Positions 1 through 64,000 of a stretch of DNA of 64,000 nt are shown piece after piece. A model generated the notes under the pieces. It did no database searches. It was not told where the DNA came from and worked only from the letters and a program-made list of their open reading frames with translations. This stretch comes from a virus (lineage: Duplodnaviria; Caudoviricetes): positions 11,909 to 75,908 of IMG/VR virus record IMGVR_UViG_3300021411_000005; one strand, given 5' to 3'. A program made the position numbers and the translations under genes. Numbering within the stretch: position 1 is the first letter of the stretch; every line of letters begins with the position of its first letter.

Positions 1-998
1 ACGGCGGCAAAGGACAGGGTGTCCGCGATCTCCCCGAAGGACTGCTGGAACTTCTCCGGGTCGCCGACCACGGCGCAGAAGTCGCGCCGGGACCGGCCGT
101 CGATGATGACCGTCTTGACCGCTTCGGTCTTCCCGGCGCCGGGCACCCCGGTGACCAGGGTGTGAGGCAGTGCGCGCGGGTTCTCCGCGTCGTCGTCCCC
201 CACCACCCAGATGGCCATGTAGGAGCCGTCCGACCGGCCGCCGAAGACCAGCGCGCCGTCCGCGATGGAGGCGCCCGCCAGGGACGGCCCCGTCCAGTGC
301 AGCGTCCTGGCAGAACTCTCCTTCGGCTCGAACGCCAGGAGCACCTGGTCCGCGCGGCCGGGGACAGCCGTCACGGACACTTCGTTCGGGTCCATGCCGA
401 CCGCGCTGGCAATCCGGTCCTTGTCGTTCTGGACGTCCGAAGCCGTGCCCTCACCCGGCTTGAGCTGGACCTTTGCCTCCACCCGGGTAGGGCTCTCCTT
501 CACCTTCTTCGTACGCGCCCCGGCCAGTGCGGACACCCGCTGGAACAGCGGGTCGCGGTGTCCCTGGGCCTTGTCCTCTTCGTGGTGCGGGGACATCGAC
601 GCGTGCCGGATGTTCCAGGCCAGGGACAGGACAACGGACCCGTAGCCCCAGGTGACAGCCATCATGTGGTCCAGCGGACCGGTGGCCGACGCCAGCGCGA
701 ACCAGCCGGTCACCGCTCCGCAGAAGGTCGTGGCCAGCGCCCGGGTGTGCTCATGACGGCGCGACCAGGTCAGGTGTGTGTAGCCGGTCAGGACGACCGC
801 TCCGGCGCCGGTCAGTACCGTCATGACCGGGTCGTCGCTCAACTGCCAGTTGGCCAGCAGCGCTGCGGGCATGGCGGAGCCCGTGATGCCCCAGGGGACC
901 AGGTGCGGGAGCAGCCGGGAACCGGCCAGCTCCGCCACACCCAGACGCTTGGTACGAACGTTCGACCTGCCCTTTTCCTTGCTGCTCACCGTGGTCAC
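1..998 (-). CDS. traB: FtsK/SpoIIIE-family conjugative DNA translocase (TraB-like), 3' end truncated by window edge
   Basis: Not in ORF track; read manually from GTG at 998 overlapping the upstream TGA (GTGA). N-terminal hydrophobic helices (HLVPWGITG..., LSLAWNIRH) and Walker A HTLVTGVPGAGKT; last gene of an spd-tra order typical of Streptomyces plasmids. Confidence 0.8.
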   Translation of the reverse strand, partial: MTTVSSKEKGRSNVRTKRLGVAELAGSRLLPHLVPWGITGSAMPAALLANWQLSDDPVMTVLTGAGAVVLTGYTHLTWSRRHEHTRALATTFCGAVTGWFALASATGPLDHMMAVTWGYGSVVLSLAWNIRHASMSPHHEEDKAQGHRDPLFQRVSALAGARTKKVKESPTRVEAKVQLKPGEGTASDVQNDKDRIASAVGMDPNEVSVTAVPGRADQVLLAFEPKESSARTLHWTGPSLAGASIADGALVFGGRSDGSYMAIWVVGDDDAENPRALPHTLVTGVPGAGKTEAVKTVIIDGRSRRDFCAVVGDPEKFQQSFGEIADTLSFAA

Positions 999-1495
999 CC
1001 CCCTGTCGAAATCGTGAAGCGCTTCGGCTTCGCGGGCTTGTTCCGGCCGTCCATGATCTCCCCGAAGACCTGTTCGAACGTGGTCCAGGCGGCTACGAAA
1101 CCGGCCGCCGCGCTGCCGAAGTCCCCGGCGGAGCCGTTCAGCTTCTTCGTCACCCGGCGCATCTTGAACACCGCACCCCAGGACCGGTTCAGGTGGCCCA
1201 TCTCCTTCGCCCCGGCCTCCAGCTCCCCGGCTGCCAGTGCGGTGACCACAGCCAGGTAGTGGGCCAGCTTCCGGCCGGATTCACAGAACTGGTGGAGGTC
1301 GTGCTGGTCGGTCAGCTCGATGTCGTCCATCGCCTTGACCAGCGCGTCCAGCTTGCTGGAGCCGGACGACCGGCTGGAGCCTCCGCCGTCCGGGATGCCG
1401 TCCATCCGGAGTCCTCTCTCCCGGGCGTCCTTCTCATCCTTCGGACGGCTGCCCCGGGTGCTGTTCTCCCCCGGCTTGATCTTCGGTTCGGCCAT
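995..1495 (-). CDS. Plasmid transfer protein, TraA-like
   Basis: 166 aa, ATG preceded by AAGGAGGA; lies between the DUF2637-like gene and traB with overlapping stop/start. Confidence 0.55.
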   Translation of the reverse strand: MAEPKIKPGENSTRGSRPKDEKDARERGLRMDGIPDGGGSSRSSGSSKLDALVKAMDDIELTDQHDLHQFCESGRKLAHYLAVVTALAAGELEAGAKEMGHLNRSWGAVFKMRRVTKKLNGSAGDFGSAAAGFVAAWTTFEQVFGEIMDGRNKPAKPKRFTISTGG

Positions 1496-1509
1496 GGTCC
1501 TGTCCTCCT

Positions 1510-2370
1510 TCACGCTGACTGAGCCAGAGCGCTGCGCGCCCGGCGGATGCTGGTGTTGATCGTGTTCGGCTTGGTGTCCTCACCGAACTCCGTCCGGACC
1601 ATGTCCTTCAGGACGCTGTCCGGGGTGTCCTCACTGCGGGACAGGATGTCCTCCACGAAGGACTTCATCGAGCCCCCGGCAACGGTGCGGACGCGCGGCG
1701 CCGGGACAGTGTCCCGGGACACGGCCGGTACCGGCGGGACAGCGGCCGGGGACACCGCGGCGGGGACAGGGACAGCCGGAGGCAGGACGGGCGGGACGGG
1801 GACAGCGGGACCGGCGTCCTCTGTGACAGCCGGGCTGTCCTGCGGGACATCCTCCGTGGCGCTGTCCCGGGACAGGACACGGGACACGGCGGTGAGGACA
1901 GCCGGGGACGCGGCCAGGTGGAGCAGGTGGCCGAAGACCAGGGCGGGGACACAGGACACGGTGACCATCAGGGTCTGCCGGTAGGTCCAGCCGTCCCCGG
2001 GCTCCCAGCCGGAGCTGTAGAGATGCGCGACCGGCTGAGCGGCCATGGCCGCGGTGATGGACAGGACGGCGCCTACGACGGCCGTGCGCTTGCCCGGGGC
2101 GCCCTTGTCGCGCTTGGTGGCCACGACGGCCGCCACACCCGCGTACATCGTCAGGACGGCGGGCATGCCCCAGGCCAGTTCCTTGTTCCAACCGGCCAGG
2201 TGCGCCAGGTAATGCTCTCCCGGCGCGCACATCACCAGGACGATGACAGCGACGGCCGGGCGGACCCAGTCCTGGATCCAGGACACCCAGCGGACGCTGT
2301 CCTGGGGGATGTCCTTGTCCTTGCGGGTGTCCTTGGTGTCCCGGTTCTTACGGGACAGTCGGTTCTTCAT
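1510..2370 (-). CDS. DUF2637/Spd-like membrane protein with C-terminal helical (HTH-like) domain
   Basis: About four hydrophobic segments (APGEHYLAHLAGW...), a V/P/A-rich linker and a C-terminal helical domain (SMKSFVEDIL...NTINTSIRRAR); first gene of the transfer operon. Confidence 0.7.
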   Translation of the reverse strand: MKNRLSRKNRDTKDTRKDKDIPQDSVRWVSWIQDWVRPAVAVIVLVMCAPGEHYLAHLAGWNKELAWGMPAVLTMYAGVAAVVATKRDKGAPGKRTAVVGAVLSITAAMAAQPVAHLYSSGWEPGDGWTYRQTLMVTVSCVPALVFGHLLHLAASPAVLTAVSRVLSRDSATEDVPQDSPAVTEDAGPAVPVPPVLPPAVPVPAAVSPAAVPPVPAVSRDTVPAPRVRTVAGGSMKSFVEDILSRSEDTPDSVLKDMVRTEFGEDTKPNTINTSIRRARSALAQSA

Positions 2371-2477
2371 GGTGTCCTCCGTATCCGGGACAGGATTTAA
2401 TTAAGTTGTCCCATCTAAAGGGACAGCGCCCGGACTGTCAAGGACAGCCGGGCGCCGGATACGGAGGACAGGGACAG
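2371..2477 (-). promoter_or_regulatory. Probable promoter/operator region of the spd-tra operon
   Basis: AT-rich core TTTAATTAA flanked by inverted GGGACA...TGTCCC in the only intergenic gap upstream of the transfer genes. Confidence 0.5.
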
Positions 2478-2831
2478 TCAGTCCCGTGGATGGATCTTCA
2501 GTGTGTCCGGGTCCGCTTCTTCTGTCCCCCAGTCCCTGTCCCGCAGGACGGGGACACCGCGGAAGGACACGGACTGTCCTGCGGGACTGTCCTCCTCCGC
2601 GATCCAGGACACCGCGTCCTCCGACAGCCCGTCCCGCAGTCCCGGGTTGTCCCGGGCCAGTGTTGTCACCATGGAGGACAGCCGGGACGCGGCCAGCTCC
2701 GCAGCCGCCCGGAGACCGGCGAAGGATGTCACCAGGCTGTTGACCGCTTCCGCCGTCCGGCGCAGCCGCGCTTCTTCGGCGGCCTTCAGTGCGTCCGGGT
2801 CAACGGTCCAGCGGTGGACCATGGGGTCCAT
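2478..2831 (-). CDS. Hypothetical protein (117 aa)
   Basis: ATG overlaps upstream TGA (TGATG); MDPMVHRWTVDP... Confidence 0.6.
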   Translation of the reverse strand: MDPMVHRWTVDPDALKAAEEARLRRTAEAVNSLVTSFAGLRAAAELAASRLSSMVTTLARDNPGLRDGLSEDAVSWIAEEDSPAGQSVSFRGVPVLRDRDWGTEEADPDTLKIHPRD

Positions 2832-3082
2832 CAGATCCTCACCCCGTGCGGCATCTCGGTGTAGACGAAGGACGCCACGTCGGCCGTATCCGGATTGATG
2901 TCCCCGTGCCGGGACATGAAGGACAGGACCACCCGGAGCACCTGTCCCGGCTTGTCCTTCATGTCCATTCCAGCTTCCGATGCCTGGTGTCCCTGGGCCG
3001 TGGTCACGCTGCCGTCCGGGTTGTTGATCACCACGGTGTAGACGTAGATGTTCCGGTCGTCGTAGAACGGTCCCGCTTCCAT
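2831..3082 (-). CDS. Hypothetical protein (83 aa)
   Basis: ORF track; RBS upstream; translational coupling with the next gene. Confidence 0.6.
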   Translation of the reverse strand: MEAGPFYDDRNIYVYTVVINNPDGSVTTAQGHQASEAGMDMKDKPGQVLRVVLSFMSRHGDINPDTADVASFVYTEMPHGVRI

Positions 3083-3096
3083 GCTTTCCTCGTTTC

Positions 3097-3474
3097 CTAG
3101 GTTCTCTCCGCTGCACGCCGGGCTTCGGCGTCCCCGATCAGGTCACTGATCTCCGCCAGGTAGAACTGGAGGACGGCGCGGTCCTTCGGAGCCATCGAGT
3201 CCAGGAACCCGCTGGCCTTGTCGTAGTCCTCCTGGATGACGGCCATGAGGATCTCCGTCTCCAGGAAGACCGGCACCGAAGTGGCCGTCCGCATCCGACG
3301 GACCTCCTCCGGGGAGGCGTCCAGTCCGGCCACGTCGGCCGCTATGTCGTGCGGACCCGGCCGTCCGGTGAGCTTCCGGGCCCTGGCTTCGTACGCCCGG
3401 AGCCGGTCATGCGCCTTCTGCGTCCGCCACCACGGCTTCGGGGTGTCGCCTTCAGATGCTCCGAAGCTGTTCAC
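3097..3474 (-). CDS. Hypothetical protein (125 aa)
   Basis: GTG at 3474 with GGAGG RBS, overlapping the upstream stop. Confidence 0.6.
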   Translation of the reverse strand: MNSFGASEGDTPKPWWRTQKAHDRLRAYEARARKLTGRPGPHDIAADVAGLDASPEEVRRMRTATSVPVFLETEILMAVIQEDYDKASGFLDSMAPKDRAVLQFYLAEISDLIGDAEARRAAERT

Positions 3475-3614
3475 CGGGTGCCCTCCAGCCACTTGAGGTA
3501 CGGGTCCAGGAACCAGCCGGGTTCGCGGCCGGAGACCATCCACACCAGAAGCTCCACGACGGCTCCGGCCGATATCACCGGGATGAGCGTCAGCCTCTTC
3601 AAGAAACCGGTCAC
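3471..3614 (-). CDS. Small membrane peptide (47 aa)
   Basis: Read manually: MTGFLKRLTLIPVISAGAVVELLVWMVSG...; GTGA overlaps at both ends. Confidence 0.55.
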   Translation of the reverse strand: MTGFLKRLTLIPVISAGAVVELLVWMVSGREPGWFLDPYLKWLEGTR

Positions 3615-4270
3615 ATCGGTACCCCGATCCCTGCCGTGTTGCCCTTGTGGACGTGCCAGAACCAGGTCTTCCGGTCCAGGTGCTCGAACTTCGCCCCGGC
3701 GTCCAGGAGCCTGATCAGATAGCCTTCGTCCTCCCCGCGGTACCGGCCGTCGGCCAGGTGGACCCCCTCCGGGAAGCCGCCGATTTCCTTCACCGGGCCG
3801 GTCCGCACCAGGTGGGTCATCGGGATGAACGACCCCTGGCGCCGCAGGTGCGCCTCCTGGTCGGCTCCGAACCGGATCCCCCAGGGAAGTGTGAGCTGGC
3901 CCTGATAGGTGACCGCGGTCGGGTCCACCCCGCCCACCATCCTCGGCACCGGGTAGACCAGGGTCGTCCCCGGGTTCCTGGTCAGGATCCGCATGCAGGA
4001 GATCAGGTGCGTGTCCATCAGTTCGTCGTCGTCGTCCAGCCAGGCCACGACGTCGGTATGCACCCGGGCCAGCGCCCGGTTGCGCGCCTGCGCGGCGCCG
4101 GTCCGCAGGCTGTCACGCTCCACCACCACCTGGTCCGGCTTCCGGCGCTGGGCCCGTACGGACGCCAGCGCCCGCTCCAGCAGCTTCTCCCGGCCGGGAA
4201 TGGTCGGGATGACCACCGCCACAGTCAGCCGCTCCGGTGCCCGTCCGGCGCGCCTCCTGGCCTCACCCAT
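3611..4270 (-). CDS. Glycosyltransferase, GT-A fold (GT2-like)
   Basis: VAVVIPTIPGR...GAAQARNRALARVHTDVVAWLDDDD (DxD), GEDEGY, WFWHVH. Confidence 0.9.
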   Translation of the reverse strand: MGEARRRAGRAPERLTVAVVIPTIPGREKLLERALASVRAQRRKPDQVVVERDSLRTGAAQARNRALARVHTDVVAWLDDDDELMDTHLISCMRILTRNPGTTLVYPVPRMVGGVDPTAVTYQGQLTLPWGIRFGADQEAHLRRQGSFIPMTHLVRTGPVKEIGGFPEGVHLADGRYRGEDEGYLIRLLDAGAKFEHLDRKTWFWHVHKGNTAGIGVPM

Positions 4271-4670
4271 GGTTCTCGCCTCCTTCGTCCTTGACGACCG
4301 GCTCCATGCCGGTCACGGTCACCGTTGCAGACCCGTCCGGGTTCATACGGAAGTCCCCGATCCGGAGACCGACGGCATCCGGATGGGCCGTCCTCACCTC
4401 CCGGACCATGTCACTGATGAACTTCCCGATTGGGAACCGGGCGGGGTCTTCGTCGGCAGGGGCCCTGACCGAATAGTCCTTGATCTCCACGGGGATGCGC
4501 TTGGCGGTCTTCTGGACCATCACGCGGTGCCCGGTGAAATCGCTGTGCTCGGTAGCCCAGCGGTTCCGTTCGTCCGGGTCGCTGAAGGGCTGGGGCAGCG
4601 GGGATCCGGAGCAGTCCACGCACAGCGCCAGCCACCAGGTGACGTCCATGACGGCAGGGGTATCGGCCAT
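4263..4670 (-). CDS. Hypothetical protein with CxxC...H motif
   Basis: ORF track; LCVDC...WATEHSDFTGH. Confidence 0.6.
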   Translation of the reverse strand: MADTPAVMDVTWWLALCVDCSGSPLPQPFSDPDERNRWATEHSDFTGHRVMVQKTAKRIPVEIKDYSVRAPADEDPARFPIGKFISDMVREVRTAHPDAVGLRIGDFRMNPDGSATVTVTGMEPVVKDEGGENHG

Positions 4671-4672
4671 CG

Positions 4673-5569
4673 TCAGTCCTCCCAGGGCATGGCGCGGTTG
4701 ATCCCCTGGGCCAGGCGGATCTCCGGTACGTAGATCGAGTCCATCCGGCCGGTGTAGCCGACGCGGTACGCCACGCCGGTCGGCTTGCCGGTCAGCTCCT
4801 GGACCCGCGGGCTGTACCGCGCCTGCGCGGTGACCCGGGCAGCCAGGTCACGGAAGGACGTCGGCACGCCGTTGCAGAGGTTCACCGGTAGCGGCGTCCC
4901 GTCCCCGGCCACTGCCAGGGCGCCCTTCACCACGTCGTCCACGTGGATGAAGTCCCGGACGCAGGACCCGCACCAGATGTCGAACGGGTCGTCCCGGCGC
5001 AGCGCCCGCTCCACGAAGGCCGGGAAGGGATAGGTGGTGTCCTGGTCCTCTCCGTAGCCGGAGAACGGCCGTACGACCGTGACCGGAACTCCGGCCGCCC
5101 GCAGCTCCGCGGCCAGGATCTCCCCGGTCAGCTTGGACCAGCCGTACACCTGGTCGGGCTTACCCCGGAACGGCTGGCCGGGGCCGGTCAGGTACTCCTT
5201 CAGCCAGCCGTATTCGTCGTCCTCCTGGAACTCCACCGGGTAGACCGCGGAGCTGGAGAGGTAGAGCACCCGGCCGGGCTTCGCCACGGCGGCCCAGCGG
5301 AACATCTCCGCGTCCAGGCTGAAGTTCACCGCGGTCTCCAGCGGGGAGCCGTCGATGACCTCCCGGCCGCCGACCACGGCAGCCGCGTGGACCACCAGGT
5401 CGTAGCGGCCGGGCACCCGCGCTCCGATGTCCCGGCCGAAGTAGCGTCGGCAGTCCTGGGACGGCGCCCGCTTGATGTCCAGACCGGTCACGTCCCAGCC
5501 GCGCGCCTCCAGCTCCGCCTTGAAATGCCGTCCCAGGAACCCGCGGTCCCCGGTCACCAGTGCCTTCAC
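4673..5569 (-). CDS. NAD-dependent NDP-sugar epimerase/dehydratase (extended SDR)
   Basis: Start re-picked at GTG (VKALVTGDRGFLG) with GGAGG RBS; LSSSAVY, YGWSK (YxxxK), RPFSGYG, RDFIHVDD. Confidence 0.9.
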   Translation of the reverse strand: MKALVTGDRGFLGRHFKAELEARGWDVTGLDIKRAPSQDCRRYFGRDIGARVPGRYDLVVHAAAVVGGREVIDGSPLETAVNFSLDAEMFRWAAVAKPGRVLYLSSSAVYPVEFQEDDEYGWLKEYLTGPGQPFRGKPDQVYGWSKLTGEILAAELRAAGVPVTVVRPFSGYGEDQDTTYPFPAFVERALRRDDPFDIWCGSCVRDFIHVDDVVKGALAVAGDGTPLPVNLCNGVPTSFRDLAARVTAQARYSPRVQELTGKPTGVAYRVGYTGRMDSIYVPEIRLAQGINRAMPWED

Positions 5570-5676
5570 AGCCGCCTCCACAGATCCCGCTGGCTCTCCA
5601 GTGCCGACCGCCAGTCGGCAGCCGTCCGGCGGACGCCGGTTATCCACTCCCGGGCCCATGCCCGGACGGTCCTCAC
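5566..5676 (-). CDS. Small hypothetical protein (36 aa)
   Basis: GTGA overlaps at both ends fill the operon gap. Confidence 0.35.
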   Translation of the reverse strand: MRTVRAWAREWITGVRRTAADWRSALESQRDLWRRL

Positions 5677-5900
5677 CAGCCCTCCCGGAAGTGCGGGGCC
5701 CGCGGCGACAGGTACCGATGATCCCCCAGCGGCCGGGCTCTCTTCCAGTCCAGCCGGGGGTGGAGGGTCTTCGGCCCGTAGCAGTGTCGGCAGATCCACC
5801 GGCGCCAGCCCTGGGGCTCGAACCCGTGCGGTTCGACCTGGTTCTCCCCTGCTCCCGTACGGCGTGTCCTGGCCACCCTGGCGTTCTCCCAGCCGGTCAC
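5673..5900 (-). CDS. Small CxxC protein (75 aa)
   Basis: GTG overlapping the GT stop; WICRHCYG. Confidence 0.5.
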   Translation of the reverse strand: MTGWENARVARTRRTGAGENQVEPHGFEPQGWRRWICRHCYGPKTLHPRLDWKRARPLGDHRYLSPRAPHFREGW

Positions 5901-6496
5901 CAGCGGTCCCCGCTTCCGGACGTGTTGCCGTCGTGCCAGTTCCAGCACCAGGTCCGGCCGCTGTGATGGACGAACTTGGCCCCTTCGTTCAGGCACTTGA
6001 TCCACATACCCCAGTCCTCACACGGGTTGGAAGGGTCTCCGCGGTGCTGGAATCCGCCGACGTGCCGGAGGAGCTGCGTCTTTGCCAGGACCGTGATCGG
6101 GATGTAGTTCTGGGCACCCCGGATCAAGTCGGCGTCGAACGGCTGGCCCTCCCGCTCCGGCCAGGGATCCCAGCCGCGCGGTACGTCGAACCACGGATAG
6201 ACCACGTCCGCCGCGGTGCTCCGTGCAGTCTCCAGGAGACTCTGGACGTGCCGGGGGTACCAGACGTCGTCCGAATCCAGGAAGGCTGTCCACTCCGTCT
6301 GTACGGTCTCCAGGGCGCGGTTCCTGGTGACCGCCGCGCCGTCGTGCGTGCTGTCCACCGCAACGGCCACGGCGGCCACTGCGACGGTCTGGGACATGAC
6401 GCTGGACAGCGCCCGGGACAGCATCCCGTTCGCCAGGTTCGGCAGGTGTGCCGGGATGACCGCCGTGACCTCTCCGGCCCGGTACCGGCGCGCCAT
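5897..6496 (-). CDS. Glycosyltransferase, GT-A fold (GT2-like)
   Basis: VTAVIPAH...GAAVTRNRALETVQTEWTAFLDSDD, CEDWGMW, WCWNWH; paralogous to 3611-4270. Confidence 0.9.
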   Translation of the reverse strand: MARRYRAGEVTAVIPAHLPNLANGMLSRALSSVMSQTVAVAAVAVAVDSTHDGAAVTRNRALETVQTEWTAFLDSDDVWYPRHVQSLLETARSTAADVVYPWFDVPRGWDPWPEREGQPFDADLIRGAQNYIPITVLAKTQLLRHVGGFQHRGDPSNPCEDWGMWIKCLNEGAKFVHHSGRTWCWNWHDGNTSGSGDRW

Positions 6497-7149
6497 CAGT
6501 ACGCCGTCCACATCTGGAAGCGGTAGACGTCGGCCGACACCGGGGTGAAGATCCGGTGATCCGTGACCCGCCACCCGGCCTCATGAAGCATGCTGCTCAC
6601 GGCTTCGGCGTCCCAGCCCCAGTAGTGCTCCACGTTGCCCCCGCCGTCGGCGCTGGGCTGCTCCCCGTCCGGCGTGGTGAGCAGGAGGTAACGGGACTTC
6701 TCGCGCGCTGCCCGGAGATAGGCGTCCGGGTCGTCCAGGTGCTCCAGCGTTTCGGAGGAAACGAACAGGTCCACCGGGCGGTCCTCCAGGGACGCCATGG
6801 TCTGGTCCAGCGTCCCTTCCCAGAAGACGATCGACTCCGGCCAGGAGCCGTTCCGGTCAAGGGAGGAGACGATCAGTTCCTTCGGGATGTTGACGTCCCC
6901 CAGGACGACGCGGTGGATACGCGCACCCGGGGTCTCCACGATCCCGCGCGCCACGGCGCCGTCCCCGCAGGACAGATCCGCCACGGAGTTGACCAGGCCG
7001 TCGGTCAGGAGCCCGCGCGCGAAGTCCACCGTGGCCGCCACCCGCTCCACGTGGTCGGGCCACCGGTCGTGGTGGTAACCGCCGGGGTAGCGCTCTGAGT
7101 AGAAGGCCGCGGTGTCGGCGTGCACCGGACGGAGCCTGACGCGCATCAC
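6496..7149 (-). CDS. Class I SAM-dependent methyltransferase
   Basis: Motif I VADLSCGDG, SSETLEHLDDP, EHYWGWD; coupled to GT genes on both sides. Confidence 0.85.
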   Translation of the reverse strand: MMRVRLRPVHADTAAFYSERYPGGYHHDRWPDHVERVAATVDFARGLLTDGLVNSVADLSCGDGAVARGIVETPGARIHRVVLGDVNIPKELIVSSLDRNGSWPESIVFWEGTLDQTMASLEDRPVDLFVSSETLEHLDDPDAYLRAAREKSRYLLLTTPDGEQPSADGGGNVEHYWGWDAEAVSSMLHEAGWRVTDHRIFTPVSADVYRFQMWTAY

Positions 7150-7823
7150 CGGGCGTACTCCGCCCGGACCCGCTCCACGGCGCCGTCCAGCTCATCCCGC
7201 TCGAACTGGAGCCAGCGCGTCCGGTCGGCGCTGTCCACCGCGGGGGCGTTGGCCTCCCGGTAGCCGTCGTCCATCTCCGCCTTGCCCGCGGCCGGGTGGA
7301 TGTGCTCGATGGTGACGTCCGGCAGGTAGACCAGACCCCCCAGCCGCTCACCCAGCACCTTCCAGTAGTTGTCCAGGTACAGGTGGACCATCCCGGACGG
7401 GACCATCGAGCGGAGCGCGCGGACGATCCCCGCCTGCATGAAGACGGCTGTCGGCAGGTTGGCGCCCTGGAGCAGGTCGTCCCCGTAGACGATCCGGGGG
7501 TCCGGGCTGTCCAGTGCGTTCAGGACGGCCGTGTCCCAGCCGTAGCTGCGCGGGAGGTGGTCGTCCCCCATGAACCCCAGCGCGTCGTAGCTGTCCATGT
7601 ACCGGACGGCCACGCTGTTGAGCGTCGGGCCCAGCCGCTCCCGGTGGACCACCTCCACACGCATCAGGCCCAGCCGCAGATAGTCCATCGCCTTCGGGTC
7701 GTCGTCGTCCACCACGTACAGGAAGTCCGTCTGGCTGTCGGCCGCCGTGTACAGGCGTGCCTTCTCCAGCCGGGCTGCGTTCTCCGGCCGTCCCCGGGTG
7801 GGGACGATCACCAGCATCTTCAT
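7146..7823 (-). CDS. Glycosyltransferase, GT-A fold
   Basis: MLVIVPTRGRP, YVVDDDD, GFMGDDHLPR, HLYLDN, IEHIHP. Confidence 0.85.
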   Translation of the reverse strand: MKMLVIVPTRGRPENAARLEKARLYTAADSQTDFLYVVDDDDPKAMDYLRLGLMRVEVVHRERLGPTLNSVAVRYMDSYDALGFMGDDHLPRSYGWDTAVLNALDSPDPRIVYGDDLLQGANLPTAVFMQAGIVRALRSMVPSGMVHLYLDNYWKVLGERLGGLVYLPDVTIEHIHPAAGKAEMDDGYREANAPAVDSADRTRWLQFERDELDGAVERVRAEYAR

Positions 7824-7826
7824 GGG

Positions 7827-8105
7827 TCAGTTCCTCGTTTCCTCGGTCTGTCCGATCGCGTTCATCCGCTGCTCCAGGTCCGCCATCGAGCGGGCCAGGG
7901 TGAGGACCATCCGGGAGCTGACCATGGCGGACATCGGCTGGCCCGTGATCAGGCACAGCTCCGCGATGGCCAGCGCGTTCTCCTCCCCGTACTCGAACCC
8001 GGAGATGAACCAGCTCCATGTACGGGATGACATGAACTGGCCCGGTTCCGCGTTCTCCGCCAGGAAGTTCCGGATCTCCTGCTCCGTCGGCCGGTTCAGG
8101 GGCAC
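7827..8105 (-). CDS. Hypothetical protein (92 aa)
   Basis: GTG with GGAG RBS overlapping the upstream gene end. Confidence 0.5.
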   Translation of the reverse strand: MPLNRPTEQEIRNFLAENAEPGQFMSSRTWSWFISGFEYGEENALAIAELCLITGQPMSAMVSSRMVLTLARSMADLEQRMNAIGQTEETRN

Positions 8106-8347
8106 GGCTGCTCCGTTTCGGTGCTCCAGACGGAAAAGCCGGTCCCGGACAGGCAGCGCTTCACCCGGCCGACCTTCCGGAGCCGGTCCAGGGCCAGGTA
8201 GGTCAGGCTGGGGTCGATACCCAGAGCAGCCGCAATGGCGTTCCGGGTGTCTGCTCCGTGCTCCTCCAGGTAGCGGAACACCGCGTCGTCCCGCTGGATG
8301 CTCTCCTCCGGCCTGGGGCGACCCCGGCGGGATGTCTCTTCCGTCAT
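8096..8347 (-). CDS. Winged-helix DNA-binding protein
   Basis: VFRYLEEHGADTRNAIAAALGIDPSLTYLALDRLRKVGRV. Confidence 0.75.
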   Translation of the reverse strand: MTEETSRRGRPRPEESIQRDDAVFRYLEEHGADTRNAIAAALGIDPSLTYLALDRLRKVGRVKRCLSGTGFSVWSTETEQPCP

Positions 8348-8393
8348 TGGCCTGTTCCTTTCGTTTGTTCGATCCGCTTAACAATAGACCAGG

Positions 8394-9146
8394 TCAGGAG
8401 GTCCGGCCCTCCAGGAACCGCTGAACGGTGTAGAGCCGGAACAGGTCGGCCGGGGTGACGTCTCCCTCCCACCGGCCGTCCGTGAACAGGTGCCAGCCGC
8501 TGATGTCCGCGGCGCGGTCGGCAAGCTGGGAGCAGATCAGATGGCCGGAGGAGCGGATGTACCTCTTCAGGAGCGGCGTCGGGATGTGCGCCCGGTGCAG
8601 CGCCAGGGCTGCATAGTCGGCGACGCTGTACGGCGTCCCGCGCAGCTCCAGCGCGGCGGCTGCCACCGCCTGGCGCTTGTCCTCCGGGCAGCGCAGGTAC
8701 ACCGGCTCCAGGCCGTCGTAGCGGGACAGCGGGGAGAGCAGGGCACCGCCGGGCATGGCCTCTATGATTTCCGGCCCGGTGTTCCAGTCCTCCTCCGTCT
8801 GCGCACGGACCACGACGAAGGCGTGTTCGTAGTCCTCAAAGCCGTCTCCGTTCAGCCACTGGCCGAAGCGGATCAGGCGGCCGACCGTGCCAGGCATCCG
8901 GACGATGCCGATGTCCCCGGGCTGCGGGGCGTAGGGGCTGGCCATGGAGTTCTTCTTCCTTTCGGGTACGCACGGACCCGGGTGGTCCGGCGGGAGAACG
9001 CAGGACAGGCCGCTGCGCGGTCCGCGCCAGCGGTAGTTCGGCGTACGGCCGGAAGGATCCGCCGTCAGATCAGCGGGCAGGCACGGGCCGGAGTGGCCCG
9101 GGTCGCGCAAGACGCACACGATGTGCGAACCGTTCAGGTGCGGCAT
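8394..9146 (-). CDS. Permuted papain-like (NlpC/P60-related) amidase/peptidase; alternative start at 8945
   Basis: PGDIGIV...YEHAFVV...GTPYS...ICSQL (His before Cys); N-terminal extension with two C-x-L-x3/4-H-x-GPC units; both starts have an RBS. Confidence 0.7.
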   Translation of the reverse strand: MPHLNGSHIVCVLRDPGHSGPCLPADLTADPSGRTPNYRWRGPRSGLSCVLPPDHPGPCVPERKKNSMASPYAPQPGDIGIVRMPGTVGRLIRFGQWLNGDGFEDYEHAFVVVRAQTEEDWNTGPEIIEAMPGGALLSPLSRYDGLEPVYLRCPEDKRQAVAAAALELRGTPYSVADYAALALHRAHIPTPLLKRYIRSSGHLICSQLADRAADISGWHLFTDGRWEGDVTPADLFRLYTVQRFLEGRTS

Positions 9147-9170
9147 CCGTCCTCTTCCGGGAATGAGGCA

Positions 9171-9217
9171 GGGCCCGTGAGGTGAGGGTGTGGGACTTCA
9201 CCTCACGCCACGGGCCC
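9171..9217. terminator. Stable hairpin (terminator-like)
   Basis: GGGCCCGTG...CACGGGCCC enclosing GTGAGGTGA/TCACCTCAC, between two minus-strand genes. Confidence 0.45.
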
Positions 9218-9279
9218 CGGCTGAGCGGGTGATGCGATTTAGTTAAATCGGTTCGACTATACCGGCCTGGATCCGGCGG

Positions 9280-9741
9280 TCAAGACCCTGCGTCCCAGCG
9301 CGCCAGCGCGGCCTTGAACTCCGGGTCGTACTCCGCGGACTGCTCCAGTGCGCGCCGGACCACATGAGAGAGGAACCGGCGCCCGGTCTCCTCTGCCGTG
9401 CCGGACATCAGGAAGACGGCTTCGTAGGCGTCCCGGGCGCTCTGCCACTTGATCCGGTCGTCCTCCCCCGGAACATCGGACATGCCCACGTTGTAGATCA
9501 GGCACGGACCGCTCCCGGCGGATTCCCGGAAGACGCGGGTCTCGAACCACCGGCAGGCCGGGCACCTGCGCCGGTCGGGGACGAAGTTCCCGGGGTGGCT
9601 GTGGCTGTCGCTCCGGGTGGACGCGGCGCCGGTCAGCAGTCCCCGGAACTCGATACTGTCGGCGCCGCTGCTGACCGGCAGGACCCAGAGGTCCGTACGG
9701 CCCACGTCAGCCTCTTCGGGGTACTCCATCACAGCCGCCAT
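9280..9741 (-). CDS. Hypothetical protein with HxH...CxxC motif
   Basis: ATG with AGGGAG RBS; HSHPG...RCPACRWFE. Confidence 0.65.
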   Translation of the reverse strand: MAAVMEYPEEADVGRTDLWVLPVSSGADSIEFRGLLTGAASTRSDSHSHPGNFVPDRRRCPACRWFETRVFRESAGSGPCLIYNVGMSDVPGEDDRIKWQSARDAYEAVFLMSGTAEETGRRFLSHVVRRALEQSAEYDPEFKAALARWDAGS

Positions 9742-9785
9742 CTCCCTGGATCGTGATTTCCTCCCTTCAGTCAACCACGGAGGAT

Positions 9786-9989
9786 CTAGCCGGGCTGCTC
9801 CTGCTTCACCTCCTCCGGAAGGTCCGGCGTGACGCTGTCCGACGTCAGGTAGGCGTCCAGTGCCCACCGGACCACGACGGACGGGTCCACGCCGAACCTG
9901 GCCGCCACCCGGCCGATCTTCTCCTTCACCTCGGGACGAACCTTCGCGTGGACGTCCCCCGTGTACTTAGCTGTTCCTTTGAGTGCCAT
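9786..9989 (-). CDS. Ribbon-helix-helix DNA-binding protein
   Basis: DVHAKVRPEVKEKIGRVAARFGVDPSVVVRWALDAYL. Confidence 0.75.
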   Translation of the reverse strand: MALKGTAKYTGDVHAKVRPEVKEKIGRVAARFGVDPSVVVRWALDAYLTSDSVTPDLPEEVKQEQPG

Positions 9990-10039
9990 GGTGAAACAAT
10001 ACCCGAGAGATGTCCGGTTACGCCAGATCGGGAGACGTT

Positions 10040-10687
10040 ATGACACAAGAGCCAAGGGTCCTGGGACTGGACCTCTCCATCACCAGCACCGGGGTGTGCC
10101 GACCTGACGGGACCACGTTCCTGATCGTCCCGAAGAAGGTGACCGGGGACGCACGGATCAACTTCATCAGGGACGCCGTCCGCGGAGAGCTGACCGGCGT
10201 GGACGTGGCGGTCGTGGAGGACTTCCCCGCCATGCTCCAGGCGGCTGCGGCCAAGGCAATCGGGATCGTCCAGGGCGCCGTACGGTCGGCGCTGATGGAC
10301 GCAGGCGTCCCCTACGCCGTGGTGCCCCCCAGCACCCTGAAGAAGTACGCCACGGACAACGGGTCGTGCTCCAAGACGGACATGGCGCTGGCCGCGTACA
10401 AGCGCGGCGCGGTCGAGTTCGAGAAGGATCCGAACGGTGACCGGTGTGACGCCTGGTGGCTGTTCGTGGCCGGGCTGGACCGGTACGCAGCACACCCGCC
10501 GCTGGGCGGCCTGCCGAAAGGCCAGCGCGCCGCGCTGGACAAGGTGGACTGGCCGGAGCCGCGGCCGCGGCCGGATGACGGGATGACGGAGCAGGAGGTC
10601 CGGGAGGACGCCGGGTTCGGTCTTCCGGTGTGCCCGGCCTGCGAAGGCGACCCCTTCGCCGACCACCTGGAGGGCTGCGGAGCCTGA
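10040..10687 (+). CDS. ruvC: RuvC-like Holliday junction resolvase
   Basis: VLGLDLSITSTG, VAVVED, VPPSTLKKYATDNG, DRCDAWWL. Confidence 0.85.
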   Translation: MTQEPRVLGLDLSITSTGVCRPDGTTFLIVPKKVTGDARINFIRDAVRGELTGVDVAVVEDFPAMLQAAAAKAIGIVQGAVRSALMDAGVPYAVVPPSTLKKYATDNGSCSKTDMALAAYKRGAVEFEKDPNGDRCDAWWLFVAGLDRYAAHPPLGGLPKGQRAALDKVDWPEPRPRPDDGMTEQEVREDAGFGLPVCPACEGDPFADHLEGCGA

Positions 10688-10696
10688 GCACGCGGA

Positions 10697-10731
10697 AGGG
10701 CCCCGCACCAGCCGATCCGGTGCGGGGCCCT
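10697..10731. terminator. Bidirectional intrinsic terminator
   Basis: 13-bp stem AGGGCCCCGCACC/GGTGCGGGGCCCT between convergent genes. Confidence 0.75.
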
Positions 10732-10750
10732 CCGTCTGCGGTGGAGCAGG

Positions 10751-11329
10751 TCACTCCGCGTCGGCGAAGGGGTCCTCCTCCATCAGCGCGTCCGCGGCCT
10801 TGGCGTTGTCGGACGCCTTGGTCCACACCGCGGTGAAGTTGTGGGAGGCGAACTCCGCGCCCTTCCTGACACTGCTCTGGGTCCGGGTGACCGAGATGTA
10901 CGCACCCTTCTCCAGCTTGCCCCCGGCCTCCTTCTTCGCCTTGTTGATCGCGGTCTGAAGGTTGCCCTTGACGTACAGGGTCCGCATGCCGTCGTCCTCC
11001 TCCAGGGGGACGGGGATGTACTCCTTCGTCTCCCAGGTCTCGAACGTGGCCTCCGACTGGACTTCCAGGAGGAGCTGCATCACCGGGTTCTTGCGGCTGT
11101 CGGTCGGCCGCATCTCGTTCTCCAGCTTGCGCTTCTTGCCGACCCAGAAGAGCAGCTCACCGGTCTTCATGTCGGTCTGCTGCCGCATGCTCCAGCCGGT
11201 GATGGTGCCCTCGAACGTGTACCCCACCTTCGGGAACTTCGCGGAGATGGAGCCCCCGCCGGAGAGGAAGCTCTCCGCGTCCCTGGTTTCGTCGTCGTCC
11301 GTTCCGTTGCCGAACGGGTCAACTGCCAT
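10751..11329 (-). CDS. Single-stranded DNA-binding protein-like
   Basis: Beta-rich actinophage-type sequence (SAKFPKVG...DDGMRTLYVKG) with acidic tail EEDPFADAE, next to an exonuclease. Confidence 0.6.
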   Translation of the reverse strand: MAVDPFGNGTDDDETRDAESFLSGGGSISAKFPKVGYTFEGTITGWSMRQQTDMKTGELLFWVGKKRKLENEMRPTDSRKNPVMQLLLEVQSEATFETWETKEYIPVPLEEDDGMRTLYVKGNLQTAINKAKKEAGGKLEKGAYISVTRTQSSVRKGAEFASHNFTAVWTKASDNAKAADALMEEDPFADAE

Positions 11330-11481
11330 GTCTGTGATCCTTTGTTCGTGTGTACCTGTGTCGGGGTGGGAGGACCGGCCCGGTACAGCCGTGTCTCCGG
11401 GAGTGGCCTGGCAAGGCTGCTCCGGTCCTCCGGTGGTGCGCTGGCCAGTCTACCGGTTTTCGTTCGACCGGTCCATCTATG

Positions 11482-14154
11482 TCAGAAGGGAATCAGAGCG
11501 CTCTGCCCGATCTTGATCAGCTCCAGGATGCGGGCCTTCCCGACCTCCTCCTCATGCTTCCTGACCTCCCGGTACAGCGCGGACGCCTCCGCCTTGTCCT
11601 TCACCGCGGCAAAGCGGTCCTCCCAGGTCGGCTCCGGCGGAGCGGCCGGTGCGGAAGCCGCCTTGATGGCCTCCTTCCCGATGCCGACCAGATCGGCCAG
11701 CCGGGTGGGGGTGATGCTGCTGTCGGCCTTCGCCTGCCGGTACAGATCCAGCGCCCCGGCCCTGTCCTTCACCACGCCGAAGCGCTGCTCCCAGGTGACC
11801 ACTGGCGGGGCCGCAGGTGTCTGGGGGTCCTTCGCCAGAGCCGGAGTGTCCTCCTCCAGGCCGATGGCTTTCCGGCCGATAGCCTTCAGGTCGGCCAGCC
11901 GCTCCGGGGAGAGCCCGGCCGATTCGGCTTTCTTGTACATCCGGAACAGGTCCCCGCCCTCCCGGCAGGCGGAGAAGCGGTCCTCCCAGGTCGGGTCCGG
12001 CAGCTTGACCCGCTCCGGCGACGGCAGCGGGACGTCCACGGCAGCGCGCTCCAGCGCCTTCTTCGCCACGCCGACCAGCCTCTTCAGCTCCGCAGCCGGA
12101 AGTTTGTCCTTGAACTCCTGGTAGAGCGCGGACGCCTCCGCCTTGGTGGTGACCGCGTCGAACCGGTCCTCCAGGACCGGCCAGGGATCAGCGGCCATGT
12201 CCTGTTCCAGCGCGACCGCGGCGGCCGACGGCTCCGGCTGGTCGCAGAAGACGCAGAACGACCCGCTGTGCCCGTTGCCGTCGTCCAGGTATTCGTACCT
12301 GCACGGTTCCGGAGCAGCGGGGCAGAGCTGCTGGCCGGGCTCTTCGTCCTGGAGATCGGCGCCTCCGGCGGACCCGTGCGCGTTGGCCAGGACGTCCGCA
12401 GCGGACCGGCCGCCCTTCTTCACCGACGGGTGGCCGCTGTCCATCTGCGCGGCCGACGGCCTGGCGTAGCCCTCCGGACCGGTGGCCGCCGTGGCCAGCG
12501 CCCGGTCCAGGACGACCGTGGACACGGTGGGAGTCTTGGTCCTCTGCCAGTCGGAGATCCGCTGGCAGAGCTGTGCGCCTTCCCAGCCCTTGGCGATGTC
12601 CACGGCGTACAGGAGGCAGCGTTCCTCCCCGTACGGCATGTGCATCACGATGGCCACATCGTTACGGACCTCCGGGACAGCCGGTCCGGGCGGGTTATCG
12701 GTGTCGTGCCGCTGCCAGGACCACTTCACCGGACGGCCGACCGGCACCGCGATACCGGCGGTGTTCACGCCGTTGGCGTAGAGCGCCAACTGGATGATGA
12801 TCTCCATCCAGTTGTAGTCCAGGTCCGCGCCGGTCTTCACGTCACCGATGACGTGGTCCCCGGCTTTCAGGTCAATGAAGTTGCCCGTACCGGCCTCCAC
12901 GGTCACGTCCCGGACCACCTTCAGGATCCGGTCGAACGTCCCGACCACACCCAGTTCCAGCACCGCGGTGGACCGCTCGATCAGGTGCTCCACCACAGCG
13001 AACGGGGAGGTCTCCATGCGGTTCCGGTAGGCGACCACGTCACGGACGAATTCGTCCGGGATCTCCTCCAGCGCCTGAGTGCCTTCGTCGGCCTTCTCGG
13101 TGTGCGTGTGAAGGATGGTCCCCTTGTTGGCCCGGGTGCTGGCACCGGCCGCGGTCTTGGCCCGGTCCACCAGCCGGTTCAGTGCCTCGCGCCGGGACTT
13201 GGCCAGTTCGTACGGAGCCTGTCCGTTCTCCCGGCCGTCCTTGACGATCTCCCGGGCCTTGCGCCCCAGCTCCAGATCGGAGACCAGGCCCAGCACGGTC
13301 ATCCGGTTGCCCCACAGCTCCAGCGCGAACCGGTCGGACGCTTTCTTCACGAAGTTCGTTGCCCGGGTGGCGGTCCACTTCTTCCCGGTGTGCGGGTTCG
13401 GAGCGTGGTAACGGCCGTTGACGACGCGCAGCTTCGGGCGCAGGAGCGGCTTGTCCTGCTCCGCGTCGGAGTCCCCGCAGCAGTCCTCTCCCTCCCAGCC
13501 GCCGGAACCGTCGGCGCGGATCTGGTCGCCTTCGTCAAAGTGGTCACCGCAGGAGGAGCACGATCCGTCGTAGCGGGCGGGGAAATACGGCGGGTCGTCC
13601 TCCTCTTCGTCGTCGTCACCGCCGGGCCCGCCGTTGCCGTCCAGGAACGCGTCAGCGTCGCCTCCGCTGGCTCCGGAGCTGCCGGACGGCCCGCCATTCA
13701 GGAACGCCTCTGCGGGGTCCTCTGCGGCCTGCTCAGGCTCCGCGGCGGGGTCCTGCGCCCGCAGCCGCTCCGTACGGCCGGGCGCATTTTCCGCGGGAGT
13801 CCCCGGCTGCCCGGTGCGCGCCTGCGCGTCGGTGACCGGCGCCCGGTGCGGGTTGGGGCCGCCGTGGTCCGGCCGCGTGCCGTACTTCGTGGCCCGGTCA
13901 ATGATCTCCTCCGCGGCGGCCGTCACGTCGGCCGGTGCGTCCGGTGCGGCCAGCGCGGTGTTGGCGTCCCGGAACTCACGGGCGTACGGGCGCAGATCCC
14001 CGGTGGCCTCCTCCGCGCCCTTCGGCAGGTCACTGCCTCCGGCGCACCGGTTGTCCCGCGGTCCGTGCGTACGGATCCGTCCGTTGGCGGTCAGGGCGCA
14101 GTCCGCATCGCAGACCTGGCACTTCCCCCGGCCGAAGTCCTGTCGTGCTGCCAT
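11482..14154 (-). CDS. Multidomain PD-(D/E)xK (RecE/Cas4-like) exonuclease with Zn-binding modules and four C-terminal helical repeats
   Basis: GTFDRIL...GDVKTG...QLALYA; CQVC, CSSC...CC and C..CVFC modules; repeats beginning (W)EDRF. Confidence 0.75.
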   Translation of the reverse strand: MAARQDFGRGKCQVCDADCALTANGRIRTHGPRDNRCAGGSDLPKGAEEATGDLRPYAREFRDANTALAAPDAPADVTAAAEEIIDRATKYGTRPDHGGPNPHRAPVTDAQARTGQPGTPAENAPGRTERLRAQDPAAEPEQAAEDPAEAFLNGGPSGSSGASGGDADAFLDGNGGPGGDDDEEEDDPPYFPARYDGSCSSCGDHFDEGDQIRADGSGGWEGEDCCGDSDAEQDKPLLRPKLRVVNGRYHAPNPHTGKKWTATRATNFVKKASDRFALELWGNRMTVLGLVSDLELGRKAREIVKDGRENGQAPYELAKSRREALNRLVDRAKTAAGASTRANKGTILHTHTEKADEGTQALEEIPDEFVRDVVAYRNRMETSPFAVVEHLIERSTAVLELGVVGTFDRILKVVRDVTVEAGTGNFIDLKAGDHVIGDVKTGADLDYNWMEIIIQLALYANGVNTAGIAVPVGRPVKWSWQRHDTDNPPGPAVPEVRNDVAIVMHMPYGEERCLLYAVDIAKGWEGAQLCQRISDWQRTKTPTVSTVVLDRALATAATGPEGYARPSAAQMDSGHPSVKKGGRSAADVLANAHGSAGGADLQDEEPGQQLCPAAPEPCRYEYLDDGNGHSGSFCVFCDQPEPSAAAVALEQDMAADPWPVLEDRFDAVTTKAEASALYQEFKDKLPAAELKRLVGVAKKALERAAVDVPLPSPERVKLPDPTWEDRFSACREGGDLFRMYKKAESAGLSPERLADLKAIGRKAIGLEEDTPALAKDPQTPAAPPVVTWEQRFGVVKDRAGALDLYRQAKADSSITPTRLADLVGIGKEAIKAASAPAAPPEPTWEDRFAAVKDKAEASALYREVRKHEEEVGKARILELIKIGQSALIPF

Positions 14155-14173
14155 CGTTTCCTTCTTTCCTTGA

Positions 14174-14686
14174 TCAGTTGTCGGTGTCGTGGTGCAGCCG
14201 GTTGCGCAGCCGCCGTTCCACGTCGCGCAGTGCGGTGTTCTGGGAGGGAAGCGTATCCGCCAGGTCCGACAGGATGTCGGCCAGCTCCTGGCGGACCACC
14301 CGGCGGATCAGCGCGGACTGCCGACGGCCCCGCTCCTGGTCCGCGCGCTGCTCCACGTAGTGGCGGTGGAGCAGGGATTCGTTCCGGATCTGTTCCTCCG
14401 TACGGAACCTGACCACCGCGTCCGTCACCCGGATGTCCACCTGGGACTGGTCGGTCCCGGGGAAGAACGTCCGCATGATCCAGGCTGCACTGACGTCCCC
14501 CTGCAACCGGGCCGCAGCCTGGCTGATGTCCTCCGTGGGGAAGCTGTAGCGGAAGGTCCGGTTCTGGGTGCAGTAGGCAGCTTTCCCGGCAGGAAGGGTT
14601 CTCCGGACGTCACTCATCAGGACTTCATCCGCGTCCGCGTCCATGTCCACGCCCCGGAACTCGATGCTGACGTCGTAGAAGGGCAT
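14174..14686 (-). CDS. Hypothetical protein
   Basis: ORF track, 170 aa, in operon. Confidence 0.65.
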   Translation of the reverse strand: MPFYDVSIEFRGVDMDADADEVLMSDVRRTLPAGKAAYCTQNRTFRYSFPTEDISQAAARLQGDVSAAWIMRTFFPGTDQSQVDIRVTDAVVRFRTEEQIRNESLLHRHYVEQRADQERGRRQSALIRRVVRQELADILSDLADTLPSQNTALRDVERRLRNRLHHDTDN

Positions 14687-14688
14687 GA

Positions 14689-15120
14689 TCAGCCGGTCCT
14701 TTCGAGATCGGCCGGACGCAGCGCGCCGTCAGGCTTCCGGATCCGGTACGTTCCCCAGTCGGGCAGCGGGCCCGGAAGGCCCAGGAGCTGGGCCAGTACG
14801 GTGCAGTCCGCCAGGGCGGTCCCCAGCCGCTCCTTCAGCGGGTGCCGGACCGTGATCCCGGCGGCCGACACCGTGGCGGTATGGCCGGTCTCGCGCTCCT
14901 CCAGAATGGTGCTCACCGCGTCCGGCTCCGGGCACTTCAGGAAGGAGCAGGTGACGTATCCCCCGTCCCCCAGGAACAGGGTCTCCCCGCAGCCCATCGG
15001 GCAGCGGCCCTTTACCGGCTGGTATGCGCTCACGTCGGTCTCCTTCCGGCTGGCCAGCTCCTCCCGGACAATCCGGCGGATCCGGTGCTCCAGCAGTTCG
15101 TTCCGGTTCAGTGTTGTCAT
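14689..15120 (-). CDS. Cys-rich hypothetical protein
   Basis: GRCPMGCGETL...VTCSFLKCPEP. Confidence 0.65.
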   Translation of the reverse strand: MTTLNRNELLEHRIRRIVREELASRKETDVSAYQPVKGRCPMGCGETLFLGDGGYVTCSFLKCPEPDAVSTILEERETGHTATVSAAGITVRHPLKERLGTALADCTVLAQLLGLPGPLPDWGTYRIRKPDGALRPADLERTG

Positions 15121-15126
15121 CGGTCA

Positions 15127-16824
15127 TCACACCTTCGCCGCATGCGGATCGAGCGCCCGGGACGCCAGCTTCACGGCCATGGCGTCACTGATCACTCCCT
15201 GGGTCATGGCGTCGGTGACGCGCAGGCCCATGGACTTCGCCTTGGTCACCATCGCCCGGGGCGGGGTCCTCCTCCGCCAGGTGGCCTGGCGCTGGACTCC
15301 GAAGGACGCATGCTCCTCCGCTTCGGTCTCTGCCCAGGCAGTCGCCATGCCCAGTGACAGGCCCTTGTGGAGCCTCCGCGGCCGGGCCTGGGAAGTAACC
15401 CGCTCCGGCCAGCCGTAGACGTCCCAGGTACCGTTCTCGCGCGGCCAGAGCAGGACGAAGCCTCCGCCCACCGGGATGAACATCACCCCGCCCGCCGTAC
15501 GCAGCCAGACGTGGCTGGACGCGGTGAAGATGTCCAGGTCCCGGTGTTTGAGCAGGAAGGCAGTGTTCCCGGTGTGGTGCTCCACCCGGTCGGCGTGCTC
15601 CTCCTGCCGGATGTACGCCTCTGCCAGGGACTCCCCGTCGGCCGGTGCGGTGACCAGGCCGGGCTCCAGGTCTATCAGGGTGGAGATCCGGCCGCCGGTC
15701 CCGGCCAGGTCGATAACCAGCGCGTCGGTCTTGCCCGGCCACGGCCGGAGCACCCGGCCCACCATCTGGATGAACAGCGGTGCCGACTGGGTGGGGCGCG
15801 CGATCACCGCGCAGTCGGCCATGGGGAAGTCCGCGCCTTCGGTGAGGACCATGCAGTTGACCATGACCGTGATCCCGCCGGAGCGGAAGGCGGAGTAGAT
15901 GGCCAGCCGCTCCTCCCGGGGGGTCGCTCCCGAGACGGCCGCGCAGCGCACCCCGCGCTTGTCCAGCTCCCGGACGGTCTCCGCAGTGGTCGCCACGGTC
16001 GGCGTGAAGACGATGGTCCGGCGCTCCGGAGCGTGCTGGAGGACGGTCCGCGCGATCAGCGCGGGGCCGCCGGACTCCATCAGCGCGTCTCCGAGCGCCC
16101 CGGCCGCGTAGTCCCCGCCGGTCTTCTTCACCGACGCCAGGTCCATGCCGGACTCGATCTCCCGGCCGCGGACATCCACCAGGTGGCCCTGGCTGATCAT
16201 CCACAGCACCGACCGGCTGTAGACCACATCGTTCCAGACGTCTCCCAGGCCGACGCCGTCACCACGCTTCAGGGTGGCGGTGAAGCCGACGCACTTGGTC
16301 CCGGCGCGGTAGTCCTCTTCGTCGTCCTTCAGGCCGCTGTAGCACCCGAGCGCGGCCATGATGTCCCGGTAGCTCTTCGCGGTGGCGTGGTGGCATTCAT
16401 CCACGATCACCAGGCCGATCTCCCCCACCGCATCGGCCGCGTCCAGGAGCTGGCGCATCCGGCGCTCCCGGGCCAGCGTCTGGACCGAGCACACCATCAC
16501 GTCGGCTGTCACCTCGTTGTCGGCAGCCTTCACCTTGCCGATGACCAGGTCCGGCGCCGCGGTACGCAGCTTGTCGATGGCCTGGTCAGCCAGTTCGTCA
16601 CGGTGCACCAGGACCACGACCCGGTAGGGCCGCCCCCAGGATGCGTTCGTGGACGGTTTCCAGACCTCCACGAACTGGCGGATCAGGCCGGAGAAGACCA
16701 CGGTCTTCCCGGAGCCGGTCGGCAGGACGACGGCCGGGCGCTGCATGCCGCTGGCCCAGGCGGACCAGGCGGCGCCTACGGCCTCTTCCTGGTACTCCCG
16801 CAGGTGGATCCCGGTGGCTGTCAC
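15127..16824 (-). CDS. SF2 DEAD/DEAH-box helicase
   Basis: LREYQ, LPTGSGKT, VDECHH, GFTATL, QMVGRVLR. Confidence 0.92.
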   Translation of the reverse strand: MTATGIHLREYQEEAVGAAWSAWASGMQRPAVVLPTGSGKTVVFSGLIRQFVEVWKPSTNASWGRPYRVVVLVHRDELADQAIDKLRTAAPDLVIGKVKAADNEVTADVMVCSVQTLARERRMRQLLDAADAVGEIGLVIVDECHHATAKSYRDIMAALGCYSGLKDDEEDYRAGTKCVGFTATLKRGDGVGLGDVWNDVVYSRSVLWMISQGHLVDVRGREIESGMDLASVKKTGGDYAAGALGDALMESGGPALIARTVLQHAPERRTIVFTPTVATTAETVRELDKRGVRCAAVSGATPREERLAIYSAFRSGGITVMVNCMVLTEGADFPMADCAVIARPTQSAPLFIQMVGRVLRPWPGKTDALVIDLAGTGGRISTLIDLEPGLVTAPADGESLAEAYIRQEEHADRVEHHTGNTAFLLKHRDLDIFTASSHVWLRTAGGVMFIPVGGGFVLLWPRENGTWDVYGWPERVTSQARPRRLHKGLSLGMATAWAETEAEEHASFGVQRQATWRRRTPPRAMVTKAKSMGLRVTDAMTQGVISDAMAVKLASRALDPHAAKV

Positions 16825-17336
16825 CTCTGATCCTCCCAGCGGTCCGGCGCTGTGATGTTCGGACCGGTCGCCAGGTATCCGGTCAGGTGCCACCTGGCCC
16901 ACTCCGGGATCCTGTCGATACCCACGACAGCCAGCGCTTCGGCGAACAGGCGGTTGTCACCGGACGGGTCCTCCTCTTCGGTGAAGGAGAGGGGTCCGAT
17001 GCCTTCGTTTGCCAGTGCTGCGTCACACCGGATCAGGAGGTCCGCCACCGCAGAGGACATGGCCGGGCGCCGGACCGGTGTGTACGGCTCTGCCTTCCCC
17101 CGCGTGAGGATGCGGTGGACCAGGATCCAGCGCTGTGCCCCGCCGGGGTAGTCGGCCGTCCGCTTGTGCACGTCGATACGGCAGGACTCGATGTCCTGGT
17201 CCGTCGGCTGGGTCTTCCGCCGCGGGACGATGAAGGAGGACCAGTGCGAGTGCTCGAACCGGTAAACGGTCCCGTTGATAACCCGTTCCCGGTTTTCCTG
17301 GCGATGGGTGACATTCTTGTCCACTCCGGTGCTCAT
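16821..17336 (-). CDS. Hypothetical protein
   Basis: ATG overlapping the upstream stop; in operon. Confidence 0.55.
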   Translation of the reverse strand: MSTGVDKNVTHRQENRERVINGTVYRFEHSHWSSFIVPRRKTQPTDQDIESCRIDVHKRTADYPGGAQRWILVHRILTRGKAEPYTPVRRPAMSSAVADLLIRCDAALANEGIGPLSFTEEEDPSGDNRLFAEALAVVGIDRIPEWARWHLTGYLATGPNITAPDRWEDQR

Positions 17337-17542
17337 TCCCCCTCCTTCGTTTTCTTGTTGTAGGTGACGCCGACCGTGGATTCGGCCATTACCGTATGAC
17401 CAGTAATCCTGGCGTGCACCGCAGCAATTCCCATGGAATTGCGGGTGTCCGATTTCCACACGCATTCTGCGCACCACGCCTGGGCACCCAGCAGTCCCGA
17501 ATGCTTGGTCGGCGGGGTACCGCGGGTCCGCCGGGCCGCCAT
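17333..17542 (-). CDS. Small CxxC...H protein
   Basis: AWCAECVW...HARITGH; TGATG coupling. Confidence 0.55.
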   Translation of the reverse strand: MAARRTRGTPPTKHSGLLGAQAWCAECVWKSDTRNSMGIAAVHARITGHTVMAESTVGVTYNKKTKEGE

Positions 17543-18120
17543 CAGCAGTCCCCGTAATCCACGGACCCCTGCATGGACACAGCGGCCGGGTCCTGGAGCC
17601 AGGCGGAGTAGGACAGACCGCTGTCCGCCAGAAACTTCTTCAGCCGCCACTCCAGCGCCAGGTCCACACCCGCCGGTTCGTGCACGGTGTGGAACTCCCC
17701 CTCACCGCACCGGCACAGGCCGTGCAGCCGGTCGGCGCCGCTCCAGCCGTGGCGGTAGGCCGGAGCCGGGGGCATGGCGGCCACTCCGCGGCGGATCTCC
17801 ATCTCCGCCAGGAGCAGCGCGACGGCAGCCGTCTGGACCAGCTCTTCCAGCCGGTCGCGGCCGGGAGCCGCGGTGAAGGCTTCGTAGACCTCCTCCAGGA
17901 GCACGGCGTCCCCGGTCCGGGTTCCGGTCTCGATGGCCGCGTCGTTGTACGCCTTGAACATCGCAGCCCAGACACCGTAGGACCGGCCGGTCAGGACGAT
18001 CTCCTGCTCCGCGGTGCCGGTCAGCGGGTACTGCTGGACGCCGAACTTGTCGTCCTGGGCCCGGCGCTCCCGCGCGACGGCGGCCAGGAGCTTCATCACG
18101 ATTACCTTGCTCTGGTCCAT
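17542..18120 (-). CDS. MazG-like all-alpha NTP pyrophosphatase fold protein
   Basis: ERRAQDDKFGVQ...LLEEVYEAF...EELVQTAAVAL. Confidence 0.6.
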   Translation of the reverse strand: MDQSKVIVMKLLAAVARERRAQDDKFGVQQYPLTGTAEQEIVLTGRSYGVWAAMFKAYNDAAIETGTRTGDAVLLEEVYEAFTAAPGRDRLEELVQTAAVALLLAEMEIRRGVAAMPPAPAYRHGWSGADRLHGLCRCGEGEFHTVHEPAGVDLALEWRLKKFLADSGLSYSAWLQDPAAVSMQGSVDYGDC

Positions 18121-18126
18121 GATCTG

Positions 18127-18531
18127 TCAGACCTTCCTCTTCAGGACGTTGTGGACATACCACCGGCCGGACCGGTGCCGGACGGGAACGCGCTCCCCGT
18201 CGGTCCGACCGCAGTCGGCACAGACCTGGAGTTCGTCCCTCCAGGCCGGATTGCGCTTCCAGCCGCAGTGCTTGCACCGCCACACCGTGCACAGGGCGCA
18301 TGCGGCTCCGTGGCGCCGGGCGGGCCTGGGGGTCCTGCGGACGTTGGCCGGGCCGGTGAACCCGGCCGCGGAGCGGAACCGGATCCGCAGCTCCTCCAGT
18401 GTGGTGGCGCAGCGGTCGCACATCGGGTGGCTGTAGGACACCTGGTCGGGGTCCATGGTCCACGCCCGGCAGCGCAGGCACCGGGGCCCGCGCGCAGCGA
18501 CGGCGGCCAGGACGGCGGGGAAGTTGCTCAC
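18127..18531 (-). CDS. Zn-finger-rich hypothetical protein
   Basis: Five CxxC pairs. Confidence 0.6.
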   Translation of the reverse strand: MSNFPAVLAAVAARGPRCLRCRAWTMDPDQVSYSHPMCDRCATTLEELRIRFRSAAGFTGPANVRRTPRPARRHGAACALCTVWRCKHCGWKRNPAWRDELQVCADCGRTDGERVPVRHRSGRWYVHNVLKRKV

Positions 18532-18953
18532 TCCTCCACATCCCAGGTGACCATTTTCGGAAGGCTCCAGCACGGGTTCTTTCCGGCGTGCGCGGCCTGG
18601 ACCGACCAGTCCTTGAACACCCGGGGACCGGCGGGGCCGCTCTCCGTGGTGACCTCCCGGCGGTCCGGGTGGATGTCGATCTCCAGGAAGAAGATCCCGG
18701 CCTTCAGCATCGACACGAAGTAGGCGACCGGCTCCCGGTGGCGGTACAGCTCCCCGGCCACCACCAGGTGGCTGCCGACGATTCCGGCGCTGTCCATGAA
18801 GCCCAGGACCAGGCCGTGGCCGGGACCGGCAGCGGGCGCCAGGACCGGCGCCCTGCCGCGGTACAGGATCTTCTCCGCGGGAGTGTCCAGGACCCGCCGG
18901 TCGGCGGTCGGGCTGTACAGCTCCGCCACGGCGGCCAGGAAGCGGGTGGTCAC
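18528..18953 (-). CDS. Hypothetical protein (141 aa)
   Basis: GTGA overlaps at both ends. Confidence 0.55.
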   Translation of the reverse strand: MTTRFLAAVAELYSPTADRRVLDTPAEKILYRGRAPVLAPAAGPGHGLVLGFMDSAGIVGSHLVVAGELYRHREPVAYFVSMLKAGIFFLEIDIHPDRREVTTESGPAGPRVFKDWSVQAAHAGKNPCWSLPKMVTWDVEE

Positions 18954-19153
18954 GGTTTCACCTGCCGGTACCGCTCGGCAATGCCCCAGAAGGCTCCGGT
19001 CTTCAGCTCCAGCGCGTCGGCCAGGCCGTAGACCGCGATGATCGCGCTGGTGATCTTCTCCGCGTCGTACCAGTGCGGCGCGGTGGTGGTGCCGTTCAGG
19101 CGGAGCTTCACCGACGCCAGGACTTCGCTCCGGTTGTCCAGGGCCTTCAGCAC
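18950..19153 (-). CDS. Hypothetical protein (67 aa)
   Basis: GTG with GGAG RBS. Confidence 0.5.
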   Translation of the reverse strand: MLKALDNRSEVLASVKLRLNGTTTAPHWYDAEKITSAIIAVYGLADALELKTGAFWGIAERYRQVKP

Positions 19154-19539
19154 GGCTCCTCCGTCCGGCGCAGCGACCAGGTGTGCCCGTACATCGGGTG
19201 GTGCCAGTGGCCTCCCCCGGCGGTGAGCACCGGGGATCCGGTGGCCTCTCCGCCGCAGCCGCACAGGGCGTAGGCGTAGACGGAGGAGAGGCAGCACACG
19301 GTGGCCGGGCGGGACGGCTGCCCGAAGGACGGGTACAGCGTGATCTCCGTGCCGGGCTCCGGGTGGCGGTACTCCGCGGCCAGGATCTGGAAGTCCTCCC
19401 GGTTGACCGCGTCGGGGTGCCGGGCGCCGTACGTCTCCAGGTAGGAGCTGGCGACGGCCGACAGGTTGTACTGGCCGTCCAGCTCCAGCACCCGGTTCCG
19501 CACCAGTTCCCGGACCTGCCGTTCACTGAAGGATGTCAT
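19147..19539 (-). CDS. Hypothetical protein, first gene of the leftward operon
   Basis: ATG with AAAGAGGA RBS downstream of a consensus promoter. Confidence 0.6.
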   Translation of the reverse strand: MTSFSERQVRELVRNRVLELDGQYNLSAVASSYLETYGARHPDAVNREDFQILAAEYRHPEPGTEITLYPSFGQPSRPATVCCLSSVYAYALCGCGGEATGSPVLTAGGGHWHHPMYGHTWSLRRTEEPC

Positions 19540-19568
19540 CGGTTCCTCTTTCCTGTATCAGTAGGGCC

Positions 19569-19620
19569 ACCGTACGGGCACTGCCAGATGCTGTCAATCG
19601 CTGCCACTCGATGCTATGGT
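19569..19620. promoter_or_regulatory. Divergent early promoters
   Basis: Minus strand TTGACA (19592-19597)-N17-TACGGT (19569-19574); plus strand TATGGT at 19615-19620, 6 nt before the ATG (leaderless-type). Confidence 0.7.
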
Positions 19621-19626
19621 CCCGGC

Positions 19627-19815
19627 ATGAATGACACTCTGATCACCCGGAGGGAAGCGGCCGACAGGGCATCTGTCGGCCTGCGGACCGTGGACCGGTG
19701 GCTGGCCGAAGGACGGCTGACCCGGCACAAGGACGGTCTGGGCCGTGTGACGATCAGTCCCCTGGAGCTGGACGAACTGACGACCCCCAGGCCCGTCAGT
19801 GCCACCGGCCGGTAG
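19627..19815 (+). CDS. MerR/excisionase-like HTH DNA-binding protein
   Basis: LITRREAADRASVGLRTVDRWLAEGRL. Confidence 0.8.
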   Translation: MNDTLITRREAADRASVGLRTVDRWLAEGRLTRHKDGLGRVTISPLELDELTTPRPVSATGR

Positions 19816-19837
19816 ACCTGCGAGGAACGAGGAAACC

Positions 19838-20311
19838 ATGGCTGCGCGCATCAAGGCCATTGAGACCCAGTACGCGGGGTGCCGGTTCCGGTCCCGCCTG
19901 GAGGCCCGCTGGGCCGTGTTCTGGGACACCCTGGAGTGGCCCTGGGAGTACGAGCCGCAGGGGTTCGCCCTGCCGTCGGGCAACTACCTGCCGGACTTCC
20001 GGGTCCACGTCCCGGACAGCTCGAACGGGCCCGTGTGGTTCGAGGTGAAGCCGCCCGGCGTGCCGGACGACCCGCGGTGGCCGGAGCTGGCCGCCATGAC
20101 GGACGCAATGATCATCGTGGCCAAGGGCATGCACCGGTCGGGGGATTCGTGCAGGAGCGCGCACACCGCTGACGCGTACAGCGGGACGGCGGTCGGCAGG
20201 GACCTCAAGCTGTGGATGCACAGCCCTGCGGCGGCCTGGGACGCGGCGTCCGGCGCCCGGTTCGAGCACGGGGAATCGCCGGTCACCCGGCGCGGCCGGA
20301 GGAAGCGGTGA
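19838..20311 (+). CDS. PD-(D/E)xK-like nuclease
   Basis: FRSRLEARWAVFWD...WEYEPQGF...YLPDF...WFEVKP. Confidence 0.7.
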   Translation: MAARIKAIETQYAGCRFRSRLEARWAVFWDTLEWPWEYEPQGFALPSGNYLPDFRVHVPDSSNGPVWFEVKPPGVPDDPRWPELAAMTDAMIIVAKGMHRSGDSCRSAHTADAYSGTAVGRDLKLWMHSPAAAWDAASGARFEHGESPVTRRGRRKR

Positions 20312-23300
20312 CGGCCGCCGCGGTGACGGAGGTCTCCCCCGTCCATGCGGAGGAACTGGCATCGAGCTGCATCGGGGCGGACCACATCGCAGCGCGCGGC
20401 TACCGCACGCTGTACGGCAGCGACGACGACCGGGCGGAACTGAAGACCCTGCGGATCCCGCGGTTCATGTGGCGCCACGACACGGCGTTCCCCGGGCTGC
20501 TCATCCCGGAGTACCGGGTGACCGGGGAGCTGATCGGCTACCAGTGGAAGCCCGCGGTCCCGCAGCGGAACTCCGACGGGAAGCCGGTGAAGTACGCCTC
20601 CCAGTCGGGGACGCCGAACCACCTGGACATCCCGCCGCTGGTCAGCGACAAGGTAAGGGATCCCAGCAATCCGCTGTGGATCACCGAAGGCGTGAAGAAG
20701 GCGGACTGCCTGGCCACGCTGGAGAAGGCCGTCATCACACTGACCGGCGTCTACAACTGGCGGAGCAAGCTGGGCACGCTGGGGGACTGGGAGGACATCC
20801 CGATCCAGGGGCGGACCGTCGTGGTCTGTTTCGACTCCGACGCGCGCAGCAAGCGGCCGGTCATGCTGGCCATGCGCCGTCTGGGGCTCTGGCTCCAGTC
20901 CAAGGGCGCCGCGGAGGTCCGGTACCTGATCGTCCCCTCCGAGGTTCCGCAGGGGGAGGACCGGGCCGCCGTTGAGGTCAAGGGCGTGGACGACTACTTC
21001 CACGCCGGGGGAACCCTGGAGGATCTGGGGGGCCACGCGGCGCGGGAGCTGCCGGTGGACGGCGCACGGGACGCGGCCTTCTCGGACGCGGTCCTGGCCG
21101 ACACGGTGTGCAGTGAGGAGCTGGAGGGCCAGTACAAGTGGTCGTCCGGCCTGGGCTGGATGGTCTGGACGGGGAAGTTCTGGAAGAGCGCGGAAGACGT
21201 CACGGTGACCGAAGCCGTACGGCTGTGGGTCCTGTCCCAGTTCCACCGGGTGATCGACCTCCAGGGCGCGGACCCGAACCGGGACATGCGCTCCCAGATC
21301 GATGGCTGGCGCAGTGCGCTGGCCGCGTCCAAGCTCAGCAGCCTGGTCAAGCTCAGCCGGGGAATCCTGGAGTGCGACGCATCGGATTTCGACTCCGATG
21401 CGGACGTCCTGAACTGCCCGAACGGCATTCTGGACCTGCGCACGGGCGTGCTGACGACGCACGACCCGGACCGGCTGATGACGAAGATGGCCGGGGTGGA
21501 CTACGTCAAGGGCGCGCAGCACCCGGACTGGGACACTGCGCTGACCGCCCTGCCCGCCGATGTCCTGGAGTGGTTCCAGCTCCGCATCGGACAGGCCCTG
21601 ACCGGCCACCTGACCCCGGACGACCTGGCCGTCATCTGCCAGGGAGGCGGGGAGAACGGCAAGTCCACGGTCTTCAACGCGCTGACCACGGCCGCGGGGA
21701 AGTACCACATCACCGTGGCGGACCGGGCGATGCTGGGCAACGCCAGCGACAACCACCCCACGGAGATGACCGATTTCCTGGGTGCACGGTTCGCCATTCT
21801 GGAGGAGACCCCGGAGTCCCGGCGGCTGGACACCAACCGGCTGAAGAAGCTGGTCGGCACCCGGGAGATCACCGCCCGGAAGATCCGGCAGAACGACATC
21901 ACGTTCACCACGACACACAGCCTCTTCGTGAACACGAACTTCCGCCCGGTGGTGGATGAGACCGACCACGGGACCTGGAGGCGCCTGGCGCTGCTCATCT
22001 TCCCGTACACGTACCGGAAGACCCCGGCGGAGGTTCTGGGGCCCCAGGACCGCCTGGGGGACGGCGCGCTGCGCCAGCGGATAGAGACCCAGCCGGTCAT
22101 GGAGGCCGCACTGGCCTGGGCCGTCCAGGGCGCTCAGCGCTGGTACGACATGGAGCGGATCATGCCGGACATGCCGGACCGGGTGCGGGGGGACACCCTG
22201 GGGTGGCGGAAGGAGAGTGACCCGGTGATGACCTTCGTGGACGAAGAGATCGTGTTCGATCCGGACGCTTTCATCATCGGCTCAGAACTACGGAGCGTGT
22301 TCAACCACAAGATCACGGAGAAGGGCGGCCGGGAGTGGGGCGACAAGACGTTCAGCGCCCGTTTCGGGGGCCATGACCTGGTGGTTCAGCACGGTGTGGA
22401 GTACAAGGTCACCAAAAACGGAACGGGCCTCTCCACCCGCCTGCGGAACCCCTCTTCGGCGTCCACCGTACGAGCCTGGCGAGGCGTCCGATTCTCCGAT
22501 CCGGACGCCGAAACAGGGGGTGGGGCTGAGAACGACCCATTTGGAAAATCCCCGGTCGGAGGGGGTAACCAAGATCAGGTTACGGCAGTTACATCTGCGC
22601 CGATAAGCACAAATCCTGGATCTCGCATAGAGGTTAACCGCCAACGTGTAACTGCTGTAACCGATCTTGAAATCACCCTTCCCAGCGATCAAGGAAATGA
22701 GGAAGAATTGGAGAACTCGATCATGCTTCCCGATGATCCTTTCGGTGAGGCGGAGGACCCCCCGGCCGCTGTGTGGGAGGGCCCGCTGCCGGACCGGGTG
22801 ACATTCGACCTGGAGACCGCTTCGGCCGACGAAATGTTTACTTACGGTGACGGTTTCGTCCGGCTGGCGGGCTTCGCGGCCGACGACGGAGAACCGCGCA
22901 CCGGGGTGGATATCGGGCAGCTTGTCTGGCTGCTGGAGCGCGTCCCGTCGGCCAGCCACAACGGCATGCAGTTCGACGGTCCGGCGCTGGCCTACCACCA
23001 CGGGATGGACTGGGAGAAGTTCAGCGCGCTGGCGGAGGACACGGAGATCAAGGCCCGGCTGGCCGACCCCCCGCGGTCCAAGGAAACCGGCGGGTCGGAC
23101 GACAAGTACGACCTGGACCACACCGCGGAGAAGCTGGGGGTCCGGGGCAAGACCGACAGCGCGAAGCGGCTGAAGAACAAGTTCGGCGGCTGGGACCGGA
23201 TCCCGCAGGACGACCCGGAGTACCACGCCTACCTGTCGGGTGACGTGGAGGCCGGGCGCGCGGTGGACCGCCTGCTCCCCGTCACGGAGTACGGGCGCCG

Positions 23301-24513
23301 GGAGCACCGGCTGGCCGGGCTGGCCGGGCGGATGACGCTGAACGGGTGCCGGGTGGACGTCCCGCTGCTGAAGGAGCGGATCCGGGAGGGGCAGGAGAAG
23401 AAGGCTTCCGCCCTGGAGGCGCTCAGCGGTACCTACAGCCTCCCGCTGGGCCGTGAGGTGATGCGGGGCCGCGGGAAGGCGAAGGCGCCCGCCTGGGAGC
23501 CGTTCAGCTCCCCGCTGGCCACTACGGAGGGCGGCGCCTGGCTGGCCGACCTCTGGAAGCAGTTCGGCGTGGTCCGTCCCCCGCGGACTCCGAACGGCAA
23601 CCTGTCCACCGCCGCGGAGCGGCTGAAGGAGGTGGCGGAGAACAGGCACTGCCCGCCGGAGCTGAAGACCGCGCTGGAGCTGATGGGGATCGTCACCACC
23701 ACCAGGACCGTCTACCAGACCGTGGAGAAGTACCTGACCGTGGAGGGGCGCGTCCATCCGACGGTCAGCATGCGGCAGGCGTCCGGCCGGTGGTCCGTCA
23801 CCAAGCCGGGTCTGACCGTCTTCGGCAAGCGGGACGGCCGCCACATCGAACGGGACGTGATCGTCCCGGAGGAAGGCCACCTCCTGGTGACCTGTGACCT
23901 GGCCCAGGTGGACATGCGCGCCGTGGCCGCGCACTGCCAGGACGAGAACTACATGCAGTTGTTCGAGCCCGGCCGGGACGCGCACGCGGAGATTGCGGCG
24001 CTGATCGGGGTGTCCCGGCAGGACGCCAAGCCGCTGGGCCACGGCTACAACTACGGCATGGGCCGTGCCCGGATGAAGCGGGACGGCCACGATCCGGAAC
24101 TGGTGGACGCGTTTTTCGACGGCATGGAGAGCCAGTTCCCGGTCAAGATGGCGTGGACCAAGGACGTCATTGCCCGGGGCACCGCCGGGGAGCTGCTGGA
24201 CAACGGGTTCGGCCGGATGATGCGCTGCGACCCGCGGTCGGCCTACACCGTGGCGCCCGCGCTGATGGGCCAGGGCGGCGCCCGGGACATCACCTGTGAA
24301 GTGCTGCTCCGGCTGATCGACCGGCACCCGGAGTACCAGCCCTACCTGCGCGCCTACGTCCACGATGAGTTCGTCTTCTCCGTACCGGAGGACCGGGCGG
24401 AGGAGATCGGGGCGGAGATCAAGGACGCGTTCACCTGGGAGTGGAAGGGTGTGCCGATCCTGGCCGACCTGTCCGGCCCGGGTCCGTCCTGGGGTGCGGT
24501 GAGCGCGAAGTGA
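20308..24513 (+). CDS. Trifunctional replication protein: DUF3854-type TOPRIM primase + P4/D5-type SF3 helicase + family A DNA polymerase (with 3'-5' exonuclease)
   Basis: Single 1401-aa ORF: WITEGVKKAD, CFDSD, KGVDD; GGENGKST, AILEE, FVNTNFRP; FDLET, HNGMQFD, YLSGDV; CDLAQVDMR, RQDAKPLGHGYNYG, YVHDE. Confidence 0.9.
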   Translation: MTAAAVTEVSPVHAEELASSCIGADHIAARGYRTLYGSDDDRAELKTLRIPRFMWRHDTAFPGLLIPEYRVTGELIGYQWKPAVPQRNSDGKPVKYASQSGTPNHLDIPPLVSDKVRDPSNPLWITEGVKKADCLATLEKAVITLTGVYNWRSKLGTLGDWEDIPIQGRTVVVCFDSDARSKRPVMLAMRRLGLWLQSKGAAEVRYLIVPSEVPQGEDRAAVEVKGVDDYFHAGGTLEDLGGHAARELPVDGARDAAFSDAVLADTVCSEELEGQYKWSSGLGWMVWTGKFWKSAEDVTVTEAVRLWVLSQFHRVIDLQGADPNRDMRSQIDGWRSALAASKLSSLVKLSRGILECDASDFDSDADVLNCPNGILDLRTGVLTTHDPDRLMTKMAGVDYVKGAQHPDWDTALTALPADVLEWFQLRIGQALTGHLTPDDLAVICQGGGENGKSTVFNALTTAAGKYHITVADRAMLGNASDNHPTEMTDFLGARFAILEETPESRRLDTNRLKKLVGTREITARKIRQNDITFTTTHSLFVNTNFRPVVDETDHGTWRRLALLIFPYTYRKTPAEVLGPQDRLGDGALRQRIETQPVMEAALAWAVQGAQRWYDMERIMPDMPDRVRGDTLGWRKESDPVMTFVDEEIVFDPDAFIIGSELRSVFNHKITEKGGREWGDKTFSARFGGHDLVVQHGVEYKVTKNGTGLSTRLRNPSSASTVRAWRGVRFSDPDAETGGGAENDPFGKSPVGGGNQDQVTAVTSAPISTNPGSRIEVNRQRVTAVTDLEITLPSDQGNEEELENSIMLPDDPFGEAEDPPAAVWEGPLPDRVTFDLETASADEMFTYGDGFVRLAGFAADDGEPRTGVDIGQLVWLLERVPSASHNGMQFDGPALAYHHGMDWEKFSALAEDTEIKARLADPPRSKETGGSDDKYDLDHTAEKLGVRGKTDSAKRLKNKFGGWDRIPQDDPEYHAYLSGDVEAGRAVDRLLPVTEYGRREHRLAGLAGRMTLNGCRVDVPLLKERIREGQEKKASALEALSGTYSLPLGREVMRGRGKAKAPAWEPFSSPLATTEGGAWLADLWKQFGVVRPPRTPNGNLSTAAERLKEVAENRHCPPELKTALELMGIVTTTRTVYQTVEKYLTVEGRVHPTVSMRQASGRWSVTKPGLTVFGKRDGRHIERDVIVPEEGHLLVTCDLAQVDMRAVAAHCQDENYMQLFEPGRDAHAEIAALIGVSRQDAKPLGHGYNYGMGRARMKRDGHDPELVDAFFDGMESQFPVKMAWTKDVIARGTAGELLDNGFGRMMRCDPRSAYTVAPALMGQGGARDITCEVLLRLIDRHPEYQPYLRAYVHDEFVFSVPEDRAEEIGAEIKDAFTWEWKGVPILADLSGPGPSWGAVSAK
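22578..22662. repeat. 16-bp inverted repeat in an AT-richer patch inside the replication gene (candidate origin)
   Basis: GGTTACGGCAGTTACA (22578-22593) and TGTAACTGCTGTAACC (22647-22662) match 15/16 as reverse complements; 53-nt spacer; extra GGTAACC and GGTTAACC nearby. Confidence 0.75.
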
Positions 24514-25222
24514 TCGAGAGAGAGAGAGAGAGAGCGGTGTCCGGCCCCGGATCCTGGATCTTTTCGGAGGCGGAGGCGGGGCCGCCATGGGGTACCACAT
24601 GGCTGGATGGGATGTGACCGGCGTGGACCTGGCGCCGCAGCCCAACTACCCGTTCCGGTTCGTCCAGGCCGATGCGCTGACCTTCCCACTGGACGGCTAC
24701 GACGCTGTTCACCTGTCCCCGCCCTGCCAGGGGTACGGGCGGCTGCGGCACCGGTCGGGCGGGAAGGTCTATCCGCGGCTGATTGCTCCGATGCGGGAAC
24801 GCCTCTTCCGGGAGGCGCCGGACATGCCGTACGTGATGGAGAACGTGGAGGACGCGCTGCCCCATCTGATCAGTCCGGTGATGCTCTGCGGGTCGTCGTT
24901 CGGCCTTCGGGTGCGTCGACACCGGTATTTCGAAACGAACTGGAAGCTGGTCCCGGTCGGCTGCGATCACGGCTGGCAGGACAGGCACAAGCCCTACCGG
25001 CTGTACGTCGGCAAGGCCCGGACCAACGGGCTCGGGTATCGGGAGAGCGGGATCCAGCAAGTGTTCGGCGGTAACCACAACGTGGGCGGCCGGTCGCACT
25101 TTTTCAAGTCGGTGGCCATGGGGATTGACTGGATGACTGAAACCGAGCTGAACGAGTCGATCCCTCCGGCGTACACCGCTCTGGTGGGAACACAACTGAT
25201 GGAGCTGGTGAGTGCGAAGTGA
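24510..25222 (+). CDS. Compact C5 DNA cytosine methyltransferase, out of frame at its 5' end as sequenced
   Basis: Motif I RILDLFGGGGG lies upstream of the first in-frame ATG (24587) with no in-frame start; SPPCQ, ENV, RRHR and ESIPP motifs intact; coupled GTG at 24510 comes into frame if one GA is lost. Confidence 0.85.
24516..24534 (+). repeat. (GA)9G simple sequence repeat
   Basis: 19-nt perfect dinucleotide tract immediately after GTG ATC. Confidence 0.95.
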
Positions 25223-25464
25223 CCGGCTTGCTGGGCCTGGCCGTACGGGTGATGCGGCACGGCATGCTGCCGACACGGGAGCACCTGTCCTGGGCCCTGG
25301 AGGCGGAGGAGTACGTCATCCGGGCGCGGGCGCTGGGGTACAGCCGGGAGGAGGCTGTGGTCCTCCTGCACGAAGCCGTCCAGCGCGGCGGGTACACGGA
25401 TCTGGCGCTGCGGCTGATGAAGACCGGCTGGAGGCCGGTGGACCAGGGAGTGAGGAAGACATGA
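25219..25464 (+). CDS. Hypothetical protein
   Basis: GTGA coupling. Confidence 0.6.
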   Translation: MTGLLGLAVRVMRHGMLPTREHLSWALEAEEYVIRARALGYSREEAVVLLHEAVQRGGYTDLALRLMKTGWRPVDQGVRKT

Positions 25465-25880
25465 GTGATCAGTCCGAATACCCGCCCGGGGTGGAAGACC
25501 GGGACGGCTACGACGCGATGACGTACCTGGAGGGCGGTACGGAGGAGGCCATGGCCGCAGCCGCGCGGATGGACCTGCGGGCAGCGGCCCGTGCCGTGGA
25601 CCCGTCGGGCCTGGTGGGGCGGACGGTCAGGATGAACGCCTTCTGCTCCCGGGAGACGAAGCGGGGTGCGGAGCTGGATCTGTACGCGCAGTACGGCGCG
25701 GCGCTGGGGTTCAGCCGGGAGCGGGCTCTGGAGATCCTGGAGGAGACCGGGAGCCCGGAGCGGGCCAGGGCGAAGATGTGCGACGGGAGCATCCGGGCCG
25801 TGAACGCCCTGGTGGCACTGGCTCCGTCGGCTGTCCCGCTGCTGCTCCGGGCCGTCCGGAGGTGGAACCGTGGACGCTGA
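25461..25880 (+). CDS. Hypothetical protein
   Basis: ATG at 25461 with RBS. Confidence 0.55.
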   Translation: MSDQSEYPPGVEDRDGYDAMTYLEGGTEEAMAAAARMDLRAAARAVDPSGLVGRTVRMNAFCSRETKRGAELDLYAQYGAALGFSRERALEILEETGSPERARAKMCDGSIRAVNALVALAPSAVPLLLRAVRRWNRGR

Positions 25881-26085
25881 GCAGGCCGATCGGATAGCCC
25901 GGACCAGCGTCCACCCCGCGGCCGTCATCCTGGGGTGCCCCGTGGTCCTGATGGCTGCGGGCTGCCCGGCGGGGGAGGCCGACCGGCTGACCGAGCAACT
26001 GGCCGGTGTGGACCACCGGCCCTACTCGCTGGCCCAGGTTGTCCTGGCCATCGCACTGGTGATGAAGGAAGGCACGGAGTCATGA
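25870..26085 (+). CDS. Hypothetical protein
   Basis: ORF track, in operon. Confidence 0.5.
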   Translation: MDAEQADRIARTSVHPAAVILGCPVVLMAAGCPAGEADRLTEQLAGVDHRPYSLAQVVLAIALVMKEGTES

Positions 26086-26789
26086 GGAAGTTCTGGAAGC
26101 GGGAAGGCTACTCGGCACGCTGGAACCGGGCGGTGCAGGAGGCCGATGTGGGAGGCGCCATGCGGCGCGGCATGGAGCAGGCCGACCGGGTGATGAAGGC
26201 GTTCGAGCGGGGCCGGATGTACGAGCGGAAGCAGTGGGAGGCGGCCGTCCGGCTGGGTGCCGGTGCAGCCCGGGACTTCACCCGGCAGATGGAGGAGCTG
26301 CGCCGGATGCCCGGGACCGGTGAGGAGGATCTGGCCCGGGTGAAGGGGCGCGTCCTGGACATGAGCCAGGGCCTGGATGCCGTGAGGAACAGTGGCCTGA
26401 CGGCGGAGGAGGCCGACCGGTCGCTCCGGGCCTGGGCCGGTGGCGGAGCCAGCGCAGCATCTCTGGACCGGCAGCGCTGCCCGGAGTGCGGCTGCACGGA
26501 CCACAAGTCCTTCGGGCCCTGCTCCTCCACCGGGTGCTCCTGCTCCGGCCTGCCGTTCGGCGTGCTGTCCGAAGAAGCGGAGGCCGGGAGCCTGGACGGT
26601 CCGTGCCGACTGCCGCTGATGTGCTACCACCCGGACCAGACGGCGCGGTGGCGGGTGTCGCTCGATCCGGCCCGGCCCGGGGCGTCGTTCAGCATCCATG
26701 AACGGCGGTGCCCGGACTGCGCTGCGGAGACTGCGGCCTGCGGCCGGGAAGCCGCTCCGCTGCCTCCCTGGATGGTGCCGGGCCAGTGA
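26082..26789 (+). CDS. Hypothetical protein with C-terminal Cys-rich motifs
   Basis: ATGA coupling; CPECGC..H...C, RCPDC. Confidence 0.6.
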   Translation: MRKFWKREGYSARWNRAVQEADVGGAMRRGMEQADRVMKAFERGRMYERKQWEAAVRLGAGAARDFTRQMEELRRMPGTGEEDLARVKGRVLDMSQGLDAVRNSGLTAEEADRSLRAWAGGGASAASLDRQRCPECGCTDHKSFGPCSSTGCSCSGLPFGVLSEEAEAGSLDGPCRLPLMCYHPDQTARWRVSLDPARPGASFSIHERRCPDCAAETAACGREAAPLPPWMVPGQ

Positions 26790-26816
26790 TCATTACCACG
26801 CGGTCATAATCAGATC

Positions 26817-27386
26817 ATGACGTTGGTGATCATCCCGCGGTGCCCTACGCTCCAGCCCAACGGCCGGATGTGCATGCAGCCTGCCGGGAGCCAGACGGGA
26901 CACAAGGGCTGGGGCCGGTGCTTCTGGCACCGCGGCCGTACGGCACCGGTAGAGGAAACGTGGAGGAACGCCATGGAGCTGGCCGAACAGCTCGACATGA
27001 ACCCGCTGGAAGCGCTGCTCCACTCCGTCAGGGTGGCCGCCGCGCACGCCGCCTGGTCGGACACGCATCTCCGGGAGGCGGTCAGGGCGCAGGGCGGGGA
27101 GCCGGGCGACGAACCGGGGTCCGCGGTGAAGGCGTGGCTGATCGAGTCGCGGAAGGAGCGCACGCTGTTCGCCAAGATCTCCAAGGCAGCGGTGGACGCA
27201 GGGGTGGCCGCCGCACTGGTGGCCAGGGTGGACCTGGAGTCCATGGCCGCAGCCGAAGCCATCCTGGCCGCGGTGGACTCCCTGGAGCTGGCACCGGACC
27301 AGCGCCAGCGCGCACTGGAGGCGGGGCAGGCGCGGCTCCTGGCCATCGCGGGTCCGGAGGGCTCCGATATGGGGGACTTCGGCTGA
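26817..27386 (+). CDS. Possible terminase small subunit / HGG-type DNA-binding protein
   Basis: RCPT...GRMCMQPAG..TGHKGWGRCFWH followed by a helical region, resembling actinophage TerS-like proteins. Confidence 0.45.
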   Translation: MTLVIIPRCPTLQPNGRMCMQPAGSQTGHKGWGRCFWHRGRTAPVEETWRNAMELAEQLDMNPLEALLHSVRVAAAHAAWSDTHLREAVRAQGGEPGDEPGSAVKAWLIESRKERTLFAKISKAAVDAGVAAALVARVDLESMAAAEAILAAVDSLELAPDQRQRALEAGQARLLAIAGPEGSDMGDFG

Positions 27387-27393
27387 CCCTGTC

Positions 27394-28153
<760 letters not shown>

Positions 28154-28183
28154 TACGCTGCCGGTACTGCCTGGCCGCAGACG

Positions 28184-28224
28184 AAGGACCGCAGGTGCCC
28201 GTGTGGGGCGCGCCTGCGGTCCTT
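28184..28224. terminator. Intrinsic terminator, probably bidirectional
   Basis: AAGGACCGCAGG/CCTGCGGTCCTT stem between convergent genes. Confidence 0.7.
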
Positions 28225-28238
28225 TGCTGTACAGGGGG

Positions 28239-28751
28239 TCAGATCATTCCGCCGGTCCGCTGCTGCGCCGGAGCCACACCCAGGCGGGCCAATGCCTCCC
28301 GCGCCCGGTCGCGGACCGTACGGGCCGCGCGCAGCTCCGCGGGGACCGGTTCGTCGGTGTTGGCGTCGATGCAGTAGACCGCGTACTCCACCAGCATCTC
28401 CAGTACCGCCGTGCTGGCGGTGACGGTCAGGTAGTAGCTGCGCCCGGCTGTCCGCTGGACGGATGCCTCCATGGCCAGCCGCAGGGCCAGGCACTCGCTG
28501 TCGCTGTCGTCCTGGCCCTGCGCCACGCCGGTACCGGTGAACCAGTCGGCGAAGGCGCCGGGGACCGTGATCTCCGTGACCGGCTCCGGCGCGGCGGTGA
28601 CCGTGGCCTCCTGCCGGGCGTCGAATGCGGCCAGAACCTCCTTCATCTCCGCGTCACCGGCTTCGCGCTGCGCGGTCCGGTTCGCTTCGGTGGGGTTGGC
28701 GGCGTACGCGGCTTCGGCGGTCCGGCGGGCGGCGGTGGAGGGGAAGTCCAT
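28239..28751 (-). CDS. Hypothetical protein (170 aa), antisense moron
   Basis: ATG with AAGAAGGA RBS; upstream TTGACA on the minus strand; flanked by hairpins. Confidence 0.65.
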   Translation of the reverse strand: MDFPSTAARRTAEAAYAANPTEANRTAQREAGDAEMKEVLAAFDARQEATVTAAPEPVTEITVPGAFADWFTGTGVAQGQDDSDSECLALRLAMEASVQRTAGRSYYLTVTASTAVLEMLVEYAVYCIDANTDEPVPAELRAARTVRDRAREALARLGVAPAQQRTGGMI

Positions 28752-28999
28752 GATTTCCTTCTTCCTGGTCTGTGCTGCTGTAGGACCCATACTCCTCCGC
28801 CGATGGGTGTATGTCAAGTCATGACACACTCTTTGACCAGGCGTTGGAGGTGGACATGGTCCACCTGTACTGTCCTTCCGGGCACAAGCGCGGGGTGCAC
28901 CCGGAGCAGGGGCGGGGACCGGCCGGGCGCAGAGGTACTCCGCCGGGCGCTGGCGCAGGGGCGGCCCCGGTGCAAAGGCAGAGGTACCCCGGACACGGC

Positions 29000-29027
29000 G
29001 AAGCCCCCGGTTGGCGCCGGGGGCTTC
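29000..29027. terminator. Hairpin, terminator-like
   Basis: GAAGCCCCCGG/CCGGGGGCTTC. Confidence 0.55.
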
Positions 29028-29120
29028 TGGGTGCTCACCATCCATGCCCGTGAGGAGCAGCGCCAGACTACTCCGGATCGGGCAGTATCGTAAGATCAGT
29101 CCGCCGAAAGGAATCAGCCA

Positions 29121-29972
29121 ATGCCGGATGAAATGGTCACCACCTACGAACACGTCTACACCCCGACGGACCGGCGGCTGGGCCGCCACGTCCGGCACGA
29201 CAGCCGGTCCCTGCGTCACGCTGTCGGCGTGCTCCCCCGCAGCGCCATCAAGGCGGTGAGCTGGACCCGGCGCATTCCGATCCTGGACCAGGGCCAGATC
29301 GGGGACTGCGTCCCGAACGCGCTGACCGGCATCCTGGGCACCGACAGCGAGCAGCGCACCGGCCTGGCCCAGGTCACCGTGAAGGCCGATCCGGGCGGTG
29401 TCTTCCAGGGCGGGCCGTACCCGCTGAACGAGTCGTTTGCCGTGCGGCTCTACAGCCTGATCACCGCACTGGACAGCTATCCCGGCCAGTACCCGCCGGA
29501 CGACACCGGCAGCGACGCGCTGGGGGCCATGGCTGCGGCCCAGGCGCTCGGGCTGGCCGGTGAATACCAGCACGCGTTCAGCTACACCGCGGCGCAGTCG
29601 GCCGTCCAGAAGGGCCCGCTGATGTGGGGCACGGAGTGGCTGGAGTCGATGTTCGACACGGACCGCAACGGCTTCCTGGTGGTGGACCGGAAGAGCGGCG
29701 TGGCGGGCGGCCACGAACTGGTGCTGTCCGGGTACGACCCGGACACGGACGTGTGGCAGGCGGACAACTCCTGGGGCACATCGTGGGGTGCCGACGGCCG
29801 GGCTTCCGTCACCGGGGTGAACCTGCGCTGGCTGCTTACCCAGGAAGGGGACATCACGCTGCCGACCTGGATCACGTCCCCGGTCACCCCGCCCGGCCCG
29901 GCGCCGTTCACCGACGCGGAGTTCTGGGAGTACGCACAGCAGTGGGCAGCGGGCAAGGGGTTCACGTCGTGA
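29121..29972 (+). CDS. Papain-like (C1) cysteine peptidase
   Basis: LDQGQIGDCVPNA, GGHELVLSGYD, DNSWGTSWGADG. Confidence 0.85.
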   Translation: MPDEMVTTYEHVYTPTDRRLGRHVRHDSRSLRHAVGVLPRSAIKAVSWTRRIPILDQGQIGDCVPNALTGILGTDSEQRTGLAQVTVKADPGGVFQGGPYPLNESFAVRLYSLITALDSYPGQYPPDDTGSDALGAMAAAQALGLAGEYQHAFSYTAAQSAVQKGPLMWGTEWLESMFDTDRNGFLVVDRKSGVAGGHELVLSGYDPDTDVWQADNSWGTSWGADGRASVTGVNLRWLLTQEGDITLPTWITSPVTPPGPAPFTDAEFWEYAQQWAAGKGFTS

Positions 29973-30184
29973 GCTGGCTGCGCCGTACGAGGGAGCTTCC
30001 GGCCGGGCACTTCGTCAGCTACGCCGCATGCCTGGTCCGGCAGGGCGGGGACGGGGTGATCGAGCTTCACGGCTACAGCATGGAGGACGTGATCAAGTAT
30101 CTGGCCTTCCTCCAGAACGGACTCCAGGACGACGTCCCGGACGCCGATTCTCTGGACCTCCTCCGCAACCGGCCGCACCCGTGA
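29969..30184 (+). CDS. Hypothetical protein
   Basis: GTGA coupling. Confidence 0.5.
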   Translation: MSWLRRTRELPAGHFVSYAACLVRQGGDGVIELHGYSMEDVIKYLAFLQNGLQDDVPDADSLDLLRNRPHP

Positions 30185-30363
30185 CCGGCCAGTCGGAGAC
30201 CGGCGTCTACTCGGTTGTCACCGATGCTGAGTTCCCTCACGGCCTGCGGTGCAGCGACTGCATGACCGTCATCGAGCCCGGCCAGCTCTACCGCAGCACA
30301 CCCGACAGCATGACCGGCGACGGTACCCCCGTGGAGCGCCTGGTCTGCGACCAACACCCGTAG
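30181..30363 (+). CDS. Small Zn-ribbon-like protein
   Basis: RCSDC...VCDQH; GTGA coupling. Confidence 0.5.
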   Translation: MTGQSETGVYSVVTDAEFPHGLRCSDCMTVIEPGQLYRSTPDSMTGDGTPVERLVCDQHP

Positions 30364-30375
30364 ACAGGACTGATC

Positions 30376-31398
30376 ATGAAGCGCGTACTTCTCACCGGAG
30401 CGGCCGGGTTCGTCGGCAGCCACGTCCTCCGGCACATCCTGATGGAGACGGACTGGGAGGTCGTCTGCCCGGTGACCTTCCGGCACAAGGGCATCCCGCC
30501 GCGGATCCACAGTGCCCTGGACTCCGTGACCGGAGCAGCCGCGCGCGTCTCCACGGTGATCCTGGACCTGACCGCCCCAGTGGACCCGATCACCACGGCG
30601 CAGCTCGGGCGCATAGATGTGATCATGAACGTGGCCAGCAACAGCCATGTGGACCGCTCCCTGGAGCGGCCGGTCCCGTTCGTGCTCGACAACGTGGCCA
30701 TCATGCTGAACACGCTGGAGCTGGCCCGGGTGCTCCATCCGTTCATGTTCCTCCAGATGAGCACCGACGAAGTGTACGGACCGGCGCCCGCCGGTTACGA
30801 CTCCGTGGAGTGGGATCCCATCGTCCCGTCCAACCCGTACTCCGCCAGCAAGGCCGCGCAGGAGGCGGTGGCCATCAGCTACTGGCGCAGCTACGGCGTA
30901 CCGCTGGTGATCACCAACACCATGAACGTCATCGGGGAGATGCAGGACCCGGAGAAGTTCGTGCCGATGATCATCCGCAAGGTGCTGGCCGGAGACCCGG
31001 TGCCGGTGCACTGCGCCCCGGACGGGACCGCGGGCAGCCGGTTCTACCTCCATGCCCGCAATCTGGCCGACGCCTGGGTGATGCTGGCCGGGAGCCAGTC
31101 CGATCCGGTGGAGCGGTACGCCGACGGGGCGACCAGGCCCGCGCGGTACAGCGTGGTCGGTGAGCTGGAGCTGGGCAACGACGAACTGGTGACCATGATC
31201 GCCGACATCCTGGGGCGCCCGGCCTTTATCGACCGGCAGACCTTCCATGCCACCAGGCCGGGGCACGACCTGCGCTATGCCCTGGACGGAAGCAAGATCT
31301 GGGAGCGCTTCGGATGGTCCCCGCCGGTCCCGCTGCGGGATTCGCTCAAGCGCACCGTGGAGTGGACGCTGGCGCATCCGGAGTGGCTGGAGCTGTGA
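30376..31398 (+). CDS. rmlB: dTDP-glucose 4,6-dehydratase-like (RmlB family)
   Basis: LLTGAAGFVGSH, SHVDRS, STDEVYG, PSNPYSASKAA, RPGHDLRYALD. Confidence 0.88.
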   Translation: MKRVLLTGAAGFVGSHVLRHILMETDWEVVCPVTFRHKGIPPRIHSALDSVTGAAARVSTVILDLTAPVDPITTAQLGRIDVIMNVASNSHVDRSLERPVPFVLDNVAIMLNTLELARVLHPFMFLQMSTDEVYGPAPAGYDSVEWDPIVPSNPYSASKAAQEAVAISYWRSYGVPLVITNTMNVIGEMQDPEKFVPMIIRKVLAGDPVPVHCAPDGTAGSRFYLHARNLADAWVMLAGSQSDPVERYADGATRPARYSVVGELELGNDELVTMIADILGRPAFIDRQTFHATRPGHDLRYALDGSKIWERFGWSPPVPLRDSLKRTVEWTLAHPEWLEL

Positions 31399-31595
31399 GA
31401 CGGCGCCGGATCTGCTCCTGGTGCGCGGCCTGGCTCGACTGGCGGAGCAGGCTCCGGCTGTGCGCCTTCTCCCGGTGCGGGTACTGCCGGGACTGCCACT
31501 CCTACGGGTGCACGGAGTGCGGGATCTACCTTCAGAACGGCGGGCCGCCGTACCGGAACCACGCCAGAGCAGCGATGTGGGAAGTGAGGCACTGA
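31395..31595 (+). CDS. Small Cys-rich protein
   Basis: Eight Cys in 66 aa; GTGA coupling. Confidence 0.5.
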   Translation: MRRRRICSWCAAWLDWRSRLRLCAFSRCGYCRDCHSYGCTECGIYLQNGGPPYRNHARAAMWEVRH

Positions 31596-31735
31596 TGCCC
31601 AGAGCAGGGAACAGCAAGCTGAAGAAGGCGGTTCGCGCCAGGATGAAGCAGACCGGGGAGAGGTACACCACGGCACTGGTTGCGGTAAAGGCGGCCTGGG
31701 CTCAGGCGGGTGCCGACGCTGCACGGAAGCGCTGA
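31595..31735 (+). CDS. Small basic protein (46 aa)
   Basis: TGATG coupling at both ends. Confidence 0.5.
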   Translation: MPRAGNSKLKKAVRARMKQTGERYTTALVAVKAAWAQAGADAARKR

Positions 31736-31950
31736 TGAGCGAACAGCCGGTCTTCGCCCGGCAGGACGTCCCCGTGGCGGTCATGCAGGGGCGGGGGCTG
31801 ATGGATGTTCTGGACGTGATCCGCTTCCTGGAGTCGGCGTCCGGAGTGCTCAGCCGGGATCCGTGCACGGCAGTGGCCGGGGAAGTGTTCCGGCTGGAGA
31901 AGGAAGCGCTGATCAAAAAGGCGAGAATGGCGGGGGACCAGCGGTTCTGA
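31735..31950 (+). CDS. Hypothetical protein
   Basis: ORF track. Confidence 0.55.
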   Translation: MSEQPVFARQDVPVAVMQGRGLMDVLDVIRFLESASGVLSRDPCTAVAGEVFRLEKEALIKKARMAGDQRF

Positions 31951-31965
31951 CAACCGGGAGCAGCC

Positions 31966-33375
31966 ATGGCGACGGACGTACAGCGGATAGCAGCCGGAGC
32001 CGCACGGCACCTGGCCCGCGGCATGGCCTCCACCCGCTGGACGCCGCTCCCCCACCAGGTGCCCCCGCCCGGGGAGTGGTACGGCTGGCTGCTCATGGCC
32101 GGGCGCGGCGCGGGCAAGACGGACGCCTGTGCGGAGTACATGATCCAGCACGTGAAGGGCCCGCCGTGCCTCCCCGGTCCCAGTCCGCACTGGATGGGCA
32201 TTATTGCCCCGACGCTCGGTGACGCGGCCACGTCGTGCTTCTCCGGTCCGTCGGGGATCCGGGCGCACGATCCGTCGGCGCAGATGGTCACCACCAAGGG
32301 CGGTACGGTCGTCCGCTGGCCGAACGGCAGTGAAGCCAAGCTGTTCGGTGCGCACACGGAGGAGGAGACCGACCGGCTGCGCTCCGGCGGCAACCGGTGC
32401 CTGATGTGGCTGGAGGAGCTGGCCGCCTGGCGCTACCTGGACGAAGCCTGGGCCCAGATGCGGTTCGGCCTCCGTGTAGGTCCGCACCCGCACTGGATCG
32501 GCTCCACCACACCGAAGACCCGGCAGTTGATCCGGCGCCTGCATGAGGGCAAGGTCCGCAACACGGTGCTGACCAGGGGGTCCATGTACGACAACCCCCA
32601 CCTTTCGGAGGAAGTGCGCATAGCGCTGGAGGAGGAGTACGCCGGTACGCCGCTGGGGCGCCAGGAGCTGATGGGTCTCCTGATCGAGGAAGACGAAAAC
32701 GCGCTCTGGAGCCGGAAGGTGGTGGACGCAGGCCGGATCGACCCGCGGAACCTGCCGGACCTGGGCCGGATCTCCGTCGGCGTGGACCCGTCCGGCGGTG
32801 CCGGTGAGCAGGGGATCATCGTGGTGGGCAAGTCCAAGCTGATGCTGCCCCCGGTGGTCATGCCCCCGGACATCCTGCCGGAGGGCAGTCCGGCGCAGCC
32901 GATGAACGCCCGGCACCGGGGATTCGTGCTGGCCGACCGGACCGTCCACCTCAAGCCGGAGGGCTGGGGCCGTGCCGTGGTGAAGGCCGCGGTGGAGTGG
33001 GATGCTGACGAGATCTTCGTGGAGGTCAACTACGGCGGGGACATGTGCATCTCCACCGTGGGCTCCGTGCTGGAGTCCGAAGGGCTGCACATCCCGATCC
33101 GGCCGGTGCGCGCCACGCGGGGCAAGGCCATCCGCGCGCAGCCGGTCAGTGCGCTGTCGTACCAGGGTGCGTGGTCGCACGCCGGGGAGTTCCCGGAGCT
33201 GGAGGACCAGATGACCACCTGGACCCCGGAGTCCGACTGGAGCCCGGACCGGCTGGACGGATCCGTGTGGAACGCTCACGGGCTGCGCCTGGTGGGCCCC
33301 ACGATCCGCGGCAAGGGGCAATTCGGTGGTTCAATGGCATCAAAGCAAATCGCTGCCCCGGGAAGAGTCCGATGA
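31966..33375 (+). CDS. terL: Terminase large subunit
   Basis: AGRGAGKT, WLEELA, STTPK, VGVDPSG, SPDRLD. Confidence 0.92.
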   Translation: MATDVQRIAAGAARHLARGMASTRWTPLPHQVPPPGEWYGWLLMAGRGAGKTDACAEYMIQHVKGPPCLPGPSPHWMGIIAPTLGDAATSCFSGPSGIRAHDPSAQMVTTKGGTVVRWPNGSEAKLFGAHTEEETDRLRSGGNRCLMWLEELAAWRYLDEAWAQMRFGLRVGPHPHWIGSTTPKTRQLIRRLHEGKVRNTVLTRGSMYDNPHLSEEVRIALEEEYAGTPLGRQELMGLLIEEDENALWSRKVVDAGRIDPRNLPDLGRISVGVDPSGGAGEQGIIVVGKSKLMLPPVVMPPDILPEGSPAQPMNARHRGFVLADRTVHLKPEGWGRAVVKAAVEWDADEIFVEVNYGGDMCISTVGSVLESEGLHIPIRPVRATRGKAIRAQPVSALSYQGAWSHAGEFPELEDQMTTWTPESDWSPDRLDGSVWNAHGLRLVGPTIRGKGQFGGSMASKQIAAPGRVR

Positions 33376-33554
33376 TCACCCTGTCACTGTCCGCGCTGCT
33401 GATCTTCATCGTTGTCTGCCTGGCCGTGGCGCGGGACCGGCTGGTGGTGCTGGTGGCCATGCTGTCGGTGACCGCCGGGGTGCTGCTGGCCAATTCCGCC
33501 TTCGGCCACTTCGTAGGGGACGCCAGCTCCGCACTGGTGGGGATCTTCGTCTGA
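33372..33554 (+). CDS. Small membrane protein
   Basis: Two hydrophobic helices; ATGA coupling. Confidence 0.55.
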   Translation: MITLSLSALLIFIVVCLAVARDRLVVLVAMLSVTAGVLLANSAFGHFVGDASSALVGIFV

Positions 33555-33601
33555 CCGGGTAACGTCTTCCGTGAACCGGTCAAACGAAGTGAGAGGCTGA
33601 C

Positions 33602-33967
33602 ATGAAGATCTTCGGCAGAGAGCTGGCCGTCTGGCTGGCCACGATCGCAGCGGTGTTCCAGGTGGTGACGTCCTTCGGGTTCGACCTGGACGGCCAGTGG
33701 CAGGGCATCGTCACCGCGGTGATCGTGTTCGTCTTCGGCGTGGTCACCGCCATCAGGTCCCATGACGGGATCATCGCCATGGCAACCGGCGTGGTCACCG
33801 CGCTGTTCTCGCTGTTCGCGGCCTTCAATCTGGACTGGAGCCCGGAGCGGCAGGGCTACATCATCGGCGCCATCACCCTGATTCTGGGCTTCTGGGTCCG
33901 CGACCGCGTCACCTCCCCGGTACCGGCGTCCGTCTCCCCCGCCGGAAAGCTGGTCACCCGGGCATGA
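33602..33967 (+). CDS. Holin-like membrane protein
   Basis: MKIFGRE..., four hydrophobic segments. Confidence 0.6.
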   Translation: MKIFGRELAVWLATIAAVFQVVTSFGFDLDGQWQGIVTAVIVFVFGVVTAIRSHDGIIAMATGVVTALFSLFAAFNLDWSPERQGYIIGAITLILGFWVRDRVTSPVPASVSPAGKLVTRA

Positions 33968-34122
33968 GGCTTCCGCACTGGCTGGACCGGCTGCTGGGCA
34001 TCCAGCGGCCGGGCCGCCCCGCTTCCCCGGATAACATCCGAGACAGCCTGGACTACGTCCGGCGCACCTACGGTGACACCCGGCCGCCGGGCTGGTACGG
34101 GCACGGCGGGCGGTACCGGTGA
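33964..34122 (+). CDS. Small hypothetical protein (52 aa)
   Basis: Read manually, ATGA coupling; MRLPHWLDRLLG... Confidence 0.4.
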   Translation: MRLPHWLDRLLGIQRPGRPASPDNIRDSLDYVRRTYGDTRPPGWYGHGGRYR

Positions 34123-34252
34123 TCATCATCATGCCGTGGTGGCTGGACCGGGTGCTCTTCCGGCTCTTCGGTGTCCGGCGTCCTCATGTGCTCTGCCAGT
34201 TCGTCAACGGCCGGTGCCGCACCAATCACCGGCTCAAATTCTAGGAGACCGA

Positions 34253-34693
34253 GTGCCTGCCTGGACCGTACTGCTGTTCCTCGGGCTGGCCACGTACCGG
34301 CTGACCCGGCTGGTGGTGAAGGACGATTTCCCGCCCGCGCTCTGGTTCCGCGACCGGATCGCGGGCGGCTGGCGTCCGCTCAGCCGGAAAGAGCTGGAGA
34401 CAGCCGGGCTGCCCGCACCGGGCGACTGGTCGGCGGTCATTGCCGGACTGGGACAGACCGAATACCGGGACGGGGCGTACCGGCGGTACGTCACCCGCGC
34501 ATCCTGGTCCCCCGCGTGGCTGGCCGACCTGGTGAGCTGCCCCTGGTGCGCGTCGGGCTGGATCTCGCTGGCGCTCACCGCGTACACCGTGGCGGTTCCG
34601 TGGCCGGGGTCGTTCACCTGGTGGCAGGCCGCAATCGTCTGGCCCGCCGTCTGGGGCGCCGGGTCTCTGCTGGCCAGTAAGGAGTGGGCATGA
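34253..34693 (+). CDS. DUF1360-like membrane protein
   Basis: LATYRLTRLVVKD...LVSCPWCASGW. Confidence 0.75.
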   Translation: MPAWTVLLFLGLATYRLTRLVVKDDFPPALWFRDRIAGGWRPLSRKELETAGLPAPGDWSAVIAGLGQTEYRDGAYRRYVTRASWSPAWLADLVSCPWCASGWISLALTAYTVAVPWPGSFTWWQAAIVWPAVWGAGSLLASKEWA

Positions 34694-35301
34694 CCGAATG
34701 GAAGCTGTTCGACGGAGACGTCCCGTACGTCTCCACCGCGGAGTTCCACGCCGACCGGGAGCGGGCTCCGCACCTGGAGCAGGAGTGGCACCAGCCGCGC
34801 CTGTACCGGGCGGTGAACCTGGTCCGGGACTCGATCACATCCATGCAGGCAGAGGACCCGCTGCACCCGATCACGGTCTCCGACCTGGGATGCGGAGACG
34901 GCGGCCTGCTCCAGGCGCTGGCCTATCCGCTGTCCTGGGGTTACGACTTCGCCCCGGCCAACGCTGCCGGGTGGACGGAGCGCCGGGTCACCGCCGTGTC
35001 GGCCGACGTCTTCGGAGCCGACCAGGACCGGATCCGGCTGGGGGACATCGTGGTGATGACCGAAGTCCTGGAGCACGTGGCCGACCCGCACGGCGTGCTC
35101 CGCTGGCTGAAGGGCTCCGGTGTCCCGGTGATCGTCTGTTCCAGCCCGCTGAACGAGAACCAGCACAACCACAGCCCGGAGCACGCCTGGGCCTGGGACA
35201 CCCAGGGCTACGCGGAGATGCTCGCTGCGGCCGGGTGGGTCATCGCCAACCACGAACAGGCCGGACTGTTCCAGGTGGTCAGAGCGGTGAACATCACGTG
35301 A
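34690..35301 (+). CDS. Class I SAM-dependent methyltransferase (paralog of 6496-7149)
   Basis: VSDLGCGDG, TEVLEHVADP, EHAWAWD. Confidence 0.85.
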   Translation: MTEWKLFDGDVPYVSTAEFHADRERAPHLEQEWHQPRLYRAVNLVRDSITSMQAEDPLHPITVSDLGCGDGGLLQALAYPLSWGYDFAPANAAGWTERRVTAVSADVFGADQDRIRLGDIVVMTEVLEHVADPHGVLRWLKGSGVPVIVCSSPLNENQHNHSPEHAWAWDTQGYAEMLAAAGWVIANHEQAGLFQVVRAVNIT

Positions 35302-35549
35302 CGACCCCGCCCAACGGCCAGGCCCGGCAGATTCCTCCGGTCGATCCCGGCAACGAGCTGCTGAACGAAGTCCCGGCGCAGTTGACCACGGGCCTGGTTC
35401 CGACCCCCGGCGGCCAGCGCCTGGTCCTCACCATCCGTACGGCCACCACCACGCTGACCGTGTTCCTGGCGAAGGAGTACGCGGAGAACTGGCGGGACAT
35501 CATCGTCAAGGACGTCAGCCGGATGAACGGCCTGATCCTTCCGCCATGA
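35298..35549 (+). CDS. Hypothetical protein
   Basis: GTGA coupling. Confidence 0.55.
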   Translation: MTTPPNGQARQIPPVDPGNELLNEVPAQLTTGLVPTPGGQRLVLTIRTATTTLTVFLAKEYAENWRDIIVKDVSRMNGLILPP

Positions 35550-35556
35550 TTGAGAC

Positions 35557-35838
35557 ATGAACAGATTCTGGTCGGCCGCGGACAGTGCACCGGATCCGCT
35601 GGCCGGGATCCTGGTCCAGTACGGCGCCGTCGGGGCAATCGCCCTGATGGCGCTGTTTGCTGTGCGGGTGCTGTTCGCGCGGCTGACCACCGCGCTGGAC
35701 CAGCAGACGCAGCGTGCCGACCGGCTGGAGGAGGAGCTGCGTAAACTCAACGAGACGATCCGGAGCGAGTACATCAAAGCGATATCCGACGCCAACCGCG
35801 CCGTTGCCGAAACGCTCGCAACCGTGCGCAGGAGCTGA
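35557..35838 (+). CDS. Membrane protein with coiled-coil tail (lysis accessory-like)
   Basis: One TM helix, then RADRLEEELRKLNE. Confidence 0.65.
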   Translation: MNRFWSAADSAPDPLAGILVQYGAVGAIALMALFAVRVLFARLTTALDQQTQRADRLEEELRKLNETIRSEYIKAISDANRAVAETLATVRRS

Positions 35839-35843
35839 TCACC

Positions 35844-36086
35844 ATGGTGAGAGCCAGTCCTGTAGACCGACTGGTGGAGGAGTCGGAGAGGCTGCGCGGG
35901 GTGCTGCTCGAAACGGCCCGTGAACTTACGGCCTTCTCGGATGATCTACTGGCGGAAGCGCGCGCGCTGAACCGCGTGCCGGAAGGAGACTGCGATGACG
36001 GAGCAGACAGAGACTCCGGAGGGGCCGCAGGACGACCGGATGGAACGCCTGATCACTCTGGCGGAGCGTCTGGTCCAGGAGATTGA
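35844..36086 (+). CDS. Hypothetical coiled-coil protein
   Basis: ORF track; 3' part overlaps the next gene. Confidence 0.45.
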   Translation: MVRASPVDRLVEESERLRGVLLETARELTAFSDDLLAEARALNRVPEGDCDDGADRDSGGAAGRPDGTPDHSGGASGPGD

Positions 36087-36456
36087 CGAATTCACCAAGG
36101 CAGGCGGGGAGCAGTTCGTCTCCCTGGCGCAGCGCGCCCGGACCAACCGGCGTCTGATCACGCTGGCCATCGGCAGCATCATCCTGGACCTGGTGATCAC
36201 TGCGGTTCTGTCGGTCGGCTGGGTCCAGGTGGTGAACAACGATCACCGGATCACCGGACTGACCGAGCGGCTGGACGTGGCCCAGACCGTCCAGAGGCAG
36301 AAGGCGCTCTGCCCGCTCTATCAGCTTCTGCTGGACTCCAAGTCGGCCGCGGGCCGGAAGGCCGCGCCGGACCCGGTGGCCTACGATCACGCTTTCGTGG
36401 TGATCGAATCCGGTTACCAGGCGCTGGAGTGCAGCGACTTCATCAAGGCCCAGTAG
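35995..36456 (+). CDS. Single-pass membrane coiled-coil protein
   Basis: ITLAIGSIILDLVITAVLSVGWV TM segment. Confidence 0.65.
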   Translation: MTEQTETPEGPQDDRMERLITLAERLVQEIDEFTKAGGEQFVSLAQRARTNRRLITLAIGSIILDLVITAVLSVGWVQVVNNDHRITGLTERLDVAQTVQRQKALCPLYQLLLDSKSAAGRKAAPDPVAYDHAFVVIESGYQALECSDFIKAQ

Positions 36457-36521
36457 CCGCTCCGGACGGGGCGTCCCGATCATCACGCTACGCTGTCCCC
36501 AGTTGACCGCAGGAGGCAGGC

Positions 36522-38303
36522 ATGCCGTGGTGGAACACATTCGGGATCGGCCGCCGTCCGGAACCTCCGGCCGCTGACCCGGTCCCGGCCGCGCTGACCG
36601 CGGCAGCGGCGCCCGTGAAGAAGCCGCAGTCCCAGTTCCTCCAGCACACCCAGGCGTGGCAGTCCGAAGCATGGGACTTCTACGATGCGTCGGGTGAGAT
36701 GAATTACGCCATCACCTGGCTGGCCAACATGATGAGCCAGGTCCGGCTCCGCGCGGCGCGGCTGTCCCCGGAACTGGATGAGCCGGAGATCCTGAACGAC
36801 GGCCCGGCCGCGGAGATTGTGGCCGCGCTGGCGGGCGGTGTCGGCGGCCAGTCGCAGATCATGCGCGGCCTGTCCTCCCAGCTCTCCGTTCCCGGGGACT
36901 GCTACCTGATCGGGGAGCAGAAGGGCCAGGCGTACACCTGGTCGGTCCGCAGCACGGACGAAGTACGTGTCCAGGGCACGGATTTCCAGGTGGTCTCCGA
37001 CCGTACGCCGACGATCGAATGGTCCAACCTGCCGAAGGACGCCATCCCGATCCGGGTCTGGCGTCCTCATGCCCGCTGGTACCACATCGCCGACTCCCCG
37101 GCGCGCTCCGCGCTGCCGATCCTGCGGGAGCTGGACCTGGTCAACCGGCACATCACCGCTCAGTACCTGTCCCGGCTGGCGTCCGCCGGAATCGTGATCT
37201 TCCCCGAAGAGGTGACCTTCCCGGTCCGGGAGGAGTTCGAGGATGCCAACGATCCGTTCATGGCGGAATGGATCGAGATAGCGGCCGAAGCCATCCGCAC
37301 ACCCGGCACCGCGTCCGCCGTGATTCCGATCCCGATCCGGGTACCTGCGGAGTTCGTGGACAAGGTCAAGCACATCGACTTCACGCTGAAGATTGATGAG
37401 AAGATCATCGAGAAGCGGGAGTCCGCGGTCAACCGGCTGGCCACCAAGCTGGACATCCCCACCGAAGTGCTGACCGGCATCGGCCGGGTGAACCACTGGA
37501 CCGCCTGGCAGCTCGATGAAGGCGCGCTGAAGAACCACATTGCCCCGCTGGCGGAGCTGATCTGCCACTGCCTCACGGTCGGCTACCTGGCGCCCCGGAT
37601 GGAGGCCAGCGGGGAGAAGAACCTGGAGGAGTTTGTCGTCTGGTACGACATGTCCGAGCTGGCCATGCGGCCGGACCAGTCGCAGAACGCCAAGGACGCG
37701 TACGACCGGATGGAGCTGTCCGGCGAAGCGCTGCGCCGGGAGTCCGGGTTCGGTGAGGACGACAAGCCGAAGCCTGACGAACTGGAGACCATCGCTCTCA
37801 AGAGCATCATCCGGAACTTCTCCGGGGACGCTGCGGCAGCCCTGGACGCTCTCCTGGGCAAAACCGTGCTCCAGGTGGCCGCTGCGGCACCGGCAGCCAC
37901 CGGTACCGGCAGTGCGCCGGAGCAGCCCCCGCCAGGGACCGGTGAGGACCCGCCGTCCGTGCCGAAGACGCAGGGCGCGCCACCGGACGCGGCGGCCGCC
38001 TCGGACCGGATTCTCCAGCAGACCAAGGCGGTGCACGCCATCCGGTTCAGCATGACCAGACCGGGTGAGCTGCTCCATCCGCCGGTCTGCCGGACGCACG
38101 CCTACTCCTGCCCGTTCACCCATGCGGCCTGGAACATCGGCGTACCGGCGCTGACCACTGGAACGTACGAATGCCGTCTGGACGCGTTCGGCCAGCTCCT
38201 GATCGGCCGGAACGCCCCGGAGCTGGACACGGAGTCGTGGACGGTCACCCAGGGCTTCATTGCGACCCGGAAGGGGCAGCTCAATGGCCGTGCCAAGGTC
38301 TGA
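36522..38303 (+). CDS. Portal protein
   Basis: Follows terL; actinophage portal-like motifs (EAWDFYD, VWRPH...ADSP, SRLASAG, VNHWTAW). Confidence 0.85.
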   Translation: MPWWNTFGIGRRPEPPAADPVPAALTAAAAPVKKPQSQFLQHTQAWQSEAWDFYDASGEMNYAITWLANMMSQVRLRAARLSPELDEPEILNDGPAAEIVAALAGGVGGQSQIMRGLSSQLSVPGDCYLIGEQKGQAYTWSVRSTDEVRVQGTDFQVVSDRTPTIEWSNLPKDAIPIRVWRPHARWYHIADSPARSALPILRELDLVNRHITAQYLSRLASAGIVIFPEEVTFPVREEFEDANDPFMAEWIEIAAEAIRTPGTASAVIPIPIRVPAEFVDKVKHIDFTLKIDEKIIEKRESAVNRLATKLDIPTEVLTGIGRVNHWTAWQLDEGALKNHIAPLAELICHCLTVGYLAPRMEASGEKNLEEFVVWYDMSELAMRPDQSQNAKDAYDRMELSGEALRRESGFGEDDKPKPDELETIALKSIIRNFSGDAAAALDALLGKTVLQVAAAAPAATGTGSAPEQPPPGTGEDPPSVPKTQGAPPDAAAASDRILQQTKAVHAIRFSMTRPGELLHPPVCRTHAYSCPFTHAAWNIGVPALTTGTYECRLDAFGQLLIGRNAPELDTESWTVTQGFIATRKGQLNGRAKV

Positions 38304-41193
38304 GCAGCTTCACCAGCACGGCCATCACGTACAGAAGGCGCACGGCCGCCGGACTGCGGAGCTGGCTGCCGACGGGAGCCACCTGAGCGGCTGCATGATC
38401 GCGCTCATGCCGGTCGCGGAGGACGCCAAGCGGCTGGCGCTGCGCGGCGGGGAGCGGGCGGCCGACCTCCACCTCACGCTGTTCTACGTCGGTCCGGACG
38501 CCGGAGCCTGGGACGACGACCAGCGCGGGGAACTGACCGCCGGTCTCCGCGGCCTGGTGACGTCGGCACCGTTCGGTTCGGCCAACATCACCGAAGCGAA
38601 CATCTTCGGAGCAGCCCACTGGAATGCCGGAGGGGATGCGCCGTCCTGGGTGTGGTCCGTCGGGGACGGTCCGGACGGCCAGGACCCCCTGGAGCTGTTC
38701 CACACACTGGCTGTGGAGGCTCTGGAGTCCATGCACAGCCAGCCGGATATCCCGTCCCAGCACACACCCTGGGTCGCGCACATCTGTGCTGCATACACCG
38801 ATGATCTGTCGCTCCTGCCGGAGATGGAGAAGCGCCTGGGGCCGGTGACGTTCGACCGGATCCGGGTCTCCTTCGGGGACGCCGACACGGACATCCCGCT
38901 GAACCAGGACGTGGCGATGACCGCGGGCGCCCGGCCGTTCCGGCGCAGGCCCACGGAGACGGAGCTGGCAGCCACCACGGACTTCGCGCTGATGGACTCC
39001 GCCTGGAAGACGGCCGTGGACGCCGTCACCGCGGCCTGGGGGCCGGTGCTGGAGGCCCAGCGGACGGAGCTGACCGGCCAGATCCGCACGGCGGTGGACA
39101 GCTACCGCCAGGGGGACCTTGCGGAGCTGTCGGTGAGCACCGCGGCGGCCACTGGGACACTGACCGAGCACATGGCGGCCTTCGCGCAGAAGGCCGGGGA
39201 ACAGCAGCAGCGGGAGGCGGAGAACCAGGGGATCAAGGTCGGGGAATGGTCGCTGTCGGAAGACGCGCTCAGCGCGGCGGCGCTCCAGTCCTTCCTCCAC
39301 CGGATCCGCTCCTTCGCCCGGGTCACCGCGGGTGCACTGGCGTCCCGGCTGTCCACGTCCGCATCCAGCCGCGCCGTGGTGCTGGCCTCCGGCACGGACG
39401 ACGGGGAGTCCGTGGCGCGCCAGGTGGACGACGACCTGTCCGGCCGGTCCGACAGCTACGTCCGGGAGGAACTGGCGGGGGCCATGACCGCTGCGCAGAA
39501 CTTCGGCCGCACGGCCGTGCTCCAGGCGGCCCCGCCGGGGCAGTATTTCGCTTCCGAACTGCTGGACAACAACACGTGCAAGCCGTGCGGCGCGATCGAC
39601 GGGGAGGAGTTCGAGGATCTGTCAGCGGCGGATCTGGCCTACCCTGCCGGTGGATACGTCAACTGCCAGGGCGGCGGACGCTGCCGTGGATCCCTGATAA
39701 CGATCTGGGGAGAGGCCACAACCGCCAGCGCGGTGGAGACCAAGGGAGAGACCATGGCAGGCACCGAACTGGGCGGCAAGCCCAACGAGGGAACGAAGAA
39801 GGACAAGCGGCTGAAGGAGAACGGCAAGGCGGCCAAGACCACCGTGGAGGAGCACCCCTGGGACGGCGCAGCCACCCTGGGTGAAGCCGTGGAGCTGGCC
39901 CGCGCGGCGCTCCCGGTGGAATCCGTGGAGAATTTCGACGCTCCGGAGACCGTCACCACGGCTCCGTGGAAGGGCCCGCTGGCCATTGAGGGCACCACGA
40001 CCGGCGACGGCCGGGAGTTCGCCAAGGACTCCCTGGTCTGGCGGGATCTGCCGGTGCCGCTGCGCTGGAACAAGGAAGACAGTCACGGCGGGGAGGCGCA
40101 CACCGTGGCGGTCAACGTTGGCCGTATCGACCGGATTTACCGTGAGGGTGAGCTGGTCATGGGGGAGGGCGTCTTCAACCTGGCGGAGCCGGACGGCCAG
40201 CGCGCCCACGACCTGGTGGCGGGCAAGTTCCTGCGCGGGGTCTCGATCGACGCGGACCAGATCACCGAAGCCGACGTGGAGTACGTCTGGCCCGAAGACA
40301 TCTCCGACGGGGACATGGAGGACGACCCGCTGGCCATGCTGTTCGCGCAGCCGGAGAAGATCATTTTCCACGCCGGACGCATCTCCGCGGCCACCCTGTG
40401 CGACATCCCGGCCTTCGCGGAGGCGTACGTGGCGCTGGTGGACGAAGAAGGCGCCGTAGTGGCGGGCGGAACCCCCGCCGGGGCGGACGGGAAGGTCCAG
40501 ATCCGGGCGGAGCGCAAGCGCACCGTGGACGGCCTGACCGCGCACGGCGGACCGGAGTGGAAGCCCCCGGCGGCTTGGTTCGCGGACCCGAAGCTCTCGC
40601 TGCCGACCGGCATCACGGTGACGGACGACGGCCGGGTGTACGGCCACGCGGCCATGTGGGGCTCCTGCCACATCGGCCAGTCCGACGTCTGCGTCAGCCC
40701 GCCGCAGGAGGACGGTCACCCGTACTACATGACCGGGGAGGTGACCTGCGCGGAGGGCACCCGCCAGGCGGTCGGCCAGATCACGGTGGGCACCGGCCAC
40801 GCTCCGCTGCGCATGGGAGCGGTTCCCGCAACCGAGCACTACGAACACACCGGCCACGCGGTCGCTGATGTGGCGGTCGGCAACGACGCGCACGGGATCT
40901 GGGTGGCGGGCGCCATCCGGCCGGGTGCGGATCCGCTGCTGGTGCACGAACTCCGTGCGTCCGGGCAGGTGTCCGGGGACTGGCGCCGGATCGGCTCCGC
41001 GCTGCGCATGGTCGGCCTTCTGGCTGTCAACGTGCCCGGCTTCCCGGTGCCGAAGATGGCCGCCCGGGTCGCCTCCGGGAGCCAGGAAGCGCTGGTGGCC
41101 GCCGGGCGGCCGACCGTGGCGCACGGCCAGACGTCCCAGGACGCGCTGCGCACCGTGATGACGGCCCTGTCGGGCCACGTGAAGGGGAGGTGA
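38284..41193 (+). CDS. Head morphogenesis fusion: 2H phosphoesterase + MuF-like + probable maturation protease
   Basis: LHLTL and WVAHIC (2H motifs); ELLDNNTCKPC...CQGGGRCRG (MuF-like); LAIEGTTTGDGR...VGRIDRI. Confidence 0.75.
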   Translation: MAVPRSEQLHQHGHHVQKAHGRRTAELAADGSHLSGCMIALMPVAEDAKRLALRGGERAADLHLTLFYVGPDAGAWDDDQRGELTAGLRGLVTSAPFGSANITEANIFGAAHWNAGGDAPSWVWSVGDGPDGQDPLELFHTLAVEALESMHSQPDIPSQHTPWVAHICAAYTDDLSLLPEMEKRLGPVTFDRIRVSFGDADTDIPLNQDVAMTAGARPFRRRPTETELAATTDFALMDSAWKTAVDAVTAAWGPVLEAQRTELTGQIRTAVDSYRQGDLAELSVSTAAATGTLTEHMAAFAQKAGEQQQREAENQGIKVGEWSLSEDALSAAALQSFLHRIRSFARVTAGALASRLSTSASSRAVVLASGTDDGESVARQVDDDLSGRSDSYVREELAGAMTAAQNFGRTAVLQAAPPGQYFASELLDNNTCKPCGAIDGEEFEDLSAADLAYPAGGYVNCQGGGRCRGSLITIWGEATTASAVETKGETMAGTELGGKPNEGTKKDKRLKENGKAAKTTVEEHPWDGAATLGEAVELARAALPVESVENFDAPETVTTAPWKGPLAIEGTTTGDGREFAKDSLVWRDLPVPLRWNKEDSHGGEAHTVAVNVGRIDRIYREGELVMGEGVFNLAEPDGQRAHDLVAGKFLRGVSIDADQITEADVEYVWPEDISDGDMEDDPLAMLFAQPEKIIFHAGRISAATLCDIPAFAEAYVALVDEEGAVVAGGTPAGADGKVQIRAERKRTVDGLTAHGGPEWKPPAAWFADPKLSLPTGITVTDDGRVYGHAAMWGSCHIGQSDVCVSPPQEDGHPYYMTGEVTCAEGTRQAVGQITVGTGHAPLRMGAVPATEHYEHTGHAVADVAVGNDAHGIWVAGAIRPGADPLLVHELRASGQVSGDWRRIGSALRMVGLLAVNVPGFPVPKMAARVASGSQEALVAAGRPTVAHGQTSQDALRTVMTALSGHVKGR

Positions 41194-41305
41194 CCACCGT
41201 GTTCCACCGGACGCAGTTCAGGACGGCGGACGGCGCTGCCGTACGCTGTTCCTGGTTCCAGTTCGGCAGCCTGATCCTCGGCTATCGGCAGAAGGAGGTC
41301 TGACC

Positions 41306-41362
41306 ATGTGCGGATGCCAGCAGCAGCCCCCGCCCCCACCGCCCCCGGCACCGGCCGAGTGA
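41306..41362 (+). CDS. Micro-ORF MCGCQQQPPPPPPPAPAE (18 aa)
   Basis: Strong AAGGAGG RBS; last ORF before a terminator. Confidence 0.45.
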   Translation: MCGCQQQPPPPPPPAPAE

Positions 41363-41373
41363 CCCCCGGCAGC

Positions 41374-41404
41374 CAGCCCCCGCCCTACCCTCCGGCGGGG
41401 GCTG
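41374..41404. terminator. Bidirectional terminator
   Basis: CAGCCCCCGCC/GGCGGGGGCTG between convergent genes. Confidence 0.65.
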
Positions 41405-41411
41405 TGCTGTG

Positions 41412-41909
41412 TCAGGAGACAGGCCCGGTGAACACCGCGTCGTTGTGCCCGAAGTCCGGGCTCACCTCCACCTGGATTTCGTGCACCGCGGCCGGAACGG
41501 CGCAGGCGGCTTTGATGCGGTAGCTCTTCCCCGGGAGCAGGTGCCCGTTCGGCAGGTCCAGGCCGTCATCGAACACCCGCTCCGCCGGTCGGCCTCCGGC
41601 GGTGCAGTCGGCCGTCATCCACTCCAGGTCCACGCTCTGGCCGGAGCTGTTGGCCACGGAGACGAAGAAGCTGACGTACTCCGCGTCCGGCGGGCTGCCG
41701 GACTCCCCGGACTTCCCGCGGCCGAATCCGGCCAGCGACACCGACACCCCGTCCCCGTACGTCCAGGTGTCGCGGAGCGTCTTCGCGCCGTTCACCGTGA
41801 CAGAGGCGGACGGCGCCGGGACGGGTACTGGATCGGCGTGGTGCCGGGCACCGCATCCGGCCGCGGCCAGTCCGATTACAGTCACTGCCATCATTCGCAT
41901 GGTTTTCAT
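41412..41909 (-). CDS. Lipoprotein (antisense moron in the head module)
   Basis: Signal peptide with lipobox LAAAGC, Pro-rich linker, beta-rich domain. Confidence 0.8.
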   Translation of the reverse strand: MKTMRMMAVTVIGLAAAGCGARHHADPVPVPAPSASVTVNGAKTLRDTWTYGDGVSVSLAGFGRGKSGESGSPPDAEYVSFFVSVANSSGQSVDLEWMTADCTAGGRPAERVFDDGLDLPNGHLLPGKSYRIKAACAVPAAVHEIQVEVSPDFGHNDAVFTGPVS

Positions 41910-42026
41910 GGATCCTGACTTTACATTATTCGATTCGATAAACCATTTGATCTTTGGTTATCGAGAAACTGCCTGCTACCTTGACACCAAACATCATCTT
42001 CAGGGCCCCGTCAGCGGGAGGACACC
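41910..42026. promoter_or_regulatory. AT-rich divergent promoter region with inverted repeat
   Basis: TCGATAAACCA...TGGTTATCGA between the lipoprotein and capsid genes. Confidence 0.5.
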
Positions 42027-43814
42027 GTGCCCGAACAGATCGAGAAGTCCGACAAGTTCCCCGCTCCGGACGACCTCACCACGGTCTCCGACGCGGATCT
42101 CCAGGCTCTGGAGACGGAGGGCGTGGCCGAATTCGATCGGGTTCACGGTCTCCAGGAGTACGCTCCGGCCGATGTGGAGTACGCGCTCCGCCTGAGCACC
42201 GACCTGGACCGGATCAAGGCGGAGCTGTCCGCCCGGAAGGTCCGTGCCGAAACGGCAGCCGCGCAGGAGAAGGCGCGGGCGGACCGCCAGATGGCGGAAC
42301 TCCAGGAGCAGGTCCACGGCCCGGCCGCCGGTACGCCGGAAGCGCTGGCCGCGGAGGCCCAGATGGACGCCTCCCGGGTGGAACAGATCGTGGCCGCCGC
42401 ATCCAAGGGCACGGCGGACGCACTGCTCCGGGTGATCGGCGACCGGACCGGCGGCAACACACTCAGCCGTGTCACCCGTACCGGTGTCGCGTCGCTCGGT
42501 GACACCGCAGCGGTCGCCCCGAAGCCGAAGGTCCCGGCCGCGCGGCTGGCCATCACCGCCAGCGCCAACGGACAGGACATCCCTTCGCTGGACGCGCTGG
42601 CGAAGCTCTTCATCGAGCGGGCCCAGTCCGTACCGACCTCCCAGGCCGGGCGCCAGGCGGCGCGCTACCCGGTGGCGAAGATCCGCAACGACTTCGCGCA
42701 CACCGTGGACGAACGCACCAACCCGGGCGAGATCGAGGAACTGTGGCGGGAGATGGTCACCCCGGAGAGCGCCGGGGCTCTGGTGGCCGGTGGCGGCTGG
42801 TGTGCCCCGTCGGAGATCATGTACCAGTTCTTCAACGTGGCCGACATGGACGGCGCGATCGACCTTCCGACCGTCGGCGTGACCCGCGGCGGTATCCGGT
42901 TCCCGGTCTCCCCCGCCATCGGTGACGTGTTCTTCCAGTCCGCAGGCTCCAACCCGGCCTCCGGTTTCGGCGGCTTCGCGTTCCCCTTCAGCAACGCGTC
43001 CGACCCGTGGCTGTGGACCGAGACGGACGACATCCTGACCGTCACCGGCTCCGTCAACAAGCCGACTCTGCGCGTGCCCTGCGCCAGCTTCAACGAAGCC
43101 AGGCTGGAGGCGTACGGCATCACGGTCACGGCGGGCAACCTGACCGACAACGCGTACCCCGAAGCCACCCAGAACTTCATCCGGCTCCTGCGCATGGCCT
43201 ACGCGCACGCGATCAACGCGCGGCTGATCGGGCTCATGGACACCGCGGCGGGCGGCGCCAACACCATCGGTGCCATCACCACCGACCCGGCCGCCCCCCG
43301 CCTGTTCAATGCGGTGGAGCTGGCTGCGGTGGACTACCGCGCCCGGTACGCCATGAACACCAAGGCCGTGCTGGAAGTCGTCATGCCGTACTGGGTCAAG
43401 AGCGTGATCCGCTCCGACCTGGCGTACAAGACCGGCATCGACTCCACGGAGCTGTACGCCGTGCTGGACGCGCAGATTGACGCGTTCTTCACCGCGCGCA
43501 ACGTCCGGGTCCAGTGGGTCAACGACTATCAGGTCCGCGGAGCTTCCCAGCCCGGCAACGCCACGGTCCAGCTTGTCTGGCCGACCACGGTCAACTTCCT
43601 GGTCTACGCGGCCGGGACGTTCCTCCACGGGACCGGCCTCCAGCTTGACCTGGGTGTCGTCCGTGACTCCGTCCTGAACGCGGAGAACGACTTCACCGCG
43701 GCATGGGCGGAAGAGGCACACCTGATCGCCATGGTGGGTCACGCGGCGCGCAAGTACACGGTGGCCTTCCAGGTCAACGGCGCCAGCGGTGGCGGTACGG
43801 CTGCCCGTGTCTGA
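42027..43814 (+). CDS. Major capsid protein with N-terminal scaffold region (hexamer-type)
   Basis: Coiled-coil N-terminus, LVAGGGWCAPSE motif, HK97-like size and position. Confidence 0.85.
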   Translation: MPEQIEKSDKFPAPDDLTTVSDADLQALETEGVAEFDRVHGLQEYAPADVEYALRLSTDLDRIKAELSARKVRAETAAAQEKARADRQMAELQEQVHGPAAGTPEALAAEAQMDASRVEQIVAAASKGTADALLRVIGDRTGGNTLSRVTRTGVASLGDTAAVAPKPKVPAARLAITASANGQDIPSLDALAKLFIERAQSVPTSQAGRQAARYPVAKIRNDFAHTVDERTNPGEIEELWREMVTPESAGALVAGGGWCAPSEIMYQFFNVADMDGAIDLPTVGVTRGGIRFPVSPAIGDVFFQSAGSNPASGFGGFAFPFSNASDPWLWTETDDILTVTGSVNKPTLRVPCASFNEARLEAYGITVTAGNLTDNAYPEATQNFIRLLRMAYAHAINARLIGLMDTAAGGANTIGAITTDPAAPRLFNAVELAAVDYRARYAMNTKAVLEVVMPYWVKSVIRSDLAYKTGIDSTELYAVLDAQIDAFFTARNVRVQWVNDYQVRGASQPGNATVQLVWPTTVNFLVYAAGTFLHGTGLQLDLGVVRDSVLNAENDFTAAWAEEAHLIAMVGHAARKYTVAFQVNGASGGGTAARV

Positions 43815-43846
43815 TCCGTCCATGACTTAGGCGAAAGGAGGCCCCG

Positions 43847-44128
43847 ATGTCCGCTTTCATCAGCTCGCAGGTCAGCGTGGCCGCCAGTACGCCCGTGAAG
43901 ATCGTGGATGCTGACGACTTTGACCGGGTCGTTCTTGTGCTCGATCCGGTCACTGGGATGCGGCTGGCGTTCACTTCTGCGGGTGCATCGGCAGGGTTCC
44001 TGGTCCGGAATCTGGAGTCCGCGGGTGCTACGGCGAACCGGTTCGTTCTCCCGGCGGACCAGGAAGCATGGGTCTACAGCACTGCGGCCACGGTGACGGA
44101 AGTCTTCGTCACTACGATTGCGCGGTGA
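43847..44128 (+). CDS. Small structural/hypothetical protein
   Basis: AAAGGAGG RBS; follows the capsid gene. Confidence 0.6.
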   Translation: MSAFISSQVSVAASTPVKIVDADDFDRVVLVLDPVTGMRLAFTSAGASAGFLVRNLESAGATANRFVLPADQEAWVYSTAATVTEVFVTTIAR

Positions 44129-44131
44129 GCC

Positions 44132-45046
44132 GTGGCCGGGATGCGTCAGGTCGTTGACGGGCCCAGCTTCGCGCCGCTCCCGTACGGGCTGTGGGAGGCG
44201 GTTCAGAAGCCGACTCCCACAGATTCGCACTGGCAGAACGGCATCACGTATTCGGAGTGGTGCGGCGGTGGCGGGACGCTGTACGACGAATGCATTGCGG
44301 TCACCGGGACGGGGGGCGCTCCGCCCCAGGCGGCCATGACCCCCAACATCACCCAGGACAACCGGGGCGCCACGGCCTTCACGGTGTATGCGGAGTTCGA
44401 CTGCTCCCGGGTCGGCCTGGGCATCGGCGACGCTCAGCGGATCGCGCTGGAGGCGCTGGACCGGGTGGAGCCGTGGCAGGTGGAAGCGGCCTTCTGGACC
44501 GGCACGGCGGGCAAATCGGGGTCCACCCCCCAGACCACGGTCTTCCCCCACCTGGCCGCCAACGCCACTGTGGTGGACACGGTGGACAGCATCACTCTCC
44601 AGTCCGCGGCCTCCGTCGTGGCGACCGGCGCCGGGGACGACGTGGTCATCACCCTGGGCCAGCTTGAGGGTGCGCTGGCCGACTGCTACCACGGCAAGGG
44701 CCTGATCCATGTCCCGTACGAAGCCCTGGCCACCTTCATGGCCTGGGACCTGTTCGAGGCGGACGACACGGGCGCGCTCTTCAGCCCGGCCGGGCACCGC
44801 GTGGTGATCGGGTCCGGCTACCCCGGGACCGGGCCGGACGGCAGCGCAGCTCCGGCCGGGACGTCCTGGGTCTACGCGACCGGTGCCATGTTCGGCTACC
44901 GCAGCGACGTGCGCATTCCGCCGGAGGAAGTCCAGTCGTTCGACCGGGTGGAGAACACGGTGCGGATGATCGCTCAGCGGACCTATGTCCTGGGCTGGGA
45001 GTGCTGCCACTTCGCTGCCCGTGTCAATCTCGGCGTGCCTACGTAA
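44132..45046 (+). CDS. Second capsid-fold protein (possible pentamer/minor capsid)
   Basis: PLPYGLW...HWQNGITY...C; position matches phages with separate hexamer and pentamer genes. Confidence 0.5.
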   Translation: MAGMRQVVDGPSFAPLPYGLWEAVQKPTPTDSHWQNGITYSEWCGGGGTLYDECIAVTGTGGAPPQAAMTPNITQDNRGATAFTVYAEFDCSRVGLGIGDAQRIALEALDRVEPWQVEAAFWTGTAGKSGSTPQTTVFPHLAANATVVDTVDSITLQSAASVVATGAGDDVVITLGQLEGALADCYHGKGLIHVPYEALATFMAWDLFEADDTGALFSPAGHRVVIGSGYPGTGPDGSAAPAGTSWVYATGAMFGYRSDVRIPPEEVQSFDRVENTVRMIAQRTYVLGWECCHFAARVNLGVPT

Positions 45047-45060
45047 GGAGTTGAGACCCC

Positions 45061-45765
45061 ATGGCCACCACATCGAACTGTGCAACTCCGATCAAGGGCA
45101 CCATGTACCGCATGGTCAAGCTGGACGCCTGCGGCAACCCGGTGACCGGCGCTGCGTCGGTCCAGATCATCAGCAAGGGCTTCGTGCAGGTCCAGATGGA
45201 GCCGCAGTACGAAGACGGAACGGAGTTCTTCGAGCGGACCGCGGACGGTACCCCGTGCGTGAACCAGAAGGACGACCCGGTACTGAAGAGGTTCCAGCTC
45301 ACGATCGACTTCTGCGAAGTCAACATCACCGGGGCCTCCTGGATGATGTCGGCGCGGGAGCTGGTGGTCACGAACACCGGCTACGGCTTCGCGGTCGCGG
45401 AGGGCCAGCCGACCAACCGGTACTCCCTGGAGGTCTGGCAGCAAGTCGCGGGATCCGGAGCGTGCGACGCGTCCGGAAACCAGCGGTACATCTACCACGC
45501 CTGGCCGAACTGCGGCGCTACGAAGATCGGCAGCTACACGGTGGAGAACGGGCGCGGCGTCCTTCAGCTCATGTCGGAGACCCGGGCCGGTTCGAGCGTG
45601 GCCACCATCGGATGGAACGACGGGCCCGGAACCGGGACCACGTGGCTGCCCGCCGGGGCCGCCAACGCGGTCGGCGGAGGCACAGGCGCCCTGGACCACT
45701 GGATGTGGAACATCACCACCACGGCCCCGCCTGCGGCGTCCTGCTCTCCGGTGACGCTGACGTGA
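45061..45765 (+). CDS. Major tail (tube) protein
   Basis: Size and position; RMVKLDACG, FERTADG.PC. Confidence 0.75.
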   Translation: MATTSNCATPIKGTMYRMVKLDACGNPVTGAASVQIISKGFVQVQMEPQYEDGTEFFERTADGTPCVNQKDDPVLKRFQLTIDFCEVNITGASWMMSARELVVTNTGYGFAVAEGQPTNRYSLEVWQQVAGSGACDASGNQRYIYHAWPNCGATKIGSYTVENGRGVLQLMSETRAGSSVATIGWNDGPGTGTTWLPAGAANAVGGGTGALDHWMWNITTTAPPAASCSPVTLT

Positions 45766-46070
45766 CCATCATCCTGGAGCAGGCGGAACAGCACTGGGAG
45801 TGCCCGGAGTGCACCGTTACGGCGGTCACCACCGGGCAGCCCAACCGCTTCCACGCCTGCTCCGGGATGGCCGGGCTCCTGGTGGCCATGGTCCCGGCCG
45901 GTACGAAGTGCAAGATGGAGGCCGTGGAGCGCCAGGACTGGGTGGGCGGGGAAGACGTCCAGCTCGATGGCAACGGGCGGCCGGTCATGGCCGTCATCAC
46001 CACCCGGGACGACGGGACCGACTGCACGGTGTACGCACCGACCGCTTACGTGAGGGGTGATCCGCAGTGA
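45762..46070 (+). CDS. Hypothetical protein with CxxC
   Basis: GTGA coupling; HWECPEC. Confidence 0.6.
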   Translation: MTIILEQAEQHWECPECTVTAVTTGQPNRFHACSGMAGLLVAMVPAGTKCKMEAVERQDWVGGEDVQLDGNGRPVMAVITTRDDGTDCTVYAPTAYVRGDPQ

Positions 46071-46582
46071 CCTGGAGCGCAAGCGCGATCTTCCGGGAGT
46101 GGCCGAAGTCGGTCATGGGCCAGGGCCAGACGGCTGCCGTCCTCCCCGCGGCCTACGGCGGCCTGGGTGCCGACACGGTCAAGGCCGCGCTGTTCGGCAC
46201 CACGGCCTCCATGACCCCCGACAAGGACGCGTCCCTGGTCACCACCGGATACAACTCCGCCGCGTCCCAGTGGGTCGTGGCCAACGAGAAGACCGGCTCC
46301 TCCGAATGGGTGGCGGGTGGCCGGACGCTGGCGTCCAAGACGCTAACGACCCCCTCCAGCGGCGTCTTCATGTTCGACGCGGCCGACCTGACCGGCGCTG
46401 CGTCGATCACCATGTCCGGTGTGGCCGGGTGCCTGGTCTACGACAGCACCATCACCGCCGGGACCGGCGGAATCGCTGCCCAGGGCGTGTGCTTCAACTA
46501 CTTCGGCGGGGACCAGTCGGTGACCGCCGGTACCTTCTCCGTCGTCTTCAACGCGAGCGGCGTCTTCCGGTTCACCGTATAG
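46067..46582 (+). CDS. Virion structural protein
   Basis: S/T/G-rich beta-type sequence in the late operon. Confidence 0.65.
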   Translation: MTWSASAIFREWPKSVMGQGQTAAVLPAAYGGLGADTVKAALFGTTASMTPDKDASLVTTGYNSAASQWVVANEKTGSSEWVAGGRTLASKTLTTPSSGVFMFDAADLTGAASITMSGVAGCLVYDSTITAGTGGIAAQGVCFNYFGGDQSVTAGTFSVVFNASGVFRFTV

Positions 46583-46594
46583 GGGTGATCCGCT

Positions 46595-47947
46595 GTGGCG
46601 GTCGCGTTCACGAAGAAGGCTTCCGGCCAGTCCGGAACCGCATCCACCACCATCACTCTCACGCTGGCATCTGCTCCGGCGGCCGGGAGTTTCCTGCTCT
46701 TCGCCATGGCCGGGGACAAGAACACCGGAGCCCTGACACTCAGCGGCTGGACGCAGCTCTTCACCCTGAACTCCACGTCGGTGTCCCTGTACTTCTGGTA
46801 CAAGGTCTCCGACGGGACCGAGACGGCCATCTCCCCGTCCTGGGCCAGCTCTTCGGCCACCGGCAATGCTGCCTGGTACGGAGAATTCGATGACGCGTCC
46901 GTAGGCGGGAACACCTGGCAGATCTCCGGCCAGGCCAGCCACAATACGGATGAAACCAACGTCACCTCCTGGTCCACCGGGACTACCGGGACCATCTCCG
47001 CGGCCGGGCTGGCCGTAGCCGTCATCACCATGGATTCCGCGGACTCCGTGGTGGACGGGACCACGGCGTGGACCAACAGCTTCGCCTCCCTGTTCACCAC
47101 CCTGGCCAGCGCGGGCGCGCGCGGCGGTCTCCACATGGCCGACCTTCTGGTCAGCTCCGGCGGTACCACGGAGACCACCTTCAGCTTCACTGCGTCCACC
47201 ACGCTGCGGGACCAGCTCTCCGGCGCCATCGCGGTCATCACCAAGGTGGCATCCGGGACCAGCGCGCCCGCCGGGCAGGGCGCGGCCACCGGAGCGGCCC
47301 AGGACGCCTCCGCCGCGCTGGCTGCGCTGCCGGATGCACCGGCCGCCGCGGGAGCTGCCCAGGACGCCTCCACGGCGCTGGCTGCGCTGCCGGACACTCC
47401 GTCGGCCGCGGGCTCCGCACTCGGTTCTGTTGCGGCTGTGTCGGCGCTGCCGGATGCACCGGCCGCCGCGGGAGCTGCCCAGGACGCCTCCACGGCGGCC
47501 GGTGCGCTGCCCGGTGCCCCCACGGGCTCCGGCGCCGCGCAGGACGCCTCCGCCGCGCTGGCCGTACTGCCGGACACTCCGTCCGGCGCGGGCGCTGCGC
47601 TCGATGCCACCGCGGTGGCCGGGACACTGGCCCTGCCGGGAACCGCGGCCGGAACCGGCGCCGCGCAGGACGCCTCCACGGCACTGGCCGTACTGCCGGA
47701 CACCCCGTCGGCCGCGGGTACGGCGTACGGCGCCATCGGATCCAGCTCCACTACGGCGCTGGCCGGGCTGGCAGCCGGTACCGGCACGGCGTACGGCGTG
47801 AACCAGGGAGCGCCCCAGACACCGCTCCGGGTCCGGGTGCACGGCCGGGAGCCGGTCGGCAGGGCCGGAGGAACGGAGCCGGTATCGTCGTGGTCGGGGA
47901 GAGAGCCCGCTGACCGGGCCTTCGGAGAGGAACTGGGGACGCCGTGA
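46595..47947 (+). CDS. Fibre-like structural protein with 20-aa tandem repeats
   Basis: S/T-rich N-domain, then about 8 units like GAAQDASTALAALPDTPSAA. Confidence 0.7.
   Translation: MAVAFTKKASGQSGTASTTITLTLASAPAAGSFLLFAMAGDKNTGALTLSGWTQLFTLNSTSVSLYFWYKVSDGTETAISPSWASSSATGNAAWYGEFDDASVGGNTWQISGQASHNTDETNVTSWSTGTTGTISAAGLAVAVITMDSADSVVDGTTAWTNSFASLFTTLASAGARGGLHMADLLVSSGGTTETTFSFTASTTLRDQLSGAIAVITKVASGTSAPAGQGAATGAAQDASAALAALPDAPAAAGAAQDASTALAALPDTPSAAGSALGSVAAVSALPDAPAAAGAAQDASTAAGALPGAPTGSGAAQDASAALAVLPDTPSGAGAALDATAVAGTLALPGTAAGTGAAQDASTALAVLPDTPSAAGTAYGAIGSSSTTALAGLAAGTGTAYGVNQGAPQTPLRVRVHGREPVGRAGGTEPVSSWSGREPADRAFGEELGTP
47270..47780 (+). repeat. Intragenic ~60-bp tandem repeats
   Basis: gccggatgcaccggccgccgcgggagctgcccaggacgcctccacggcg recurs exactly 120 bp apart; other units are degenerate. 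Confidence 0.85.
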
Positions 47948-48282
47948 CGGCTGAACTGACGCTTGGCCCGTACGTGACCGGAGAGAAGCCTGCCCCGCTC
48001 CAGTACCAGTTCCAGGACAGCGACGGCGTGGCTATCGACCTGTCCGGCTACACCGTGGACTTCAACGTCTCGGAGCAGTACGGCGCGCCGTCCACTTTCA
48101 CCGGCTCCCTGGTGACCGGCGGGACGACCGGCTGGGTCCAGTACACCTGGACCGGAAACGAGTGGCCGACGTCCGGCCGCTACTTCGCTCAGTTCTGGGT
48201 GGGGAACGGAACCAACCGGTTCGCGTCCCTGCGCATGGAATTCGACGTGGCCCAGCCGGTCGGCGTGGTCCCGAGCATCTGA
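47944..48282 (+). CDS. BppU-like / Ig-fold structural protein
   Basis: IDLSGYTV...GWVQYTW...GRYFAQFWV. Confidence 0.55.
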   Translation: MTAELTLGPYVTGEKPAPLQYQFQDSDGVAIDLSGYTVDFNVSEQYGAPSTFTGSLVTGGTTGWVQYTWTGNEWPTSGRYFAQFWVGNGTNRFASLRMEFDVAQPVGVVPSI

Positions 48283-48294
48283 AAGGCGGGTCCG

Positions 48295-48612
48295 GTGAGC
48301 ACTGAATGGACAGACCTGGGGGACGGCCATTTCTACCGCTTCGCCGGATGGTTTCCTGACCGGGACTTGAACCCGCAGTACGACGGCATCCCCGACGTGG
48401 CCAGGTATGCGGCGATGGTCCGGCATCTCACCCCGGCAGGCATACCGTGCATGGGTGGAGTCACCTTTGACAGTGAGACCGCCCGCCGAATCGAACCGGG
48501 GAAGCCGACGTGGACTGTCGAGTCGTGGGAGCCGCTGACTCTGTCTCCGTCACTGCTCTGTAGCTGTGGTGATCACGGATTCATCCGTGACGGAAGGTGG
48601 GTAAAGGCGTGA
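48295..48612 (+). CDS. DUF6527-like protein
   Basis: WTVESWEPLTLSPSLLCSCGDHGFIRDGRW; lower GC than neighbours. Confidence 0.6.
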   Translation: MSTEWTDLGDGHFYRFAGWFPDRDLNPQYDGIPDVARYAAMVRHLTPAGIPCMGGVTFDSETARRIEPGKPTWTVESWEPLTLSPSLLCSCGDHGFIRDGRWVKA

Positions 48613-49412
48613 CTGCGAACTTCGGGCCCTGCGCCCCCTGGGATCCGATCTGGAACTGTGACGTGTCGGTGAAGTCCCCGACGGCCACCGGCTACGCTGC
48701 GCAGGCCGCCACGGAGATGGTCTGGGCCCTGTCCGGCCGCCGGTTCGGCGCCTGTCCGGTGACGCTCCGGCCGTGCCGGAAATCCTGCTACGGGGATCCC
48801 TGGTGGAGCGCGTACGGCCCGGCCTGGTCCAACGTCTACTCCGGTCCCGGCTACAGCTACGGGACGTCCTGGGGGTTCTGGTTCGACATGGGCTGCGGGA
48901 GCTGCTCCGGCGGCTGCTCCTGCTCCGAAGTGTCGGAGATCGTCCTGCCGACGCCGGTCAATTCGATCGTTTCGGTGAAGATGGACGGTACACCGATGGC
49001 GACCGGCGCTTATCGGGTGGACAACAACCGGCTGCTGGTGCGCACCGACGGTCAGCGGTGGCCGCGCTGCAACGACCTCTCCAAGAACGACAGCCAGCCG
49101 GGAACCTGGTCCGTCACTGCGCTGTACGGAGAAGACGTCCCGGTGTCCGGGCGGCTGGCCGTCGGAGAGCTGGCCTGCGAGATCCTCAAAGCCATGGCCG
49201 GTGAGGAGTGCATGATCCCGGCCGGTGTCGTCTCCCTGGTCCGCCAGGGGGTCACGATCAATCTGCCGGACCCGGGTGATCTGTGGAAGGGGGGCAAGAC
49301 CGGGCTTTACCTGGTGGACGCCTTCACAGCCACGGTCAACCCGGCCGGTCTCAAGCGCCGGTCGCAGGTCTTCAGCGTGGACTACCCGGGGCCGCGGAGG
49401 GCTGGCACATGA
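48609..49412 (+). CDS. Head-to-tail adaptor
   Basis: MVWALSGRRFG.C, CEILKA...C, RQGVT; position. Confidence 0.7.
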   Translation: MTANFGPCAPWDPIWNCDVSVKSPTATGYAAQAATEMVWALSGRRFGACPVTLRPCRKSCYGDPWWSAYGPAWSNVYSGPGYSYGTSWGFWFDMGCGSCSGGCSCSEVSEIVLPTPVNSIVSVKMDGTPMATGAYRVDNNRLLVRTDGQRWPRCNDLSKNDSQPGTWSVTALYGEDVPVSGRLAVGELACEILKAMAGEECMIPAGVVSLVRQGVTINLPDPGDLWKGGKTGLYLVDAFTATVNPAGLKRRSQVFSVDYPGPRRAGT

Positions 49413-49909
49413 TGATCACGGGTGACCTGAAGTGGTACGCCGTGGAGAAGATCCTCCTGGACGCGGTCTACAACGGTCTGACCACCAAGCCGGACCGCTG
49501 GGGCATCGTTCCCGGCGCCATCCCCTGGGACGCCTGCGACTGCGGCATGCTGGCAGTCTCCTGGGCCCAGACCTGGCTCAGCGACACTTTCCCGGATGAG
49601 CAGACTGCCGTGGTCGGCAACTGTGACGCGGTCTGGGAAGTGTCGGAGATCGTGATCCAGCTCATCCGGTGCGCGCCGGGTCCGGACAGCCAGGGCAAGC
49701 CGCCGACCTCCAAGGCCCAGGACACCGCGGCCCAGTTGGTGGCGGTGGACGGCAACCAGCTCGAACGCCTGGTCTCCTGGGCCCTGTGCCAGATGAAGGA
49801 GGACGGCCAGGTCTCGGATGCGATCATGGGGCGGAGAACATCGCAGGGCCCGGAGGGCAACTGCGTAGGGTCGGAACTGCGCGTCTCCGTGGCGCTCGGA
49901 AGGGGCTGA
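49409..49909 (+). CDS. Neck/tail terminator-type protein
   Basis: ATGA coupling; position between adaptor and gp10-like gene. Confidence 0.55.
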   Translation: MMITGDLKWYAVEKILLDAVYNGLTTKPDRWGIVPGAIPWDACDCGMLAVSWAQTWLSDTFPDEQTAVVGNCDAVWEVSEIVIQLIRCAPGPDSQGKPPTSKAQDTAAQLVAVDGNQLERLVSWALCQMKEDGQVSDAIMGRRTSQGPEGNCVGSELRVSVALGRG

Positions 49910-49914
49910 CGGCC

Positions 49915-50286
49915 GTGGCCGAATTCATCACGCTCAACGCCAGCGCTGCCCAGCGGCTGGCTGTGAAGTCCTCCGGACCCCAGGTGGCCAGTACGACCCG
50001 CGCGGTCGCGCGCTACGCCCGGCTGTACGCCCCGGGCTCGATGAAGAGCCAGATCCGGCCCATCAGCACGGGCGGTCCGTCCCCGATCGGCATCGTGATC
50101 TGCGACCACCCGGCGTCCGTCTTCGTGCTGCGCGGAACCAAGCCGCACATCATCAAGCCGAAGAAGCCCAAGGGCCGTCTGGTCTTCACCCCCAGGGGCT
50201 CCGGGACCAAGGTCTTCGCCCGGCTGGTGCACCACCCCGGGACCAAGGCGAACAACTTCCTGCTGAAGGCGCTGCGCTCCGTCTGA
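49915..50286 (+). CDS. HK97 gp10-like neck protein
   Basis: GTKPHIIKP...VHHPGTKANNFL. Confidence 0.7.
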   Translation: MAEFITLNASAAQRLAVKSSGPQVASTTRAVARYARLYAPGSMKSQIRPISTGGPSPIGIVICDHPASVFVLRGTKPHIIKPKKPKGRLVFTPRGSGTKVFARLVHHPGTKANNFLLKALRSV

Positions 50287-50323
50287 CCGGCTCCGGAAAG
50301 ATCATGGATTTTCCGCCCGTAGT

Positions 50324-50752
50324 GTGATGACCATGAAGGATTTCACGCGGGCCCGGAAGAAGGTCCAGTTCCTGATCGACGCCGACACCTTCACTGGTGT
50401 GGACGCGCTTCCGGCCGAAGTGATGATGGACTTCACACTCCGGTTCGAGGCCATGGACGAAGAGAGCCCGGCCGACGGCATCAACGCGCTGAAGGACGTC
50501 CTGGACACCGTGCTCCTGGACGACTCCGCAGCGCGCTTCCGGGAGCGCATGGGCAGCAAGACGGATCCGATCGAGCTGCCCCAGGTCAACGACGTGGTGA
50601 TGTGGCTGCTGGAGCAGTACGGGATGCGCCCTACGGAGCAGCCCTCCAACTCTGTGGTTGGGCTGCCATCCCAGGTATCTGGCATGAGCTTGACGGGGAC
50701 TACACCGGCCGTGGAATCGACCTCCTCTCTCTCCCCCTTGACCGGTTCCTGA
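50324..50752 (+). CDS. Tail assembly chaperone
   Basis: Immediately upstream of the tape measure gene; ends ...GMRPTEQPS... Confidence 0.75.
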   Translation: MMTMKDFTRARKKVQFLIDADTFTGVDALPAEVMMDFTLRFEAMDEESPADGINALKDVLDTVLLDDSAARFRERMGSKTDPIELPQVNDVVMWLLEQYGMRPTEQPSNSVVGLPSQVSGMSLTGTTPAVESTSSLSPLTGS

Positions 50753-50982
50753 ACGTCGTCTATTACGCCATGCTCCAGCGCCTGGACGCCCCGGAAGGCA
50801 AGGACCCGGAGCAGGCGCGGAGAGAGTTCGACAACAGCCTTGGTGTGTCCGGCTGGAGGACGCCAGGGGCCGGGTCCGAACCGGCCGAAGAGCGTGAGCC
50901 CGGAGCGCCGCTGTGGTGGCAGGGCGAAGAGGAGGCCAGCGCGGCCTTCCTGATGTCGCAGGGGGTAGTCCTGAATGGCTGA
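50630..50982 (+). CDS. Tail assembly chaperone extension (-1 frame)
   Basis: Overlapping -1 frame ORF lacking a clear RBS: ...WHELDGDYTGRGIDLLSLPLDRFLNVVY... Confidence 0.6.
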
Positions 50983-53900
50983 AGAGGTCATTGGACGCGG
51001 ACTGATCGAAATCCTTCCCGACTTCCGGAAGTTCGGGAAGGAGCTGGCCGCGTCGATGCGTACCGCGCGGTCCCAGCTCAACGGTTCGGCCGCCGGACTG
51101 CGCGCCAGCGCGGGCACGATCTTCACCTCCATGGCCAAGGTCGGCAAGGGCGTGTCCGTGATCGGCGTCGGCGTGGCCGTCGCGTCGGTCAAGATGGCCG
51201 GTGACTTCCAGGCGGAGACTGCCGTCCTCCAGACCGCGGCCGGGGAGACCGCGGCCAACCTGGGGACGGTCCGCAAGGGGATCATGGACATCTCCAAGGG
51301 CACCGGTACCGGCTTGAAGAACCTCACCGACGGCATGTACACGATCGAGAAGGCCGGGTTCCGGGGAGCCGACGGCCTGAAGGTGCTGAAGGCCGCAGCC
51401 CAGGGCGCGAAGGAAGAGAACGCCGACCTGGCCGACGTGACCAACGCCATGACATCGGTCATGGCCAGCTACCACCTGGGGACCGACAAGTCCGTCCAGG
51501 TGATGAATGCCCTGAAGACGGCCGCGGGTGAAGGCAAGATCACCATGGAGGAGTTCTCCGGTGCGCTGAGCACGGTCCTCCCGATCGCGTCGGCCAACAA
51601 GATCTCCCTGGCCCAGGTCGGCGGCGCCATCGCCACGCTGACCCAGCACGGAACGTCGGCGCGGGAGGCCACCCAGGAGCTGGCAGCCACCATCCGCAGC
51701 CTGGCCGCTCCGAACAACGTGGCCATCCGGGAGATGGCGCGCTTCGGCATCACCTCCACCGACGTCAGCCAGAACCTGGGGAAGAACGGGCTCACCGGCA
51801 CGATCGACATTCTGACCAAGGCCATCACGGCCAAGATGGGCCCCAGCGGGAAGATTCTCCTGTCCGCCTTTGAGGGGACGAAAGAGTCGGCAAAAGACGC
51901 TCAGATCGAGCTGAAGACGATGCCGAAGAGCCTTCAGGACGTCGCCAAGTCCTATCTGGCAGGGAAGATCTCCCTGGAGGACTGGAACCAGAACATGAAG
52001 TCCACTCCGGTGAACCAGCAGCCGATGCTCCGGAACTTCAAAACCCTGGTGGACCGCAGTCACGGATTCTCCCGTGAACTGAAGGCGGGCGGCCCGGCGG
52101 CCAAGACCTACACCGACGCGCTGAAGAAGATGTCCGGTGGCGCGATCGGCCTCAATACCATTCTCCAGCTCTCCGGCGAATCGTCGGCCGGTCTGGAAGA
52201 GCGTGTGAAGAAGGTCGGGGAATCCTACGGCAACACGTCCAAGGACGTGGAGGGCTGGAAGGTAACCCAGGGCCTGTTCAATACGCAACTGTCCATCATG
52301 AAACAGAACATCCAGGTTCTGATGGTCCAGTTGGGCACCAAGCTGATCCCTATTCTGATGGGGATGGTCCACTGGTTCAGCGAGAACCAGAAATACGTCA
52401 TCATCCTGGCCGGGGCCATCGCAGGTGTTCTCACCCTGTCGGTTGTGGCCTTCGCGGCCAAGACCGTGATCTCCTTCGGGAAGGCCGGGCTGTCAGTCGC
52501 CAAGTTCGGGCTGTCGGTCGCCAAGCTGGGGGTCAACCTGGTGCGCGGCCTGGCCAGTGCCAGCGCGGCGGCCAGCTCCTCTACCGGACTGGCCGGAACG
52601 CTCGGAGGGATGATCCGCAAGGGGCTGTCCCCCTCCACGTACTCCTCCGCCTTCGCCACGCTGCGGATCCGCAGCATGTACGCCATAGACGCGATCAAGA
52701 GCGGGTTCCGGTCGGCCGGTACGGCCGTGGCCGGGTTCGCCAGCACAGTGAAGACGGCTGCCGTGTCCACGGCCACCACCGCCTGGTCCGGGATCACCAC
52801 GGCGGTCTCCGCGGTCGGCCGCGGGATGAAGACGGCGGCCATCGCCACCCGGGACTTCGCCAAGGCGCAGTACGAGAGTGCCGTGGCCGGAGCCAAGGCC
52901 GGGATCATCTACGTGGCCCAGAAGATCAAGACCATTGCGGTGGCTGCTGCTACCGGTATCGCCACGGCAGCCCAGTGGCTGTGGAACGTGGCGATGGACG
53001 CCAACCCCATAGCCCTGATCATCATCGGCATAGCAGCGCTGATTGCCATCGTGGTGGTGATCGCCACGAAGACCACCTGGTTCCAGACCATCTGGAAAAT
53101 CACCTGGAAGGCCATCACCACGGCCTTCAACGCCACGTTCAATTTCATAAAGGACCACTGGAAGCTGCTCCTGGCAATCCTCACCGGCCCGATCGGGATA
53201 GCGGTTCTGATCGTCACCAAATACTGGAAGCAGATAAGGGACGGAGCCAGCGCTGCCCTGTCCTGGGTCAAGGGTCACTGGCCGCTGCTCCTGAGCATCA
53301 TCACCGGGCCGATCGGTGCAGCGACGATCTACATCATCCGGCACTGGAAGCAGATCTCCGACGGAGCGAAGAACGCTGTAAACAACGTCACCACCTGGTT
53401 CCGGGGACTTCCCGGGAAGATCTCCGGAGCTGTCGGCAAGCTGTCCGGCCTCCTTTACCGTTCCGGGAAGAACACGATCAGCGGACTTCTGTCCGGTGCA
53501 CGTGAAGGTCTCAGCGCGGTCGGCACTTTCGCCAAGTCCGTGAAGGACAAGGTGGTCGGGGCCATCAAGTCGGTGTTCGGGATCCACTCCCCGTCCACCG
53601 TGATGGCCGGGCTCGGCGGTCACATGATGTCGGGCCTCTTTAAGGGCCTGCTCTCCGGTAAGAACGTTCTCAACTCCGTTGTGAAGAGCATTTTCCACAA
53701 CCCGCTCGATGCAGCCAAGGCGCTGATAAAGAACGGCGTCAACGTCACCGGATTCCTGGGGAAGAACGCAGGCAAGCTGGCCAGCCAGCTCTTCGGGGAC
53801 CTGGGCTTCGGCGGGAGCGGTCCTCCTGCCGGAGTGAACCAGACGCTGGGCAAGCGGATGATGGAGGCCATGGGCTGGGGCTCCGACCAGTGGCCCGCCC

Positions 53901-54376
53901 TCCAGAAGCTCTGGAACGGGGAGAGCGGCTGGCGCTCGGACGCGCTGAACAAGTCGTCCGGCGCGTACGGCATCCCGCAGTCCCTCCCGGCCAGCAAGAT
54001 GGCCAGCTCCGGGTCCGACTGGCGCAGCAACCCGGCAACCCAGATCGACTGGGGACTCCGGTACATCAAGTCCCGGTACGGGTCTCCGGGTAACGCCTTC
54101 GCGTCCTGGGCCGACCGGAACCCGCACTGGTACGACAACGGCGGCTGGCTGCCCCCTGGGCTGTCTCTGACGATGAACGGGACCGGACGGCCGGAGCGCA
54201 TCCGTACGGCGTCCCAGGAGGCTGCTCTGGGCCGGGGCGGGGCCGCCACGGTCAACCTGACTGTGGTCAACCAGGGGGTCATCGGTTCCAAGGCGGAGAC
54301 CCTGAACTGGCTCACCAAGGCTCTGGACGAACTGGGGCGGGCTCACCGGATACCCACCTCTGTAAAGAACGGGTGA
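50975..54376 (+). CDS. Tape measure protein with C-terminal lytic transglycosylase
   Basis: 1133 aa helical; W-spaced repeats; LWNGESGW...GAYGIPQSLP...NPATQIDWGLRYIKSRYG. Confidence 0.92.
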   Translation: MAEEVIGRGLIEILPDFRKFGKELAASMRTARSQLNGSAAGLRASAGTIFTSMAKVGKGVSVIGVGVAVASVKMAGDFQAETAVLQTAAGETAANLGTVRKGIMDISKGTGTGLKNLTDGMYTIEKAGFRGADGLKVLKAAAQGAKEENADLADVTNAMTSVMASYHLGTDKSVQVMNALKTAAGEGKITMEEFSGALSTVLPIASANKISLAQVGGAIATLTQHGTSAREATQELAATIRSLAAPNNVAIREMARFGITSTDVSQNLGKNGLTGTIDILTKAITAKMGPSGKILLSAFEGTKESAKDAQIELKTMPKSLQDVAKSYLAGKISLEDWNQNMKSTPVNQQPMLRNFKTLVDRSHGFSRELKAGGPAAKTYTDALKKMSGGAIGLNTILQLSGESSAGLEERVKKVGESYGNTSKDVEGWKVTQGLFNTQLSIMKQNIQVLMVQLGTKLIPILMGMVHWFSENQKYVIILAGAIAGVLTLSVVAFAAKTVISFGKAGLSVAKFGLSVAKLGVNLVRGLASASAAASSSTGLAGTLGGMIRKGLSPSTYSSAFATLRIRSMYAIDAIKSGFRSAGTAVAGFASTVKTAAVSTATTAWSGITTAVSAVGRGMKTAAIATRDFAKAQYESAVAGAKAGIIYVAQKIKTIAVAAATGIATAAQWLWNVAMDANPIALIIIGIAALIAIVVVIATKTTWFQTIWKITWKAITTAFNATFNFIKDHWKLLLAILTGPIGIAVLIVTKYWKQIRDGASAALSWVKGHWPLLLSIITGPIGAATIYIIRHWKQISDGAKNAVNNVTTWFRGLPGKISGAVGKLSGLLYRSGKNTISGLLSGAREGLSAVGTFAKSVKDKVVGAIKSVFGIHSPSTVMAGLGGHMMSGLFKGLLSGKNVLNSVVKSIFHNPLDAAKALIKNGVNVTGFLGKNAGKLASQLFGDLGFGGSGPPAGVNQTLGKRMMEAMGWGSDQWPALQKLWNGESGWRSDALNKSSGAYGIPQSLPASKMASSGSDWRSNPATQIDWGLRYIKSRYGSPGNAFASWADRNPHWYDNGGWLPPGLSLTMNGTGRPERIRTASQEAALGRGGAATVNLTVVNQGVIGSKAETLNWLTKALDELGRAHRIPTSVKNG

Positions 54377-54380
54377 CCCG

Positions 54381-57236
54381 GTGGCCATCGCCTTCCGTTC
54401 CGCAGGCACCCGGCTGAAGACCGATGTCGGAGTGACAGGAGATCTCCAGAACGTCCCCATGCCCGCCGGGCACGTGGCCACCGATCTTCTGCTGATGTTC
54501 GTGCTCACGGATGACAACGTCGGTCCGACCAACTACCCGGGCTGGACGTTCCTCGGAGTGGGCACCCCGGGTCCGTCCACCACGTCCCTGCTCCGGCCGC
54601 ATCTCTGGGTCTTCTACCGGATTGACACCGGATCCCTGGGGGCCAACGCTCAGATCAACTTCAGCCTGAACGCGTACCCCAACGGCTTCCCCTACGTCCT
54701 GGCGTGCATCCTGGCGTACACCGGCTGCGACCAGACCTCACCGATCGGTGAGTGGAATCTCCAGGGGACAACCGAAAGCGCAGTCACCCGGGCCCACCCC
54801 CAGCTCACCACCGCCACGGCCAGTGACTGGCTGATGACGGTCCGGGCTGTCAGCGCCGGATCCCCCGCGGCCACCTTCACCTGCTCTGTCGGAACCGATG
54901 CGGAGCGGGTGGACGACAACGACGGTTTCCCGGAGCTGTCCTTCGGCATCTACGACTCCAACACGGCGCTGGCCGCCGGGCTCCAGACCCAGCGCAGTAC
55001 CACGGCCAGCCGGACTGCGTCCTGGGGCAGCGTCCTGGCGTCCATCGCGCTCCGGCCGACGTCCCCGAACGTCTCCCAGGCTCCCGTGGCCCAGGGCTCC
55101 GGCGCGGCGTACGACGCTACCGTCCATGCGGTCTCCGGACCCTGGGACGCCTGCGGGGTGCTGCCGGTCTACAGCTTCGCCATTGACTGGAACGGTGACG
55201 GGAGCCTGAGCACGCCGGGCGCCAACCTGACGTCCAACCCCTACGTACCGGTGGACATCACCGGCTGGAACGGGAACAACGCTGCCGTCACCTGGTCCGC
55301 CGACCTGGCACCGATCCGGGTACCCGGATCCGTCAAGGCGGTGCCCAACGGGTCCAGCGCGTCCGGCGGGGTGAACCAGTCACCGCACAGCACGCTGAAC
55401 AGCATCACGGCGGGGAACAGCTACACCGCCGACGGCTGGGTCTACGTGCCCGGCGGCTGGAGCGACATACAGGCGTGCGTGGACTGGTTCGACGCTTCGG
55501 ACGTCTTCATCTCCTCCGGCCTGGGAACCGGGATCCCGGCCGCCGCGGGAACCTGGGTCCACCTCACCCAGACCTTCGTTGCGCCGTCCGGCGCAGTCCG
55601 CGGGTCGGCGCGGATCCGGCACGGCAGCACTCCGGCATCCAGCGTCGTCTACTACGCCTGGGGAATCCTGCTCCTGGACCCGGTGGCGCCGGGGACCTAC
55701 ATAGCCCCCGGGCCCGGAGAGGACGTCACCTCCGACATCCTGAGCGACGGAGTCACGATCGAGTACGGCAGGGACCAGTCCCGCCAGCTCTCCCCGCCGA
55801 AGATCGGGAACTCCTCCTTCTCGCTTGACAACACCGCCCGGGTCTACTCCCCGGAGAACGCCACGTCCCCGCTGGCCGGTGACCTGGACCCGGCGCGGCC
55901 GATGGCCGGGGCGGTCCTCTTCAACGGCACGGTCTACCCCATGGGCACCGGCCGGATAGACGACTACGACCTCCACGCCGACTACACGAACCGGACCGTC
56001 AGCTTCACGTTCATGGACGGCCTGAAGTCCCTGGACGGCGTGACCCTGTCCACGGAGGTGGTCAGGTCCCAGCGCACCGGGGACCTGATCAACTACATCC
56101 TGGACCAGGCCGGATGGACCGGGCCGCGGGATATCGACCCGGGCGCCACGATCGTCCCGTACTGGTGGGCCGAAGGGGTCAGCGCCTTCTCCGCCGTCCA
56201 GGATCTGGTGAAGTCGGAGGGGCCGCCGTCGATCGCCTACGTCAGCCTGGACGGAACCTTCGTCTTCCGGGACCGCCACCACCGGCTCCTGCGTACGCAG
56301 TCCGTCACGGCGCAGGCGGTCTTCGCTCAGCCGGAGCTGGGGGAGTGCGCGCCTCCGGCCGTGACCGGCCTGAGCTTCACTCCGCCGTTCGACTACCAGC
56401 ACGGCTGGCGCGACATCGTCAACTCCGTGACCTTCACGGTGACCGACCGGAACCCGGACGCTGTGCTGACCGCGGTCTGGACTTCGGACGACAGTGTCAC
56501 CCTGGCCATCGGGGAGACGTATTCGATCGAGATCTCCGCCAGCGACCCGTTCGTCAATGCCGTGGCTCCAGTGCTGGGAACCGACTTCACCAAGACCGGT
56601 CTGGGCACGGTCCAGGCCACGATTTCCCGGACGTCCGGGCAGACCACCACGGTCATGCTCCTGGCGGTCGGCGGATCCGTGACCGTCACCGGTCTTCAGC
56701 TCCGCGCGCAGGCCATCCCGGTGGTGCGCACCACCAAGGTCTCCCGGCAGGACACCGGGTCGATCTCCCAGCACGGGGAGCGCGCGTACCCGGACACAGC
56801 GCCCTGGGCCAACGTGGCCGACTCCTACGCCATCGCGGGAACGCTGCTGGTCCACTACTCCCAGCGGCGCCCCACCATTCAGCTACGGGTGGTGGCCGCC
56901 GACGGGGAGCACTACCGGCAGATCCTCTCCCGGATGATCTCCGACCGGATCCACATCGTCAACGGGGAGCTGGGCCTGGATGACGACTTCTTCATCGAAC
57001 AGGTGTCGCACCGGATCGACCGCCTGAACAAGCCCGGCCAGCCGCCGGTCCACTCCGTGGTCTTCGGATGTGAGAAGGAGCTGTTCGTCACCTCCAACCC
57101 CTTCCGGTTCGACGTTCGCGGGGCCGGATTCGACCAGGGTGTGTTCGACCCGATCAGCTCGGACGACCCGGCCACCGTTTTCGTGTTCGATGATCTGGTC
57201 CGGGGTCAGTTCGACGTCGGCACCTTCGGAACGTGA
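54381..57236 (+). CDS. Minor tail / baseplate protein with carbohydrate-binding-like module
   Basis: 951 aa after TMP; CBM-like segment (AGNSYTADGW...AGTWVHLTQTFVAPSGA). Confidence 0.75.
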   Translation: MAIAFRSAGTRLKTDVGVTGDLQNVPMPAGHVATDLLLMFVLTDDNVGPTNYPGWTFLGVGTPGPSTTSLLRPHLWVFYRIDTGSLGANAQINFSLNAYPNGFPYVLACILAYTGCDQTSPIGEWNLQGTTESAVTRAHPQLTTATASDWLMTVRAVSAGSPAATFTCSVGTDAERVDDNDGFPELSFGIYDSNTALAAGLQTQRSTTASRTASWGSVLASIALRPTSPNVSQAPVAQGSGAAYDATVHAVSGPWDACGVLPVYSFAIDWNGDGSLSTPGANLTSNPYVPVDITGWNGNNAAVTWSADLAPIRVPGSVKAVPNGSSASGGVNQSPHSTLNSITAGNSYTADGWVYVPGGWSDIQACVDWFDASDVFISSGLGTGIPAAAGTWVHLTQTFVAPSGAVRGSARIRHGSTPASSVVYYAWGILLLDPVAPGTYIAPGPGEDVTSDILSDGVTIEYGRDQSRQLSPPKIGNSSFSLDNTARVYSPENATSPLAGDLDPARPMAGAVLFNGTVYPMGTGRIDDYDLHADYTNRTVSFTFMDGLKSLDGVTLSTEVVRSQRTGDLINYILDQAGWTGPRDIDPGATIVPYWWAEGVSAFSAVQDLVKSEGPPSIAYVSLDGTFVFRDRHHRLLRTQSVTAQAVFAQPELGECAPPAVTGLSFTPPFDYQHGWRDIVNSVTFTVTDRNPDAVLTAVWTSDDSVTLAIGETYSIEISASDPFVNAVAPVLGTDFTKTGLGTVQATISRTSGQTTTVMLLAVGGSVTVTGLQLRAQAIPVVRTTKVSRQDTGSISQHGERAYPDTAPWANVADSYAIAGTLLVHYSQRRPTIQLRVVAADGEHYRQILSRMISDRIHIVNGELGLDDDFFIEQVSHRIDRLNKPGQPPVHSVVFGCEKELFVTSNPFRFDVRGAGFDQGVFDPISSDDPATVFVFDDLVRGQFDVGTFGT

Positions 57237-57243
57237 GGAAACC

Positions 57244-57597
57244 ATGGACCTGACCCCGGCACGCGCATACATCTACAACGGCGAATGGGTCGCCGACTGC
57301 CCGCGGAAGGGCTGCGGGAACGTGGAGTTCCTCTGGACCGCCGTGGTCCCCAACGGGCCGCGATGCCAGCCGAAGCCCTTCTATGCCTGCTCCTACTGCG
57401 GGTACCAGGGCGGAATCGACTGGCCGGACACCGGCTTCATGGTCCGGGCCATGGACATCCTGATGAAGCGGCCGGTCCCCAATACCCGGAACTGGTACCC
57501 CCAGGACCACCCGGTGGCGGTCAACTTCCGGATCCCGCACGGCCAGACCATCGGTGATCTGATGGCGGAGAACGAAGAGCACGGGGTGACGGTATGA
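57244..57597 (+). CDS. Cys-rich tail-associated protein
   Basis: GAGG RBS; DCPRKGC, CSYC. Confidence 0.6.
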   Translation: MDLTPARAYIYNGEWVADCPRKGCGNVEFLWTAVVPNGPRCQPKPFYACSYCGYQGGIDWPDTGFMVRAMDILMKRPVPNTRNWYPQDHPVAVNFRIPHGQTIGDLMAENEEHGVTV

Positions 57598-58133
57598 GCT
57601 GGTCAGCACCTATGACGGCCGTGGCCGGAGCCACCTTCACCGCGGCCCAGTTCAACCAGTACGTCCGGGACAATCTGAACGCCACCGCCCCGGCGCTGGC
57701 CACGGCGGCCAGCCAGATCTTCGTCTCCACCGGGATCAACGCCATTGCCGCCCGGGTTCCCTCCAGCCAGTCGGTCTCCACGGCGCAGGCGTCCTCCACT
57801 TCGTCGTACCTGGACCTGGCCACCGCCGGTCCGACCATCACCGCTGTCACCGGGACGATCGCCATCGTGCTGTTCGCCTGCGGCGTGTCCACCGCCACTA
57901 ACGACACGTCCTGTCTGGTGAGCGTCGCCGTCAGCGGTGCGTCGTCCGTGGCGGCCAGCGATGCATGGGCCATCCAGATGGACGGCATCACCGCGAACAA
58001 CGTGGTGCGGTACAGCGGCGTACACATCTTCACCGGGCTCACCGCCGGGTCGAACACCTTCACCATGAAATACAAGGCGGGCGGGTCCACATCCACCTTC
58101 CGTAACCGGGAACTCAACCTCATTCCCCTTTAA
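57594..58133 (+). CDS. Tail fibre/tip protein A
   Basis: MSWSAPMTAVAGATFTAAQFNQYVRDNLN; S/T-rich. Confidence 0.7.
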   Translation: MSWSAPMTAVAGATFTAAQFNQYVRDNLNATAPALATAASQIFVSTGINAIAARVPSSQSVSTAQASSTSSYLDLATAGPTITAVTGTIAIVLFACGVSTATNDTSCLVSVAVSGASSVAASDAWAIQMDGITANNVVRYSGVHIFTGLTAGSNTFTMKYKAGGSTSTFRNRELNLIPL

Positions 58134-58146
58134 AGGAGGGAGCGCC

Positions 58147-58449
58147 GTGGCTACGGTGAAGAACTACATGCGCACGCTGTGGGATACGCAGCAGACCGTC
58201 TGCAATGCGCTGGGCATGGACCTGCGCCGGGCGTCTTTCGACATCCGGTGCCTGGTCATTGCTATGGACGCACCCATTGCCCTCCTGATCAAGATCATGG
58301 TGGACAAGGGCCTGTTCACCGACGTGGAGCTGAACGGCTACGTGCAGGCAGCACGGAATCAGCCCTTCCTCCGGATGCCGGTGGAGGACCCGGTGATCCC
58401 CGACGCCGGGCCCGGGACCATCCCCTTCCCCCTGCCGATTCAGGAGTGA
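58147..58449 (+). CDS. Hypothetical protein (partner of fibre A)
   Basis: AAAGGAGG RBS. Confidence 0.6.
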   Translation: MATVKNYMRTLWDTQQTVCNALGMDLRRASFDIRCLVIAMDAPIALLIKIMVDKGLFTDVELNGYVQAARNQPFLRMPVEDPVIPDAGPGTIPFPLPIQE

Positions 58450-58455
58450 TCGCTG

Positions 58456-58995
58456 ATGTCCTGGACAGCACCCATGACCGCCATCGCGGGCAGCGTCTTC
58501 ACCGCGGCCCAGTTCAACACCTTCGTCCGTGACAATCTGAACGAATGCCCGGCTGCCAAAGCCAGCACACCGGGCAGTATGTTCGTCACATCGGCAACCA
58601 ATCAGGTGGCGGAGCGCACGCCGGTCACAGCCGCAGTGGCAGCACAGGAGTCCACTACTTCACTGTCATTCGTCAATCTGACCACCCCGGGTCCGGCGGT
58701 CACCCTGGTCACCGGAAGCACTGCTCTCATCATCATCACGTCTCAGGTAAACGATCAGAGCGCTTCGTTCGGTGCGTCAGTTGGTGTTGACATCAGCGGA
58801 GCAACCAGCGAGTCGGCCGACATCAGCGAATGTCTGCGGCATGAGACCAACGGAACGACCGAATTCAACCGGAGCAGCGCTGTCCGGCTGCATACGTCTC
58901 TCACTCCAGGAACCAATACGTTCAAGCTCATGTATCTGGTGGACGGCGGAACGGGGCAGTTCCGGTACCGGACCATTACTGTTGTCCCGTTTTGA
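58456..58995 (+). CDS. Tail fibre/tip protein B (paralog of A)
   Basis: MSWTAPMTAIAGSVFTAAQFNTFVRDNLN; same length (179 aa); lower GC. Confidence 0.7.
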   Translation: MSWTAPMTAIAGSVFTAAQFNTFVRDNLNECPAAKASTPGSMFVTSATNQVAERTPVTAAVAAQESTTSLSFVNLTTPGPAVTLVTGSTALIIITSQVNDQSASFGASVGVDISGATSESADISECLRHETNGTTEFNRSSAVRLHTSLTPGTNTFKLMYLVDGGTGQFRYRTITVVPF

Positions 58996-59007
58996 AAGGA
59001 GTGGCTG

Positions 59008-59280
59008 ATGGCCACACAGTCTGAAGCATTCCAGCGCGCTTACGGAGTAACAAATCTGTCGTTTTACGGGGTGTCCCTTCTCATAGGGCCTACCTGGTAT
59101 CTCAACAGTCTCAGCGAAGATCTGTCCCTGAGCCGGGAACTGACGGCCACCACTGCGGCGACTGCCAAAACGGAAGCGGAGGAGTATTTGTCCGGGACGC
59201 TGGGATTCACCCAGGTGGGCCGATGGGCAGAAGACCCCGGCCAGGAGTTCACATCCGTCTGGGTGAACATCCCGATCTGA
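59008..59280 (+). CDS. Hypothetical protein (partner of fibre B)
   Basis: AAAGGAG RBS; lower GC. Confidence 0.6.
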   Translation: MATQSEAFQRAYGVTNLSFYGVSLLIGPTWYLNSLSEDLSLSRELTATTAATAKTEAEEYLSGTLGFTQVGRWAEDPGQEFTSVWVNIPI

Positions 59281-59294
59281 GAGGAACGGTCAGC

Positions 59295-60260
59295 ATGGTC
59301 AGCATCCCCGGGGTGGACTACCCCTGGACACACCCCAGCGCCAAGGCGCTCCAGGACGCCGGGAAGAAGTTCGCCTGCCGGTACCTGTCCCGGGACACGG
59401 AGAAGAACCTGTCCCTGGCCGAAGCCCGGGACCTGGCCGCGCACGGAATGTCCTCCGTCGTGGTCTGGGAGACCACGGCCAACCGGGCGCTGTCCGGCCG
59501 TACGGGCGGTATCGCCGACGCTCGGGCCGCCGCGCTCCAGGCCACCGCGTGCGGGATGCCTTCCGGGCGACCGGTTTACTTCGCCACCGACTGGGACGTT
59601 ACCGAAGCTCAGCAATCTGTGGTGAACGCCTACCTGGATGGCGCCGGATCGGTCATCGGGAAGTCCTGGGTGGGGGTGTACGGGGGCTACTACGCCGTGA
59701 AGCGCGCCCTGGACGGCGGTCACGCGGAGTGGGGCTGGCAGACGTTCGCCTGGTCCGGCGGACAATGGGACTCCCGGGCAGTCATCCGCCAGGGCAATCA
59801 GGCGAAGATCGGCGGAGTCACCGTTGATCTGGACACCGCTCTGGCCGCCGACTACGGCCAGTGGACACCGGGAGAACTCCCGGAGGAGGCAGATGTGGCA
59901 CTCACCGACGCAGACAAGACCTGGATCAAGGGCACGGTCACCGCAGCGGCCCAGGCCGCCGTCCGGGACCTGGCGTATCCCGCGGTCGTCCAGGGCGACA
60001 AGGTACCGGCGCCGCTGCCGGACGCGAAGAACCCGGCCTGGACGATGGAGACCTACCTCCGGCAGCTCTACCTCCGGGTGCTGGAGGTCAAGGCCGGGGG
60101 CAGCGGGGACTCCGGCGCGCCGGAGCTGATCGCGGCCGTCAACGACCTGCGCGCTTCGGTGGACCAGCTCCGTACCGCGGTCACCGACCCGTCCGGCTTC
60201 CTGGACAAGCTGTCCGCGGAGCTGGCGCAGTACACCGTGAAGTTCGAGAAGGAGGCGTAA
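59295..60260 (+). CDS. Endolysin, DUF1906/GH25-like glycoside hydrolase
   Basis: PGVDY...FACRYLS...VVWET...VYFATDWD...GVYGG...WQTFAWS. Confidence 0.85.
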   Translation: MVSIPGVDYPWTHPSAKALQDAGKKFACRYLSRDTEKNLSLAEARDLAAHGMSSVVVWETTANRALSGRTGGIADARAAALQATACGMPSGRPVYFATDWDVTEAQQSVVNAYLDGAGSVIGKSWVGVYGGYYAVKRALDGGHAEWGWQTFAWSGGQWDSRAVIRQGNQAKIGGVTVDLDTALAADYGQWTPGELPEEADVALTDADKTWIKGTVTAAAQAAVRDLAYPAVVQGDKVPAPLPDAKNPAWTMETYLRQLYLRVLEVKAGGSGDSGAPELIAAVNDLRASVDQLRTAVTDPSGFLDKLSAELAQYTVKFEKEA

Positions 60261-60265
60261 GTCCC

Positions 60266-60529
60266 GTGTCGATGCAGGCTCAGATCAAGGAATGGGTGGA
60301 TGACGCACTCCAGGCCGTCCTGGGTGGCGTGCTGGAGCGTCTGGTCAAGCTGGAGGACTACGTCAAGGCCATCGAACAGGCCGACCAGGTACCCGCCGAC
60401 CCGGCGCCCCGTGTGGCCAATCCCGCCCGTACGACGTCGGGGACGGCGGCCAAGAGCACCCCGGCCAAGGCGTCCGGCGGGACCACGGCGCGGGCGGCCA
60501 CGGCCACCGGCAAGGGCACGGCCACGTAG
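60266..60529 (+). CDS. Hypothetical protein
   Basis: AAGGAGG RBS; coiled coil with an A/T/K-rich tail. Confidence 0.55.
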   Translation: MSMQAQIKEWVDDALQAVLGGVLERLVKLEDYVKAIEQADQVPADPAPRVANPARTTSGTAAKSTPAKASGGTTARAATATGKGTAT

Positions 60530-60569
60530 TACGCTGGCCGGTGGTTGGTGATGACCGTTCGGAGGCCCG

Positions 60570-60596
60570 GGGCCGCTCTCGCAGGAGCGGCCCTTT
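60570..60596 (+). terminator. Intrinsic terminator
   Basis: GGGCCGCTC/GAGCGGCCC followed by TTT. Confidence 0.6.
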
Positions 60597-60623
60597 GCCG
60601 TACCAGGAGAAAAGGAAACCAGG

Positions 60624-61712
60624 ATGAAGATCACCGTGTTCCCGGCCGACGTCTACGGCTGCGGTCACTTCCGGCTCATCTGGGCCTGCGAGCTGCTCCG
60701 GGCCCAGGGCGCGGACATCGACGTCGTACCGCCGGGAGAGCGCCAACTGGAACTCCGGGTGGACCGGGAACGGGTGGACGATGTGATCGGCCTGGAGACG
60801 GACGTAGTGGTCTTCCAGCGGGTCACGCACAGCTTCATGGCGCAGGCGGTCCCGATCCTGCGGGCCAAGGGCGTGACGGTCGTGGTGGACATTGACGACG
60901 ACCTGATGTCGGTCCATCCGTCGAATCCGGCCTACGCGGCCATGCACCCGCGCAACGAGTGGCGCAGCGAACCGGGCGCACGCGGTCCCCGGCGCCACAA
61001 CTGGAAGCATCTCAGCACGGCGTGCCGGGAAGCCTCGCTGGTGACCGTGTCCACGCCGGGTCTGCTGGACGTCTACGCCCGGCACGGCCGGGGACGCGTG
61101 ATCTACAACCACCTGCCGGACATCTACTACGGCGTGGAGCACACCGACAGCGACATCATCGGCTGGCCCGCGGCGCTGGCCTCCCACCCGGAGGACCCCT
61201 CCGCCACGGGGGGCGCCGTCGCGCGGCTGTGCAGCGACCAGGCGGCCTTCCGGGTGGTCGGTGACCCGACGGGCTGCGGGCTGGCCTTCGGGCTCCCCCA
61301 GGACCCTCCAGGGATCCAGGGTGTGGACGTCTACCGGTGGCCGCTGGAGGTGGCGAAGCTGGGGATCGGAATTGCCCCGCTGGCCGACAGCCGGTTCAAC
61401 GCCTGCAAGAGCTGGCTGAAGCCGCTGGAGATGTCGGCGCTGGGTGTCCCCTGGGTGGCCTCCCCGCGGCCGGAGTACGCAGCGCTGCATGCGCGCGGCG
61501 CCGGGATCCTGGCGGGCAACCCCCGGCGCTGGTACCGGGAGCTGGACCGGCTGCGGAAGTCGGCCGGACTGCGGGAGGAGCTGGCCGGGCGCGGCCGGGA
61601 GACGGCCGATGGCCTCCGGCTGCGGGGGAACGAGTGGCGGTGGATGGACGCCTGGATGTACGCCTACGCGCTACAGAACGGCAGGGACCGGACCGGAGCG
61701 TCGGCGCAGTAG
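60624..61712 (+). CDS. Glycosyltransferase, GT-B fold (GT4-like)
   Basis: GCGHFRL, VVFQR, VVDIDDD, VTVSTP, GIAPLADSRFNACKSWLKPLEMSALGVPWVASP. Confidence 0.88.
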   Translation: MKITVFPADVYGCGHFRLIWACELLRAQGADIDVVPPGERQLELRVDRERVDDVIGLETDVVVFQRVTHSFMAQAVPILRAKGVTVVVDIDDDLMSVHPSNPAYAAMHPRNEWRSEPGARGPRRHNWKHLSTACREASLVTVSTPGLLDVYARHGRGRVIYNHLPDIYYGVEHTDSDIIGWPAALASHPEDPSATGGAVARLCSDQAAFRVVGDPTGCGLAFGLPQDPPGIQGVDVYRWPLEVAKLGIGIAPLADSRFNACKSWLKPLEMSALGVPWVASPRPEYAALHARGAGILAGNPRRWYRELDRLRKSAGLREELAGRGRETADGLRLRGNEWRWMDAWMYAYALQNGRDRTGASAQ

Positions 61713-61883
61713 CTCCGCGCACCCCTTCTCCAGTTCGTCGGTGCGCCCCTCCAGTGCGGCTATCTGGGACAGCAGAAAGGCCCGGGAACCGGGATCCATC
61801 CTCCCGTCCCGGGCCAGGTGTCTCTTGGCCTCCAGCCGGTCCCGCACGTTCGCTGTGTGGTCGGCCAGCTCTTCCAGGGTCAT
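61671..61883 (-). CDS. Hypothetical protein
   Basis: In the leftward operon downstream of whiB. Confidence 0.45.
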   Translation of the reverse strand: MTLEELADHTANVRDRLEAKRHLARDGRMDPGSRAFLLSQIAALEGRTDELEKGCAELLRRRSGPVPAVL

Positions 61884-61885
61884 GG

Positions 61886-62257
61886 TCACGATGCGTCTTC
61901 TCTCTCGGGTTCGGGACGGCTCCCGTTCGGCCACGAAGAGCCGCACCGGCCGCAGATCTCATAACTGGTGATCACCACCAGGTCGGTCCCCAGGCAGACC
62001 GGGCACTTGGCCCGGGTGCGGCTGCGGGAGATGGCCCGGCGCATGGCGGTGGAGGTCCCGCCCCAGTAGCCCTCCGACCCTGATTCCAGGGCCTCCTGGA
62101 GGCACTTCGGCCGGACGGGGCAGTGGTCGCAGTAGCGCCCCCGGGTGGCGGCCAGACCGTGATCGGTCTCCACCAGCGGCATGAACAGGTCCGGGTCGGC
62201 GCCCCTGCACAGCGCTGCGCCCTGCCAGTTGTCCGATGTGACGTGACCTCTGCCCAT
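61886..62257 (-). CDS. whiB: WhiB-family Fe-S transcription factor with C-terminal Zn-ribbon
   Basis: WQGAALCRGADPDLF...CDHCPVRPKCLQEAL...GYWGGTS...R; extra CPVC...CGRC. Confidence 0.9.
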   Translation of the reverse strand: MGRGHVTSDNWQGAALCRGADPDLFMPLVETDHGLAATRGRYCDHCPVRPKCLQEALESGSEGYWGGTSTAMRRAISRSRTRAKCPVCLGTDLVVITSYEICGRCGSSWPNGSRPEPEREDAS

Positions 62258-62308
62258 GATTTCCTCGGTCCTGTTAACTGCATTGTGCCTCCGTGCCCCG
62301 GAAACGAA

Positions 62309-62341
62309 GAAGGGCCGTACCGGAGTCCGGTACGGCCCTTC
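62309..62341. terminator. Strong hairpin (terminator-like)
   Basis: 15-bp stem GAAGGGCCGTACCGG/CCGGTACGGCCCTTC. Confidence 0.65.
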
Positions 62342-62347
62342 GGCAGT

Positions 62348-62464
62348 TCATCCTCTCGGTTCGTCCACGGGCGGGCACGGAACGGTGATCGGGTGCTTCT
62401 CCGGCGGCGCCGGGCGCGGCTCGTACTTCGGCCGCTGATCGTACGGCCGGGGATCTTTGGCCAT
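62348..62464 (-). CDS. Small Pro-rich peptide (38 aa)
   Basis: GAGGAAG RBS; MAKDPRPYDQRPKYEPRP... Confidence 0.4.
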   Translation of the reverse strand: MAKDPRPYDQRPKYEPRPAPPEKHPITVPCPPVDEPRG

Positions 62465-62499
62465 GGCTTCCTCATTTCCTTCGTCGGGTGGTGCGGGGA

Positions 62500-62883
62500 T
62501 CAGAATCTCCACCAGCCGCTGTAGCCCGGCGGGATCTCCGGGTACGCGGCCAGCATCGGGCGCAGGACGGCCAGGTGGATCTCCTGGACCGTCAGCGGGA
62601 CGTTCCCCCAGTAGGACTCCCCGTCCCAGCGGCCATCGCACTGGCCGCCGTACCGGCCGTCGTCATGCCGGGCCAGGAACTCCTCCGCGTCTGCCGGAGC
62701 GGGCTTCTGGTGGTCCCAGAGGGTTCCGATGTTCGCGGAGGTGATCCCGTTCTTCCGTCGGTACCAGACAGCTCCGATCCGCAGATCGGTCCAGCCGATA
62801 CCGCGGTCCAGGGTCATCCGGAGACCGGAGAGGTCCACGGCGTACGGCCGGTGGGAGAACACGAACTTCTCTTCGCGGATCAC
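62500..62883 (-). CDS. Hypothetical protein
   Basis: GTGA coupling. Confidence 0.6.
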   Translation of the reverse strand: MIREEKFVFSHRPYAVDLSGLRMTLDRGIGWTDLRIGAVWYRRKNGITSANIGTLWDHQKPAPADAEEFLARHDDGRYGGQCDGRWDGESYWGNVPLTVQEIHLAVLRPMLAAYPEIPPGYSGWWRF

Positions 62884-63788
62884 CGCGGGTTGTCCGCCAG
62901 GAACTGGCGGATCTCCGGCCAGCGCTCGGACACTTCCACCAGGCTGCTCCGGTCCTCTTCCATCTGCTCCGTGGCAGCGTCCCAGGCGGTCTCATCCCGG
63001 TACGGCAGAACGCTGTCCCGGACCAGGTCCCCGATCGTCACGGGGTCCAGCGCGTCCAGCTCCCAGGACTGGTCCCCGTACAGGTCCACGTAGCCGGACG
63101 CACGGGCGTCCGACATCTTGGCCGGGTTCGGCGGGGGGTTGTACTGGTCCACCTGGTCCATGGTCAGCGCAATCCGGCGGACCTCCACGGTGGAGCCGAA
63201 CAGGGCCAGGCGGTCCTGGATGTCCCGGGTCATGTCGATGCCGGAGGGGTCGTGGTCTCCCAGGTGGAGGATCACCGTGTCCTGCCCGGCGCGCTCGTAC
63301 GTCTTCAGCCGACCGGCCGCGCGCCACATCGCCGACGCACTGGTGTACCCGCGGCAGGAGAAGTACCGGACGTCCAACTCTTCGCACGGACGTTCCAGGA
63401 CGCCGACCAGGGCGTCCTTCTCGATCCAGACCTCCAGCCGTGCGGGCTGGTCCTGCCAGCGCTCGGTCAGGTAGCCGTACTGGACGCTTTCGATCACATC
63501 GGCCGGGCTGGTGACGTAGCTGTTGCCCCGCAGGAAGCGGGTCCGGTCCATGATGTGGTACCAGTCGATCATCCCGGCCAGCCGGGCGTCCGCGATGATG
63601 TCCCCCAGCCGCTTGTACTGCCGGTCGTTGTTGGGGATCAGGCCGCGGGAGACAAACTGGTAGTAGAGCTGGCGGAGCGTGAGGTCCAGCCCCTGTTCCT
63701 GGTAGCTGATGCAGATGGCCTCCGCCTGAGCGATGACGTCCAGGGACGCCTGGCCGAACCGCTTCGGAACGTATGTGATCTTCGGCAC
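62880..63788 (-). CDS. TopoVI-A/JetD-like TOPRIM protein
   Basis: TLRQLYY (wHTH Tyr), LEVWIEKDAL, CRGYTS, HLGDHDPSG (DxD), WELDAL. Confidence 0.8.
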   Translation of the reverse strand: MPKITYVPKRFGQASLDVIAQAEAICISYQEQGLDLTLRQLYYQFVSRGLIPNNDRQYKRLGDIIADARLAGMIDWYHIMDRTRFLRGNSYVTSPADVIESVQYGYLTERWQDQPARLEVWIEKDALVGVLERPCEELDVRYFSCRGYTSASAMWRAAGRLKTYERAGQDTVILHLGDHDPSGIDMTRDIQDRLALFGSTVEVRRIALTMDQVDQYNPPPNPAKMSDARASGYVDLYGDQSWELDALDPVTIGDLVRDSVLPYRDETAWDAATEQMEEDRSSLVEVSERWPEIRQFLADNPR

Positions 63789-63847
63789 GGCTCCTCCGTT
63801 TCCTCTTTCCTGGTGGCGGCCGGGCGGTCTCCCGCCCGGCCGGTGGA

Positions 63848-64000
63848 TCACTTGAAGATGTTCCGGGGACCGGCGTCCATCTTGATCTTCGTCCCCTTCA
63901 GGACGCCTTTCCTGAACGCCGGGCGCCGCTCCGACCCCGGGGAGGAGTAGATGGCGCCCGCGTCGCTGGGCTGCTCCACCTGCGGGACGCCGTCATGGAA
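63848..64000 (-). CDS. C-terminus of a gene truncated by the window edge
   Basis: Open frame of 51 codons ending ...DAGPRNIFK-stop. Confidence 0.45.
   Translation of the reverse strand, partial: FHDGVPQVEQPSDAGAIYSSPGSERRPAFRKGVLKGTKIKMDAGPRNIFK

Follow-up and report, generated by a model that had tools for sequence, protein, structure and literature searches.

A perfect GA repeat at the start of a putative C5 cytosine methyltransferase gene in an uncultured soil phage, a probable slippage switch in its OFF state

The DNA analysed here, which we call the window, is a stretch of 64,000 nucleotides from a 75.9-kb record of an uncultured soil virus with 68% GC, a putative actinophage whose hosts are presumably high-GC bacteria. 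As a check for a temperate lifestyle, we searched the 92%-complete record for an integrase with PF00589 and PF07508 and found no match to either. Within the window, a large replicase gene is followed immediately by the frame of a compact putative C5 cytosine methyltransferase (MTase), and a run of GA dinucleotides lies at the junction. The features are the following.

20212–24513, plus strand: replicase open reading frame of 1433 aa (ORF list), a fusion of DUF3854/TOPRIM-like, D5_N, DUF5906 and family A polymerase domains (Pfam PF12965, PF08706, PF19263, PF00476).
24510–24512, plus strand: GTG start codon, overlapping the replicase stop as GTGA; no other canonical start can lead through the tract into the MTase frame.
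24510–24617, plus strand: OFF-state open reading frame as sequenced, by frame translation 35 codons from the GTG at 24510 to the TGA at 24615–24617.
24516–24534, no strand assigned: (GA)9G simple-sequence tract (9.5 units, 19 nt) directly after GTG ATC, the proposed slippage switch.
24536–25222, plus strand: predicted compact C5 cytosine-MTase frame of 228 codons (phrog_363 DNA methyltransferase, E=2.8e-27; motifs; predicted fold).
24537–24539, plus strand: GTG one base off the MTase frame, usable as a start only if the sequence held a one-base error; unsupported.
24560–24583, plus strand: motif I, LFGGGGGA, the SAM-binding FxGxGG loop, which aligns with the same motif in 3g7u and 1dct.
24587–24589, plus strand: ATG within the gene, 3' of motif I, taken as the start by public gene callers, which gives a truncated product of 211 aa, P0001 (ORF list, catalogue).
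24719–24730, plus strand: motif IV, the catalytic PPCQ, aligned to PPCQG of 3g7u.
24839–24847, plus strand: motif VI, ENV (26-sequence alignment).

A first-pass annotation of this DNA had described a GTG that overlaps the polymerase stop, followed by ATC and (GA)9G and leading into a 35-aa peptide that ends at the TGA at 24615. All of these elements are present in the sequence, the replicase stop being the TGA at 24511–24513. The open stretch of the MTase frame runs from 24503 to the TGA at 25220–25222. As the annotation also held, no start precedes motif I in this frame: there is no ATG, GTG or TTG, only an ATC at 24551 and a CTG at 24554, and the first ATG, at 24587, lies 3' of the motif. 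The distance from the GTG at 24510 to a conserved CGG at 24542 is 32 nt, so that the loss of one GA unit or the gain of two would bring the start into frame; given the window's flanks, the in-frame lengths are 8, 11 or 14 units. In an ON allele the tract would be read as alternating Glu and Arg, and the N-terminus that the annotation had predicted for such an allele agrees with those of the in-frame relatives described below, MIKRERERESRPRLLDLF and MSRERERERVVRPRLLDLF.

According to Tandem Repeats Finder, the tract is the sole period-2 array in the window. The earlier statement that it is the only long dinucleotide tract in fact extends to the whole 75.9-kb genome, in which the second-longest dinucleotide array measures 10 nt, against 19 nt for the tract, and in which there are no homopolymers of 7 nt or more. 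In 100 Markov-1 simulations the longest array had a mean length of 10.4 nt and a maximum of 14 nt. The locus thus holds a perfect repeat, in the region where it sets the frame, whose length is far beyond chance. Moreover, the Arg codon of the tract, AGA, accounts for 0 of the 131 Arg codons in the replicase and the MTase body (1659 codons).

The protein encoded downstream of the tract is a credible putative C5-MTase, judging by its motifs and its modelled structure. In an alignment of 26 sequences, G14 and G15 of motif I, P62, P63, C64 and Q65 of motif IV, and E102 and V104 of motif VI are invariant, and N103 is nearly so; the family profile aligns with motifs I–VI of 3g7u and M.HaeIII, and the C-terminal IPPAYT looks like motif X. 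The sequence match to MTases in the PDB is confined to residues 6–107, and the window protein matches no Pfam family at E<=0.01, PF00145 appearing as precomputed or weak matches on some relatives. M.HhaI, for comparison, is about 100 aa longer than this 228-aa protein. An AlphaFold2 model (pLDDT 94, pTM 0.90) has the C5-MTase fold according to Foldseek, whose best matches are DNMT3A/B, M.HaeIII, M.HhaI, 3g7u and Dnmt2, with probability 1.00 and query TM-scores of 0.6–0.69.

The same layout is found in diverged relatives (L003, L034/L115, L114 and L117), whose MTase genes share 74–80% nucleotide identity with that of the window. The same replicase gene lies 5' of the MTase in L114, L117, L120 and L217, and the start codon falls at the same overlap in L003 and L034 (GTG/ATG) and in L114 (ATG). 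The counts of GA units in these genomes, which the first-pass annotation had proposed as a check, do vary. In L003 the tract is (AG)17, 34 nt long and out of frame, and the OFF frame stops at the equivalent TGA after 38–39 codons. In L034/L115 and again in L114 it is (AG)11, 22 nt long and in frame, while in L117 it has decayed into an interrupted tract and the gene is in frame with its own Shine-Dalgarno (SD) sequence and ATG. L004, more distant, has an ordinary ATG and no tract. Tract lengths of 9.5, 17, 11 and 11 units thus correspond to OFF, OFF, ON and ON, with intact ORFs. Five genomes with a tract were found in the GA clade, two OFF, two ON and one locked ON, a frame distribution that is anecdotal at this sample size. 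When IMG/VR DNA was scanned with the pattern AGAGAGAGAGAG...GGCCCCGG, the only matches were L003 and two unrelated sequences, L129 and L130.

We also considered a frameshift fusion of replicase and MTase, which is ruled out by the TGA at 24500–24502 that closes the MTase frame three codons before the replicase stop; it is contradicted as well by the phase from replicase to MTase, which is +1 in the window and L003 versus −1 in L114.

The OFF frame could in principle be an error of sequencing or assembly: the real tract might be 8 units long, or an additional C near 24541 might make the GTG at 24537 the start of an ordinary MSRPRIL protein. Libraries do stutter at dinucleotide runs, and L003 reads TCCCGG where the window reads TCCGG. 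However, the Logan assembly of SRR7012006 is 100% identical to the window across 3636 nt, the tract and the following TCCGG included. L034/L115 also carry the TCCGG spacing of the window; in L034 the sequence GTC CGG CCC CGG, spaced as in the window, is read in frame from the upstream ATG, and a TTG at the place of the window's out-of-frame GTG 24537 is passed in frame on the way. L003, for its part, is out of frame independently and with a different tract length. A one-base error near 24540, which the first-pass annotation had itself raised against its reading, is disfavoured by the identical assembly and by L034, and we consider error of either kind extremely improbable.

It is important to ask whether the MTase could be made without any change in the DNA. 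In both OFF alleles, window and L003, the MTase lies in the −1/+2 frame of the start, and hence both would need the same shift if the ribosome slipped two bases at the rare AGA, or if RNA polymerase stuttered, such that OFF alleles gave a set low amount of MTase. Such recoding would draw on a codon that is otherwise unused here; a two-base slip on a dinucleotide repeat should restore perfect codon–anticodon pairing, and rare Arg codons promote frameshifting in E. coli. But L034, L114 and L117 are in frame without a shift, which shows that the relation of the two frames varies between relatives; RNA folding 3' of the tract gave no stable or conserved structure in four genomes (z-scores from −1.2 to +1.0); and the tetranucleotide repeat of another family member, L118, would require a different shift. 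A phase shared by two alleles is, besides, weak evidence (p ~0.5 given that both are OFF). Recoding as the whole explanation is therefore very unlikely in our judgement.

Alternatively, the gene might always be ON, with translation beginning at the non-canonical ATC 24551 or CTG 24554 and the GA run serving as an untranslated purine-rich leader. Both codons are in frame just 5' of ILDLF, where homologues start, and the alignments of homologues begin at about that residue. Yet L003 has CTT CTC there, and so no start is conserved; the upstream ATG codons of L034 and L114 are in frame through the tract; and the 17 nt from the end of the tract to the ATC are too many for a Shine-Dalgarno role. There is scarcely any probability left for a start of this kind.

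The MTase bodies, OFF alleles included, are under strong purifying selection, with dN/dS of 0.11–0.19 at dS of 0.74–1.27 in all pairs. Between the two OFF alleles, window and L003, dN/dS is 0.157, and both ORFs are otherwise intact over ~225 codons; this ratio disfavours a plain pseudogene, the other objection that the first-pass annotation had foreseen. For the tract itself, neutral survival of a perfect repeat of 19–34 nt over the same divergence has a probability of ~1e-3 to 4e-6 per lineage. Because neutral survival is this unlikely and AGA is otherwise unused, the repeat appears to be kept as DNA and not for its codons.

These estimates bear on a further possibility, namely that the tract is a mutational hot spot in a dispensable accessory gene, and that the OFF alleles of the window and L003 are recent dead-end inactivations. 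Two of the four perfect-tract genomes are indeed out of frame, the L117 lineage manages without a perfect tract, and reversibility in a population is something that we infer. Dead-end inactivation nevertheless fits poorly with the intact, constrained ORFs of the OFF/OFF pair, and with perfect tracts that last over dS ~1 despite consisting in part of a codon that the genome otherwise avoids. Other members of the family, to which we now turn, have independently acquired different repeats at this end of the gene, which also speaks against it, and we hold this explanation to be unlikely.

L118 has an SD sequence, a GTG and (GACC)7, out of frame, where 6 or 9 units would fit the frame. L174 has (AC)5.5, and P0021, known as a protein only, opens with MDTHTHTHT; in L054 an (AG)8 repeat is internal to the gene. 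Six of the eight distinct long repeats that occur in 212 loci (827 kb) fall in MTase genes. By contrast with these cases, a gene-start repeat is absent from 43 genomic homologues (mostly from Streptomyces) and from ~30 more distant viral contigs, and scans of P0021 and P0008 against IMG/VR returned no close relatives. As far as such comparisons reach, it appears that different repeats arose several times independently at the same gene end in this family.

Catalogue proteins that start at the internal Met of MGY were also considered as OFF alleles. These are mostly gene-caller artefacts with ordinary in-frame starts (ATG in L120/121, L175-177 and L178; TTG in L122-127; GTG in L218), and L118 is the only real repeat case among them. 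Since gene callers cut such genes at an internal Met, switches of this type would be invisible in protein catalogues.

We conclude, with a probability of roughly 0.7, that the (GA)n tract is a slipped-strand contingency locus that switches an orphan C5-MTase and is caught OFF in the window. Translation would begin at the GTG overlapping the replicase stop and continue through the tract, giving a leader of Glu and Arg whose length varies, and it would enter the catalytic domain only at tract lengths that join both frames (8, 11 or 14 units here). Replication of the phage DNA would add or remove GA units and so flip the gene ON or OFF; at the 9.5 units of the window it would be OFF, and the 35-residue peptide would be made. 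We further infer high-frequency reversible switching in one population, although the duplicate independent assemblies at hand, of the window and of L034, agree on a single tract length in each case, and a bet-hedging payoff against restriction: methylated progeny would withstand host restriction-modification, while unmethylated progeny would escape methyl-dependent (Type IV) restriction. Long repeats kept over deep divergence, together with several probable independent origins, point to selection for mixed methylated and unmethylated progeny. In Streptomyces, methyl-dependent Type IV restriction is well documented alongside classical restriction-modification, and mixed progeny would be a sensible answer to such hosts. 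For example, the Type IV enzyme ScoMcrA of S. coelicolor cuts methylated DNA (PMC3009677).

The slippage switch might also be one level of a two-level device, in which DNA slippage sets the frame and, in OFF genomes, ribosomes stalled at the otherwise unused AGA slip two bases along the repeat, back into perfect pairing. This would provide a set low MTase level and would explain the −1/+2 phase common to both OFF genomes, but we rate it as very unlikely.

A close parallel lies in phasevarions, the phase-variable Type III mod and Type I hsd MTase genes of Haemophilus, Neisseria, Helicobacter and Moraxella (PMC13076061). There, as here, a perfect repeat sits in the 5' coding region of an MTase gene, and the repeat number, which varies among genomes, sets the frame. 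Phasevarions, however, belong to host-adapted bacteria and involve Type III Mod or Type I HsdM, whereas the window has a 228-aa orphan C5-MTase beside the replicase in a 75.9-kb virus record; the repeated unit is the dinucleotide GA, in a genome of 68% GC, and the expected effect is protection of the phage's own DNA rather than control of a regulon. The GA locus probably works like a phasevarion switch, without being classed as one.

The small phrog_363 MTases of Streptomyces, Mycobacterium and Gordonia phages (for instance gp6 of Streptomyces phage Faust and gp85 of Gordonia phage Malisha) belong to the same family and share the compact C5-MTase core, at 42–49% identity to the window MTase over >90% of its length; these isolates differ in having ordinary M(x)RPRLLDLF-type starts and no gene-start repeat. 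In a high-GC actinobacterial setting without MutS/MutL repair, the 7C tract of Mycobacterium tuberculosis glpK undergoes reversible homopolymer frameshifting. That case is alike in its slippage-driven reversible frameshift and unlike in that glpK is a metabolic gene on the chromosome and its homopolymer is short; neither a phage gene nor an MTase is involved.

Contingency loci are also known from phages, in the homopolymer runs of T2 agt and T4 rIIA (Gomez, Barrick and Waters; bioRxiv 10.1101/2025.10.21.683753), and the same preprint cites poly-G tracts in receptor-binding genes of Fletchervirus and in a methylase gene of the "BBP-1" phage. Like the GA locus on the reading proposed here, T2 agt and T4 rIIA have a slippage-prone repeat in a phage gene, with reversible frameshifts and mixed progeny, and agt is a DNA-modification gene too, whose OFF state evades modification-dependent defence. 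Those precedents rest on short homopolymers in coliphages and Campylobacter phages, with switching measured; the present loci, described from comparative data, belong to uncultured actinophages and consist of perfect arrays that are long and have units of two or four nucleotides. The preprint is silent on methyltransferases, dinucleotide repeats and actinophages (bioRxiv 10.1101/2025.10.21.683753), and searches of the literature gave no relevant report of a phase-variable MTase from an actinophage. The ON/OFF control of MTases by repeats is textbook knowledge for host-adapted bacteria, and in phages it is only now being described, with short homopolymers. In the present clade of uncultured actinophages, the perfect repeats kept where an orphan C5-MTase gene begins are long and have di- or tetranucleotide units.

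At the junction between the replicase and the C5 cytosine DNA methyltransferase (MTase) gene downstream of it, the window contains the following features:

20212-24513: replicase ORF of 1433 aa (stop TGA 24511-24513), combining DUF3854, D5_N, DUF5906 and family A polymerase
24510: GTG, proposed start codon of the MTase, overlapping the replicase stop and followed by ATC
24516-24534: GA tract, (GA)9G, 19 nt

The frame that begins at GTG 24510 closes after 35 codons, at the stop 24615-24617. The MTase itself is encoded in a frame open from 24503 to 25222 and closed upstream by a stop at 24500-24502; ahead of motif I this frame contains no ATG, GTG or TTG, only ATC 24551 and CTG 24554, and its earliest ATG lies at 24587. 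The first-pass annotation proposed that losing one GA or gaining two would restore the MTase frame, and the 32-nt spacing between GTG 24510 and the conserved CGG (24542) confirms this. It also described the tract as the only long dinucleotide repeat, which agrees with our counts: Tandem Repeats Finder lists no other period-2 array, and in the whole genome the next-longest dinucleotide array is 10 nt and homopolymers of ≥7 are absent. In Markov-1 simulations the longest array is ≤14 nt, versus the 19 nt observed. Separately, 47287-47718 holds GC-rich, probably coding tandem repeats (periods 60 and 120 nt; 3.5-5 copies; ~70% matches).

Since the Logan assembly of SRR7012006 is identical to the window across 3636 nt, the length of the tract is not an assembler's choice. 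A sequencing error, contradicted by this assembly as well as by the alleles of relatives such as L003, is very improbable.

The decisive evidence comes from comparing sequences among relatives. Five genomes (the GA clade) share a layout in which a start codon overlapping the replicase stop is followed by a tract and then by (S/V)RPR(I/L)LDLF.

Tract and reading frame in the GA clade (spacing is start codon to CGG)
Window: tract 19 nt; spacing 32; out of frame
L003 (84% aa identity): (AG)17; spacing 44; out of frame, in the window's phase
L034/L116 and L115 (two assemblies): (AG)11; spacing 33; in frame, reading MSRERERERVVRPR...
L114: (AG)11; spacing 30; in frame, reading MIKRERERESRPR...; JGI calls the same in-frame protein, P0002
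L117: interrupted tract; spacing not applicable; in frame, a 'locked ON' form

Counting GA units in related genomes, a check suggested in the first-pass annotation, thus reveals differing lengths, with both in-frame (ON) and out-of-frame (OFF) alleles. In L117 (2947-3043) an insert of ~55 nt after the replicase stop carries a GC-rich hairpin and its own AAGGAG and ATG. The interrupted tract that follows, GATAGAGGGAGAGAGAGAGGGAGC, retains a resemblance to the ancestral leader, GTGATC...GAGAG. A further relative, L004 (67% identity), has a plain ATG and no tract. Were the MTase to start at a non-canonical codon downstream of the tract, the comparison with these relatives, L003 included, would be hard to explain, and we consider such a start highly unlikely. 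In L003 the MTase frame is open back into the replicase, where an in-frame GTG at 2893, located 105 nt before the RPR codons, is a possible alternative start; it is not conserved, the window having its stop 24500-24502 there.

Repeats also occur elsewhere in the MTase family. Among 212 loci (827 kb), six of the eight distinct long repeats fall in MTase genes. In L118 (73% identity; Logan SRR14843452; 1921-1965) a terminator and an AGAGGG ribosome site precede GTG 1931 and (GACC)7, which is out of frame as assembled and in frame at 6 or 9 units. The same protein recurs in a second run, on a contig (L119) that starts exactly inside the repeat (1-30), perhaps because the tract there is longer or heterogeneous. 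One subclade carries (AC)n at the gene end where the GA clade has its tract: in L174 (101-130), ATG AGT precedes an in-frame (AC)5.5 read as MSTHTHPK, and P0021, known from its protein alone, begins MDTHTHTHT, implying some ~9 AC units. L054 (44% identity; 2056-2071) may have an internal switch: its gene contains an in-frame (AG)8, translated as NREREREL immediately ahead of the conserved MGIDWM motif. In more distant viral and Streptomyces homologues we find no repeat at the gene start; starts there are ordinary.

We also considered as OFF alleles the catalogue proteins that begin at an internal MGY Met after motif I. Because ordinary in-frame ATG, GTG or TTG codons lie upstream (L120, L122-L127, L175-L178, L218), these are not evidence for OFF alleles, and many are only gene-caller artefacts. 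In phages encoding the catalogue protein P0013, a tRNA-like stretch (GGTTCGAATCC; L122, 1885-1925) immediately precedes the MTase, and TerD and dCMP deaminase genes follow it. A Streptomyces contig (L146, 2144-2250) has a run of 62 G with 34 C close behind, ~250 nt upstream of its MTase homologue; this stretch lies close to the end of the contig and is probably an artefact of assembly or of that end.

The MTase bodies of the GA clade share 71-80% DNA identity, with dS of 0.74-1.27 and dN/dS of 0.11-0.19. Because dN/dS is low even in the OFF/OFF pair of window and L003 (0.157), and all bodies are open across ~225 codons, the OFF alleles are not decaying pseudogenes, contrary to an alternative that the first-pass annotation had raised. 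At this divergence, the chance that a neutral stretch of 19-34 nt remains perfect is only ~1e-3 to 4e-6 per lineage. Moreover, the 131 arginine codons of the replicase and MTase body include no AGA, the arginine codon of the tract; across 20212-25219 it is missing from all 1659 codons of the two and present only within the tract. Because neutral persistence is improbable and AGA otherwise unused, the tract is maintained as a repeat and not for any coding need. A mutational hot spot without an evolved switch is compatible with evidence that so far consists of between-genome comparison, but conflicts with these selection data, and we regard it as unlikely. Less likely still is recoding, with ribosomes slipping by two bases or RNA polymerase stuttering on the tract: the rarity of AGA and the common phase of both OFF alleles match it, but the in-frame relatives do not, L118 would require a different shift, and no RNA structure lies downstream of the tract.

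For the 228-residue product, phrog_363 'DNA methyltransferase' is a match (E=2.8e-27), as are >300 actinophage MTase genes at 42-49% identity; no Pfam match reaches E≤0.01. In a 26-sequence family profile, motifs I (FxGxGG), IV (PPCQ) and VI (ENV) align to the prophage MTase 3g7u and M.HaeIII, and the best folds for the AlphaFold2 model (pLDDT 94) are DNMT3A/B, M.HaeIII and M.HhaI. We predict a compact C5-MTase whose recognition region is very small. As for its source, the window is taken from a 75.9-kb virus record in IMG/VR (bases 11909-75908; record 68% GC, estimated completeness 92%). Because the closest replicases belong to Streptomyces phages, yet at only 28% identity, and MTase homologues in genomic sequences are nearly all from Streptomyces, the source appears to be an uncultured phage of high-GC Actinomycetota, remote from every isolate. 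In L114, L117 and L120, too, the MTase is preceded by the same replicase fusion (1300-1484 aa).

Given the anatomy, length polymorphism and selection observed at this locus, we interpret the GA tract as a slipped-strand contingency locus of the MTase gene, with a probability of roughly 0.7. With translation starting at the GTG coupled to the replicase stop, the tract would be read as a Glu-Arg leader preceding strand 1 of the Rossmann fold, so that MTase would be produced at permissive lengths only; slippage during replication would shift progeny between ON and OFF. The switching rate we infer. Dinucleotide repeats of such length slip often, and actinobacteria are not known to carry MutS/MutL. 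ON phages would be protected from restriction-modification, and OFF phages would escape methyl-dependent restriction, for which ScoMcrA of S. coelicolor is an enzyme (PMC3009677).

The same repeat switch is found in phasevarions (PMC13076061), whose MTases are bacterial Type III and Type I enzymes, whereas ours is a phage C5-MTase. For phages, a 2025 preprint (bioRxiv 10.1101/2025.10.21.683753) describes contingency loci formed by homopolymer runs, in agt of T2 and rIIA of T4; it also refers to poly-G tracts in receptor-binding genes of Fletchervirus and in one phage methylase, with no mention of dinucleotide repeats, MTases in general or actinophages. Our literature searches found no case of a phase-variable MTase in an actinophage.
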